A stretch of DNA of 63,185 bases, the filler included, from Basidioascus undulatus (lineage: Eukaryota): NCBI GenBank assembly GCA_000826855.1. It is 8 parts of 8 records of this genome, joined end to end, with 100 filler letters (N's around TTAATTAATTAA, not from the genome) between each part and the next. Parts side by side here need not be neighbours in the genome. Positions count along the whole stretch, not along the records: positions 26,079 to 31,308 come from JTLS01001980.1; 7 more parts are not named here. One strand, written 5' to 3'. The position numbers and the translations under genes were made by a program. The stretch's first letter is position 1; each line of letters begins with the position of its first letter. This document shows, one piece after another, positions 1 to 63,185 of the stretch. Under the pieces are notes generated by a model that did not search any database, had not been told where the DNA came from, and saw only the letters and a list, made by a program, of their open reading frames with translations.

Positions 1-2029
1 CCCACGCGTCTGTCCAGTCCTCCGCATCTTGTATTTTTTTCCTACCTGATTTCAGCTAGCATTGCCGTTGATACCCGCTTATTCTCTTCACTGCCTGAGG
101 TCGACCTAGCCGTAAGAATCGAACCATCGCATTCCGCATCGAACGGGTCTCCATCCAGCTCGCATGGGCGTGAGCCTCGATCTCTCCTTTCTCTCACACA
201 TCATCCCAGAAACGTGCAGGGGTTGATCAAGTGAGCCTTCAGCGTCTTGGAGACTCGAAGACAACCCCGCCGGCGGCAGGGACGTGACTGATGCGCGACG
301 CCCGCGTTCGAGAGGGTGGGGACGTCTGCTCAGAGGCTCCCTAAGCATGCAGCACGACGCCCGCTACAGCTGGCCGTGGTTCATAGTCGACCACGGCGGC
401 TGTGTAAGGGAGCGATCTCCCTGCCATGCGGGGAGCAGGGAGTCAGGGGGTATTGCTGTGCCGTCTGCGCTCCTACTCGTCCGTACCACAACCGTCTCTA
501 ATCGCCTCTTTTCGCGAATGCTCTGCTGGGATGGATTGGAAGCCTTACAGAGGGAGAGAAGAGGATGATGGAGGTCCAGAGCAAAGCTGTGCGCAGGCTG
601 TGGGTCAGTGAGGCGATCGGCGTTTCAGCGTTCCAATTTGCTTCCGCTCGCCGAAAACAGGCACCCTTTTATTATGATGAAACGGAATATTAATCAGAAT
701 ACATGTATAAGGGCAATGGCAGGAAATCTGCCATTTCTGTTACCGTACCAAAGGAAAAAGAGGGCAAAGAGGCCGACGACGGCCGGAAATAAGACGTCTC
801 CTAGTAGGGTGATCAGCGCCGCCCAGCCGAAGCCGTGCTGGAAAGTTCCCCGGAAAGTAGAACCTGAATATATCCCCCTAATCCAAGGCCTAAACCACAG
901 ACGTGCATGTAGGACAGCTTTCGTCGCTCGATGTGAGGGCCGGAGGCAGAACCGGGCTGCAGGTTTGCTTTCGGGCTTGTTCGTCGCAAGGGGAATTTGA
1001 ATCTTTCTCGCTGAAGAAAATTTTGTTTGGATGTCTGGCTTCTCTATGCTCTCGTAGAGATTGTACTCAGGATCAGCGGATGAGCAGGATATTACTGAGG
1101 AGCAACGAAGACAGCACGCCAGCTGCAGGTCTGCACCTTCCTTTGAGCTCCCCTTTCCTGAGAAAAAAAGGTCTTTGCGACTGACCTTCAATACTGCCTC
1201 TATTGTAATAAAAAAAGGGATATCTTCACCAACCAACAGAAACCACTGAAGACGATAAAGAAGTAAAGGCACCGACCGCTTTTCAGTGCGTTGCTGCAAG
1301 TGCAGTTCTTGCATATGCACGTGGACAACGACGGCTGAGCCGAATCTTTGATTATCAATGAGTTCAGTCCCAAATATGGCAGGTGGATGGCGGTGTCACA
1401 TGTCGGAGTTATCGTCGAAAGAAAGACAGTGCAGAGGTACCGCGAAGTCAGGGGCGATATAGCGGTGACCTTCCGGTCCAGGCGACGGTAGAGCCGGCAA
1501 CATGCTCGATGTCGATGTCCGAGAGCGGCAGAGGCGCAGAGTCGACGTGAGTGAGTCGGGCGGAAGGCGCGTATGCGGAGGCCGGAGGAGAGGCATAGGA
1601 GACTGGCGGCGACGCAGGAAAGCGGGACACGCTTGTATGTCTGGCCAGCGACGAACGGCGTAGGTGCGAAGAAGTGCTTTGGCGAGGACACAGGAGCAAG
1701 AGCGGGAGCGAAAGTGGGAGCGAGAGGAGCCGGAGGAGACGAGTTGCTACATATTTAAATTGGATTAGGAAACGCAGTAGACCCGAATTATAGGACTGAA
1801 TTCTGCTAAAGGTCTCGTCTAGTCGTCCAGCTTCAGCAACAGTGGAGCCAGGGCCGCCCCTCTGTGGTCTTGACGGTGGAGAGAGTCGTCTGGGTAAGCT
1901 GTTTGAAGTTCAATGAGCCTGTATACTTCGCTTTGTTGCTCTTCGTAAATTGCTGAAGGCTGCACAATTGTCTGAAAGTTACTTGGATCTTCCCACTGTG
2001 ATGATTATACATATATTAAATCGGCCAGT

Positions 2030-2127
2030 GGCCTGATGGTCTAGTCGTATGATTTTCCCTTCGGGTTACACCGGTGCTTCGGCACTCCATTTGGGAGAGG
2101 TCCCGGGTTCAATTCCCGGTCAGGCCC
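2030..2127 (+). tRNA. tRNA-Pro(CGG) with 26-nt intron (2066-2091)
   Basis: Acceptor stem GGCCTGA/TCAGGCC, A box TGGTCTAGT, anticodon CGG at 2062-2064, intron after position 37, T arm CCGGG-TTCAATT-CCCGG, TTTT terminator directly downstream, TATA-like ATATATTAAA upstream. Confidence 0.93.
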
Positions 2128-3459
2128 TTTTAGACGTATTTTGCTGCTCAGTCTATCTCCTCCGGGACACGAGCAATGGTTACAGTTCGTATACCTGACC
2201 TCTTGATCTCTTAGCTGGTGGATCTCTTAGCTGGTGGTCCGTCCCCCTTCCGACGTCATCAATGCTGCGCCCAAGCAAATACAAGTTCTCAAGATGACTT
2301 GATAGCGTTGTGTGGAGCCCTCGCCAATGAAAGAGGTCAAGGGCCACGCAGTCTACAAACACTGTCAAATTGGGTGTGGCTCGATGCGTGCTGTTGATTG
2401 CCTGAACTTTTGCCCACAGCGCCATTCTCAAGATCACCTTGACCTCATCTTACGTACAAGCTTGAGCATATACAGTGTTGGAAGAAGGCAGGATGGGGCG
2501 CAGACACACAGTAAACTGTTGAAGCACCACAACGACGCAGTCAGCACTAACTCAAATGAACTACAGCTAGTTTCTGTAAAATACCCCAGCGGCAACGAAA
2601 CGGGTACGTCCTCCGCCATCCGACCGCGAACCAGTCGGCGCGTTCTGCCCTAGGCCTAAGAGTTGAGCTGCTTCAACATTATCTTTTTCAGTGGACGTCG
2701 ATGTCGAAGAGCATGACGCCCGATACTCCGGGAGCTCCGCGCTCGCTTTCGCCTACCCCTCCCATCTCACCGCTATCAAATGCGCGTCGGTGAAGACTGG
2801 GCATGAAATAATCAAATTGAGAACTGCATGAGACTGCATGTCCTGTCGCAGTGTGGTGTGCGAGCTCATTGAACTGGCGAGTGCCAAATCGCCTGCGGAA
2901 TCATTCACATGTTTTGCAGCTGCTCCAAACCCAAGTTCAGTACCGGTAGGCAGCTCCTAGCTTCGGATGAACAAGATAGGCCTGATACCGGTCAGTATCT
3001 CCAGACATCGTTAGTTCTATCGGACATCCATAAGTTAGTTTGCTTGTTTCGAGGGCTTGTAGGTGCCGCTGCAGCTTGTCTAGACAGTATACCCCTGATA
3101 ATAACCGCTTTATCAAGAGGTAGGCGCATCAGCGCGGACAAGCTACCCAACGCTTCCCCGCTTTTTGAGACGGCGGAAGATAGCTGTCTGCCGTCTAACT
3201 CCTGCCCAATTTTGTGCATCAAGCCGTTGGAGCCGCTTCGCGATAGTTATTTCTCCTATGCGCAGAGGCCGACGGTACTGTGCTGGACTTTTGACTTTTG
3301 ACTGCAAAAACGTCCTCTAAGGTTGCATTGAGCAGACGTCTGATTGCGCTAATCCGCCGACCTCTTGTCTCAGCGGAATAAACTTCCTTGCCATCCAGCT
3401 GCATGGCAGAAGGGAACCACCGTCACCGTCGGGGCCTGGAAAATAAAAGTTAAAAAGTA

Positions 3460-3531
3460 TTCCTCCTAGCCGACTTGAACGACTGACCTCGTCATTACTA
3501 GTGACGCGCTCTACCACTGAGCTAAGGAGGA
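3460..3531 (-). tRNA. tRNA-Thr(AGT), intronless
   Basis: Reverse complement TCCTCCT-TAGCTCAGTGGTAGAGCG-CGTCA-CTAGTAA-TGACG-AGGTC-AGTCG-TTCAAGT-CGGCT-AGGAGGA-A folds as a cloverleaf; a T-run follows. Confidence 0.95.
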
Positions 3532-3988
3532 AGATATAAACCCTTTCAAGCCTAAATACAGTATCCAATAGGGCCGTGCCGCAAACAATCAGCTTCGAAC
3601 GCCCCGTCACAAGGTCCAGAAAGCATCGAAATGATCGGGGATAAGCGCTTCATCGGTCCGTATGCAAAGAAAGCATTCACAAATCAACTGATAGACAGGC
3701 GCAGGGCAGTCGCAGTCGAACGCCCACCGTTGCAGTGTGCTCCGCGAGTCGTCACGACTTGTCAAATCGAACCAGACCGCCTCGTCGATCCATCCTCAGA
3801 CTGCGGTTGGCACATCTCTTCCCCTACTTTCCCAGCCCAATGAACACATCCGCAGCCCACACACCGGTCTCGCTTCATGTTCGTTCTCGCTTCAAGTTGT
3901 CAATGCCAAGGGGGAAGAAGAAATAGAGTACAAAGAGGAAATGAACGCGTATGCAGCAGCCCGTCCGCCATCAAATCCCCCCCACCCA

Positions 3989-6754
3989 TTATGCCGTCGC
4001 CCGAGCCGCAGCCGTCTCTTCCGCGTCCTCGCCCCGGACGAACGACTTCACACACGCCGCCATCGTGACCGACCTGTTGCGCCACCCAACCCGAGACGTC
4101 AGCAGCACGTCCCGCGCATGGGAGAAACGACGAGAGGAGTGAGGGAAAAGGGAATGGGCAAGAAGACGCACGCCCGGGAGATGGGGTCGGTCTGGTAGAA
4201 GATCTCGATCGGCTTCTTGAACGCCGTGCCGCTGACACTCTTGCCCTGGGAGGCGAGCTGCGCGAGGCCGAGGCCGGTGGAGAGGGTGGAGGGCGTCTCG
4301 GTCGTGTCGTAGCGGACGACGGAGGGCGCGATCTCCCAGAGACGGTCACGGACGCCGATCACGTCCTCGTACGGCAGGGTCTCGCCGACGACCTCCGAGA
4401 GCGCACTGCGAGCCCGCCGCAAGTAAGTGTCAGACATCATGCGATGTGGATATGCGGGCGCAGACGCACCGGATGATCTTCCAGTCCTCGCGGGACGCGC
4501 CGGGAGGGGGAACCGCCGCACGGCCGAGCTGGGCGCGGCCCTCGGTGTTGACCCACGTGACGCCCTTCTCGGTGTACGCAGCACCGGGCAGGACGACGTC
4601 GGCGAACTGCGCGCCGAAGTCACCGTGGTGGCCCTGGTAGACGACGAAGGCGTCGTGGGGGATGGAGGCAGCGTCGAAGTCGTCGGCGTTGAGGAGGTAG
4701 ACGAACTTGGGGGTCGCCTTGGCAGCGTCCGCGGAGGGGACGAAGCCGAGATCGTAGGCAGCGGAGCGGGAGGCGTTCTGTATAAGTATCGGGAGTGAGC
4801 GGGAGGGGCCGAAACGCAAAGGGCGGCAGTCCCAGACTCACGCGTTGCAGGGTGGCGAAGCCGTTCCACTCCGGGGTGATGAAGCGGTCCTTGTTGGACT
4901 CGACGTACCGCGCGAGGGCGGCGTAGACGGCCTCGCCGTCCTGGTGCTCAGCGACCGCAGAGCCGACGACGATGAGCGGCTTCTTGGCGTTCTTGAACTG
5001 CTCCGCGAACTTGCCCTTGCCCTGGGTGAAGTCGAGGACGGCCTGGGCGTCGGTGCCGAGGTGCGCGTATTCGTACGTGGTCTCGACCTGCTCGCCAATG
5101 AGGCCGATCTCCACGCCGTTGTGGAGGTAGCTCTTGCGCAGGCGGGTGTTGACAATCGACGCCTCGTGGCGCGGGTTGGTGCCGATAAGGAGCACGAAGT
5201 CGGCCTCCTCGACGCCGGGGATGGTCGAGTTGAAGAGGTAGTTCGAGCGGTGGTCGACGCCGGTCACGGGCGGGGCGTTGCCGCGCGGGGTCTCGAGCGC
5301 AGTGTTGTCTGAGCCGAGGCGGTTGACGAGGTCCTTGAGCGCGACGAGCGACTCGGTGTCGGCGAGCGCACCGGCGATCGCCTGGATCTCGTCGCCCTTG
5401 GCGCCGGACTTGGCAAGGCCGTCGGCAATGGTGTTGAGCGCGTCGGGCCACGACGCCGCCTGGAAGCGGTCGCCGACGCGGACGAGCGGGGTCGTCAGGC
5501 GCTGGAACTTGAGGCCGTCGTACGCGTAGCGGGTCTTGTCGTTGATCCACTCCTCGTTGACATCATCGTTGACGCGCGGGAGGACGCGCATGACCTCGAC
5601 GCCACGCGAGTCGATGCGGATGTTGGAGCCGACGGCGTCGAGGGCGTCGACGGACTCGGTGACTTTGAGCTCCCATGGGCGGGCCTGGAACGCGTACGGC
5701 TTGGACGTGAGGGCGCCGACGGGGCAGAGGTCGACAATGTTGCCGCTCATCTCCGAGTCGAGCGTCTTCTGCACGTATGTCCCGATCTCCATGTCGTTGC
5801 CGCGCCCCGTCGTGCCCAGCTCCTCAACGCCCGCGACCTCGTTCGCGAAGCGGACGCAGCGCGTGCACTGAATGCACCGATTCATCGACGTCTTGACGAG
5901 CGGGCCGAAGTTCTTGTTCTCGACAGCGCGCTTGCCCGTGACCTCGTGGAAGCGCGACCGGTCCGAGCCGTAGCGCATCGACTGGTCCTGCAGGTCGCAC
6001 TCGCCACCCTGGTCGCAGATGGGGCAGTCGAGAGGGTGGTTCGCCAGCAAGAACTCCATCACACCCTCCCGCGCCTTTTTGACCAACTGTGTTTGCGAAC
6101 GAGGTGAGAATGTGTGCGATGGAGAGAAACAGGCGAGTGATGGGGCGCACAGGCGTGTCGGTGAACACCTTGGAACCGGGCATTGCGGGCATCGCGCAAG
6201 ACGCAACCGGCTTCGGTGACCGCTCAACCTCCACAAGACACATACTGCGTCGTACCAAGCATAAGCATCTATCCCTTTGCACCGTTTCCCGACCCTTTGC
6301 CAGCTTGGGATGCTCCACTCACCGGCAGTTTCCTGCGATCGCCAGCCTACACAGAATCATCCAACCCAGCTACGTTAGCCAAGCATCCAGATGCCCCTTG
6401 AGTTGAAGCGAATGCTTGCCTGTCGTGATAGCAGAACCTGTTCGAGCAGCAGAGTTCAGTCTGATGCTCGGCCCCTGAGACCAACTGAGGACGAACCTGG
6501 GGACGGTTGCGCCAGCAATCTCGCAAGCCTGGATCAAAGCGGTGCCTTGGGGCACAGAGACCTATCGCTCCGCATCCGTCAACGCCCATCCTTCAATCCA
6601 TGGCTTCCCAAGACGGAAGACTCGCCTCCTTGCCGTCGATGGTGAGGGAGATCATCTGGACCTGCTCGCTGAAGCGAGGGGCCGAGGTGGAGAGCGCCCG
6701 CGCCGCCGGCGCGATGCGGGATGTGGACGCGCGGGGGAGAGCGAGGCGGAGCAT
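3989..6754 (-). CDS. NDUFS1: NADH:ubiquinone oxidoreductase 75-kDa Fe-S subunit (complex I), multi-exon, with mitochondrial presequence
   Basis: Spliced motifs [92 protein letters not shown]; Arg/Ser/Ala-rich N-terminus [24 protein letters not shown]. Confidence 0.98.
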
Positions 6755-8677
6755 GGCCGGGGTATTGTGGATGAAGTCGGCTGGGAGAAGTAAGGTGGGG
6801 CAGCTGGAGGAGAGAAGACCGAGCGTGAGCTGCCGGTCACAGAGCCCAGGGCTGAATAGTATAGTGAGCACTGACAGCCCTTTCTATGCCTGTCCGGGGA
6901 TGAGAATGCGGGCGTCAGAGAGTGTAAAGCGTAAAACAACGGTCACGGCGCGACGAACGGCAAAGTCGCTGATGGTGATGAGCTCAAGGATGGGGCGGAC
7001 GTGGATCAGAGCCGGCTGTCCGCCTTGATTTACCTAAGCAGCGTCCCAAAGGCCAATCAACGCCGACCTTTCAAGCTCGCTTTCGCTGCATCTTGTACGG
7101 CAGTACGACTGGCTTGCATGGTTAGTAAGGCATGGCTTGCATGTCATGTAAGCTGAAAAATTGTACTAAATCATAAGCGTGTAGGTAAGATTGAAGGGGA
7201 GACCGTACTCGAAGGCTTGAGAGAAAGGCAGACGTTCGGCTTGCATGCAATGTTTCGTGTTGGCATTGCTTGCGACCGTGAGGCCAAAGGTGTGTCAGAG
7301 ACATAACAGATTTTTAGAGCAAGCTGTACTAAGCAAACCCTTCATTGAGAGAGGTGCCCGAGGCTACGAGGTCTGAAGAGCTTCGGCCTACTCTAAGCTG
7401 ACTACTCGCGGGCGAGTCGGTGGATTCCTTCTCCAGTGGTATCCTGCAAGTTGAAAGGTTCCCATTCTCTTAAAGTTCGGTTCATCTTCAGTTTCAACAC
7501 GCTACTGCTAAGGATCTAACGGTGGGTAGCAGTGCAGGTACGGATCCTCAACGGACAGCATACGTTCCCCGTCAGTTCTACATTGCACTGAGAGCACAAC
7601 GCACGCATGTATACACAGGTTCTACTGTCTGCTGTATCCTGCTCTTCTCCACCTGGCCAGGGTATGACTTCTGCCATTCTCGTCATGCAGTCCGTCGCCT
7701 TTTCACATTTGCAAAACGCATGGATACCACAGCTCAGCTTTGGGTAATGGCTGTTGGTCTGGATCATGCCTTTGCTTGGGTTGAATAAGCATTTTCGTGG
7801 GCATACAAACGGAACACTCCGCGCTGCCGGTCCAGAGGCGATGTCTGTCAGAACGCCTCCGCTCCACGATCCGGCTTACTCGCTTAGAGACGAGAGCTGC
7901 TGTTGAAATACGAGTCAATTAAATGGCTGGAGGACCATTTCATGGGTCAGGGCTTTCAAAGATGGAGATCGGTCGGGAGTCTGAACGGATAGTTCGCAGG
8001 TTTAGCCAACGGCACCAGTCAGCGGGTCAGGGCCGCCTGTATTCATCGAGTCCGTGCTGAGTATGAATACCTGGTAGGTACTCACGGCCAGAACATTGCG
8101 GTGAAGGAATGAAGAGTAGACGTCAGACATATACATGTGGAAATGACTCAATGAGTCACCATCGTTTTTTCATGTTGAGTTCAAAGCACTACAGCGAGTG
8201 CGCGTTCTGAGATGCATGAGGTGTAAAGAATGGACCGATTTTGGGAATTCTTTTAAGTAAACCTTGAATGCAAGGTCGATCTGATATTCTCACTTCTTGT
8301 GTACACCTTGCAGCCGTCCACAACGAAAAACCTGGCGAGTTTCCGTGTACTCTTCACCATTGCGCTGGTACTCTTCCAGCAGCCTGGGTCCGGATCACTC
8401 CCGTTGAAAGCTTCGTGTGTTTATTCCCACAGGATCATGCTCCGCACTCTTAACACAGACGACATGCGGTCGTGTGTATGCCATTCGCAGGGCACGATGT
8501 GCCACTATCTGGGCATTCCTTCCAGTAATCAGAATGCTAGCAAGCTCAATCACTTTGATCACGAATGTGTGAAACCTTGCAGGGTGGTATCAATCGTCAT
8601 GTTTGTGACTCAGTTCTTGTACAACAATCCGAATGCAAGAGGTGTAAAAACCAAAAACCAGAAAAGGCAAGCAGCCA

Positions 8678-11112
<2,435 letters not shown>

Positions 11113-12526
11113 GCTGAATAGAGGGCGGGGGAGGGCTTGGGTTCGTAGTTGGTGTAGAGCGGGAGGGCAAGCAGCTGACTGAGGTAGAGAAATGGGAGTA
11201 ATGCTGACTCCTTGTTGGAGAGCTGGTTTATGTACCGCGGCTCCCCCGTGCAACAAATGCACCTCTCATTCGCGTCGATGCCACTGGCCAGGAACACACC
11301 GCAAAGACAACTCCCGTCGGGCATCGGCCCCACTGGGGTACCCGCATGGGTTCCCATAGGGGTGACTGAGAAAGGAGCACTGAACCATCTCCAGAATAAT
11401 GCAGTCAGCTGAGCAGCGGCCGAGGCGTTTCGTCCACGAGAATGCCTCGCAGTGGAAGCGTTGCATGAGGTGTGTGAGAAACTCCGACTGTCCGTGGACG
11501 CCCGGGAGAACAGCGGATCGCGGACTTTGACTGGAGATCCAGACGTAAATTCCAACGGATCCTGGTCGCGTGGGCTAGAAAATACTGTCAGAAAATGTGC
11601 AAAGGTGGGTTGACAGTGAAAAAGAAGACGCCAAGGCGTTCGGGGAACTGAATTCACGTCAACTCGTAGGACGGGGCGCACTGTTCCGCCTCCGTCCGGC
11701 CTCGCCCCTCTTCCTTGACAGTGCGCCTCCAGCTCTGTTTTCGTTCCCTCAACAGCAGCTCACCACATGGCTCACCACATGCTTTCGCGCCATCAGCTGC
11801 ACTTTGGGAGATACTCCCGTGCTCACGTCTTTGTTCCCAGAAACTCAATCCCCGCGGTGCCCCTCTGTCCTGTCGTCCGGGGCCTGTCGATCGTTTCGTG
11901 GCATGTTCTCAACTGCCGTCTTCTCCTTGCCCATGCCACTCATACCTCCCGTGGTGTCAAAGAGGAGATGCTGCATAGCCCATCATGCATCCCATAAATG
12001 ATCATGTGCTCAACTCTCATGGGCTCGAGACACTGTTCGAGAGCGCGACGTTCAGGCTCATCTCGCTTGCATGTGTCAAAAAAGTGCTCCGACAAACGCC
12101 TCACATAATTTCTTTTCTGTTCAAGAGCTCGCCATGGCCGCCGGATGACTGCGCCGGCGTTCGCAAACTGAACTGTGTCCAGCCGTGGACAGGTGTTCTT
12201 CCGAGGAAACCTCCCCAATGTAGCACGGTCGGCTGACCTATCCTCCTGCTCGTCGCACATGATGGCGGACCACACCTTCTTTCACACGACGCCGGGCTCT
12301 TCGACGCCGGAGAAGGTGGAATCCGGGAGCGATGTCGGAGCAAGCGTGGGCGCAGGGGGGACAGGAGCAGGCAGGAGGAGGAGACGGAGGCGGCGCATGC
12401 ATACAGCTTTTACGGAAAAAGACCATCGTTGGCGGTTTAAAAGAGCTCACCAAACGCCTCTTGAGCTCTAATTCCCCATCCACCCCCACTTCATTCCTCT
12501 CGTTTTCCACCTCAGCCCGACCCACG

Positions 12527-14878
12527 ATGTCTCCCCCGACCGACGAGAAGTCTTCTGGCAACGTTCGCCATGCGGGCACCGAGTCCATCCTTGTCCCCGT
12601 TTCCGTTCAAGGCACCGTCCTCGAGCATGCGCCTGTTCCCGCTGCTCAAACCGCTTCTCGCCAAGCTGCCTATCAACCCGTAGCCCACCCCGACTACTCA
12701 CTTTCGCGTCCCCATGCGGGTGAGTCAAGAACTCCAAATCTTTACTTCTGGGATTTCTCTTGAAATTCGGTACATCTCCGCTCTCAGATACCACCCTTAA
12801 TGCCACTCTCAACCCGCCGCCTGCCGTTCCTCTTCCCACTGCTTCCACGCCCACTGCCACCGCCACCAGTGCCGCTCCTGAGCCTACGCTTGACGATGTC
12901 TGCGCTATGGGTATGAACGGCAAGTGGTCCAAGGTCTGTAAGCTCAAGTCGGCTGTCGACGAGCTCGGGGAGGGCCTCGAGTTCTACCAGGGTCCCCTTC
13001 CGCCCAACCTTCCCAGCGGTACGGATGGCGGTGAGACGTATTTCTCGTTGGATGTGTGGTGTTACTCTTGTAAAGGTGCTGAGTCCTTTTCATTCCCCAC
13101 CTCCAGTCCGCTATGTTCTCGTTTCGCGCGATGTGATCCAAAACCTGCGCGCCGAGCCGTCCTCGCCTGCGACCGAGAAGTCTGAAATCGACGCAGTGCT
13201 CGTGCTCACGAAGGACGGCATCACCAGCGCGTCCGACGAGAAGCCCGCCGTACAACATGTCGAGTTCGCCGGCAAGAAGGGGGAGGCGCTCGCCCTCGAT
13301 GGCATTCCGCTGTCTGAGGTCGGAGCGATGCTCGCTGAGTCGTCGACGCCGGCAGTCATTTTCCCTAACCGTTACGCAAAGTTCAGACGTGAGTCTTTCT
13401 GTTTCTGTCTGTTCTATTCTGTTTATCCTTTGCAGAGCGTGAGGCTGAAGTGGGTATCCAACGCAGACACGTTGCGGGAGCCCTTCGCAGAGTTCCTGGG
13501 CACCATGATCATGATCATGGTAAGTTCCTTTCGTGCTTTTCGTCGAGGTGGACGTGCAAACCTGACAGAAAACTTTAGTTTGGAAACGGCGTCAATTGCC
13601 AGGTGCGTCTATAAGTTGTAGAATCAAAATATATCCAGTCCAGCAGTTTACCTGGGTCGCTGGGCAGGTCATTCTCTCTGGCAACACCGACGTCGCCGGT
13701 ATGCAGAATGGATCGTACCTCTCCATCTCTTGGGGTTGGGGTGTACGTTCCTTTTATTCTCTTAAATATATCCCAGGATTACCTCTAAGTCAAACCCCCT
13801 CCACTTGCTGCCAGATCGGTGTCGCCTGTGCCATCTGGGTTTCCGGCGGCGTGAGTTCTTCCTGATGCATACAAACCCGCCAGCTGTAGGCTCGATCTGA
13901 CCCGCTCCACCTTCAGATTTCTGGTGGCCATCTCAACCCAGGTCAGTTTGCCATAATGGACTGTAAGCCGGCGCATGTCTAACACCTTTTACCGCAGCCG
14001 TTACGCTCGCTTTGGCCACTTTCCGCGGCTTCCCCTGGAAGAAGGTTCCCTGCTTCATTGTCGCCCAGATTCTCGGATGTATGTGCGGCGCTGCTCTCGT
14101 TTACGGAAACTATATCCATGCTCTCAGTTGCGTTCCTCCCACTTGCTCCCCACCGCTCTTCGTCTTCGCTGACAGCGGTGTGCTACACAGACATCTTCGA
14201 CCCCGGCCGCACCAAGACCGCAGGCCTTTTTCACACCGCCGCCTCTTCATACATGACCGGCGGGTCCGCATTCTTGAATGAGTTTTTGGCCACGGCGATT
14301 CTCCTTTGGTGCGTGCCCTCACGGTGTCCTGTCTCTCTTCGAAGACGTCCCAGCTCACCGTGGACTCCGGTTTCAGCGTTATCTGCGCTCTGGGTGATCC
14401 CAACAACACTGCGCCCCCGGCCGGCATGGCACCGTTTGCCATCTTGTTCCTCATCGTTGGTATCGGCGCGTCGTGGGGTATGCAGACGGCCTATGCGCTC
14501 AACCCCGTGCGTCCCATTCTTTCTGACATCCAGTTCTGAGACTTTCTTCTCACCCGGTACATTTCTTCCCTCAGGCTCGCGACATCGGCCCGCGTCTAAT
14601 GACGCTTTTTGCGGGATACGGCAAGGGCGAGTTTACCGGCTGGGACGCGTACTGGCTCTGGTTCGTGCACCTCTTACTCAACCCGCTTGACCGCTCTCCT
14701 TGCTAATCGTCTCCACCACACCAGGTGCCCGACCTTGGGACCTATCTTCGGTGCCCTGTTCGGTTGCTTCATGTACGACACCCTGATCTACACCGGTGCC
14801 GAGAGCCCGATCAACAAGTCGATCCCCTTCAACGCCTGGCGGCGCCGCGAGAGGAAGCAGTCGGCGCTCATGGTCTGA
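12527..14878 (+). CDS. aquaglyceroporin (MIP family, GlpF/Fps1-like), multi-exon with long N-terminal extension
   Basis: LREPFAEFLGTMIMI, GSYLSISWGWG, ISGGHLNPAVTL (first NPA), FRGFPWKKVP, GMQTAYALNPARDIGPR (second NPA followed by RD, aquaglyceroporin-type), GPIFGALFGCFMYD, ESPIN. Start codon is a best estimate. Confidence 0.94.
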
Positions 14879-15893
14879 GCCCAACCCGGTTTCATTCTTT
14901 ACTCTTTGACGGAGATTTTCTTTGTTTATCGGGCTGTACTGGACTGTACTGGACTTCCATGTTGCTTTCCTTTAATCTCCGATATGTTTGTTGTCTGTAT
15001 CATTGATTCAACAACACCTACAATTACAAAAACATCTTCGGTGTGCAATATCAGCTGTCTTGAAAGCGGCATTGCAGTGAGTTGGGCCTCAGAACACTTT
15101 GCAGAGAACCCGCTGAGCTCGCATCTGCTTTCACTGACAGACAACTCGTAAGGACTTGCACTGCATTCATCGCCACTTCGCTTCCGAAATGAAGGTTCTG
15201 ATTTGAAGTGGTTAAATTTCCATGTTTTGATCGATACCATTCCAGCGGCATCATCAGGTCCAACTGTGTGTCGTGAATATTCGGCACTGGGACCTGCCGA
15301 ACACGCGAACACCGAACACCGAACAGCCCTCGCTCCGACCTCTCACCGGTTTGCGTCTGAGTCAAAATGCTTGATATCAGGCACATTCGCACAGACAAAA
15401 TTTACAATAGATATTTCGATGCGGTGACAGAAAATGGGGTCTAGACAATGCGAGGTGTGAAAGAGTTGGCATATAGGGAACCAAGCCTAGCGAGGGTGAG
15501 GAGGGTGGACAAAACAAGGCCAGAGGGGCAATCCGGAAGCCTAGGGGACGTCAGAGCGGTCAAATGTCGGATAATAGAGTCGAGGACAAGAACGAGGTGG
15601 TTCGACTTGCGCAGCAACTTCCACGTTCTCGGCGGCTCGGCGGTTCGCATGGTTGAGGTCGCGGTACGCCTGATAGAGGTCCTTCTGGAGGAGCGTGTTC
15701 TAATCCAGCTGGGCAATTGGCGCCCTTTCTTTACTGACTCATCAGGCGTTAGCGCTACTTGTGGAACGGTAATGGAGGGAGAGGGCTTAGCGTGCTTCGT
15801 GTCATTACTCGCGATGCAGGACGCGCCCTGTTGGGCGCCCCTACTTTGGGGGTGGTGTTGTGAGGGGGTGCACAGCTGGGGGGTGGTGCGAGC

Positions 15894-16172
15894 ATGGATG
15901 CCATGCTCCCTCAAGACCTATGTGAATACTGCGGAGCCCCTGTGAGAGTGGTAACCTACCAAGCTAGGTCGGCAGACGAACCACCTCGTCAGGTACGGAT
16001 ATGCACAGCATGCCCCTTGGATACCGACAGAACCACCGCCGTAGGATCGACAGTGGGCAGGGGCCTGGTAGTCCAACACCCGTCACGCCTCTCTTCGTTC
16101 ACTTGGCGCTCGCGCCGACAGAGTCACTCTCGAGGCGTGCGACATCGCTTTCTAGCCGCGGAATTAGGATGA
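15894..16172 (+). CDS. orphan TFIIS/RPA12/RPC11-type C-terminal zinc-ribbon ORF, intronless, probably degenerate
   Basis: CEYC-x9-QARSADEP-x6-CTAC matches the CxxC...Q[T/I]RSADE...CxxC catalytic ribbon; no other TFIIS or polymerase-subunit domain is visible. Confidence 0.7.
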   Translation: MDAMLPQDLCEYCGAPVRVVTYQARSADEPPRQVRICTACPLDTDRTTAVGSTVGRGLVVQHPSRLSSFTWRSRRQSHSRGVRHRFLAAELG

Positions 16173-17894
16173 GACCGTACTGGGCGGGCGACATCTGGTC
16201 AGGGGACAGGGCTTGAGCGAACGCCTCGTTGAGCTGGAGCAGGGGCGAAGTGGAGTCGAGCGACGGCATGACCGGAAACTGGGTAAGGGAAAGTGGAACG
16301 GGAAAGCACCCGGGGAGGTACTAGGGGGTTGGCTTGCCATCAGCGCTCGGTGGGAGAGGCGAATAAATCAAAGGAAACCTGGAGAAACTGGGTCTCGTTC
16401 GCCCCGGCAATACCCAAATCTCCAGAGAGAGATCGCGCGCGCTCGCTTGCATTTATGCTGCACACGCCGCTTCTTTGATCAGCTCCTCAACAACCTATTC
16501 ACCAGGGGGCTCACTCCGGTCGTCTTCAACTGCAATGCCCTGAGTGTGTTGCTCATGGAACGACAGTGTGGAGCGTGGACAAATCTCAGATTCGATCTTG
16601 TCCAACTGCTCAAGGACATGGATTGGTCGCTCAAGCTGAAGAAGCAGGCCTTTGAGCGGTTGACGGGGCTTGGCATCATGGACGCCCTCCGCCAGCCAGA
16701 AGGGCACTTGCCTGGTTTACGTGAAAGAGATTACGCGGTTGGCGAGCAGTTCAAGCAGATGCTGAAGCTCTTCTGGGGTGAATAGATGGAGTTGCCCACA
16801 GAGATCGAGCTGGAGGCGGCGGATGAAGAGGATAGAGAGGCGGATGAATAACGTGCATTGCCTGACAAGCTTGTGTATTGGTTGTTCTAGAAGCTTGCTT
16901 TTCGACCTTACCAGCTTGAACAATTGGGTTTCACGGCCTGACCCACCTGAGTAAACTGGCTGTACCGAGGTACGCAGAGCGGCGTACACAGCGTGCCCTG
17001 GGTGGAACATGCAGTCCTTCTCTATCAAGCCAGTTCACAGACCCAGACAGTGGTATTTTTAGGAGAACTCACAGATTTTGCAAGAGCTTACTCTGCCTAC
17101 TCATCCGGGGCACTTGCGTGTTCACGCAGCCCGCCTGGCACAGTTGCCTTTCACACCGGTTTGCTGACAGGAAGGACTATACCAACAGCACCCCTTTTGC
17201 TTTTGAAACAAATGGGGGATAAGTCATTTGCTGTTTGTACATGTGCCGCAGTAATTCATACCTCCCGTCCCTGGGAACAGATGGAACTGGCAGTAACGTC
17301 CAGCACATGTGCGTGCACACCACACTCTGGTATTTGGGATCCCGGTATACATTTGAAAATATATAGATGCACTCTGGTCGGAAAGAAAGCAAACAGTGTG
17401 TTGTTTCCGCCAGCTTCGGACGAGCCTGTCTTCGGCTCACGCAAGTTTGAACCGCAGTGTGCAGCCTGTAACTCCTGATGGCTGATGGCCTGTCCAGTAC
17501 GGGATCATACCCATTTTTCCCGCCATACAGAGCTCTTCAGATGCTACAGAATATCTTCCAAATCAGGGTGGATAACCTAAAATGCAGAATAGGGAGGCCC
17601 AAGGGAGGCTGCAACTCGATTGTTGGCGGCTGACGTTGCCTTTGAGCGAATCCGCTTGGGGCCACAGGCTCAACAAAAGTATATAAACAAACTTTGATTT
17701 TCGGATCAAAGGTTTGAAAATTCACTGCCTGAAAATGCTTGGGCGCCATTTCACGCAACGGAGACACGAGTTCCGCCTCGCCTTTGTGTGTTTCCGCCCC
17801 GCCCTCGTGCCTTGACCTCCTACTGCCACCCACTCCAGCACCCCCCAGCACCCTTACTCCCATCACTCTCACTAAGTAAAATATTCACCAAAAC

Positions 17895-19884
17895 ATGGGC
17901 CAGCGCCACCGCTCTTCGTCATCGCCCGCATTCGCCCGCAGACGCTGACGGGTGCGCCAACCCGGAGCTGACATACCGCTGTCTCGTGGCACTCCACCAC
18001 CAGTGGCTCTACGGCTCCCTCCCCCCCCAAGCTGCTCCGTCTCCTGCCCCAACAACGCCCACGTCGTGGCAGAGGAGCGGCCCGTGTCCAGGGGAAGTAC
18101 CCCGCTGCGGGACAGTAGCATCCATGTTTGACAAGTGGACGCGCCAACTCTGGCGCGACGAGGCGGGGCAGGAGGGAGACGAAGAGGAGGGCGAAGACTT
18201 GAGTCGGGAGGCGGACTTGAGACGAGCAAGTCCGACGGGACAGTTCACGGTATCATCCAGATGCCGTGCTAACTCAGGTAGAAGGGCGAGCACAGCGTCA
18301 CTCACATTGAGGATGCGAGAATGGGAAGCACTGGGGGGTGTGTCTTTCCACATCTCTTCAAACATACTTAGGCTGACGGCGGTTGTCGATGAACAGGACA
18401 ACAACGACGGTAAGCTGTTTTTGTGCCTGCACAACATCTGTTTGAGCTCAACTGAAACTTGACCAATGCCCTACACAGGCATCACCATTTTCGACGTAAC
18501 CAACCCTCTCCACCCATGCTACTGCTTTGTGAACCTCCGGTCTAGAATCCGTGTATGCCGAAGTCCCGGCAAACACGCCGCTCTCAGTGGAGATGTACTC
18601 CACGTGTACTATCCGCGCAAGGACGCACACGAGACCTACATATTCAACCTCGGGCCGTTCAAGACGATCAAGCGCTGGATGCTTGGGCAGGTGTGGCTGG
18701 GTGAGTACCTCCTCAATGCAGACGAGGAGGCGGCGGCTGCGGCCGCTTTCACGTCTCCAGCTTCCGCAGCATCCTTTCCCCCTCTGCAGGAGACAGCAAC
18801 CCGCCGCATCGTGGGGGAGCTGCTCGCAACCGACACCTTGACGGAGCTTGAAGCGTTCGACAGCCCTAGGTTTATGGTAGGCATCACGCTTGACGTCCTA
18901 TTGAGCAGTCGCCTCTCTCTTAGGCGGGGGCCGCGGCTCTTGCCAAGCTTCTCTCGGACCAGGCCTCTGACATGCTGAACCTGATGCCTTTCAAAATCAC
19001 TGCTGAGCAGTCCATCGAGGTCACTTCCGCTTCGTCTGACCGTGTCGTCACGCTCAATCTCTCGCACAACCCTTACATCTCCGCCCGTCCCTCTCCGCAC
19101 TCTCCCGCGCTCTCCCGCACCTCCGTCGCCTCATCCTCATCAGCTGTCCTGGCTACTTAGCAGACGAGTTTGAAGCTCTCCGCCTTCAAGATGCTCTCCC
19201 CAGCCTCGAAGCCATCTGGCATGATGAGCTACTCCGGCGCACCGTCCACATTGCGCGACGGACAACATGGTCGAGTCTGACCTCCTGCACATCGCCACCT
19301 CCCCTCCCGCCTTTGCACTCCTCGTCCGCTAAGGGAAAGTCTTCTTCCACATGGCTTCCTCCATCCTTGGCCTCTCGGCTCCGCTCCTTGCCCCGCGCGC
19401 ACTCATCTGTGGCCTCACGAACTATCTGTCCCCCCCCGTTTTCTCTGAGGGCGGGTTCTCGATCGGCACGTTCCTCCAGCACACGCATACGAAAGCTGCC
19501 CTGGCCGGTATTTTCCGCCGCTGTGCATGCCTGTTTGATTGGCGTGCTCCCTTCCGAGCGCCCGGAAACTTCATCCTCGACGTCCCGCCCACTGCCCGCG
19601 AGACAGCTTTTCTCGCCCATCTTCCAACTCCGACTGGCCCCAAGGAGGTGTCCACGCAGTTGGGGTTCGTGCGTCAGTCAGCATCGGCGGAGGGAAGGCT
19701 CGAGGTGTGCGGCGTGCGGGGCTTTCTGGAGGCTGTTACGGGAGGCGAGGAGGTCGAGGAGGAAGGGTTTGCTGAGCTCGAGGGAGCCCTGACGAGGTCG
19801 AAAAAGCTGGAGATGATTTCAGAGGCTGTAGCGAAGGAAGTCCTGGGCGAGACTGATGCTCGTGAGTGTGGGGCTGCATCGTAG
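17895..19884 (+). pseudogene. fungal uncharacterised 'MGQRHQ...HHQWLYG...DNNDG' family gene with frameshifts
   Basis: MGQRH, then LFVIARI in a second frame, then YRCLVALHHQWLYG; spliced DNNDG/ITIFDVTNPLHPCYCFV; LRR-like LNLSHNPYI. Several frame changes have no splice signals. Confidence 0.6.
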
Positions 19885-20946
19885 GAAAGAGGGATTGGGG
19901 AGCTAAGCTGTCGGGGGACCGCTTGTGCATGAACAGTTTCTTCTTGATACCTGCCGTGTTTCTTCCGTTTGTTGTTTCCTTGGGAGTACTTTCTGGGTTT
20001 TTAGGTGTAATATCCAAAAACGCAAGAGAATGGAAGGCATTTTCCGCATGCACCCTTCACAATGTTCCGGCGAGCTGCGGCGCCTGCTTCCAATGGAGAG
20101 TGTGCGTTCCCATTATATGTTACGCTAAATGTTGTCTAAAAGGTCTTCCTCTGAGATAAAATGGGGAAAGAGAAGGGCAAATTGGCACGATAGCGCCCAA
20201 AGCCATCCTGCAACCATGACCACGAACCTGCAGCCTCAAAGCCAGCAGCCTTGATGAGCTCGACTTTGCTTGCCTACCTGCTTGTACAAAGCCAAAACTA
20301 TGTCTCATTCCCAATGTTCATTTTCGGAGCATCGTTTTGTACAGACTGCTGGGGTTTTAACGCTCTCGGGGAGGACAAATTGTCGTTGAAGTCGAGTGAA
20401 TGCCCAATGCGCCAGCTGCACCAAGGGAGACATCAACCAATACGAAGTTTATGTTGAACCATAAAAATTCTGTTGTCCGAGTAAAGCTATCTGGAGTAAG
20501 AATGCACAGGCTCTGAAGCGAGAGCCGTGCTACAGGCAGGGATTGCGGAATGCACTCGTGGTCCCGTGGTAATCATGGGCGACATTGTGCTCTCATGGTA
20601 ATATAGCATCGTTTCAATAACAAAGAATCGTAACCAGCATATTCCAGCCAAAGCGCGAAGTAATGTCTGACAGAGACCAACAAAGTCAACAACTTACGCA
20701 TGCCGCACAACCACACGAACGCGTCGATAGCGCGGTCTGTAGTTACAAGATCCAAGGCCACGCCCCCCCTCCAATTTTATAATCAAGACGGAAATCGATT
20801 CCCCTCAATGGCCTCTCTCAGGTGAGGCTTGAGTTTGGTACGATGAAGCAAGCGCCTTGACGTGAAGAGGCTTGTTGACGTTCACGCAGCGACCGCTGAC
20901 AAGAAACGGTTTACCTAATGGGTACTAAATGGCCGGAACGTACAGC

Positions 20947-22668
20947 TCAGTCGTCACCCCAGTCGCTCAGCTCGTCGCGATCGCTGAGGTACGCAAGCCG
21001 CGGGCTACTACCAGCAGGCTCGCAGTGTACCTCGGTCACCGTGGTAACCTGGAGCAGACCGGTTCAGTCTGTGAGATCTATTGCAACGCCTATAGAGAGC
21101 ACGGCGCACCTCAACGATCACAGGATGGGTTCTAAAGTCGCGCACCCGCAGCCGCATCTGGCGGCGGAGCCCCGAATCCGCCTTCGCCTCCTCCTCCACT
21201 CCCCAGAAGTTCGCGTTGTCGGCAATGCTGGCCGCCGCGAGGTCTTGTGCAAGCTTGTCGGCGCTCAGAGAAACTGTCCGCGCGCCCTCGACAGGATCAC
21301 CACGGACGAAGGCGAGGATGCTGTGTTGTGTATCATGCCGTCAGATGCGTCGAAGAGTTCAGGAAAGAGTAAGGTCGAGACGTACGACTTGTCGAGCGTC
21401 TCGTAGTGGGAATATTGTCCGTAGAGATACGCTCCCGGGATGACCAGAAGCCAGGACTTCTCGGCTGGCAACGCAGCAGTATTGGCCTGCCTCGATTAGC
21501 GGTTAACAACAAGATCTCTCGCCATAGTCAACGGTTTCAGCCGGCTGCATACCTCCGCAACGCTCAGCTTGCTGGTCGGGTCATTTTCTGTAAATTTCGT
21601 TCAGCCTCGATGTACAAATGAGAGACATAGCGGAGCATACCTGAATGTACAACAAGCGTGCGAACCGACATCCGCTGCAGGTCTTCCCGCGGTATGGCAT
21701 TGCGCCTGGATTGCACGTCAAACCTTATCCTCGTCCACGCGACCCATTCGTCCTCGTCTCGATCAAACCTGCCAGCCGAAAGGGGGTTAGCTTCCACGCG
21801 TGTCGAGCTGACCAAGCACAGGCGATACCTACCAAACACGCTTCACCGTGTCGAGCCACCACTTCGTCTCTTCAGGGGTGAGGTTTGGACCAACTCCGGC
21901 GAGAACGCTTCGGATAGTCTGCTCGCGCCGGAAGTCGCCAACGGTGTCGGCTGCAAGGAGATCGGAGAAAGCCTCCGACTGTGCGATAACCGCTGCGGAC
22001 TAGAGAGATGAATGTGAGATTCATACCCACTGGAACACACGAAGCAGCGGACCATTCTCACCTCTTCCGGCGCCCAAAGAGCGATGAGTACAAGACTGGC
22101 AACGAGGCCGGGGGAGCGCAAGGCCACTCTCTGGAAATGCCCGTTCACCATCTCAACCATGCCCACGCTGCACCGGTCGACACAAGAAAGGGACTCACCT
22201 GAGCAATAGCAGCCCCCATTCCATGTCCCAAGATGTGACACGGTGCGATACCGAGCGCGGCGATCGTCTCCGCGATATACTCAGCGTGCCAATCCAGATC
22301 GATCTCCTTCTCGCGATCCGCGCGGGAAGAGCCCTCGAAACCAACGAGGTTGATGGCATACTGGCGCAATGCACAACATGAGCGCGGACCCCAACCTCAT
22401 CGTTCCAGCCAGCCGACATGCGTACCAGGTTTAGCTCGCCCGCGAGAGCCGCGTCCGAGAACTGGCGATCGAACATCGCTGAGTCCGTCCACGTCGAACT
22501 GCCATACCAGGTACCGGTCTCGGTATCGCTCCACATTCTCTCAAACTTCAGATTGCGCTCTACGCACTGGATCATGAACAGGTTGGCCCCATTTTGATGT
22601 GCATCTCGCCGGGGCTGGCTCTGGATCTGGACCTTGATGCCCGCGCCTGGAAGATGTACCGTAGGCAT
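20947..22668 (-). CDS. alpha/beta-hydrolase-fold protein, multi-exon, apparently non-catalytic
   Basis: STWTDSAMFDRQF, YAINLVGFEGS, IAALGIAPCHILGHGMGAAIAQRVALRSPGLVASLVLI, RTLVVHSG, LLVIPGA; exons bounded by GT-AG. Confidence 0.8.
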
Positions 22669-24095
22669 CGGTGCGAGATCTGGTCGGAGCAAAGAATATC
22701 AGAAAGGATAGTTGCCGACCAGGGAACGCAGAACGGGCGTACTTTCAGCCTCAGAGAGCGAGAAGGCACGAAGTCGAAAGGAAAGACAACAACATCTCCA
22801 TCTCCATCCTCAACGAGCATCCGTGCCCCTGCTTTGCCGTGCTGTACTACAGCTATACAGCAGTTATGTAAGCCCTGAACCTTAAAGCAGCTTGTATTGT
22901 CACATCAGTCATGGGGAAGAGATCGCGTACGTAGTTACGATGCTATGCTGGGAGGTTTCACCACTACAGCGAAACGCGGCCCGTCGGAAATTGACAGCAT
23001 GTTCGCATGATCTTCACCCGAACCTGTGCAGTGCCTTGCAGTAGTGCCGCCTTCGTTGATTGCTTTTGCGCGATTGCTGTGATAGTGCTCTTGCATTTAC
23101 GTACTGTGTAGACAGTAGATTGCTCATCACGAAGCCATCTGAAGACCAAGGACAGACCGGCCCGTCTGCTTTCGCATCGAGAGCGTTGTACATAAAGCCG
23201 GCTTCGGCAGTTCGTCTCGGCAGTTCATGGCGACTTTGGTAAAGTAGCGCTTGGACTACACTCGTTCAAAAGATCCGTAGCGCTCGAGAGAAGGCAAGCG
23301 GTGAAGGCGTGGAGGGAGAAAATTGCCGCTATCAGCTTCGGCCGTCACTCCGATACACCAGACAAAATGCAGAGATGTTTTGTACTCCCTTCAGTGTATT
23401 GTACTCCCTCTAGTCTATCTCAACCGAGAAATTCTTGTTTGTCAAATAGGTGAACCCTAGCAGCTCCTGGCAGTCTGCATTTCTTGGTATTCCTTCTCTG
23501 GTGCCAAAACCGCGGGCCAGGCCCCGCATCTTGTATTGCACTCGCGTTCCCGGTAAACTTTTCGACCTAAGTTACAGAAAGTTCTTTTTATCTGTCATAC
23601 CCAAACTATGAAATATCCTCAATATTCGGGTCGGTGCTAGTATAGTTGCAGTAGCGTGCCGCGTGCAGGCAGCGTGCAGTGCCGGCGCAGCGCTGCAGCG
23701 GCTGCGTTGTTTTGCCGTCTGCGCACCTCAGGAATCTGTCACTAGTGTCTCCGCCGGCGCCCGGTAACCTGAGTAAGTAGACTCTGCCTTGCTCTGCCTC
23801 GCTGCGACGCCGGCCCCCGAGGTCGACCAAGGGAGGCACGGAGGTCGGTACCTGGCAGCCACGGGAGCCGCGTGCCGGGAAACCGCGTCGTCATGCCCTG
23901 CAGCGGCATCCTCGCGCTGCCCAGACGGCTCATAACGTGAAGCGATGCAGCTTCCGCCCCCGGAAATGCGCTTAATAACCTTGTTCGGTCGGGGAGTCTC
24001 ACAAAAAGCACCATCTCACCTCAGCGTACCCTTGCCCGTCGTACCCACCGCACCGTACCCTTGTCCGTTGTACTCCCCCTCATCACACAGTCGCT

Positions 24096-25700
24096 ATGGT
24101 GCTGCAACGTCGTCCAGCCCGCCTTCTCTCCCCTGTTCTCCACCATGCTCGTAAGCGAGCGGTCACTCGCTCTCTAGCCAGCACCCCAGCATCTCGGCAG
24201 GAAGCCGCCGAGCCACTCCCTGAGACCTTTTCCCCTCCCGTCATCCGGCCGTTTGGCATCGAGGAGCGCTGGCATCTCGTTGGGTCCGAGTCAGGGTTCC
24301 GTCAGACGTGCGTCCCTCCCCTCAATTCACCTTAAGCAGAATCTTAACCAGGATACAGCTCCCAGGGGCGTCACCTCCCTCGAGCTCGATGGCCCACGCC
24401 TGAGCGACGCCGAGCTGCTCGCTCGCTTCCGGCACGCCGCTGCGAGGCTGCTTGCCCGGCAGGGCGAGCTCTCGATCAACGTGCACCGCGAGGGCCGGAC
24501 GTCGATGTCCTGGGTCCAGCTGCCTTACGTCGACCTCGCGGCCGTCGTGCAGCCTATCGAGGGCACAGTCACCGAGGCGGCGCACGTCGGGGACTCGCTC
24601 CTCTTCGACCACACCGACGCGAACCCGCTGTGGCGCGTTCGTGTTGGGACGGATCCTGAGACTGGCAAGTATCGCTTCTTATACATCAATGATTTATACA
24701 CTCGTCAGACTGACCAGAATCCGATACAGGCAAGCAATACGCCACGTTCGCCTTCGCGCACACCTTGCTCGACGCGACCGGCGGCGTCGACATCTCTCTC
24801 GACCTCTTCCGGGAGGCGATCGCTCCCCGCACGGTCTCAGACGTTCCCGACTTCGTTTCGGACTTCGTGCATGCCTCGCCCATCGTTCCGCCCATCGAGG
24901 TGCTGATCCCGGACCTCCTCTCCTCCGCGCCGCCTCTGCCGCCCGCGCCCGCGTCGCCCGCGCGCTCGACCTGGACAGACCGGCTCATCGGCGGCCCGAC
25001 GCCGGAGTACCGCCCGCGGATGTCGTCGCTTACGATCCCTCCTTCCACGGTGAACGGCCTGCGCAAAGCCGCCTCCGCAGCGGGGCTGAGCGTCCAAGCC
25101 CTCCTGTACAGCACCGTTCACGCGTCGCTACACGCGCTCGGCCTCCCCGACGGGACCGGCCTGTCCTCCTTCACCGCGACGAACGTGCGCTCGCTCTTCC
25201 CGCCGGAGCTCGTAGGCGCCACAAACACGTACGGGGCGATCCTCCACGCAGACGTTGTCGACCGCGGCGCGTCGTTCTGGGGCTTCGCGCGCGCGTACGG
25301 CGGCGTGCTGCAGGACCCGGCGATGCGCCTCAAGTCCGCGCAGGGGTTCATGGTGCCCCTCAACGCGGTCCCGCACGAGGGGTGGACCGAGGCATTCCTC
25401 CCCGGCCCGTTCCGCGTGACGACGTGCGTGTCAAACCTCGGTGTTGTGGACGCGCCCGCGAGCGGGGCCAGCGGCCTCTCGCTCGCCGCGTTCAAGATTT
25501 GGAACACCAACCCTTGGATCGGGCAGATGGTGCCTGCCGTCAGTCTCAGGGGCGGGAACCTCGAGATCACCCGCGGCGCGGCGGAGGGCGCTCTTCACCC
25601 CAGCGAGGATGAGAAGGTCGACGAGGCGATCGTGCGCGTGCTGGACATGCTCGCGAAGGGCGAGGTGCTTGAGGGGGCGAAGATCGGCGACTTGGTTTGA
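24096..25700 (+). CDS. CoA-dependent acyltransferase (alcohol acetyltransferase/condensation-domain family)
   Basis: N-terminal RPFGIEE, NPLWRVRV, HxxxD-type AFAHTLLDATGG, TCVSNLG near the C-terminus; two short GT-AG introns. Confidence 0.75.
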
Positions 25701-25978
25701 GAGAGCTGGACTCTTAATAGAATATGCGTTCGTTTCTGTGTTTCTTTTGGGTCAATGGATCGGATTTGAAAACGACTGCAAAGCGCGACTGCAACTGTCT
25801 CGAAGCTCCGTACTACTGATGCGAAGCGACTTGTGCTGAGCCCCAGCCACTTCAGCCACGCTTAAACTTGACACGCGTCGCACGTGTCCATCGCGCGATA
25901 TTCGGTACAACAGAGTACAACAAGAGTCCCCTTCGGCGGACGTGAAAGAAAGCCTGAGCGGCTCGCTGGCACGGTGAG

Positions 25979-26078
25979 NNNNNNNNNNNNNNNNNNNNNN
26001 NNNNNNNNNNNNNNNNNNNNNNTTAATTAATTAANNNNNNNNNNNNNNNNNNNNNNNNNNNNNNNNNNNNNNNNNNNN
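25979..26078. other. artificial contig linker N44-TTAATTAATTAA-N44 (also at 31309-31408, 36635-36734, 41950-42049, 47262-47361, 52572-52671, 57880-57979)
   Basis: Identical 100-bp spacers with stops in all six frames; the contigs after the first are 5230, 5226, 5215, 5212, 5210, 5208 and 5206 bp. Confidence 0.99.
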
Positions 26079-27331
26079 CGCACTCGCACGTTGTATCGCA
26101 TCGCTGTCGCACTGTAGTACTCGCACATTCATCCCGCTCGCGCGTCTTCGCGGACCCCCTCTCCAGCGCACTGCCGTACCTCGAACTCGCTATTTCCGAT
26201 CGGCCGGACGTCCTGCAGGGGATGGGGTGGGGGAGGGTCTCGACGTGGGACCCGGGCGCGTGGACTCTGCTGGATGGGGGGGTCGTGGCGAGCTCGGTGA
26301 GTTCTGGGCGGGGAGGAGCAGAGGAGGAGCAGAAGGGGAAGGTAGCTGATGCTTGGGGGGGAGAGCGTGAAGGAGAGCAGCCAGTTCGTTGTGGTGCACG
26401 ATCCGTAATTTTTGGGGAGCGTGTGGGGACTGGTGGGCCGGAATGCCACATTATTTGCTTTTGCTTGAAGTCGGATGCAGGGTGCTGGATGCTTTCGATA
26501 GGCGGACATCTATCGAGCGATGGCATGCATATGAGCGGAAAGCGAAAGTATATGTGTCCTAGGCAAAGAAAACGGGACAGGAGAAGTGACAGGAGCGACC
26601 GGGGAGGCGAGCGTTGAAATGCTGCACCGTCTCGAGACAGTGGAGCGTGGCCTTGGACAGGCCTTTTGGGTAGAGGGTGGGGAACACCGGGTAGGTGGGG
26701 TGACTCCGCCGAGCGTGTGTTGGTTGAAAAATCCCGTTGTACCTGTAGCTGTCGTTCTACCCGATCAAAACGTCTGCTTGAACGTTTGTGTCGAAAACGA
26801 CCGTGGGCTGTTGAACGGCTTGCTTGTCATCTGGATCTCGTCCTACCCTCATCTTTCAAACACATGGGAAGTTCAAGCCTTCGGGCGGCTTCTTGCAAAT
26901 GCACAGCTTGGTAGGGTGGGGTTCTCACTACTCTGGCCATGGCAGCCAGCGAAGCACGACACTGTCTACACGCGCTCGAACGTCCCGTGCGCTACCGTCC
27001 GGCTTGCCGGAATCCGCATACCCAGCGCAGGCGCCTAAACGCTCAACGAAGGGGTATCAATTCATTGTACAACACAGATCAACCGCACTTTCAGGCGTGT
27101 GGACGACACAAAGAGCTGGTGTGCACGTCGGCCAAAGAAAGCATGGCAATCAAGCGAAGAAAGCGAATACGAGAAGGAAACAGGAAGCTCAGAGGCGAAT
27201 GAAAACGAGGAGGCACAGAGGAGCACGAATCCCTGACTTGGGTAAACGTTTGAGTATGAGTAGCAGTTCATGAAGAGCGTGGAAAGATTGATCACGCACT
27301 GGCGACGCGGCCGTCCTGTACGTTGGTTCCC

Positions 27332-27578
27332 TTAGGCCACTACGCATTGCACCGGGTTGGTGTATTCTGGTGGTGTAGACGTATCCAGGGGGAAGAATTG
27401 GGTGTGTGTGTTAGGTTAAATAAAAAGAACGGGGCGAGAGGCATCAAGGCTTACGAGGGTTCTTCTCCTCATCGACGGGCGTGCCCGTCTGCGCCTTCTC
27501 GGCGTCGACAGCGACGGCACAGTCGGCAGCGACGGCGGTGTAGGGGGAAGCGGCGGTGATTGTTCCCGAGGGCTGCAT
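27332..27578 (-). CDS. lipopeptide mating-pheromone precursor copy 1 (52 aa, CAAX = CVVA); exons 27578-27455 and 27366-27332
   Basis: Splicing the 88-nt GTAAGC...CTAAC...CAG intron (27454-27367) gives MQPSGTITAASPYTAVAADCAVAVDAEKAQTGTPVDEEKNPQYTNPVQCVVA*: short, with an EEK charged processing site and a terminal CaaX box. Confidence 0.9.
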
Positions 27579-27903
27579 GGTATAGAGTCTTGGGTTGAGA
27601 GGGATTGGGTCTGTATGGGCTGTACACTCGCAAGTGGATGTGGATGTTGAAAGTGGGATGCAGCGACTGCGAGGCAGCGCAGGAGCTGCTTATGTATCCC
27701 TGGGGAGGCGGGCCTTTACTCTCTGGCAACGTTCGAGGAAAAGTCAGCTGACTAAAGCAGATGTCCGTTCTGCCGGGCCCTAATCAGAAAGAGTGGGGTG
27801 AGAGCGAGGAACGGAGGGAGGATGGCCCGCTGAGTTTGAGAGGCCTGAGGCTGGGCGAGGCAGAAAGGAGCGAAGAACGTTCAGTTGCATGATGGCTTGA
27901 AGT

Positions 27904-27912
27904 TGAAAGGGA
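27904..27912. promoter_or_regulatory. candidate pheromone-response element TGAAAGGGA (also at 28059-28067, and inverted at 29721-29729 and 29857-29865)
   Basis: The same 9-mer occurs twice upstream of each pheromone gene in the same relative orientation and shares AAAGGGA with the Ustilago Prf1 element ACAAAGGGA. Confidence 0.5.
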
Positions 27913-28596
27913 ATGAGAACGGAGTGCTTTGATCCGGGCCGGTGAGAAAGCAGACGGCATTTGGGAACGACGGATCGTGCTCGTCGAGCTTGAGGCTTGA
28001 ACTGAAGCTTGATCCTCCTCATTTCAAGGTTTGGCCATCGACTCCGCGGAGCACTGGATGAAAGGGAACTATAGGTAAGCCCAGAGATCCGAACAATACA
28101 CGCTTTTTTAATTCAATGGAGGACCTGGTTCGTATGCCACTGAATGACTTGAGTGGGTTGCGATGCGTTGCGCAAGGAGTGTCTACGTTTGCCTACTGCA
28201 AAGAAAAGAGCCGGCAGCCGCCAACTCAAACATTTTTGTACTTTCTTCGCATAAGCCCGTCATTGGAGATTTGAATAAGAATATATTGAAACCTGGGGAG
28301 TTCCGCAGTCGTTTGTATGGGGCAGTTTGTCGTGCTGCGAGCCAGGTCGTCTCCGCGCTATCAGCAGTTGGGTACATTACGTCTCATTGCTGAGGGCCGT
28401 CTTGACAGAGCGAAATCGTATGATATGACACAAATCCATTGCACATGGAAAAAAAAATTGAAGCTCGCTGCCCAGCGAAGGAAAATTGCTTCTGGTCTGT
28501 GTGTTGGAGCGCACCCAAACACCACTGACAGCACTGGTTGATGTTCTCTGAAAAAAGCACGGCTGAAACCATGCATTGGATTATCCATGGAAGCGA

Positions 28597-29288
28597 TCAA
28601 ACAATAATAACATTAATTTTCGGGGGCAAGCTCTGACGCGTGTCGGTAGCCCGAGACGACTGAGAATACATCGAAGACGCGAGGTGTATGCGTTGCTTGC
28701 CATGCCGGAGCTTCTGTACGGCGGCTTGGACGGGACCGGCGGGGAGCAAGAACAGACGGTGGATCGGCCAACCTCCCTCCTCTCCGGCCTGCCTTAGGGT
28801 TCCTGGGTCAGTGTGACTCTTAACCATACCACGCCCGCCTCTGCTCAGACTCCATTGAAAATGGGATACCCACCATGACCAGCCCGAGGGGTTTGGCCAT
28901 TACTCTCTTCTTGACCTCAATGTCCGACCTTTAGCGCATGATGCTCGGCGGCCACGAGCTCCTGCTCCTCCTCGATCCCACGCAGGTGAGCCAGCGCCTT
29001 GTTCGCCTGCTCCTGCAGGCCGGTTCTCTTCTGTATGAGCGTCCGCTGGTCGCGGACGAGCGCCTCCTCCTCAGCAACGAAGGTATTCTGGCGGTACAAG
29101 AGGGCCTTGATGACGGCGTCCACGGTCGTCTGCGGTCTGAACAGTGGTCGCCAACCGTGAGCTGACGGCGCGTATGAAAGACACATGACACTTGGAAACG
29201 CACGCGAAGATGCGTGTGTTGCCTCGTCCAATCCGGCAGTTTTGAACGAGGTAACGGTCGTCGGCTTCAACCCTTCTTCTCGTTGCAT
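28597..29288 (-). CDS. hypothetical coiled-coil protein between the pheromone genes (exon structure uncertain)
   Basis: Heptad-like segment EEEALVRDQRTLIQKRTGLQEQANKALAHLRGIEEEQELVAAEHHALK can splice (GT...CAG) to AGEEGGWPIHRLFLLP. Confidence 0.3.
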
Positions 29289-30033
29289 TCTGCTAAATCA
29301 GCCATTGTCGATACTCCTACAGCCTCTCATGGTTTGGTCTGAATTGAAACCAGCCTAAATAAGGACAAGTATTCGCCGCTTCTTGTCACTTCGAACGCGT
29401 GGTGCTGCACGTGCAATGTTGGGACTTGGTAGCCCGTAAGAGCTCTGCTTTCCACAACGCTCAGATACTCCTCGGTCATCGATGTGCAATCTTTCTCTTA
29501 TGGCAGGTTGATGGCAAATCATGCACAACCTTGAATGTCTTACGACTTCCGGTCCTTTTCTTTGCAGCAGCACGGGCTTCGTGCAAACTGGTTGCACTCT
29601 GCTTTATTGCACCGCTATAAACTCCACATTGCGTTGTAATCAGTTCCATGCGTCCTAATCGACCGAATAAAGTAGGGCTCCGGGCTACTTTCTATCTTTT
29701 GGGCTCTCGGGGGAGGCAACTCCCTTTCAGCCCGTCCAAACGTGCCCGGCCCGGCCAAACTTGGAAGAGGATCAAGCTTGAAGCTCGCAAGCTCGACTAA
29801 CACCATGTGCCGTTCCCGTCTCCCTCGGCACTGATTTCAAGGGATTCCCTCCTCATTCCCTTTCAGTTCAAAGGAACTCATATCACAGCGTTTTCTACTC
29901 CTGTCTACCTCGCCCCAGCCACTCTCAGACTCGGCGTGCCACTCTTTCTTCGTTCTTCACTCTCCGCCCACTCTTCCTGGTCCTCGCCTACTGAACGCGC
30001 AGCTGCTTAGGTCAGCCGACACTTCCTTGAACT

Positions 30034-30077
30034 TTGCCAATTCCTGTGCACCTTGCCAATTCCTGTGCACCTTGCCA
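30034..30077 (+). repeat. 19-bp tandem repeat, about 2.3 copies (TTGCCAATTCCTGTGCACC)
   Basis: Exact copies at 30034-30052 and 30053-30071 plus TTGCCA. Confidence 0.9.
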
Positions 30078-30217
30078 CCCGATGCATGCCTCCCGCCTAG
30101 GGATACATAAGCAGCTCCTGCGCCGCCTCGCAGACGCTGCATCCCACTTTCACTTTCCACATCCACCTCCCGCTGTACAATCCTCTATTCTCCCTACTCT
30201 ACCAGAGTTTCACTACA

Positions 30218-30465
30218 ATGCAACCTTCTCGGACCTCCGCAATGGTTCTCTGCTACATCACCGTCACCATCGACGCCGGGAATGCGCAGGTGCAGGCGGG
30301 CACGCCTGTCAACGAGGAGAAGAACCCCGGTAAGTCTTATATACGTCTGATTTCCAACCACTCTTTATCCTCCGTGACCGGACAATGCATTATTACGGAA
30401 TACTCACGATAACGTTACTCCCCTCACCAGACTATACCAACCCTGTACAGTGCGTCGTCGCCTGA
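30218..30465 (+). CDS. lipopeptide mating-pheromone precursor copy 2 (48 aa, CAAX = CVVA); exons 30218-30329 and 30431-30465
   Basis: Splicing the 101-nt GTAAGT...CAG intron (30330-30430) gives MQPSRTSAMVLCYITVTIDAGNAQVQAGTPVNEEKNPDYTNPVQCVVA*; same intron position and phase as copy 1. Confidence 0.9.
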
Positions 30466-31408
30466 GGCAACCAACTTACAGCGACTACCGTATTGCCAGT
30501 GGGTGATGTTTCCGCACCTCCCACGACATTCTGCTCATACCCAACTTTAATAACGACTCAGTAACTTCGCCCTCTATGCCTCTCGTCTTTGCTCCGCCTC
30601 GACTTGTCATCTCGTTCTCACGCCTTGGTTGCTCCCCTTTCGTTTGCGCGACGTGCACTCTAGCGCGGTTTATGAAAGTACGGTTGATCTGTTTCATATA
30701 TGACCATGTAGACTTCATCTGAAAGCTTTGACTCCTGCCTTGTCGTGCTGGTGCCGCAAGTCGGCGCCAGTTCAAGCGTGTATCAATTTCTTCCCAGTTG
30801 GCCTCTAAAGCTGGAATTGATTTGGACTCTTTGGCTCCTGATAATTGGCCCTTCAGTTCAACTTTTTGAATGAATGCACCGTTCAGCACTGAGCCAGTTG
30901 AAGCTGCTGTGGCCAGCGTAGCGTCCCACCAAGCGTAACGAGCCGCCTGAGGACTTGCATAAATTCCTTGTGGTGTTGTGAGGAAGAAGGAAGAGATCTC
31001 GGTCACAAGCAAGCCGATCAACATTACACTGTTCTTTGCACGCAATCCGTTCCAGCAGTTGTATGCATCACGTTCGCCGACACCCTACGGAACCGAAGCG
31101 ACAACGAGCGGCGAATGCCCCAAGGGCTTTCTTGCTCTAAATCTACGACCCTACGTGCTTGGGGGAGAGCTCAGATGCTTGGCGGTGAGTGTCGGTGCAG
31201 TTGGTGAATATCCAGTCTGAGAATGTTTGGCTGCGCGCCCTGCCTAAGCTTCTGCACGGCGGAATGGAAGGGCGGGGCGGGGCGGGCGGGGGTGAAGAAC
31301 GGACTGTTNNNNNNNNNNNNNNNNNNNNNNNNNNNNNNNNNNNNNNNNNNNNTTAATTAATTAANNNNNNNNNNNNNNNNNNNNNNNNNNNNNNNNNNNN
31401 NNNNNNNN

Positions 31409-33896
31409 TTTCCTTTCTTGTGCCATTTCCCTGCATTAATCTTTCGTCATCTCTTCTTCGCTCTCCACCCTCTGACGCACTACCGGCTTCTTGCCCTTCC
31501 CTTTCTCTTTCTCCTTCCCCCTCCCCTTTTCCTTGCCCTTCTCCTTCGCCCTCGGCGGCTGTGCAGCAAGAGGCACCTCGTCATCGCTGCTCTCAATGAC
31601 GCCAATGACGTCCTCCTCGATGTCCTGCCCGAGGCGGATACGCTCCAGCCGGCCAGCATGGCGCGCCTCGAGCCGGTCTGTGACCGTGCTCCACGCATAC
31701 CGGTTGTCGAGCGCGCGGTGCCTCCCGGAGAAGCGAGACTGCCTGACCGCCGCGGCTGCAGCCGAGTTGGGGGGCTCGAAGGCGGCTGCGGCGGGGACTA
31801 CGGGGCCGGAGACGAGGGATGGCGAGTGCGAGCGAGGAGCAAGGGTGGAGAGGGGTGAGGGGACGCGCTGGGGTGGTGCAGGAGCGGAGGGAGTCGAAGC
31901 TGTGGGCGGTGGAGGTTGTTGGGCAGTTGTGGGGAGGTTGCGAGAGGTTGAGGGAGGAGAGGTAGGAGTTTGGCGAGGAGCAGCAGCGGCCTGAACAGGA
32001 GCAGGAAGTGCGTGCTCATCGGCTCGAGGGACGATGGGACGCAGCGTCAGCGCGTCGGCGACTATCTCGTATCCCCAGTCGTTGTCAGGGCTGTCCACAG
32101 CACCAACACAATCATGATCAGCGCCATTCCACTCTTTTTCAAAGGCAATCCCTCACCTGGTCGACGGCCCCAGCATCAAGTTCCGATCGAACGCCCACGG
32201 CCCCTCGTCGCCCTCGTTCTTGACCTGGAGCTCGCCATGCGTCACGAGGAGGAGGAGCGGGCCGCGCTCGCGCGCGCCGACGATCGGCCACGCGTCGAAG
32301 AGCATGGTCGATATGGGTGCATGCGACGTGCGCGGGAGGGTGTCGAAGTACTTGAGAATCTCAGTTGGGCCGACGACTGCCAAGTGTGAAAGGGAAAGCA
32401 TGAGATGAACTGGAAGAATGAGAAAGCAGGGGTGACGTGGGGAGCAGACGGACCCGGCTGATTGTGGGCTGTAGGAAAGAAGGGCGTGACGATGAAAGAG
32501 GAGACGGAGAAGGTCGCGTGGGACGTGTAGACGGAGGAGAGCTGCTGGCGGCTCTGGTCGAAGTGACGCAGGAATCTGAATAGCACCCCGCGCGTGAGCA
32601 CCAGAAAAACAAATAGGACAAGGCTCAGAAGACAGCGCACCTCGAGAGAAATGCTCTGACGCCGCGCAAAGTCTCGGGCGAGTCGGAAAAGGAATCCTTG
32701 CTCGGAGGGAGGGTCATCGCAGGCGCAGGCGCAGGCACGGGCACGGGCGCCTCGTCCTGCTCGACAATCACGACGTCGTCATCGTCGTCCCCATCGAGGT
32801 TCACCACGCCCCGCACCGACCTGCGCCAGTCGATCGCGCACCCGTCCCCGCGCTTGAAGACGCGCACGACCGTCTTCCCCTCCTCCCTGAGACGCGCACG
32901 CGCACGTTTGACGAGCACGTCGCGCTCGGGCTTGCGCAGCGTAGGCGCCCATGAGACGAGAAAAGTGCCTGTTGGGCGGGAGGGGTCGAGGTTCGGGTCG
33001 AGCGTGGGGGCAGGCTGGGGAGAGGAGGAGCGCTCGAGCTTGACGGATACGGAGGTGGGCTCCTTTGGAGGGGAGGATAGTGGGGGTGGAGAGACGGGCT
33101 CAGATTTGACAGTGGGAGGAGGTGGAGTCGCAGGAGGTGCAGGAGGTGCGGGACGCTGCCGGAGAGGGTGGATCGGAGCGGGAGATGATGAGGTTAAGGT
33201 GGATGGGCGGGGCGTGATGGAGTTCCCCACCTGCGGCGCGGGGAAATGACCCGAGCGCCTTGGCGGGGGAGCTGGCTGCATCGGCAAAGGCGCGACGCCC
33301 ACCGGCCGGGGGTCGTAGCCCGGTACGGGCGCAGCGACGGCATGCTGCGGGGTGGACCGTCCGCCGGCGTCCCAGTCGCTCAAGCGCGGACGAGGCGGAG
33401 GTGTGTAGCCCGGGAGGAGCGTGAGGCCGGGGAGGGGTGCGCTGGCGGATGGAGCGGGGGGTGTGGGGGCGAAGGAGGGACAAGGAGGCGGTGACGGGCG
33501 GGTACGGGGCGCAGAGGGAGCAGGCAAGCGTGCTTCGGGCGACCAGCTCCCAGCCCGGATGTCGTTCACGCTCGTCCACGACTTGGGAGGCGGTCGGTCC
33601 TGCCTCGGGTACGTAATGCTGCTTGGACCCGAGCTGGAGGGTCGCAACGCAGGGCCAGGACCAGAGTACGGCGTCCTCCCGCTGCCGTACCCTCCGCGGT
33701 GCCCTCCTCCCCTCCATTCGCGCCTTGCCCCACCCACCCCACCACCGCCGCTGCGCCCGTCGGTACGCGACTGAACGGCACTCGCACGTGTGCTCAGCTC
33801 TTGAGGAGCTCGTTCGCGCGGGTCGTCGCTGCGCCGGGAGCTCGAGCCAGAGCCAGGGCCAGGGCCAGACCCTGCGCCGTAGGAAGAACGCCTCAT
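31409..33896 (-). CDS. Pro/Arg-rich protein with an NTF2-like (NXF1/Mex67-type) domain; 3' end near or beyond the contig edge
   Basis: Spliced AFLSRFLRHFDQSRQQLSSVYTSHATFSVS...VGPTEILKYFDTLPRTSH...LLLVTHGE...AFDRNLMLGP...WGYEIVADALTLR resembles the NTF2-like fold. Confidence 0.65.
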
Positions 33897-36570
33897 GCTG
33901 ACGAGCTCACCAGACCATCAGCGTGTCCCCTCAGCCCAAAACAAGACTGGAAGGCCCACCAACTGGATCAGCTAAGCGCGCTCCCTGCCCACAGCACGCG
34001 GACAAGGGTGCAGCCGAGCTGAGACGGAGACTTGCGTCGCTCACAGCACTTCGCACACCGCCCAATTCAGCTGTCGCCTTCTCTCTCTCAGCTCGCACGC
34101 ATGGAATCCACACCTTTCGTGATACAATTATTTCTCGCGCCGCTTTTGGCGCTGGAACTTTGTCTGGATGTTGTGTGCGTAGCAGGATCGTTGAGATCAA
34201 TCGAGGATGCAACTTGCAAGACCAAGAACGCGAGGCAGACGCGACTAATGGAGCGCACCGTGAATTCATGGACGCCGAAAGCGCGTCGACTTCCGCGAAT
34301 GTGGGCTTCAAAAAATCAGACTAAAATATTCGTTCTTCACGGATTCGGGCAGCCGTTTCACGATTACGTGATACTTCGGAGATTCATGCAGGAGCTAGCT
34401 AAAAAGTGTCCGATGATGTGTGAACGCGACGCCGGAAGGGTGACTAGCAGTGTTGCCAGCCATTACTCGGCATGAATCCGTCAGTTAGCCTCTTGAAAAC
34501 AAGCTCGCAGTGGGGACAAACACGGGTTGTATCCGTTGATAAAACTTCAAGCTCGTTCTATACTTCCCAATGCCTACCTTCCGCAACACCTGGACGGAGC
34601 GAGACGAGCGACACTACCACGCCTACGTGTCCTCGCTGTCGTAGTATCATCCAGGAAGAGGGGGTACTCAAATCTGGTCCGTCCAGCCTTAATCTCCTTT
34701 CACAGACATAGGCATGCTTTTGGGAGTGCATACTGTACACCTGGCTGAGTGTAATGGGTCGGACAGATCTTTGGAATCGTCGGCAGCAGCGGATGGTGGA
34801 CATGGGCATCTGGGTGGGAGAGCATTCGAGGCACGCTGAAGGTAAGCCGGCCAACACGTAGTTTGCGGTTCAGTCCTGATGTTCCGAATTCCTTCCAAAA
34901 CATTAGTCATCTCCGCCCCGCCCTCTCCCCCGGTATCAGCTTCAACAGAAGCACCACCTCCTATCCTCCTCCAGAGCAACCCCACCTCCCCATCGGCCAC
35001 CGTGAAGCACCACTTGGAAGCACTCTGTCGCCGCACTGACTGTGTCGAGAAGCAGTAGAGTATCTCGTAGTAGGAAACATATAAGCGCCTTCAATATTCT
35101 CGGTGAGAGGTTCAGAAACGGAAGGCGTGTGCAAGCTCGCAGTGTACCTTCCTCTGCTGCAGACCGCTCGAATCGAGCAGCCGTGCCTACCTAGTAAAGT
35201 CAGTAGGAGACAGAAAGGTTGTGGGGCTCAGTTTCAAATAAGAGGTTTTAAATTTTCCCCTAAGGGAATAGAGATGAACGAAGCGAGCGAGCTGGTGCCC
35301 CAGATAAAGGTCATGCAGAGCTGCACCTTCACCGACATCCCACTAACACCGCCACGCTTATTTGGCAATCGTCATACCTCTTTCGTAAATACAGCGGCCA
35401 CAACCCTTGAGTCGCATTCCAAAGCTGAGCCGCTCTGCCCGCCCGCCCTGTGCTCGTCACTATCTCGCTTGACCTTCAACACCATCCCCACAACCCCCCT
35501 CACTAAAATGGCTTCTTTCTTGGATTTTACCTCCTCAATCCGAGCATCCTATCCAAAGAGTATCTCGACAAGGTGCCTACTTCTGTTTATCGCCTCTGCC
35601 GGGGTCGAGCTCATACGCGGGGCACAGTGTGCACAATCCCCCGTGCCTCCGTCGTACAAGCTTGGGTGAAAGTATTCTAGGACCGTCAAGACCATCATGA
35701 ATTCGGACACCTGCACGTACACGGATGTGCGCAAGCTCGAGGTGATTGCGGCGGCGGCAGCAGCGCGGGTGAGAGGCGTGGTCGGTCGGTGGGCAAAGGG
35801 CGAAGGACGTTTGTCTACATTGTGGTATCTGCTGTACTCTGATGAAATGGAATGGGCAGCACGAGAAGAAGGCTGCAGGCTGCAAGGAAAGCGGCACTCC
35901 GCGAGAAAGTCGCTTCGTTTTTTGGGCGTCGCTCGTTGGGTTGAACTGCATGTTGTCTTCCTGCCCCCTCACTTCCGCACTCTCTTCCTCTCTGTATTAG
36001 TATATCCCAAACACATGGCACCGGGTTTTATCCGCTTGCCTGAGTGCTAGGCTGCCTCCGTCGTTACAGACATAACTTTCGATCTGTGTCTATGTTGCCG
36101 TATTCCTGCGTGTCGCAGACGTACCAGTCAAAGCAGCTGCGGTGCTTGGCTTATCCAAAGTTTGAAGCGTAGTTCCAGGATCCAGCTATGGGTGGAAGGC
36201 GATTGCATTCAAGAGGAAGGACGGAACGCAGACCTCAAGAATGCGGTAAACGCCGAAGCCGTGAGACACCGCTTCCTGCCGGATTCCCGCTCTCAAACGT
36301 TTGCTGATAATGGAGCGAGAAAGCTGCCTGTGTGTATGAGTTCTCTCTCAATCAAGTATAAGAGTCCACCGATGTAATTCGTATACAGTATGCCTGCATC
36401 TCACGAAAGCCCTGTGCTTCGTCAACTTCCAACTCACCTCTCGCGAGTCCGCCCCGTTCTTTCCTTATGTATGCCACTTTTGCCCGTAGATCGCGGTATG
36501 CAGAAAAAAAGGGCACCTTCTTGATCATCAGACCTCGACGTGCTTCGGTTGGTTGAACTGGGAAAAAATG

Positions 36571-36634
36571 TGACGAGAGTGGGATTCGAACCCACGCCCT
36601 TTCGGACCAGATCCTTAGTCTGGCGCCTTAGACC
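36571..36634 (-). tRNA. tRNA-Leu(AAG), 5' end truncated by contig end
   Basis: Reverse complement GGTCTAAGGCG-CCAGA-CTAAGGA-TCTGG-TCCGAAAGGGC-GTGGGTTCGAATCCCAC-TCTCGTCA, long variable arm, T6 terminator downstream. Confidence 0.93.
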
Positions 36635-36734
36635 NNNNNNNNNNNNNNNNNNNNNNNNNNNNNNNNNNNNNNNNNNNNTTAATTAATTAANNNNNNNNNN
36701 NNNNNNNNNNNNNNNNNNNNNNNNNNNNNNNNNN

Positions 36735-38024
36735 GGGACGGTAGTTGGGGGTGCAGGAGGACGAAATGCTGGCCGGAGGGGGTGAGGCCGGCGTACTGCT
36801 CCTCCGACATCCACACAGGTCAGGTTCCCCTCCCAGGTGGACACAACGGGGGAGGGAGGAGGGAGGGGAGAGGGAAAGGAAGGGGAAAGGAGGAGGAAGA
36901 AGCACCTCCTCCGCATTAAATCCCTCCTCAGCGTCGGGGAAGGCAGGGAGAGAGGTGGGAAGGGCGACCGCCGACCGCAGCGCCTCCAGCTCCGCCTCGA
37001 CGTGGTCGAGCTGGGCGAGCGAGTGCCCCAGCTGCGTTGCTAGATGGGCGTTCACGCTGTCCCGCGCGGCGAGGAGGATGTCCATCTGCGGCGGGGGGAG
37101 GAAGGGTCAGCGAGTTCAGGTCCAGCCCGGACGATGGCAGAGGGGATGCGGACGAGCGTAAAGTGAAGGGGGAAGATGAGAGGAGAGGAGATGGCGGAGG
37201 GGGATGAAGGACTGGAGGGGAGGGGAGGGGGAGATGGAGACGGGGAGAGAAGAAGAGATGGCAGACGGAGGAGGAAACAGGATGGGAGGGGTGGTGAAGG
37301 TGAGAAAGAAGGAAGGGGAGAGGGAAGAATCAAGATGCACCTGCTCAAGCTGCGCAGTAAGCTCCGCAATCTTCTTACTGAGCGGGAGGATGTCGGAGGA
37401 CTGGGAGTACGAGTACGAGTTCGAGAGGAAGGATGAGGGCGTGGAGGGGAAGGTCGGGGCTCCTCCGTCCTACATCCCCGGCGGCGTGTCAGACACAGCT
37501 CAGAGGAAGATAGTTGGGAGAGGGAAACGCACCTTCACCGGACTAGCAGGCACGCTCGCCCACCCCCCTCCCGCCGCATTCGCGTTGGCGGTCTCACTCC
37601 ACGCGAGCATCGCCGCCCTATGCGCGTCGTCCATCCTTCCCCCCACTCCCACTCCCACCCCCACACCACCCGCGCCGCGGAGGGGCGAGTCGAACAGTGC
37701 TGTCGTCGGGCTGTGCGAGGGGGGAGTCCAGACGGAGTCGAAGATCCCGGCGAGGGGGCGAGCGGACGGCGGCGGGGGAGGTAGGGTGTTGATGCGAGGA
37801 AGGCCGAGGATGAGCGCGGGGGGCGGGAGGAGCGCGTGTGGGTGAGGAGGGTGCGGGTGCGGGGCGGGGGGAGGCGTGCGGAGGGCGGACGACATGGTGC
37901 GCTGTGCGGGCGTGGGGCGCTTCAGGAGCGGTGCGACGCGTCGGGGAGAGAATGGAGAAACGTACGTGGGCTTGGGGGATTGGAGCGATGGGCTAGTCTG
38001 AGGGGGTGAGAGGGAGATGGACAT
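36735..38024 (-). CDS. hypothetical Pro-rich/coiled-coil protein, multi-exon, 3' truncated
   Basis: GC3-rich exons (LLSKKIAELTAQLEQ; MDILLAARDSVNAHLATQLGHSLAQLDHVEAELEALRS) separated by pyrimidine-rich GT-AG introns; no family recognised. Confidence 0.5.
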
Positions 38025-38573
38025 GGAGATGAGCGCGCGCGTCGGGCAGGAGGGGGGAATAGCGAGCAGACCACTCACAATAGCGGTCACGGCCTGTTCA
38101 ACGACGAGTACGCGTTCTCAATACGTCCACGTAGAAAACGTAGAAAACTGCGTTGGGGCCGGTCAAAGCAGAACTAAGGAGGCGGAGAATGTGCTGGTCG
38201 AAAGGGAAGAGCGAAGGCACGCCCGTGCGAGCGAGCGCGAGTTTAGCGCGAGGAGAGCACTCGCGACGCGTTGAGGAACGCGGTGAGGGCGGAGGAGCGT
38301 GACATTTGTGATGCGAGCAAGGTAAGCAGTGGAAGAACGACGGAGGCGGAGCGGAGAGACGGAGAACCAAACAACATGAGGGAGAGGATGAAGAGCTGTG
38401 TTGCGACTCGGCTGTGAGTATTTTGAATTCGGTTTAGTCTAGAGGAGCTGCTCTGAATCTGAGAGAGTGCAGGACGAGTTCGTCGAGACGCTATTACAGC
38501 AGAGCGACGATCGCGAGGTGTTCGAAAGATGAGCCGCCGAGCGAGCACCCTCCCTAAACCGCCGTCCACCTCC

Positions 38574-38621
38574 ACTATTAACGTCCACCGCTGATCGACT
38601 ATTACCGTCCACCGCTGATCG
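38574..38621 (+). repeat. 24-bp tandem repeat, 2 copies
   Basis: ACTATTAACGTCCACCGCTGATCG followed by ACTATTACCGTCCACCGCTGATCG. Confidence 0.85.
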
Positions 38622-39054
38622 GATCCGAAACAATCAGTGACCTTTGGTAACCTGTACGACGCCAGCCATGCGGCGGCACGCCGGAGCGCACGAGGCGGAA
38701 CCCAAAAGTTTGAGCGAGAACGTTCGCGGGTGCCAGCGATGTGAGTGTGAAGAGAAGAGTCTTCCCATATAAGGATCAGCATATCGCTGGATTCACGGTC
38801 AGATGCGCACTCTGAAGAGCACATGAAGCGTTGTGTGAAAGAGTGAAGAAAGACAAGTTGAAGCTATGCTAGCTGCTGAGGTGGCTGAGCTGGCCAGGCG
38901 CTGCTGGAGCTGGGGCGCCAAACAGCGAGCTGTGTCGTCTACATGCTCAGCAGTCCAAGGACCACTTAGGTTTCCTTAATCCAACCCCTGAATTGCCGAT
39001 ACACCAAACAGGGCAGTCTACTAAAAGACCTGCTTTTTGGATGTCAGGCTCCCG

Positions 39055-39519
39055 CTAAATGCGATACAGGAAAAGAGAATCAGCCCCAGATGTTACTCCA
39101 ATCATTTCTGTACCAAGTCCGGCCGCGATACGCAACTGGTTCAGCGTGCGAGATGCCCGCGCCACGTTGGCGAGTGTGCGGAGATATTCAGCATGCCCTT
39201 GCGGAGTTTCCGGGAAGCAGTAGCGCAGATGGTCGTGCAGGATAAGAGTGAGAGTGTCGTCTGAGAGCGGTAGCTCCTCGAGAGGTAGTGGCGCCCGGCT
39301 CCTCCGCAGCAAGCCGAACAAGCCGAGAGTTAATAGGATGAAGAACAACAGCAACACTGTATGCAAGACAGCGATGCCGGCGATCAACCCGGGACTGAGG
39401 TGATTCGGGTCTTGAGTAATATCTGCAGATACTGCGCTCGAGGCGGGACCTGGCGCAGGTGTGCTGTTTGCGGGGGCGGAGTGGCTCAGAGGAAGCGCTG
39501 CGGCGAGTAGGGCGAGCAT
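39055..39519 (-). CDS. small single-pass membrane protein, hypothetical
   Basis: Signal-like MLALLAAALPL, Ser/Pro/Ala linker, hydrophobic LIAGIAVLHTVLLLFFILLTLGLFGLL followed by RRSR. Confidence 0.45.
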   Translation of the reverse strand: MLALLAAALPLSHSAPANSTPAPGPASSAVSADITQDPNHLSPGLIAGIAVLHTVLLLFFILLTLGLFGLLRRSRAPLPLEELPLSDDTLTLILHDHLRYCFPETPQGHAEYLRTLANVARASRTLNQLRIAAGLGTEMIGVTSGADSLFLYRI

Positions 39520-40442
39520 CTTGTTGGGAAGAGGCAAACAGCCAAATTGCGGGTATGGTATAAGTCAAGCCCAGGTGATTGATTGTCTTACTTCCAGCCA
39601 TCAGCTGATGGGTTGGGTCAGAGGTGATGTACCGCCACTAGGAAGGGGACGGTCCTCTGAATGCTTGAGCACAACAACCGCGCCTGCGACAACTGGCTGC
39701 AAAGCACCATTTCTTTCATGCTGAGTCCTCTGAGGCACTGGGTGGGGGTTCAAGCTGTGCCAATTGGACGAGTGTAACCTGGTAGCCTGCCTTGGCTTGT
39801 GCTCTTACTTCACCACACTCTGGACGTGAATATGAGGCTGTTTTGTTTCAATAATATCCTTGATATGCGTCCAGTCAGCATGACGAGGCATTAGCGCCCC
39901 CCGCTGCAAATGGCCTGAAACTATTCATAAAACTCCATGGTTCGTTGCTGTGAAAAGCAGTCTATCCGGCCTGTCAGTTTTGCACGTTGCACTCGCTGAC
40001 ATCCATCCCATCCGCTCGCTCGCTTTACTTTGCAACACAGCAGGGAGAACGCCATATACCAGTTTTCATCCAAATTAGTCCTTGTACATGAATGTTCTTC
40101 GTATCTGCAAGACCGTTCAAGGAATCCTTCCATGCAGTCGACGACACTGTGTCAAAACATTCTGCACTTCATCGCTCGAGGTGTCAGCCGTAACCCGGGG
40201 GCCCCGGTCATTCTACTCATAGAGGGTCCCCTCCTAGATGTATTTCTATAGAGAATGATGTTAGCAGTGTGTGCCCGTCAAAAGAGTCAAAGGAGGCACG
40301 TTGCGTCTTCGGCGGCCTGACACCTGTCACTGACACCTGTAAAATTGCATCCGGTCCTTCTCAAATTGTCAACCTGACGTCTCGCGTCTTGCCCTCTCGC
40401 AGCGTCTTCTCTCTCCCCACTCTCTTCGTCTTCCCGCCCGCC

Positions 40443-41949
40443 ATGGATTCCACACCCACACAGTCAAGCCAGCCGATGGACGTGGAGCCCGTTTCATCGA
40501 CATTGACGTCCCCCGCGCCGTCCGCGGCGGGTCCGGTACCCACCGCGGCGCGTCGCGCGAGCGGGGACTCGACGGACACGGGTGTGCTCGCAGACGAGGA
40601 GGACACCACCACCGCCGGGGCCGTCAGCGGTGGCGGCGATGCGGACGACGAGGAGCAGGCTGTTGACACGCTTCTCATGATGGACTCCGAGGAACCTTCC
40701 CCGGTGCACAGCCCCGCCGCCTTGGCCGACACACCAGTGGACACCACCGCCGCCCCCGCCTCCTCATTCACCTTCCCCGCCGATTCCCTTCCCTCCGCGC
40801 CCAGCGCGCCTCCGTTCAAGCTCCCCTCCGCGCTCCCGCAGGACATCGAACACATCCTCGCGGAGGTTGTTGAGCACCGCGAGGCCCATCCGGAGCCCGC
40901 GCCGCGGCTTACCCGCCGCGCGGACGCGAGCGAGGAGGAGAGCAGCAGCAGTGAGGAGGAGAGCAGCGAAGAGAGTGAGGAGGAGAGCGGTGCGGAGCGG
41001 CAGGCGGAGGTCGTGGTGGACAGCGAGCCGGAGGAGGGGGAGGTGATGGAGAAGAAGGCGTGCGTTTCTTTCCCTTCTCCCCAGCCCCTTGCCTCCGTAC
41101 CCACTGAGCATGTTCCCTGTTCTCCTCTGACAGGTCCACGAAAATTACCGACGAGAAGCGCAAAGAGCTCCTGGGGCAGCTCAAGACGATGGGCGGCACC
41201 GGTGGCGGGGCAAACGACCGAGACGGGTCGGAGGACGAGGACGAAGACGGGCCCGTTGGGACGGCGCGCGGGCCGACGGCGTTCGCGACGAAGCACGAGC
41301 TCCCGCGCCCGCAGCCTGCGCCGCTCAAGCTCACGCGCGTGCCCGAAGGCGCGCCGCTCGAGCGCATCGGGAGCGTCAAGGCTGTCGTCGGGGAGGTCGT
41401 CGTTGTGCAGGCGGAGGGGACGGGGGTCGTGAAGGTCCTTGATCAGGGGAGCTTGCTTTGCTTTGGGGATCGGAATGTGCTAGGGGAGGTGCGTCTTCTT
41501 TCCTGTTCCCTTTCCCTGTCCTTCCCTACTTCCCTCATGCACCTTCCCTACTTCCCTCCTTCTCCCCTCCCCTTGCTTTCCCACACCACTTCTCGGCTCT
41601 TCGCTGACGTCCACTCCCCAGATCTTCGAGACCTTCGGCCCCCTCACCGCCCCCCTCCACTCCGTGCTCTTCCCCACCCCGTCCGACATCGACCCCGCGA
41701 TCATCCAGCCCGGGCGCGAGGTGTTCGTCGCGCCGGACTACGCCGAGACGGTCGACACGCGCCGGCTGCGCGAGATGAAGGGCAGCGACGCGAGCAACGT
41801 GTGGGACGAGGAGGTGCCCGAGTGGGAGCAGGAGCACTCGGACGACGAGGACGAGGCGGAGGCGAAGCGGCGGAGGTGCGCCCTCCCTTCTCCCCACCAA
41901 CCCCCACTCGTCTCCCTCGCTGGGCCTATGGAGACTGACATGCGCGTTG
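40443..41949 (+). CDS. NAF1: H/ACA RNP assembly factor Naf1, 3' truncated
   Basis: Acidic N-terminus, Gar1/Naf1 domain VLDQGSLLCFGDRNVLGE/IFETFGPLTAP and the signature KGSDASNVWDEEV...SDDEDEAEAKR. Confidence 0.93.
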
Positions 41950-44900
41950 NNNNNNNNNNNNNNNNNNNNNNNNNNNNNNNNNNNNNNNNNNNNTTAATTA
42001 ATTAANNNNNNNNNNNNNNNNNNNNNNNNNNNNNNNNNNNNNNNNNNNNTCTTCCGATCAGTGACTTTTCCATGAGTATTCGGGTATTAGCATAAGTCGT
42101 TTTGGTAAAATCTTCACAGTATGCCGCTGGACCAAATGCCTACGGTGAAGTGAAAGGTGGACACCCCAAGACACCCTGGCTAAAGGTCACCGGTCACCGG
42201 CGCCAAGGCTCCGCACAGTTGTCACTAATCATTTTCTTTTGAAGGCAGACATCTGTTCACCACATTTTAATATAATCAAAGATGGAACGGAGCCTGAGGT
42301 TTGAGGGTGAGGTGCGATAGGTGGGCGAAAGAGATTCTAGTTGGGATACACTTGACTGACCTTCAGGTAAGGTCTGACACCGACGACCTCTGACGAGTTG
42401 CCCTCGTTCATTGAACCATTTCCGTTCGGAAACCCCTAGGGCAGCCAACCCTTATTCAGCTCTGTGGACCAGTTTGCTTCTCCATCGCTATGCGCGAGTC
42501 ATGCTCCTCAGTTCCGACCTCGAGCGTTCAATCGTTTCATCCATACATGAGTCTCTTAACTTCATAGATATTTGAAATTCTCGACAGTCATCTCAGAGCG
42601 TGTGGAGTTGACGACGCGTGCGGACGCCGACTCGAGCTCTCAAAGATCACTTGCCGGTCGCGCTTCCGTCGCGGGCGCAGGACGTGCATGTTGCACCCGA
42701 AGAATGCAGGTGATCGAGAGCTGGGGTAGGATGTGCTGAGGAAGCACATGCACGAACCGCCCTCGAAGCCCTCGGCGTCCACGACGGACGTGTTACCGTC
42801 GTCAACAGCCGTCGTGTCTCGAGGTTTCCCTGCTCGGCCTGCGGATGGAGTGAACATCAGCGTATGCTAAGAGAAAGCCTTCCCTGCCTTTCACATCCAC
42901 TTCAGCTTTTCGGCATAGTACTGAGATGCAGCGTACCTCTCTCCCTTGGCATGCGCGGCCTTCGCGGCGTCATACAGCTAGACAGTCAGGCGCGGGGCGT
43001 CAACTCCGGCCTTTCCTCCTCGACCTCGCTACCTGCGCGCCTTCCCGACGAACCTCAGAGAATCCGATACAGAAGCGGTCGATATGCTCTGTGCGCTTGC
43101 CCATGGCAATCTGGATTGTGGAACGGGGGGGAGGGCGGGTGTGAGCTCGTCACATCACGCGCTGAGGGGCTGACAGAGGAGCCTGACGGTCGCCCGTAAC
43201 TTGAGCTCATCCGCATCCATGTCCTGGGAGTCCATGCTTGTTACTGGTGGGGCGGTATTAGTGTGGGCGATGTTGAGGTCGGGCGTGCGTGAGCCGCAGG
43301 GACTTGGATCGTGGTGGGGAAAGCGAGAGGGAAGGAGCGACCGCGTTTCCGCCCAAAGCTTCGCTCAATCCATACAAAACGACGTCAGTCGTGGGTTGGG
43401 AACGTCCTGCAGTGACGCAGCCGCCACCTCGCCACCTGGAGATTGGCAGATAGCAGTTGGACAGCAGCATGGAGTACATAACCCATCTAAAAGACTAAGG
43501 GCCGATATTATATCTACTCTCACAAGCACCATACCACCCTACGTTATTCCGTACAAGTCTGAACGACTTACGGTCGCAGAGCAGGTGCCCGTAATCCCTC
43601 CGTCGCCTGTCCATTCTCGACGCTTCCTTGTTCCAAAATGCCTATAACAGACAGATTTGAATGCTTCGCAGAGTTCTTGGAAGTCCTTCAAACCCTTGGT
43701 TCCAGGCGAGACTGTGGAAACGCAAGAGTCGTGGGAACGGGCCGAAACGTTTCAATGTGCACTTGGTGGTGTCTGTCATACCGATTGATTTGAGCTGACG
43801 AGCACTGCTTGAGATACAAATTTGTACTTCTATAAGAATGTCGAAAGTTGCATCTGCGTCGTCTGCGTCCTTTTCGAGCTGCCATCGTGTCCAACTTGTC
43901 CGCATCAAAGACCAGCCTGACGGCACCTCAACATTTGAATCCAATCAATCACTATTCAGACTGAGTTGAGACCGTTCGAGAGCAGCATTATCACTTTGCG
44001 CTCAGCTCAGTTGACCAGCTTGCTTCTCCGTCGCTGCGGGCTCCACACATCGGACCTCGAACGTTGTACCGTTCATTCACAAACAAATCTTGAGGCTTCA
44101 GGAGGAGCTGTTACTCTCAACCGTCACCTCAAGCCGAGTAGGCGACGCGTGTGACGGGGACTCCGAAGGGTCATTTGCCAGTCACGCGTCCGCCACGGGT
44201 ATAGAGGTGCAGGCTGCCCATCCATTACCCCGCGTGAGAGTAAGTTGGTATCACGTACATGAATGGGCCTTGGGGCGGTTCTCGTTGACCAAGACGCGTC
44301 GTTGTCCTCCACAGCCGTCGGGTCCTCGAGGTCCTCGTCCTCGTCCTGGGGATGAAACGAACCTCAGCGGGCACGAATAGAGTCCAGTCACGCCTCTCCT
44401 ACGAGCCTTAAGCCTTTCGGCACACCACCGAGCCACGTCGAACCTCTCACCCTTGTCCCACACGGTGGTCGCGGCGCCGTGAAAGTCAACCACACGCCCC
44501 CACCCCACTCTCCTGCAAGCCTTCATAACGAACCTCAGAGGAAGCCTTGCAGAAATTTCCAAGATCCTCCTCCTCCATCTCGGAGAAGAGGCCAGAGTCG
44601 AGCTGGGAGTCGGATGGGTAAATTGGTCAAGTCAATAACTCCGCAGGCGGGCTAAGACAGTCGAGTGACAGCTCGGAGTCCCGAGATCTGGACGGCGGAA
44701 TTGTCCTCACGGTTTGGCTGTCAGCGTGTGCGAGCGTGCAAGTCAGAAACGCGTGCGTGCCTTCCTTTTGCTCCCCCGCTACGACCCAGTCGCCAACCCT
44801 CCTCGCGTCCCAACTCATTATCGTTCAAGCCACCTCCGCCACGATATAGGGCACCATAAACCAAGACAACGACGCGGAGATGCAAAGGCTGAAGGCATCG

Positions 44901-45423
44901 GTGGTCAGGCTCCTCCTCCAACCCTCAGCTAACGTTCGCTTTGTAGACGTTTTTCCAAACAGGCTAAGCGACCACTGTGTGGTTGGTGCCTCCAGTCCTG
45001 AGTGGGTCGGACAGCGCAGCTGTGGTGAGGCGTCTCCGCATTAGAGGAAAAGGTGAGCCTCTTTGTCGTTTAAATGTTATTCATTGAAGAGCGCCAGGCA
45101 ATACAGCAGAGCGCGCAATGGGCTCGTTTGACCGCACGGCAGTGCCAGTCGGGTCTCCTACCATTGGCCTCGACGCACTGCAAGTCCAACCGGGCCTGTT
45201 GCTCAGCGCCCTCAGATTCAACGTTCGTGTCCCACCATCTATCAAGAAAAAAAGCATTCAGAGCCATTCCTGCTGACATCGGAAGGGAGGACGGAAGAGC
45301 ATGGTTCAGTACCTCCCGGCTCCCTATGTACATTCTTTTTCATGCTGTACATGGCTGCCGTTGCCCCTCCAAACCTTTCTGCATTCCCTGGAGTCTGGAC
45401 TGCAGGAAAAAGAAAAAGAAAAG

Positions 45424-45496
45424 TGGACATTCCCGGAATTGAACCGGGGACCCCCTCAATGCGAATGAGATGTGATAGCCCCTACACCAAATGCCC
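45424..45496 (-). tRNA. tRNA-Ala(CGC), intronless
   Basis: Reverse complement GGGCATT...TCTCA-TTCGCAT-TGAGG...CCCGGTTCAATTCCGGG-AATGTCC-A; G3:U70 alanine identity pair; T-runs downstream. Confidence 0.95.
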
Positions 45497-48406
45497 ATGT
45501 CCGTTTGTTTCAATAAAAATATCGACATATGAAAATGTAAAGAGCTCTTGAGCATGAGTTTAAGAAATTGAGTTTGTTGATGTTCTGGTGGTTCAATTGG
45601 CTGAAGACCGGGGTACTCGAGTTGTTGCGGGCTCGCAGCGAACGAAGCAGCAGGTACGGGCGTGCCACGGGTGTCGAAAGTGCATTCTGTGATTGTATTG
45701 GGGAATTCTTTTGCAGCGGTTGGAGCTGTGGGGAACACCCCGTTGCTCCTACAAACCCCACACCTCCTTGGAATCCACGTCTTCAGTATTGTGACGCCCT
45801 CGAGTCTGCTGCAAAGCGAATGGAGTCCACAGGCATGACCCCCCGCTCACGCTCCTTCTTCCAGAATGACCATGGCAGAGCTTGTATGAACAGCTTTCGA
45901 CTGAGTGTGAGTGTCTGAATAGCTTATTTTCCCCTCGCTGCCAGAATTGATGCTGCGGCGGCATCGCCTGCCCGGCAGCGGCTTGTCAACGCCGTGGATG
46001 GATGCAGACTAGCTTCCGAGAGCGTATCCAGAGTCTAGTCTGCTCGTTTTTAATGAGATTGATCATTGGAGTAGTGCTTAGCTTCCAGGCGCCCAGGCTT
46101 GCAAGAAAGCTCGTCTTGTTTTTCTGAGGCTGTGTGCCGCCGCCCACCTCAAAACACGCTGCAGACGAATGGACAGACCTCTTCTCACGCGGTGCGGAGC
46201 TCATGTTGACTTGGAACTTACAAATGTCGCCCACATCTTATCAGTAAAGTCAAAAAGTAAAACTGTGCCCAGGTAGTACAAGACATGCAGTGGCTGCGAG
46301 GCTGCATGGCAGTGTGGCAGTACCTCTCGGTTCATGTCAGCGAACCGATAGCGCAGTACCTCCCTGGGACACAGTATAGCTGCAGTAGACTCTGTCAAGG
46401 ACCCCTCAAAGACTCCTCCAGCCGAAGCTGCTTCAAAGGTGTTGCCCTCTACTTCAGTTTGTCCCCGTAAAAGCTCTTCAGAGTTGAATCGAATCTGTGA
46501 AATTTGAGCGTTGAACGCTGATGATAGTGTGGTGGTTTGGTTGTCCGTTCATGGCAACTTGACGTGCGCTGTGCAATCACGTGCAAACCCGCGGACACCT
46601 CGCCTCATCCCTGGCTTTGATGCCCCCTCGAGTGCGCCATCTCGCACCCCGCCAACATCCTCCCGAACAACAGCTCCCCTCCTCATCCTGATACCCAGCT
46701 GCACCCTTCCCAGGAAGCATCCTGCCGCCGCTACACCCCTAGCGAGCCAGTCGCACACCCCCGGCCGGGCCTTATCAGCGCCGCCCGCCCACTCGCGCCC
46801 GACGTCACGGTTTAGGAGCGCGTTCGTGTGCTCTGCTCAGGCTGGAGGGGTGTCTGAGGCGGAGAGAACGCCCGTGTAGGATCAGGATAAGGTCAGTGTG
46901 AGGGAGCGTGTATGGTTGGGTGCTTGAAGCAAGGACCGTGGCTCGCAGCTGGGACGAGCGGCGTGATGGGTGGTCGTGCGATAGCCGGCACAAGCGGTTG
47001 GTCGTTCGCACCGGTGGCTACATTCCTGCAGAGAACCAGCCATCTGTCTCTGCTTTTGTTGGAATACATCTCATAGATGCAATCTGGCATTGAATGTACT
47101 GACTTGGGTTCATTCCCAACGCAGACCATTCCACCATTCCTGTCTCACCCTTGCCATCCCACCGTCCTCCATCATCGACCATGACGACCTTCCCGCAGCC
47201 CTCCTCTCGCCCGCCGCGCGCCACCCAGGCTCCACCACCGGCTCCCTCGCATCAACGATCTNNNNNNNNNNNNNNNNNNNNNNNNNNNNNNNNNNNNNNN
47301 NNNNNTTAATTAATTAANNNNNNNNNNNNNNNNNNNNNNNNNNNNNNNNNNNNNNNNNNNNCGCCCCCCAAGGGCTCATCAATGGAATTGAAAATGGACC
47401 ATTTTCACCGCCCAAAGTGGGGCGTGTGAAAAGGTCACGGATACTTTACGTGCGGTCTCTATATGGTTTGGTAATTTAATTGCATAAAAGTTGAGGTGTA
47501 CTTTAACGCTTGGACCTGTAGTTAGTCTGCGATGCACGACTAAAGGTGGCAGGATCGGTCGATAAGTTTTGCGCTCAGACGCTCTCACGCCGAGAGCTGG
47601 ATGCTCAGGCGTTCGCTAGACCGCTAGAACAGCCGGCTTGGTGACTTCAAGTATTCAAACCTGAGGTTTATTTCGCTGTATTTTTGGCGCGATGTCGAGC
47701 TTTCGAGGATGGTCGGTATGTCGCGGTTTTTGAGCGAGCGCAGCGGCGGAAGGGCCGGGGCAAGTGCTGCAGAATTGTGGCCGACCTTGCACGCATAGGT
47801 TAAGCGGTCTGTTCCACACGAGTAGAGTGGGCCAAAACAGAGGATAGTAGAACCTGTACAAGGGCTCTCACACCACGATGGCCGTTCGGTCGGTATACAA
47901 GACGAAGGCAAGGCCTGATAACACAGCGTTAGCATCCGACTTGCTTTTGGGCGCGCTGTACTGCCAGGGAGAGCTTATCGCTCCTATTTGTGTCTGGAGT
48001 TTGAAATTTTTACAGGTTCGTCTGTTGAAGAGTTGGAAAGTGAGGCAGGCAGGTGGTGACACGAAGAGTGAAAAGAGACGACCTCGCACTGACAATCACC
48101 GCCTATGTAGGGACAGGTCCAGGTATCCAGCCTGGCGCATAGTGATCTTGCTGCTTCCATAGTTTTTCAGACGGGCTGCTGGAGCCACTTTGACGGCACA
48201 TGAGAGGAGACTTTCGAGGACGTCGAAAGCGGGAGGGCAGCGGCGCCCGAGGAAGCACGTGAAAGTGTGCCTGAAGGGGCAGCTACTAGCCTCGCGCATA
48301 CAAATCCTACTAGGCGAGCCCCTAACACCTCGCCGGCCCGCCAGCAGTCCTCACCATCTCCCAGATCTCCAACTCCTCCTCCTCCTCCCCGCCCGCCCCG
48401 CCTTCC

Positions 48407-51400
48407 ATGGCGCCCTCCCCGTCCTCGCTGCGCACAGCAGCGCACGACTGGACCTCCGCTCCGCTCCACCCACACGGGAAGTTCCTGCTCGACCCGTCCT
48501 CGCGCATCTGTCTCCCGCGCGGCGTAAACCTCTCGGGCCTCTCGAAGCTGCCCTCGAACCAGGACCCGGACAGCCGGGCGGACTTCTTCCGGCATCGCGA
48601 GGTGTGCTTTGTGGGAAGGCCCTTTGAGCTAAAGGATGCGGAAGAACATCTGGAAAGGCTGAGAGGGTGGGGGCTGACTTTCGGTGAGTCCGAGGGAAAG
48701 AGGGGGTAGGAAGAGAGGGTTGATGAGAGGGGGAGGATAGTGAGGTTGCTCGTTACTTGGGAGGCGATAGAACATGAGGGACCGTGAGTCACGACGTCTC
48801 TTTCCTTCCTGGCTTTAGTTTCCAGCAGCTCAAGCTCCGAATTCGCAGTGGCATCTACGACGCCCCCTACATAGCCTACCTCCGCGCGCTCCTCTCGCTC
48901 TTCCCAAAGTACGGCATCGCCTGCATCATTAACGCCCACCAGGACATCTGGTCCCGCCTCACCGGCGGCTCCGGCGCGCCGGGGTGGACGCTCGAGCTTG
49001 CCGGGCTCGAGCCGCAGGCGCTGGAGGATTCGGGGGCGGCGTACTTGTATCCGCTCAGGTGCGCGCGCGCGAAGGGAAGGGAAGGAGGGAGGGAAATGGC
49101 TGATTGAGCGGATGGGACGCAGGAGCCAGAAGGGGGAGGGCTGGGACGCAAGGCCCGGTGATGGGCTCGAGGAGGGCGTATGGCCCGCGGGGTATCAGAA
49201 GGCTGCGTGCGTCCATCTCTTTCTTCCCATTCTTTCCTTCGGCCTCTCCTCCCTACTCTCCCTCATTCGCTGACCGCCTCTCAATCTCAACAGCGCAGGA
49301 TCCATGGCGTCCGTCCCCTTCCCCTCTAACCCCCGACGTCCTCCCCCTCGCCCTCGCCCTCTCCATTTCCCTCTTCTCCCCTCCCTCCCCCTTTCCTTCT
49401 CCCTCTAACCCTCTTCCACCTCCCTCTCCACCTCCCTCTCCCCCTCTTGGCCCCGTATATCTTCTTCCTGGAGAACTTCTAATTTCGTTCTCCCCCCGCA
49501 CACAGCACCCTCTTCTGGGCCGGCGCCACCTTCGCGCCCCTCCGAACTGTCCACTCCCCCTTCTTCCCCTCCTCCCAAAAAGTCAACGTCCAGCACGCGC
49601 TCCAAGAATCCTACCTCCATGCGTTCGCGCACCTGGCGGAGGAGTTGGGGGGCTGCGAGGCGGTGTGGGGGTTCGAGGTGCGTGTTCGGGTCCGGGAGGA
49701 GATAGAGGAAGAAGGAGAAGGAGGAGGGAGGAAGGAGAAGGGGAGGGGGGTAAAGGGAGTAGGGGGATGGAGGAGAGGAGGCTGAATGAAGGAGGAGGAG
49801 GATGGGTAGTTGATGAATGAGCCGCATCGCGGGTATGTGGGGCTGGAGGACTTCCATCGGTGGGACTATAATACCGACCTCGTACGTTCTGCTTTCTTCC
49901 CTCTTGCTGTTTGTCTCCCCGGTCCCTCTCTTTCCCTCGCCCTCCCATTCCGCCTCGCAATGTCCTCATTACCTCTTCCCCGTACCGTATCCTTACCCCA
50001 GCACAACCTCCTTTCGTCCCTCTCTTTCCCCTTCTTTTCTTCCGTTTTCCCTCTCACCTCCTCCTTTTCCCCTTCCCTCCATCTCCTCCCCCCCTCCGGC
50101 CGCCCTTCTCTTCCGCTTTCCCGTTTTCCCGCATTTCACCCTGACTCGGCCCTCTCCAACCCGCAGCATATCGCGCACCACCCCACGCCCCTGCAGTCCT
50201 TCGCGCTCGCAGCCGGGCACGCCCAGCGCGTGCCGTACTACACGCGCTCGTTCCCCTTCCCGACGCGGCATACGAGCGACCGGCTCATCACGCCGCCGCG
50301 GCCGGCGTGGAGGACAGAAGGAGAGGGACTGGAAGAGGAAGAGGGATGCTGGGGATGCCCATGGGTGAAAGAGGGCGTGTGGGGCTGGGATGTGGAGCGG
50401 AAGGAGCCCGTCGTGTTGAGGCATGGGTACTTCCGCCGGGACCCGAAGACCGGGAGGGAAGTCGAGTGGTAGTGCGTCTGCGGTTCCCTCTCTGTCCCCT
50501 TCTCTCTTCTCTTTCCTCGACTTCTCGTTCCCTCTTCCCCTCCCCCTCTACCCACCTTTCCCCTCCCTCCTCCTACCCCCGTCCCATCTCAATTCTCTCT
50601 CTTTTCTTTCCCTCACCCTCCGACCTTCCTCCTCTCCTCGCCTCTCCATCCTCTTCCCTTCTTCCTCTTCTTTCGAACGCGGAGCGGCAACTGACGGGAA
50701 GATCTGTTCTCTCAAGCAGCAAAGACTTCTACTGGCCCTTCGCGCGCGCGTTCGGCGAGCGCGTCGGCGCGGCATTTGAGCGTGCAACCGGGGGGAGGAA
50801 GAGCTGGACGCTTGTGGAGCCTATTCCGAATGAGGTGCGTCTGGGTTGGGGGTGGGCATCGGGCGTGGCCAGGGGTGGAGTTACTGGGCGCGAACGCGAG
50901 GGCAAGCGGTTGCTCGCTTGCGTTGGGATGGAATGGGACTTGAGACAGCGAGGGCTTCGTCCGAGACTGACGGCGAGGGGCAGTTCTATCCCCCTCTGAG
51001 CAGGGACGACCACCCGCGCGGGCTCGTGGCCAGCCCGCACTGGTACGGTGCGTCTCGTGGACTTGCAGCTGCTTGGAGAGACGGTAGGGAAGGCTGAGCT
51101 AGGAGGCACTACGAGGCAGACCTCAACGCGCTCTTCAACAAGACCGTCTCATGGTGGTCCGTCAACGTCCAAGGTCTCTCTCGGGTGCGTCGTCCCCCCC
51201 TCTTCCTCTCCCTCCGCTCACTCCCACCATCCCACAGGGCATGCCCCTCCCCCTCGCGCTCTACTTCGGCCGGCGCGGCCTTCGGTCCAACTACGCCCTT
51301 CAAATCCACAACATTGTCGCCCACGCCCACGCAACGCTGGGCGACGTGCCCGTGCTCATCGGCGAGTGCGGCGTGCCGATGGACCTCGACGGCGGGGAGG

Positions 51401-52270
51401 CGTTCCGGAGCGGCGAGTGGAAGTGGCATGAGTGGGCGTTTGACGCGCTCATTGGCGCGATGGAGAGGAATCTGGTGGGGTTCACGTACGTCCGGTGGTT
51501 CCGGGAAAGCTAAGAGAAGAAGACGCTGACGATGAAGAGGCAATAGGCTCTGGAATTATAATCCGGCGAATACGGACGATGTGGGGGACACGTGGAAGTG
51601 CGTTGGCGGTGAGGACGGTTGATGTGGGTGGAGTTGGAGCTGATGCGGGCGGGTGGCGGTGCAGCGGGGAGAACTTCAGCTGGTGGAGTCTCAGCCATCG
51701 CGAGGCCGAGCGCGGACATGCACCCGGCGACGAGCCGTCCGCGCTCGAGCTGTGGCGGAAGGGCGGGCGGGTGTTGAAAGCCATCGTCGTGCGTCTCCCT
51801 TCCCCTTCCCCAACACATCTTCTTTCTCTCCCGTATACTTCTCCGTCTTCCTCGAACTATCTATCTGACCCTCCCCACAGCGCCCGTACGCCGCCAAAAT
51901 AGCCGGCACCCCCATCTCGACCTCCTACGACCCAACCCGCATAACCTTCCACCTGCGCCTCTCGCTCGGCTCCCCCCCAACGCCCTCCACGCCCCTCGCG
52001 CGCACCACCGAGCTCTTCGTCCCCTCCCTCATCTTCTTCAACCCGGCCGTGTCTACCACCGCCGGGCAAGCGACGTACGACCGCGCACGACAGACGGTGT
52101 GGTGGGACCATGGCGAGGCGGAGGGGGACGAGGGGAGGGAGGTCGAGATTTGGGTGAGGGAGGGGAAGGTCGTTGGAGGGGTGGGAGCGCGGGAGGACAG
52201 CAGGAGGTGGGCGGCGGCGCTCGTGGCGCTCTTGCTGGCGCTCCTGGTCAGGGTGTGGTTCTTCGCGTGA
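48407..52270 (+). CDS. GH5_12 endoglycoceramidase-related glycolipid beta-glucosidase (EGCrP-type) with C-terminal membrane anchor
   Basis: RGVNLSG, FVGRPF, LRGWGLTFVRLLVTWEAIEHEGPGIYD, HQDIWSRLTGGSGAPGWT, acid/base MNEPHRG, nucleophile IGECGVP, LWNYNP, GENFSW, RPYAAKIAG; hydrophobic tail WAAALVALLLALLVRVWFFA. Confidence 0.94.
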
Positions 52271-52671
52271 GGGTAGGGAGGACGGACGTGGACCGGAGGA
52301 GGGCGGAAGGACGCTTTGGACACTTTTTCTGCTCGTTGCATTCACTTTGCTCGCTCAGCAGCATTGCCGTAGATCATCATCCATCCATCCATCATTGACA
52401 CAACACATGCACACGGACGAATTCATCACACTCCCTTGACTTGGGTGGTGACCGCAATGCGGAGCTGGGCTTGCACGCCTGTCGGAGGTTTCTGCATCGG
52501 CTGAGGACTGTGTGATTGTCTGGATGATTAAGAGGGAGGGGGGGGGAAGGAGGAGGGAGAAGCTTACGCGANNNNNNNNNNNNNNNNNNNNNNNNNNNNN
52601 NNNNNNNNNNNNNNNTTAATTAATTAANNNNNNNNNNNNNNNNNNNNNNNNNNNNNNNNNNNNNNNNNNNN

Positions 52672-53598
52672 CCAGTACTCGACGGCGTCTCCCCCGCCAT
52701 ACGCGTACCACGACAGCCGCGCGCTCACCGGCTCCCCGCATGCTGTCTCGCAGCCGCCGTCCTACGTCTCGGCCACGACGACCGCGTCCTCGCAGCCCAC
52801 CATTCGCCCGCTCGAATCGCCGCGCCACATCCACCCGCCCCCAGCGGCGAGTGCGCAGAGCACGTACTACGCACCGCCGTCGCACGCGCAGGGCCAACCC
52901 ACCACCATCCACCAGTACCACCTCCCCCCTGCGAACGGCATCCCGCCCCAACTACCCTACCCGCACGGCATCCCCCCGCCCGGCTCGTACTACCCCGCTG
53001 GATACGGGTACGGCCCCGCGGGCTACCCGCCCCACGGCATGCACTACTACCACGATCCTAGCCGCCCGCCCGTCATCGGGCCGTACGGCCTCGCGGAGGA
53101 GCTCATCGGGCAGCCGAGGCGTCTTGCGGTGGCGTGCTTCTTCTGCAGGTTCGTCTTTTCTTTTCAGTGTGGATTCGCGGGAAAAGTTGGGATGCGTTCG
53201 CTGACTGTTCCTCTCCCGAATGCAGGCGGCGCAAGATCCGGTACGCTCCTCTCCTTCCGCCGCGCACCGCCTGTCCTTCTGACTGACTCCCCCTCCGCTT
53301 TCTCCTCTCTTCAACAGATGCGACGGTGACAATGTACGTAAAAATTTCCCCACACCCCTTCGCAACCGAACCTGACAGACGGCCGCTCCCTTTACAGCCC
53401 TGCCGCCACTGCGCCCGCCGCGGACTCGACTGCGAGTACCCCTCCGAGCCTCGCAAGCGCGGGCCGATGCGCGGGCCCAACAAGCCCTCCGGGCCAGGCA
53501 GCGCTGGCGCTGGCGCCGGCTCCAGCGTGAAGTTAGCCGGCAGCAGCGGTGCGACGGCGCCGGGGACTGGGCCGGACCCGGTCCTCAAGGCGCCGTAG
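52672..53598 (+). CDS. Zn(II)2Cys6 transcription factor, 5' truncated
   Basis: Splicing three introns gives ACFFCRRRKIRCDGDNPCRHCARRGLDCEYP; micro-exons at 53226-53240 and 53318-53333. Confidence 0.92.
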
Positions 53599-54837
53599 AT
53601 GGAGGCACTCGCGCTCTTTAGGGTTGATGGAGATCCTGCTTGTTTTTTCTTGGTCTTCCGCTGTTGCTGTCGCTTAGCTTCGTCTCGTCCTGGTCGTCGT
53701 CGTAATCGTCTCCGTTCCTAGCTACGAAGCGTCACGCACACCATATGTCCCCTACCACCCCACATTCTTGATACCCCTCGAGTCTTCCTCCTCGTGGCCA
53801 TCTACCACGCAGTTCTTACCCCACGTATCCCATTGCACCCGCACCCGCACCCACAATGACACCCCGCAACTCGCAACGCATATCCCTTACGACACGGCCC
53901 TTTATGAACTTTAGCTACCATGTGTACCCCCCCTTCTCGTCGCTTTACTGCTCGGCTGGTTGTGTAGTATGTAACAATTGACGCATCCAAAATGATGGCG
54001 CTTCAGTCGCTGTGTCGTATTTGACCGTTACCATGGACCGTGGACTGCTCAGGCTGCCAGCTACCGGCCACATAGGTTGACCTCGCATGTCTTTCGATGG
54101 TTATGGTATCTGGGTTCCAGAGCAGACGAGCACGGGAGCGATGATGAGCGGAGCCGTGATCACGTCCGCTTGTACAACACGACTGCGTGGACACGACTGC
54201 GTGGGCGGCGAGGAAGGAAGAGTAAAAAGCAAACCCGCCTGCCTACACGGGGTCGCAGACTGCTCGCCTCGCGTCTTAACCTCTTCGCCCATCCGCATCC
54301 GCCTCTTCCTGGCTCTCTCTTACTTCGCAGTCCGATCAGCTCTGATTGATGTTCGCTCGTTCACACACCTGTATCGAAATTGACCTCATCCTATTTTTCA
54401 AGCTGGGAAGCAGGACGCGCTGCATTTTGAGTTTTTGCAGAACAAAGCCACGCGTGAACTGACACTTAGTCCGGGTCCATGTCTCAACGCCTCCGGCTTG
54501 CGACGTACCCGTCCTGGCGGGGGTGTCCGGCTGTCCCTCGGTGCCTAGCTCTTGCAGTTTATATCATGGACGCGCTCTCGAACGCGTCGTCCTTGATCAA
54601 CCTCCGCCGATGGCACGCTTTGAAAGGTCAACCGTTAACCAAGGCAGTCAGGCCTGATCTTCACACCGTCCTTTGCTCCCTCCGGAGCCCGTCCTCGCCA
54701 TCGGGGTCGCCCATTCAGCCTCGTCCTTTTTCGCACTGCCAACACTCGTTTGGATACCCACGCTCGTTGAACTCCCTCTCTTTCGCGCTCGTCGCCCCTC
54801 AACCTTCGTCACCCTCGGCTCGAGACGCCGATTCACC

Positions 54838-57800
54838 ATGACCGCGCCTTCGACGAGCAGTAGCGGAGGGGTTTCTGATGCAGATGTGTACCAGTACGTC
54901 CCCTTGTCTCTGGTATGAGAGGTTCCCGGGGCAGCGAAAGCCTGACTTGTCTTCCGGCAGGTACACCCTTCGCGTTGCCTACCTCTCCCACCTACTCTCT
55001 TCCGCCCGCACACCCCTCGCATCATCCTCTGCCGCGTCCGCCACCAGTCCCTCTCCCAAGCCCAGCCGAACCTCCTTCTTCCACCACTCTTCCCCAACGC
55101 CAACGGACGCCTTCCCCAAAGAGCTCCTGAAGCCTCTCCTCGCGCGTCTTCGACCGATAGCGGCCCGGAAAGACGCGCTCTACGCCGACGCGCGTCTCTC
55201 CTGCACCGTCGCGTCCCTCCTGTCCACTCTCGATGAGTCTTCGCAGAGGTACAAGGCACTCAAGAAGACGCGCAAGCCGGCCGAGCTCGTCGCGCTCTTC
55301 CGCTCGGCCATACTCCCGGTCGTCCGAAGTCGCCGCTCCAACACGGACGGTCCCAACGATTGGCAGGCCGAACTCGACTTGCAGCTCCGCGCGTTTTCGC
55401 AGATTGTGCGAGGCGTGCTGGGCCAGCTCGCAGGCGTCCCGCTTGACGTCGCGGGGCACGTCGAGCTCGAGTTCGAGAAGGCGTTCAAGCAGGCGATGGA
55501 GGGCCAGGCGCTAAGCTCGAAGGGCTTGCACCGCCCGCTGACGACAGCTAGCGAGGCATCCGATTTCGAGGACGGCCTCGAAGGCTCCGCGTCCGGCTGG
55601 GACGGGTCGCCGCTGAAAGAGATGGGCTTGGTCTTGACCGTCGTTCGCCTCTTCGGCCTCTCCGAGTCGCGGGTGCAGAAGGATCTCGCGGCTATCAAGC
55701 ACATCTGCACTGAAGCTGTAAGATATCTTCCTTCTCTCCTGCTTGGGACTTCGACCTGACGCCGTTGCATTTCTAGGCTGCCTTGACTGACCTCAAGGTT
55801 CTCCTCTCGCGCTACGCTACCCCGACCGCTGCGGCCGCTTCCGCGTACGTGTCCGAGGACGCCTATCACAACGCGCGCGCGTCCGAGTCGCAGGCGCTCA
55901 GCCAGCTTCTCAAGCTCAGCCTGTCCTCCGCGTCCGCCGGCGGCGTCAGCCCGAATGTCGGCGAGTTCAGCGTGATGCACCAGAGCGCCCGGGCCAGCGT
56001 AGCGCTCCGCCGGTCTGTCAGTCCGCCAGAACTGAAGGGCCGCCAAAGTGCTGCGATGTCCATGTGCGTATCTGAGTATTGTTTCCGCCTCTCGGGGACG
56101 ATTTGCTCACGATGCAACAATGCGCAACAGCTCCCAGCCGATGCCGTACTCGCCAGTGTCTCTATCTCCCCCTACGCTTCCTTTCGACCCGTTGAGCTCC
56201 GCAATCCCGCGTGAACGGCGCTCCTCCGCTTCCTCGTCCTCTTCTCACTCGACCGCACACTACTCCTCGTCCTCCCCCCGCACCACCACCTCCTCCACCC
56301 TGTCTTCCCCCTTCTTCCCCCCCGCCAACTCGCCCTTCGCCAAGTCCTCCGACGATGTTACGCCGACCGCGTCGCCCGACCCGCCCTCTGCGCCGGAGGA
56401 GCCGGCGCTGACGTACGTCCCACCTGCGAAATACGAGTACTTCTCGCGGCTCCGGGATCTCGCGCTGGACTATGCGGCTGTGGCTGAGCCTGCGACGCCG
56501 CGCACGCCGCGCACCCCCGTCGCCGGCAGAGGCGCCAGCCCAAGCGTGCAGCTCCCGGGTGAGCTGCGCGCGTTGCTGGACGAGTGTGGTGAGCAGGCAG
56601 TGGAGAATAGGCGCTATGCTCGCTGCGTGTGCGAAGCGCGACGAGCCGGTGGGCGGCGGGTGGCTGGAGGCTGCCGTCAAGGCCGCGCGGGAAGCCGAGG
56701 GAGAGCACGCGAAGGAGTGGGAGAAGTGGGATGCTGATGAGGTACGCGGCTTCTTATACCCTTGCTCGATGTGGAGCTGATCGCTGTCCGCAGCGCGACC
56801 TCTACACGACGACCTACGTTGTCCTTGTGCAAAATTTCTCCTCACTCCTTCTCTCCCTTCCGGCCTCGCTCTTCGACCCTTCGGCCCAGCCGCACCAGCC
56901 GAGGGTGTCGCTCATCCACGCGCTCGCAGCCTCGCCGCTCCTCGATGTCGAGCGCGCGGTTGGCCCTCTCCTCGAGCAGCTCGACAGCGAGATTCGATCG
57001 TCGGCCATGACCGCGTGGGCAGAGTGGATCACGGACGTCTTCCAGCCGGAGGTCGAGCCTGTCCACGCGCTGGAGACCCTCGCGGTCCGCTTCGGCGAAG
57101 AGGCTAAGCGGCTGTTGAACTGCTTTTCTGTGCCGATCCTTGGGTGCGTCTTTTACGTATGGGCCTTTCTCCGCCGGCAATATTGAATTTTGACTATCGG
57201 TCGACTTTGCAGTCGCGTCGACCCGGCCGCTTTGGTTCTGCAATCTCTTTTTCCGCTCTACCTTGGCGAGCTCGAGCTTCTCTCCTTCCGGCCCAGACAC
57301 CGACACCCCTTCCAACGCGTCTGCGCTCTCTACCGCGGTGTTCGCGTGCTGGCCACGACATACGCGGGCGTCTTCGGGCCTGATACGCTGCCCTTCACTG
57401 CCGAGTCCTTCTTCGCTGCCTATGTCGAGGACTGGCTCTCCGAGCTCGTGGAGGACAAGGCGCACGAATGGGTCGACGGTGCGATTAAGGTGGACTCGGT
57501 GCGTTCTCCTCATTCCCATCGATGTTCACGAACGCTTAACATAGTCACTGACTGGTCCTCCCAAACCGCAGTTCTTGCCCGAAAGCGACAAAGGCTTCAG
57601 CAGTTCCGTCCTCGATCTGTTCAACTCTTTCGGCGAAGCGATTCAGACGCTGCAGAGCCTCGAGTGGCCCGATCAGCAGGCGGACGCGCGCTTCCGACTG
57701 CAGCTTGCAAAAGTGAGCGCTTTGTCCCTCGAGCGACGTTTCAATCATTGACGCGAACCTCCTTGGCTTGGTAGATCATCTCGACCTCGCTCGACCGCTA

Positions 57801-57879
57801 TGCGACGTCGATCGAGCAGCTTTGGTACACGGAGATGTTCCCCGCCGGCGCTGCGTCATCCTCGCAGGCTTCGACGAGC
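54838..57879 (+). CDS. Munc13-homology (MHD/C2) domain protein, YOR296W/Git1-like, 3' truncated
   Basis: N-terminal DVYQYTLRVAYLSHLL, QKDLAAIKHICTEAAALTDLK, LTYVPP, WVDGAIKVD...FSSSVLDLF; motifs recalled for this fungal family. Confidence 0.75.
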
Positions 57880-59687
57880 NNNNNNNNNNNNNNNNNNNNN
57901 NNNNNNNNNNNNNNNNNNNNNNNTTAATTAATTAANNNNNNNNNNNNNNNNNNNNNNNNNNNNNNNNNNNNNNNNNNNNGGGGGGGGGGGGGGGAGCACC
58001 AGCGCGCCATAACGTGCGCGGGACGAGTGTGGCCGAACCGCCTCCGGAGCCCAGCGTTGCCGGTGCGGGGAGGACTAAGGGCGGCCACGAACGCGTCGTA
58101 CTGAGCAAGGTAGCCTTGATGGATGCTCACTAACCGTCGCTCGGGCGGGGGCGTCCCCCGCTGCTTCGGTGATCTGTAAGCCGAGGCCGTCGCGACAGAA
58201 GGAAAGCAACAGGGTTGACTCACTGAGAGTCGAGGATCATGTCGCCCACCTGACTCGGGAGATGGTGCGTGTATCGCCTTCGGATTCTGGCTCCCCAGCC
58301 GCCTTGCCCTTGGAGTGGAGGCTGACCGCGACGAAGTGTAGTGTGTCTGCGCACTCGATAGCGAGGCATGCAGGGACAAAAGTATCGATCGAGCGACAAT
58401 GAGCGATCGAAAAGGAAGCATGATGACTTTGTGTGAGACTGGAGAAGGCGGCGCAACTGGACCACCAGCTTGGGGATGGTGGTGAGAAGAAGAAGAGAAG
58501 GACGGTGAGGGAAGTCGGCTTGACAGCTCTCATGTTAGTCGGGAGAGCCCCAGATACGAGTACGAGAGCGAGCATGCCCGGCCGACAAACCTAGGCTTCG
58601 TATTCAAGAGACTCTAGGTTTAATCCACCACTCCTTTTAATCACACATGTATGCAGTGGCCGGGCCCTGCCACTGGCGGCAGTCACAAGCCCTCCGGAAG
58701 CATCTGCGTGCATATGCATGACCGGAACCGATGGCAGCGCAGCTTGGGACTTGGAGCGCTCACAGGTCAGGAGAGTTATAAGTTTCGTTTATAAAATCTA
58801 TCAAAAAATCTAGATCTGATGCTAACTGCATTGAAATATCGCTTCTGCGTCGAAAGAGCATGGACTGTTCGATAGTGCCCGCTTCACGACGACTTCGACA
58901 TATGCACCTTGCACCACCCTCGTGCCTTTTGTATTACCATTTCCCGAGACGTTGGAGCCGAGTGGACTCTGTTGTCCCTTCTTATCATCTTTGTCCAGGC
59001 CGCGCTGTCCCTGAAGGTTCCCTCCTTCTTCGTGGACTTTGCGGCGCAGTTTGGTAGGTCCCAAGGCTAGTGACACTCGTCAACAGAAGGCGGTGAAAGC
59101 GACTGTGAGTGGCTGTGCATCGTTCGCCTGAATCCGACGAAGCATGATAGGATCTTGTTCAGCTTCTATCAATCAACCAGGGTAATTCAATTGGAGAATC
59201 TAAATTTCAAGAAGCAGCTTTTCATCATACGGAACCAATTGCCTCGTCCCCCTGCGCTGCCAATCGAAATTTCAGTCCACCGGCTCCTGCGCGGTGTCTC
59301 TTTATGCAGCAAGTCCAGCGCCCCCCAATACCGCATGATTCCCATGTACCTGGCCCAAAATTATTTCAAGAGCCGATTCCGGGACAAAGCCTTAAAAGAT
59401 ATATAAGAACCCACACTTAAGCACCACAAATAAAATAAAAACTCATTATCCTTACTTAAAGGCTTTCAATATCCCATACAAAGATATTTATAGTGTTTAA
59501 AATCTTCCCAATCTTATCTTATGCTCATCCATCAGCATAGGGTGCTACACATCCTACTCACGTCTAAACAACCAAAACATCTTGCTTTCTCGTGGCTTGC
59601 CAGGAATCGGTCTCGTCTTTCAGGTTCTCGCGGATGCCGATATACAAAAGCAGCTTTAGTGATTGAATTAAATGTGTCGATCTCGTT

Positions 59688-60735
59688 TCATTTCAACAGG
59701 CCCAAGAAGCTCCTGCCCCGCCCGAGCAGCCCTCTTTCAGTCCACCGGCTCCTGCTCAACGTCGGGCCTGTGTCCCGCGCTCCCACCGCCCTCACTCCCC
59801 CCGGCACCGTACAGCTTCTGGTGAATAAATCCCAAGTACTGTTCAGCCCACCCTGAGCGACCCAAGCCTCCGCAATTGAGCCCGCCTGCTTGATCAGCAG
59901 AGGGGTGTGGTGCGGCTGGCGTGTCGGGATGTCTTTGTACCAGTCGTTGGGCTTCATGCCGGTCATGGCTTCCGTCCCCTTCTGCACCGTGCACATCTCC
60001 GGGTACAGCTTCCACATGTCCCGCCCGCCGGAGCGGAGCGCGCAGATGATCTGTGCCTGCGATGTGTGAAGCGGGGCGGCGCGCGATGAGCCGCGAGAGG
60101 ATGGCGATTTGCTCGAGGACGCGGTTGCGCGATTGGAGGTTGTTCATGCTGTCGGGAAAGAAAGACATGTCAGGCATGTTGTCCCTTTGTACTCTGAGAA
60201 TGAAACATGCGACTGGCGTGCCCGGGTCCTTCAGCAACTCCATCTCATCCCACTGCATAGCCCGCTCGAAGGCAGCGGCCGCGTTCGATACGAGCTTGAT
60301 GCAACGCTTCACGTCCTCGTTGAGCAGGCCGGGAATCTTTCCGTTCGCGTCGATATCGAACTGGAAGGCGAGCTCGGCAAGCGCAGTGCGCGTCTTGAAC
60401 GCGTTGTTCGCCCGCTCGAGCTCGGCGAGGAAGAGCTTCATGCACGAGGCGTACAGCATCGGGACGCCCTTCGGGAACTCATAGATCTGGCCCGGAAATG
60501 TGTAAAAGAATGTGTGCTCAGCCCAGTTTTTGAAGAGGTGTACGCGACGGGCGTGATGTTCAGCGCCATGCCCCCGTCCGACTTCCAGCAGAACATGCCG
60601 TCGTCAAAGGACCTGTGTCAGGACCTCCCGGGTATTATAGTTGATATATGTCGCGCTGGACAGCAGCGCAATGTCGTCGGGCTGGTGGCGTGGAGGAATG
60701 GGGCGCGGCAGACGAGGCAGGTGTACGAAGACATG
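59688..60735 (-). pseudogene. intronless decayed ORF with N-terminal Cys cluster, unknown family
   Basis: MSSYTCLVCRAPF...RCCPARH, in-frame TGA, then FDDGMFCWKSDGG, frameshift to NWAEHTFFYTFPGQIYEFPKGVPMLYASC..., further frameshift to DMWKLYPEMCTVQKG; GC3-rich codon usage throughout. Confidence 0.55.
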
Positions 60736-60899
60736 GTGGAGCGTCTGGAGGTGGCTATCAGCTGAAAGAGACATGTTCTTACCGCAAGGCCGAGTTGATG
60801 ATGGTCGGAAGCCAAATCACCCTCAGCTTGCCCGCGAGGCCAATCCGTTCTCCACAGCCTCAGCTGCGCAAAGGCAGATGCGGTCCGTGAGGTCCAACG

Positions 60900-61288
60900 T
60901 CATGGGAGGCCTCCAGCCCGCCCGGTGCCTTGTCCCCCCGCTTATCGACTATTCTGGCGACACGCCGCGCATTCCGGGGCCCTTCAAGCACTCAGAGAGG
61001 AACGAGTTCGTAGTCTGCCACTGCAACCTCTCTGAGGAGAGCGTGTTGGTCGACCCCTACACCTTCAAGGTGAAGGCCATCCTGGACTGGCAGTATGCCG
61101 GCTTTTACCCCAAGGACTTCGAGTGCAACCCTATCACCGAGTACCACAAGCCCCCCGGTGCCCGGATCAGCCACGAGCGGCACGTGGAGTACATGAGAAG
61201 AGTCGTCGAGACGTGGCAGTGTGAGCGTGCGCCGGCGGAGGGGCCCCCGCAAACGGCAGCGGCGGTGCCCCTGTCTGGGCCGCCATGA
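60900..61288 (+). pseudogene. APH/choline-kinase-like phosphotransferase C-terminal fragment
   Basis: FVVCHCNLSEESVLVDPYTFKVKAILDWQYAGFYP resembles HxDLxxxNxxV...IDWExAG, with the catalytic Asp and Asn altered. Confidence 0.7.
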
Positions 61289-61465
61289 GTCCCTAAAACC
61301 GGGCGGTGGGACGGGGGAGGGCGCTGGTGCTGAGGTGCTTCCCTATGCAGCCCGTCGCCGCAGATGAAGTTGGGGCTGCCGTGGGAGCCCCGTTCGGTAG
61401 CAACAGGAGTTGAGCGGCCACTCAGCAGACAGCCACTATGTGCGACACATGGACTGTGAAGGCCC

Positions 61466-62819
61466 GTGCTTGTCCTAAGGAGGCCTAGGCTGACAGGTGT
61501 TACGGGACCCGCCAACGCGACGACGCTTAGGGAACTGACCGAAATCCAGAGTATAGGCAAGCTGGGCTTCAAGGGCAAGCTTCAGCAGGGCGTAGACAAG
61601 GTGCTAGCTACGTCGGACGACCTCATCGCCAATTCTTCGGGAGCTTGGACGTACTAGGCCTCGCAAGGCTATTGGGACTCCGTGGCACTCGCGCTCCGGA
61701 GCAACTACATGCTGCCGCCCGGGTCGCTGGCGCCTCCTAGGTGGTTGATCGACAGATTCTTCCCCTGCCAGGCTGCCAGCTTCGAGGTGCATCAGGTCGG
61801 CCCCGACACGTGTACAGGCCTGGTCTCTACGATGTTGGGCAAGTACATTCTGCGTATCGGCAAAGGTCAGGACGTTGTGAAGCGCACCACCGCCACCGAG
61901 GCCATGATGAGCGTGGCGCGTACCAAAGTGCCTGTCCCTAGGACGATAGACAGCTTCCGTTGGGAGGAGAACGGCGAGCCCTTCTGTGCGGGGGTGGTCT
62001 AATATGTCTACGGCTCCACCCTCGAGAATGAGTGGCAGAAGCTCACCAAGGACGAGAAGCTATCGCACGTCGATCAGGTTGTGGAGCTGCTCGCCTGCCT
62101 CCACACACTGAAAAGTGACAGGCTTTGCTCCTAACGACCCAAGGACCGCGGAGGCCCTGGGTTTCCGCGAAGGTGACTCACGCTACTTCTCGGACACCAG
62201 GGCATGGCTGACGGCTCTCGCTGAGTCATACTGGAGTGGCGAGGCCCCTCCTGCTAAGGTCAGAGAGCAACTGGAGGCCGTCGATGTGCCGGAGCACCCC
62301 TGCGTCCTGTGTCATAACGACATAGAGCCTCGCAATATAATGGTGCGCGATGGCAAGGTGGTGTCTATCATAGACTGGGAGTTTGCCGGCTATCAGCCCT
62401 TTATCTACGAGTGGACAGTGTCCGGTACGGGGCTGGGCATAAACTGCACCAACTACGAGTGGTACGTCATGTTTAGGCAAGCCGCTACGAAGCTTCTTCC
62501 GCGTGAGGACCCGGTCACGGAGCGGCTGATCCTTGACATCTTCAACGGACTCTGGAACACCGTATGGAAGAGGAGGAAGATAGCCAAGTTCCGGCTGGAC
62601 TTCATGGCTAAGCACTGCGTTGTTGAGGGTGACCTGTGGGTGCCCCCCGCTACCGCTGGATCTACAACTGCCGGAAGCTACCAAAGCCTCAACTAGATCA
62701 AGAACTTACCGACCATGACGCTGGCCCACTTCCTCACTTCCCTCGTTGTCCGCAACCGGTGCGGTATCTGCGGTAAGAACTTCTCAGGTTCCTCCAACGT
62801 CTGCACCTGCAACGACTAG
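61466..62819 (+). pseudogene. intronless APH-family phosphotransferase pseudogene with possible C-terminal Cys knuckle
   Basis: TKVPVPRTI, YVYGSTLENEW, VLCHNDIEPRNIMV, VSIIDWEFAGY; in-frame stops ending at 61657, 62002 and 62696, one frameshift near 62112; reading through 62696 gives CGICGKNFSGSSNVCTC*. Confidence 0.8.
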
Positions 62820-63185
62820 CCGGGGGCCGCGGCCTCCACCCAATCACAGCTGTAGCATCCTATTTCTGTTGTACAACCATGTAGCCTCACAGCGTTGAAC
62901 GATCGTACCGGCAACCCCCTACCCGACCATACCCTAGCCCTGCTACATACCATTTTCAAAATTCCGCTCCCCACCTAGCACTCCAGAGAGTCACTCGGGT
63001 CTCTCATTGCCTCCTCGAAGCCATCCTTATCCTTCAGCGTGCCGCACTCCACCGCCCTACATAATGCGCTGACCACGGAAGTGTAGGTGAGCTATGGTCC
63101 TCTCTGCCTGACAGATACCTAGAGACGTGAAGAGGCAGGAACCCCGCGCACTCCCAGTCTATGAGGTACACCTTGGATCCCTTCA

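Follow-up and report, generated by a model that had tools for sequence, protein, structure and literature searches.

The pheromone precursors of basidiomycetes are short proteins, with a published size of 40–100 aa (PMC8686365) and examples of 33 and 41 aa on record (PMC5295586; PMC8545103). A CaaX end and an acidic pair 10–15 residues from the C-terminus are described as typical (PMC8686365; PMC5473757), the X residue of the CaaX box determining the prenyl type (PMC5473757), and a charged motif for N-terminal processing is also defined in PMC8545103. In the accessible parts of the sources, MFA1/MFA2 of Phaffia rhodozyma and MFA1a/b of Cystofilobasidium encode a short precursor with a single peptide unit, a CaaX end and a charged motif approximately 10–15 residues upstream. 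The MFA/Mfa/Phb systems hold several paralogues per locus, possibly with slightly differing mature peptides, and their genes commonly land on small contigs and are overlooked by gene callers (PMC5103461; PMC8545103; PMC8686365; PMC5473757), pheromone genes being described as commonly escaping automatic detection (PMC8545103; PMC5103461; PMC5295586; PMC5473757). The RHA genes of Rhodosporidium/Sporidiobolus and the MF genes of C. neoformans are surrounded by inverted repeats in the mating-type region (PMC3236058); these repeats are near-identical and are thought to be homogenised by gene conversion. In Wallemia ichthyophaga, candidate precursors were found by hand near STE3; they have a CaaX end (CIIT and CIIV) and an acidic ..EREE.. 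motif 12–14 residues before the Cys, and are presented in the accessible text as plain ORFs without accompanying expression data (PMC6738226).

The locus described here is like these systems in its short single-unit precursors that finish in a CaaX box and carry an acidic motif, in its paralogues with slightly differing predicted mature peptides, in its inverted repeats and in having been overlooked on a small contig. The DNA analyzed is a concatenated stretch of 63,185 bases (the window), in which both genes lie on a contig of 5,230 bp (26079–31308). Gene A (27578–27332, minus strand) and gene B (30218–30465, plus strand) are divergent, with a gap of 2,639 nt from ATG to ATG, and their gene and intron coordinates in the initial annotation, recomputed from the window, hold to the base (Table 1). 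Both are real genes, and they resemble ordinary basidiomycete precursors of lipid-tagged mating pheromones, of the sort that escapes gene finders. They are most likely old paralogues coding for the precursors of lipopeptide pheromones of the a-factor type.

After splicing, gene A yields a product of 52 residues and gene B one of 48, which fits the length of basidiomycete a-factor-like precursors. Both start with MQPS and end with C-V-V-A directly before the stop codon (two aliphatic residues, X = Ala), their last ten residues are identical, and an E-E-K spanning −12 to −10 relative to the Cys is conserved in both. Ala as the X residue makes a farnesyltransferase-type ending. The initial annotation had already recognised the single peptide unit with its CaaX end and upstream acidic motif, and this agrees with the layout given in the accessible parts of PMC5473757, PMC8686365 and PMC8545103. 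Its comparison with Rhodotorula proved a misfit to the taxon, as the nearest named proteins are those of Wallemia. This genus gave the best named match for the NDUFS1 of the window, at 77%, and likewise for a glycerol-kinase exon, at 82% with 31% of the query aligned. In a one-gene NDUFS1 tree restricted to the shared aligned range, the window is sister to Wallemia. Compared with the W. ichthyophaga candidates, both the CaaX box and the mature regions differ, and the GC content is approximately 55–57% in the window versus 40–45% in Wallemia (PMC4500085, accessible text).

Other differences concern the gene structure. Whereas the MAT A1 RHA precursors consist of tandem peptide repeats, those of A and B hold a single unit. 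Unlike the MFA/Mfa/Phb genes, A and B have no detectable similarity to any database protein when exon 1 is used as the query, and one of their introns interrupts the predicted mature peptide, the other the 3' UTR. No statement on introns in the coding region of pheromone genes was found in the accessible parts of the cited papers.

Three sets of contigs were compared with the locus. The DNA runs X1 and X2, each matching the stretch at 99%, cover 30 of the 30 bins of the contig and contain no intron-skipping joints. The public run X3 covers only 14 of the 30 bins (the other 16 were not taken as silent), and its contigs contain all four intron joints, two per gene, with GT..AG on the gene strand and 0 mismatches. 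Because of this partial cover, and because the skipping joints are absent from X1 and X2, X3 behaves as cDNA; its kind is only guessed as "DNA?" on record, with no stated growth condition, and its RNA nature is taken from this behavior. In gene A, the joint 27366>27455 skips 88 nt (contig depth 277.2), and the joint 27231>27299 skips 67 nt, its ends reading CT..AC on the plus strand (cut +1); X3 record 9 covers exon 1 at 27455–27529, where a 34-nt repeat node ends the contig. In gene B, the joint 30328>30430 skips 101 nt with GT..AG ends (a cut of +1 gives 30329/30431; depth 66.6), the joint 30498>30562 skips 63 nt with GT..AG ends, and the whole spliced CDS is contained in a single X3 contig of 353 nt (record 13). 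The X3 contigs thus skip exactly the two coding-region introns that had been predicted, from which it follows that genes A and B are expressed as mRNA and spliced. Intron 1 is in phase 1 in both genes and splits the same codon, C|AA (Gln) in A and G|AC (Asp) in B, and the second intron is conserved across both as well.

Table 1. Features of the pheromone-precursor-like genes A and B and of the inverted duplication that carries them (positions in the window).
Feature	Position	Strand	Details
Left arm of the old inverted duplication, carries gene A	26774..28036		blastn within contig
Gene A exon 3 (3' UTR)	27049..27232	-	X3 record 9 covers 27049-27231, 0 other letters; lower bound 27049 is the end of the transcript contig only
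Gene A intron 2 (3' UTR)	27233..27299	-	67 nt, GTGCGT...AGTCAG, starts 32 nt past the stop codon
Gene A exon 2	27300..27366	-	CDS 27366-27332: final 2 bases of the Gln codon split by intron 1, ten codons to ...CVVA, TAA; 3' UTR 27331-27300
Gene A intron 1	27367..27454	-	88 nt, phase 1, GTAAGC...CACCAG
Gene A exon 1 CDS	27455..27578	-	124 nt, 41 codons + 1 base, P0002; ATG 27578-27576
Gene A conserved promoter/transcription-start block	27630..27700	-	TATA-like ATACATAAG
Right arm of the inverted duplication, carries gene B	29753..31058		blastn within contig
Gene B conserved promoter/transcription-start block	30100..30170	+	matches the gene A block
Gene B exon 1	30147..30329	+	5' UTR at least 30147-30217; CDS 30218-30329, 112 nt, 37 codons + 1 base, P0246; X3 record 13 covers 30147-30328, 0 other letters
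Gene B intron 1	30330..30430	+	101 nt, phase 1, GTAAGT...CACCAG
Gene B exon 2	30431..30498	+	CDS 30431-30465: remainder of the Asp codon, ten codons to ...CVVA, TGA; then 33 nt of 3' UTR
Gene B intron 2 (3' UTR)	30499..30561	+	63 nt, GTGGGT...ACTCAG
Gene B exon 3 (3' UTR)	30562..30663	+	X3 record 13 covers 30562-30663; upper bound 30663 is the end of the transcript contig only

The two genes are carried by the arms of an inverted duplication, in which 27291–28036 matches 30507–29753 at 64.4% over 807 columns and 26774–26844 matches 31058–30988 at 75% over 72 columns (blastn within the contig). Unlike the homogenised repeats of the red yeasts and C. neoformans, the arms are only approximately 64% identical, and copies A and B have therefore diverged freely except where selected. 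The promoter blocks of A and B are identical at 64 of 71 positions, compared with 49% identity in the rest of the 5' UTR and 42% in intron 1, of which the position, the phase and the CACCAG acceptor are kept. The transcript contig of gene B begins at 30147, approximately 40 nt past the TATA-like element. For the U. maydis pheromone response element ACAAAGGGA, 16 matches with at most 1 mismatch were found versus 12.35 expected, none of them between A and B, a result that was counted against the pheromone reading. The HMG core WWCAAAG had 30 matches versus 21.8 expected and is not enriched. Two of its sites on the contig (27927–27933 on the minus strand and 29867–29873 on the plus strand) each lie approximately 350 nt upstream of the respective ATG in the sense orientation, and are given as a lead only.

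Since non-coding parts of the repeat are conserved as well (90% in the promoter block, 78% in part 1 of the 3' UTR), the genes might be transcribed relics without function, or non-coding RNAs, within an inverted duplication of old age, their shared C-terminus being an accident of repeat conservation. The coding differences make this highly improbable. The last 10 codons of A and B differ by 6 synonymous and 0 non-synonymous changes, all at third positions; the five that the initial annotation listed are present, but its total was one short, as a GTG/GTC difference had been missed. In a simulation, six random changes in these codons were all silent in just 7 of 200,000 trials. In addition, both genes retain the MQPS start, the phase of the intron, the reading frame and the stop, and the sole indel in the CDS is in frame. 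In this comparison of paralogues from one genome only, the last 21 codons gave Sd 9.0 and Nd 3.0 (pS 0.63, pN 0.06), versus pS 0.56 and pN 0.40 in the 27 aligned N-terminal codons, which include the 4-codon in-frame indel. Strong purifying selection acts on the C-terminal 21 codons, as had been proposed for the C-terminus, and the N-terminal part drifts. A selected mature peptide with its CaaX box behind a variable leader is the pattern of a pheromone precursor.

Searches for relatives of the two genes were largely empty. A degenerate pattern for the ten C-terminal codons (at most 3 mismatches) has exactly two matches in the 63,185-base window and 0 in 100 shuffles, and no further gene copies were found inside the window. 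Metagenome scans with patterns for these ten codons and for GTPV[D/N]EEKNP returned 0 and 0 loci, and the peptide string NPVQCVVA had no match in a literature search. Exon 1 was matched by no protein in two large protein collections. Gene A exon 1 gave no candidate homologue. The sole match to gene B exon 1 in an exhaustive phmmer search, a protein of 1,114 residues (E 8.9e-5), was rejected as spurious, with 0 matched stretches. Pfam showed nothing above noise for the two largest ORFs neighboring the genes, and the 126-aa ORF between A and B had no usable protein-atlas match. A Pfam scan of the exon pieces, unspliced, yielded 0 families at E up to 10; the fungal mating-pheromone model PF08015 (PMC8686365, accessible text), built on mushroom pheromones, was applied to these unspliced pieces only. 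Gene callers would miss A and B, as anticipated by the initial annotation, the frame of gene A exon 2 being open for just 25 codons and lacking an ATG. As the intron lies within the region that codes for the mature peptide, the usual search for an ORF with a CaaX end fails.

The biogenesis of the S. cerevisiae a-factor (MFA1/MFA2) comprises farnesylation, AAX cleavage, carboxymethylation, N-terminal trimming and export by an ABC transporter. It has no sequence relation to A and B and serves as a model for the mechanism only, on the presumption that their biogenesis is alike. The observed removal of intron 1 joins the exon ending in ...EEKNP to the exon for the conserved ...YTNPVQCVVA. On the model of the a-factor pathway, farnesyltransferase would then modify the Cys of CVVA, the VVA tail would be clipped and the new C-terminus carboxymethylated. 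Cleavage at the acidic [D/N]EE(K), or immediately behind it, would remove the N-terminal part and leave a farnesylated peptide of 10–11 residues; that the mature peptides are 10-mers starting at NP is a guess. A Ste6-type ABC exporter, and not the secretory pathway, may carry the peptide out of the cell, and the peptide would then activate a Ste3-type receptor on the partner cell. The predicted peptides of A and B would differ at one residue, Gln or Asp.

The N-termini were compared by hydropathy only, the maximum Kyte-Doolittle mean over 11 residues being 1.81 in A and 2.25 in B (residues 8–18). The moderately hydrophobic N-terminus of gene B can be read as a signal peptide, which was counted against the pheromone reading; the stretch of gene A is weaker and contains an Asp. 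With an Arg preceding residues 8–18 of B, the products could instead be small peptides that take the ordinary secretory pathway, with a signal peptide at the hydrophobic N-terminus and a CVVA that is not prenylated. We consider this very unlikely, given that the N-terminal part is near-neutral and carries the 4-codon indel, that the first 10 positions of gene A hold no basic residue and its most hydrophobic window includes the Asp, and that this reading leaves unexplained why selection centres on the CaaX end and the acidic motif.

A third, diverged paralogue is located approximately 10 kb to the left of gene A, outside the window. The X2 contig that ends at 27529 (record 6, 11,093 nt) opens with a diverged exon 1 and promoter, and X3 record 10 (330 nt, depth 264) matches 27455–27529 with 3 differences. 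Record 6 of X2 extends the locus by 9.6 kb on the left, and its record 8 (14,610 nt) extends it by 10.8 kb on the right. We infer that A, B and this paralogue form a small pheromone gene cluster, and put the chance that this cluster is the mating-type (P/R) locus at about even. The initial annotation had called the pair a probable fragment of such a locus, a grading that is not borne out, as STE3 had no match on the contig or elsewhere in the window. Pfam had no match to any of the 87 ORFs on the 5,230-bp contig (0 of 7 of at least 110 aa and 0 of 80 of 40–109 aa), leaving no linked STE3 within it, and STE3 was absent among the 203 window ORFs of at least 110 aa; at the locus itself this receptor search extends over only 5.2 kb.

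This result would also suit pheromone-like CaaX peptides with no part in determining mating type, from paralogues outside the P/R locus that act in self or developmental signaling or form a non-allelic family. Consistent with such a role, contig depths of 277, 264 and 66.6 were reached in a sample for which no mating condition is stated, and in X1 and X2 no second haplotype is seen across the 5.2 kb once paralogue cross-matches are set aside. However, contigs are unable to show the absence of a second allele, and the X2 contigs hold approximately 9 kb between the third copy and A in addition to the 10.8 kb on the right. Three copies within approximately 14 kb in inverted repeats are, moreover, like known P/R loci, as these are described in the accessible parts of PMC3236058 and PMC8545103. 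We regard a role outside mating-type determination as unlikely.

The Geminibasidiales genome paper reported a receptor and processing genes, named no pheromone gene and called the sexual cycle ambiguous. It is possible, although doubtful, that the organism belongs to a Wallemia-related deep branch of the Agaricomycotina with a large GC-rich genome, and that A and B are the first pheromone genes from this branch and part of active signaling. If so, one strain would hold a cluster of three or more genes, which encode two or more distinct mature peptides and are expressed together at high contig depth. This would point to cryptic outcrossing or to self-signaling homothallism, and would supply the missing ligand for telling which. 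Pheromone precursor genes are the part of the mating system most frequently absent from basidiomycete genome annotations. Here, splice-based annotation yields candidate ligand sequences one residue apart and an anchor for finding the receptor locus once the assembly is improved, and the conserved 71-nt promoter block might reveal how the pheromone genes are controlled. Should the lineage be one without described mating, the genes would be direct evidence that the signaling half of the sexual cycle has been kept and is used; otherwise, they represent a routine yet useful correction of gene models.

Gene A and gene B, the divergent pair of intron-split candidate pheromone precursor genes, both lie on the second segment of the window (26079–31308), a 5,230-bp contig with a GC content of 54.5%. 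The window of 63,185 bases comprises eight segments, separated by seven spacers of the form N44-TTAATTAATTAA-N44, with lengths that fall in order after the first segment (5230, 5226, 5215 ... 5206 bp) and a GC content of 54–63% per segment. As it consists of assembly pieces joined by spacers, segments that stand side by side are not genomic neighbors, and our statements on linkage cover 26079–31308 only. At the start of this contig (26079–26139), the first 55–60 bases conflict with contigs from public sequencing runs: one run contig spans 26079–26139 and then diverges, and another spans 26134 onward, differing before 26134. Because the conflicting run contigs overlap by only 6 nt, the left end of the contig may be a false join.

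When both genes were rebuilt by coordinates (Table), the coordinates, intron positions and C-terminal motif of the initial annotation all proved correct. The lengths of exon 1 place intron 1 in phase 1 in both genes, where it splits the same codon (Gln in gene A, Asp in gene B). The spliced products of 52 (A) and 48 (B) residues share an MQPS start and an identical C-terminal stretch of ten residues with a CVVA end. A degenerate pattern for the codons of this stretch, allowing ≤3 mismatches, matched exactly twice in the window (0 of 100 shuffles), and blastn revealed no further gene copies inside the window.

Table. Coordinates of the two precursor genes, their splice joints and candidate control elements, and other features of the window
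Feature	Position	Strand	Remarks
Spacers	25979-26078, 31309-31408 and five further
Gene A, exon 1 CDS	27578 (ATG)-27455	-	124 nt
Gene A, intron 1	27454-27367	-	88 nt
Gene A, exon 2 CDS	27366-27332	-	TAA stop
Gene B, exon 1 CDS	30218 (ATG)-30329	+	112 nt
Gene B, intron 1	30330-30430	+	101 nt
Gene B, exon 2 CDS	30431-30465	+	TGA stop
X3 joints, gene A	27366>27455, 27231>27299	-	88 nt, 67 nt; GT..AG
X3 joints, gene B	30328>30430, 30498>30562	+	101 nt, 63 nt; GT..AG
3' UTR intron 2	27233-27299 (A), 30499-30561 (B)	-/+	67 nt, 63 nt; from X3 joints
Shared 71-nt block at transcript start	27630-27700 (A), 30100-30170 (B)	-/+
HMG-box core WWCAAAG	27927-27933, 29867-29873	-, +	sense, ~350 nt upstream of each ATG
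Complex I 75-kDa subunit (NDUFS1)	4102-6356	-	other segment
Glycerol-kinase-type FGGY kinase	9172-11080	-	other segment
Two tRNAs	3460-3531, 45424-45496	both -	other segments
NXF/Mex67-type NTF2 domain	32156-32778	-	other segment
Gar1/Naf1 domain	41108-41935	+	other segment
GH5 C-terminal domain	51869-52267	+	other segment
Choline/aminoglycoside kinase-like domain	62112-62693	+	other segment

Three public sequencing runs (X1, X2, and X3) match the contig DNA, none of them recorded as RNA. X1 and X2 cover 30 of 30 contig bins and behave as genomic DNA. X3 derives from the same sample as X2, yet covers 14 of 30 bins, and its contigs carry four skipping joints, all with GT..AG ends in the orientation of the respective gene and none reported in X1 or X2 contigs. 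From its coverage and joint behavior, we infer that X3 is cDNA-like. The skipping joints with GT..AG ends indicate that both predicted coding introns are removed, exactly as predicted. A 353-nt X3 contig (record 13) contains the whole spliced CDS of gene B with zero mismatches. Contig depth in X3 was 277 for gene A, 66.6 for gene B and 3–5 for a transcript located between them; as contig depth is a poor measure, these values are taken to show the presence of transcripts, not their level. The two other joints define a second intron in the 3′ UTR, 32–33 nt past the stop codon at a homologous place in both genes and 62% identical between them. The preservation of this intron in both represents a structural conservation that is unusual for genes so small.

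The exon 2 frame of gene A is open for 25 codons and lacks an ATG, and is therefore hidden from an ORF search, and the unspliced exon 2 frame of gene B gives a false 26-residue ORF starting from an intronic Met. According to the available text of the sources, pheromone precursor genes usually escape automatic detection and are found manually as CaaX ORFs near receptors (PMC8686365, PMC5473757, PMC8545103, PMC5103461, PMC5295586). Such a manual scan would miss or mis-call genes A and B.

Genes A and B each occupy one arm of an old inverted duplication, with an identity (blastn/alignment) of 64% between 27291–28036 and 30507–29753, and 75% between 26774–26844 and 31058–30988. Identity is very uneven along the arms: 90% in the 71-nt promoter/transcription-start block, 83% in the last 36 nt of exon 1, 77% in exon 2, 57% in the N-terminal coding part, 42% in intron 1, and 49% in the remaining 5′ UTR, which adjoins the 71-nt block. 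Values of pS and pN were 0.63 and 0.06 over the last 21 codons, and 0.56 and 0.40 over the first 27 aligned codons, where an in-frame 4-codon indel is found. The last ten codons show six synonymous and no non-synonymous differences; the initial annotation had recognized that these differences are silent, but counted five. In a simulation, six random substitutions in these codons were all silent in 7 of 200,000 trials, which bears out the proposed purifying selection on the shared C-terminus. The constraint at the protein level is real, and focused on the acidic motif and all residues after it.

The 71-nt block holds a TATA-like ATACATAAG approximately 40 nt upstream of the earliest transcribed base observed in gene B, and is a candidate shared control element of both genes. 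The HMG-box core motif is not enriched in the window (30 matches vs. 21.8 expected), so that its occurrences upstream of the genes offer a lead, and no more, for the site of a pheromone-response factor.

An 11,093-nt X2 contig (record 6) ends at 27529, and its first 500 nt align, with mismatches, to exon 1 (27504–27580), the promoter block and another two blocks upstream of it, with the order and orientation of gene A preserved. A 330-nt X3 contig (record 10, depth 264) matches 27455–27529 with three differences, and a 34-nt node (27500–27533) is two to four times as deep as the nodes next to it. Together, these indicate a third expressed, diverged paralogue, C, in which 27500–27533 is exactly as in gene A. 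The data point to a location approximately 10 kb left of gene A, outside the window and in the same orientation as A, and to a layout of C (leftward), about 10.7 kb, A (leftward), 2.6 kb, B (rightward).

The weakly covered transcript between genes A and B spans 28964–29162 and 29239–29435, joining to ~29507; a plus-strand GT..AG intron (29436–29506, 71 nt) is implied by a loose end at 29437 that matches from 29509 on. The best-looking ORF there (28917–29297, 126 aa) runs on the other strand, and neither Pfam nor Atlas gave a match for it; the transcript could represent a non-coding or antisense RNA. A highly covered minus-strand transcript contig (31068–31230; 558 nt, depth 201), for which no family match was found, exits the contig at 31230, where the plus strand reads CT, as for a minus-strand acceptor. 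This transcript, whose upstream exons fall past the end of the contig, is a convergent neighbor of gene B.

Basidiomycete pheromone precursors are described, in the accessible parts of the sources, as having 40–100 residues and a C-terminal CaaX box for farnesylation, with a charged pair ~10–15 residues upstream that marks N-terminal processing (PMC8686365, PMC5473757, PMC8545103). The products of genes A and B end in C-V-V-A, carry E-E-K at −12 to −10 from the Cys, and have a variable leader and a conserved tail; all sequence-level features of pheromone precursors that could be tested are present in both. Searches with unspliced exon pieces gave no homologue in the protein collections and no Pfam family, as expected for pheromone genes, which are short and fast-evolving. 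The best interpretation of genes A and B is that they encode lipopeptide pheromone precursors, and we consider it probable. They are real genes, as had been observed correctly and carefully in the initial annotation, and belong to an already well-known kind, not a new one.

For these transcribed, spliced and selected genes, the proposed processing, export and receptor signaling follow the model of the a-factor route. The Cys would be farnesylated in the cytosol, after which VVA would be removed and the new C-terminus carboxymethylated. Trimming of the N-terminus close to the EE(K) motif would leave 10 or 11 residues, and the 10-residue mature peptides suggested earlier correspond to one of two plausible cuts. 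The peptide would then be exported via an ABC transporter, and signal through a Ste3-type receptor.

With respect to the lineage, the named best matches of NDUFS1 (first segment) are all basidiomycete, with Wallemia mellicola first (77%), and W. mellicola is also first for the glycerol-kinase exon (82% over 31% of the query). In a FastTree analysis of NDUFS1 over a common range of 438 residues, using 21 of 120 listed proteins (20 named, one unnamed) chosen to span orders and omitting 99, the window protein falls outside the Agaricomycetes, as sister to a group of Wallemia and one environmental protein (local support 0.991); as the listed proteins include no Tremellomycetes, Dacrymycetes or Pucciniomycotina, this placement reflects a single gene and limited sampling. 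The GC content of Wallemia is unlike the per-segment values of the window. For the Geminibasidiales, the sister order, the available text describes a 32-Mb genome with 58% GC, in which STE3, HD1/HD2 and most processing genes are present and the MAT locus is unresolved (PMC4500085); the words “precursor,” “mfa,” and “a-factor” each have zero occurrences in this text. Nothing in the literature searched pairs Basidioascus with a pheromone precursor. Two CaaX candidates near STE3 in Wallemia ichthyophaga, as printed in the accessible part of PMC6738226, have the layout in common with A and B, but not the sequence.

The initial annotation regarded the pair as a probable fragment of a pheromone/receptor (P/R) mating-type locus. 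Pfam gave no match on the contig for 80 ORFs of 40–109 aa and 7 ORFs of 110 aa or more, and STE3 was not found among the 203 ORFs of the window that reach at least 110 aa. Basidiomycete genomes also contain pheromone-like genes outside P/R loci. P/R loci typically carry clustered pheromone copies in inverted repeats, as far as described in the available text (PMC3236058, PMC8545103). We regard the case for the cluster being a P/R mating-type locus as about evenly balanced.

Points of interest are gene models that have splice support and place an intron within the region of the predicted mature peptide, and evidence that a small cluster of expressed genes encodes at least two variants of the peptide. 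Genes A and B may also provide the missing ligand of a basidiomycete lineage about which little is known.
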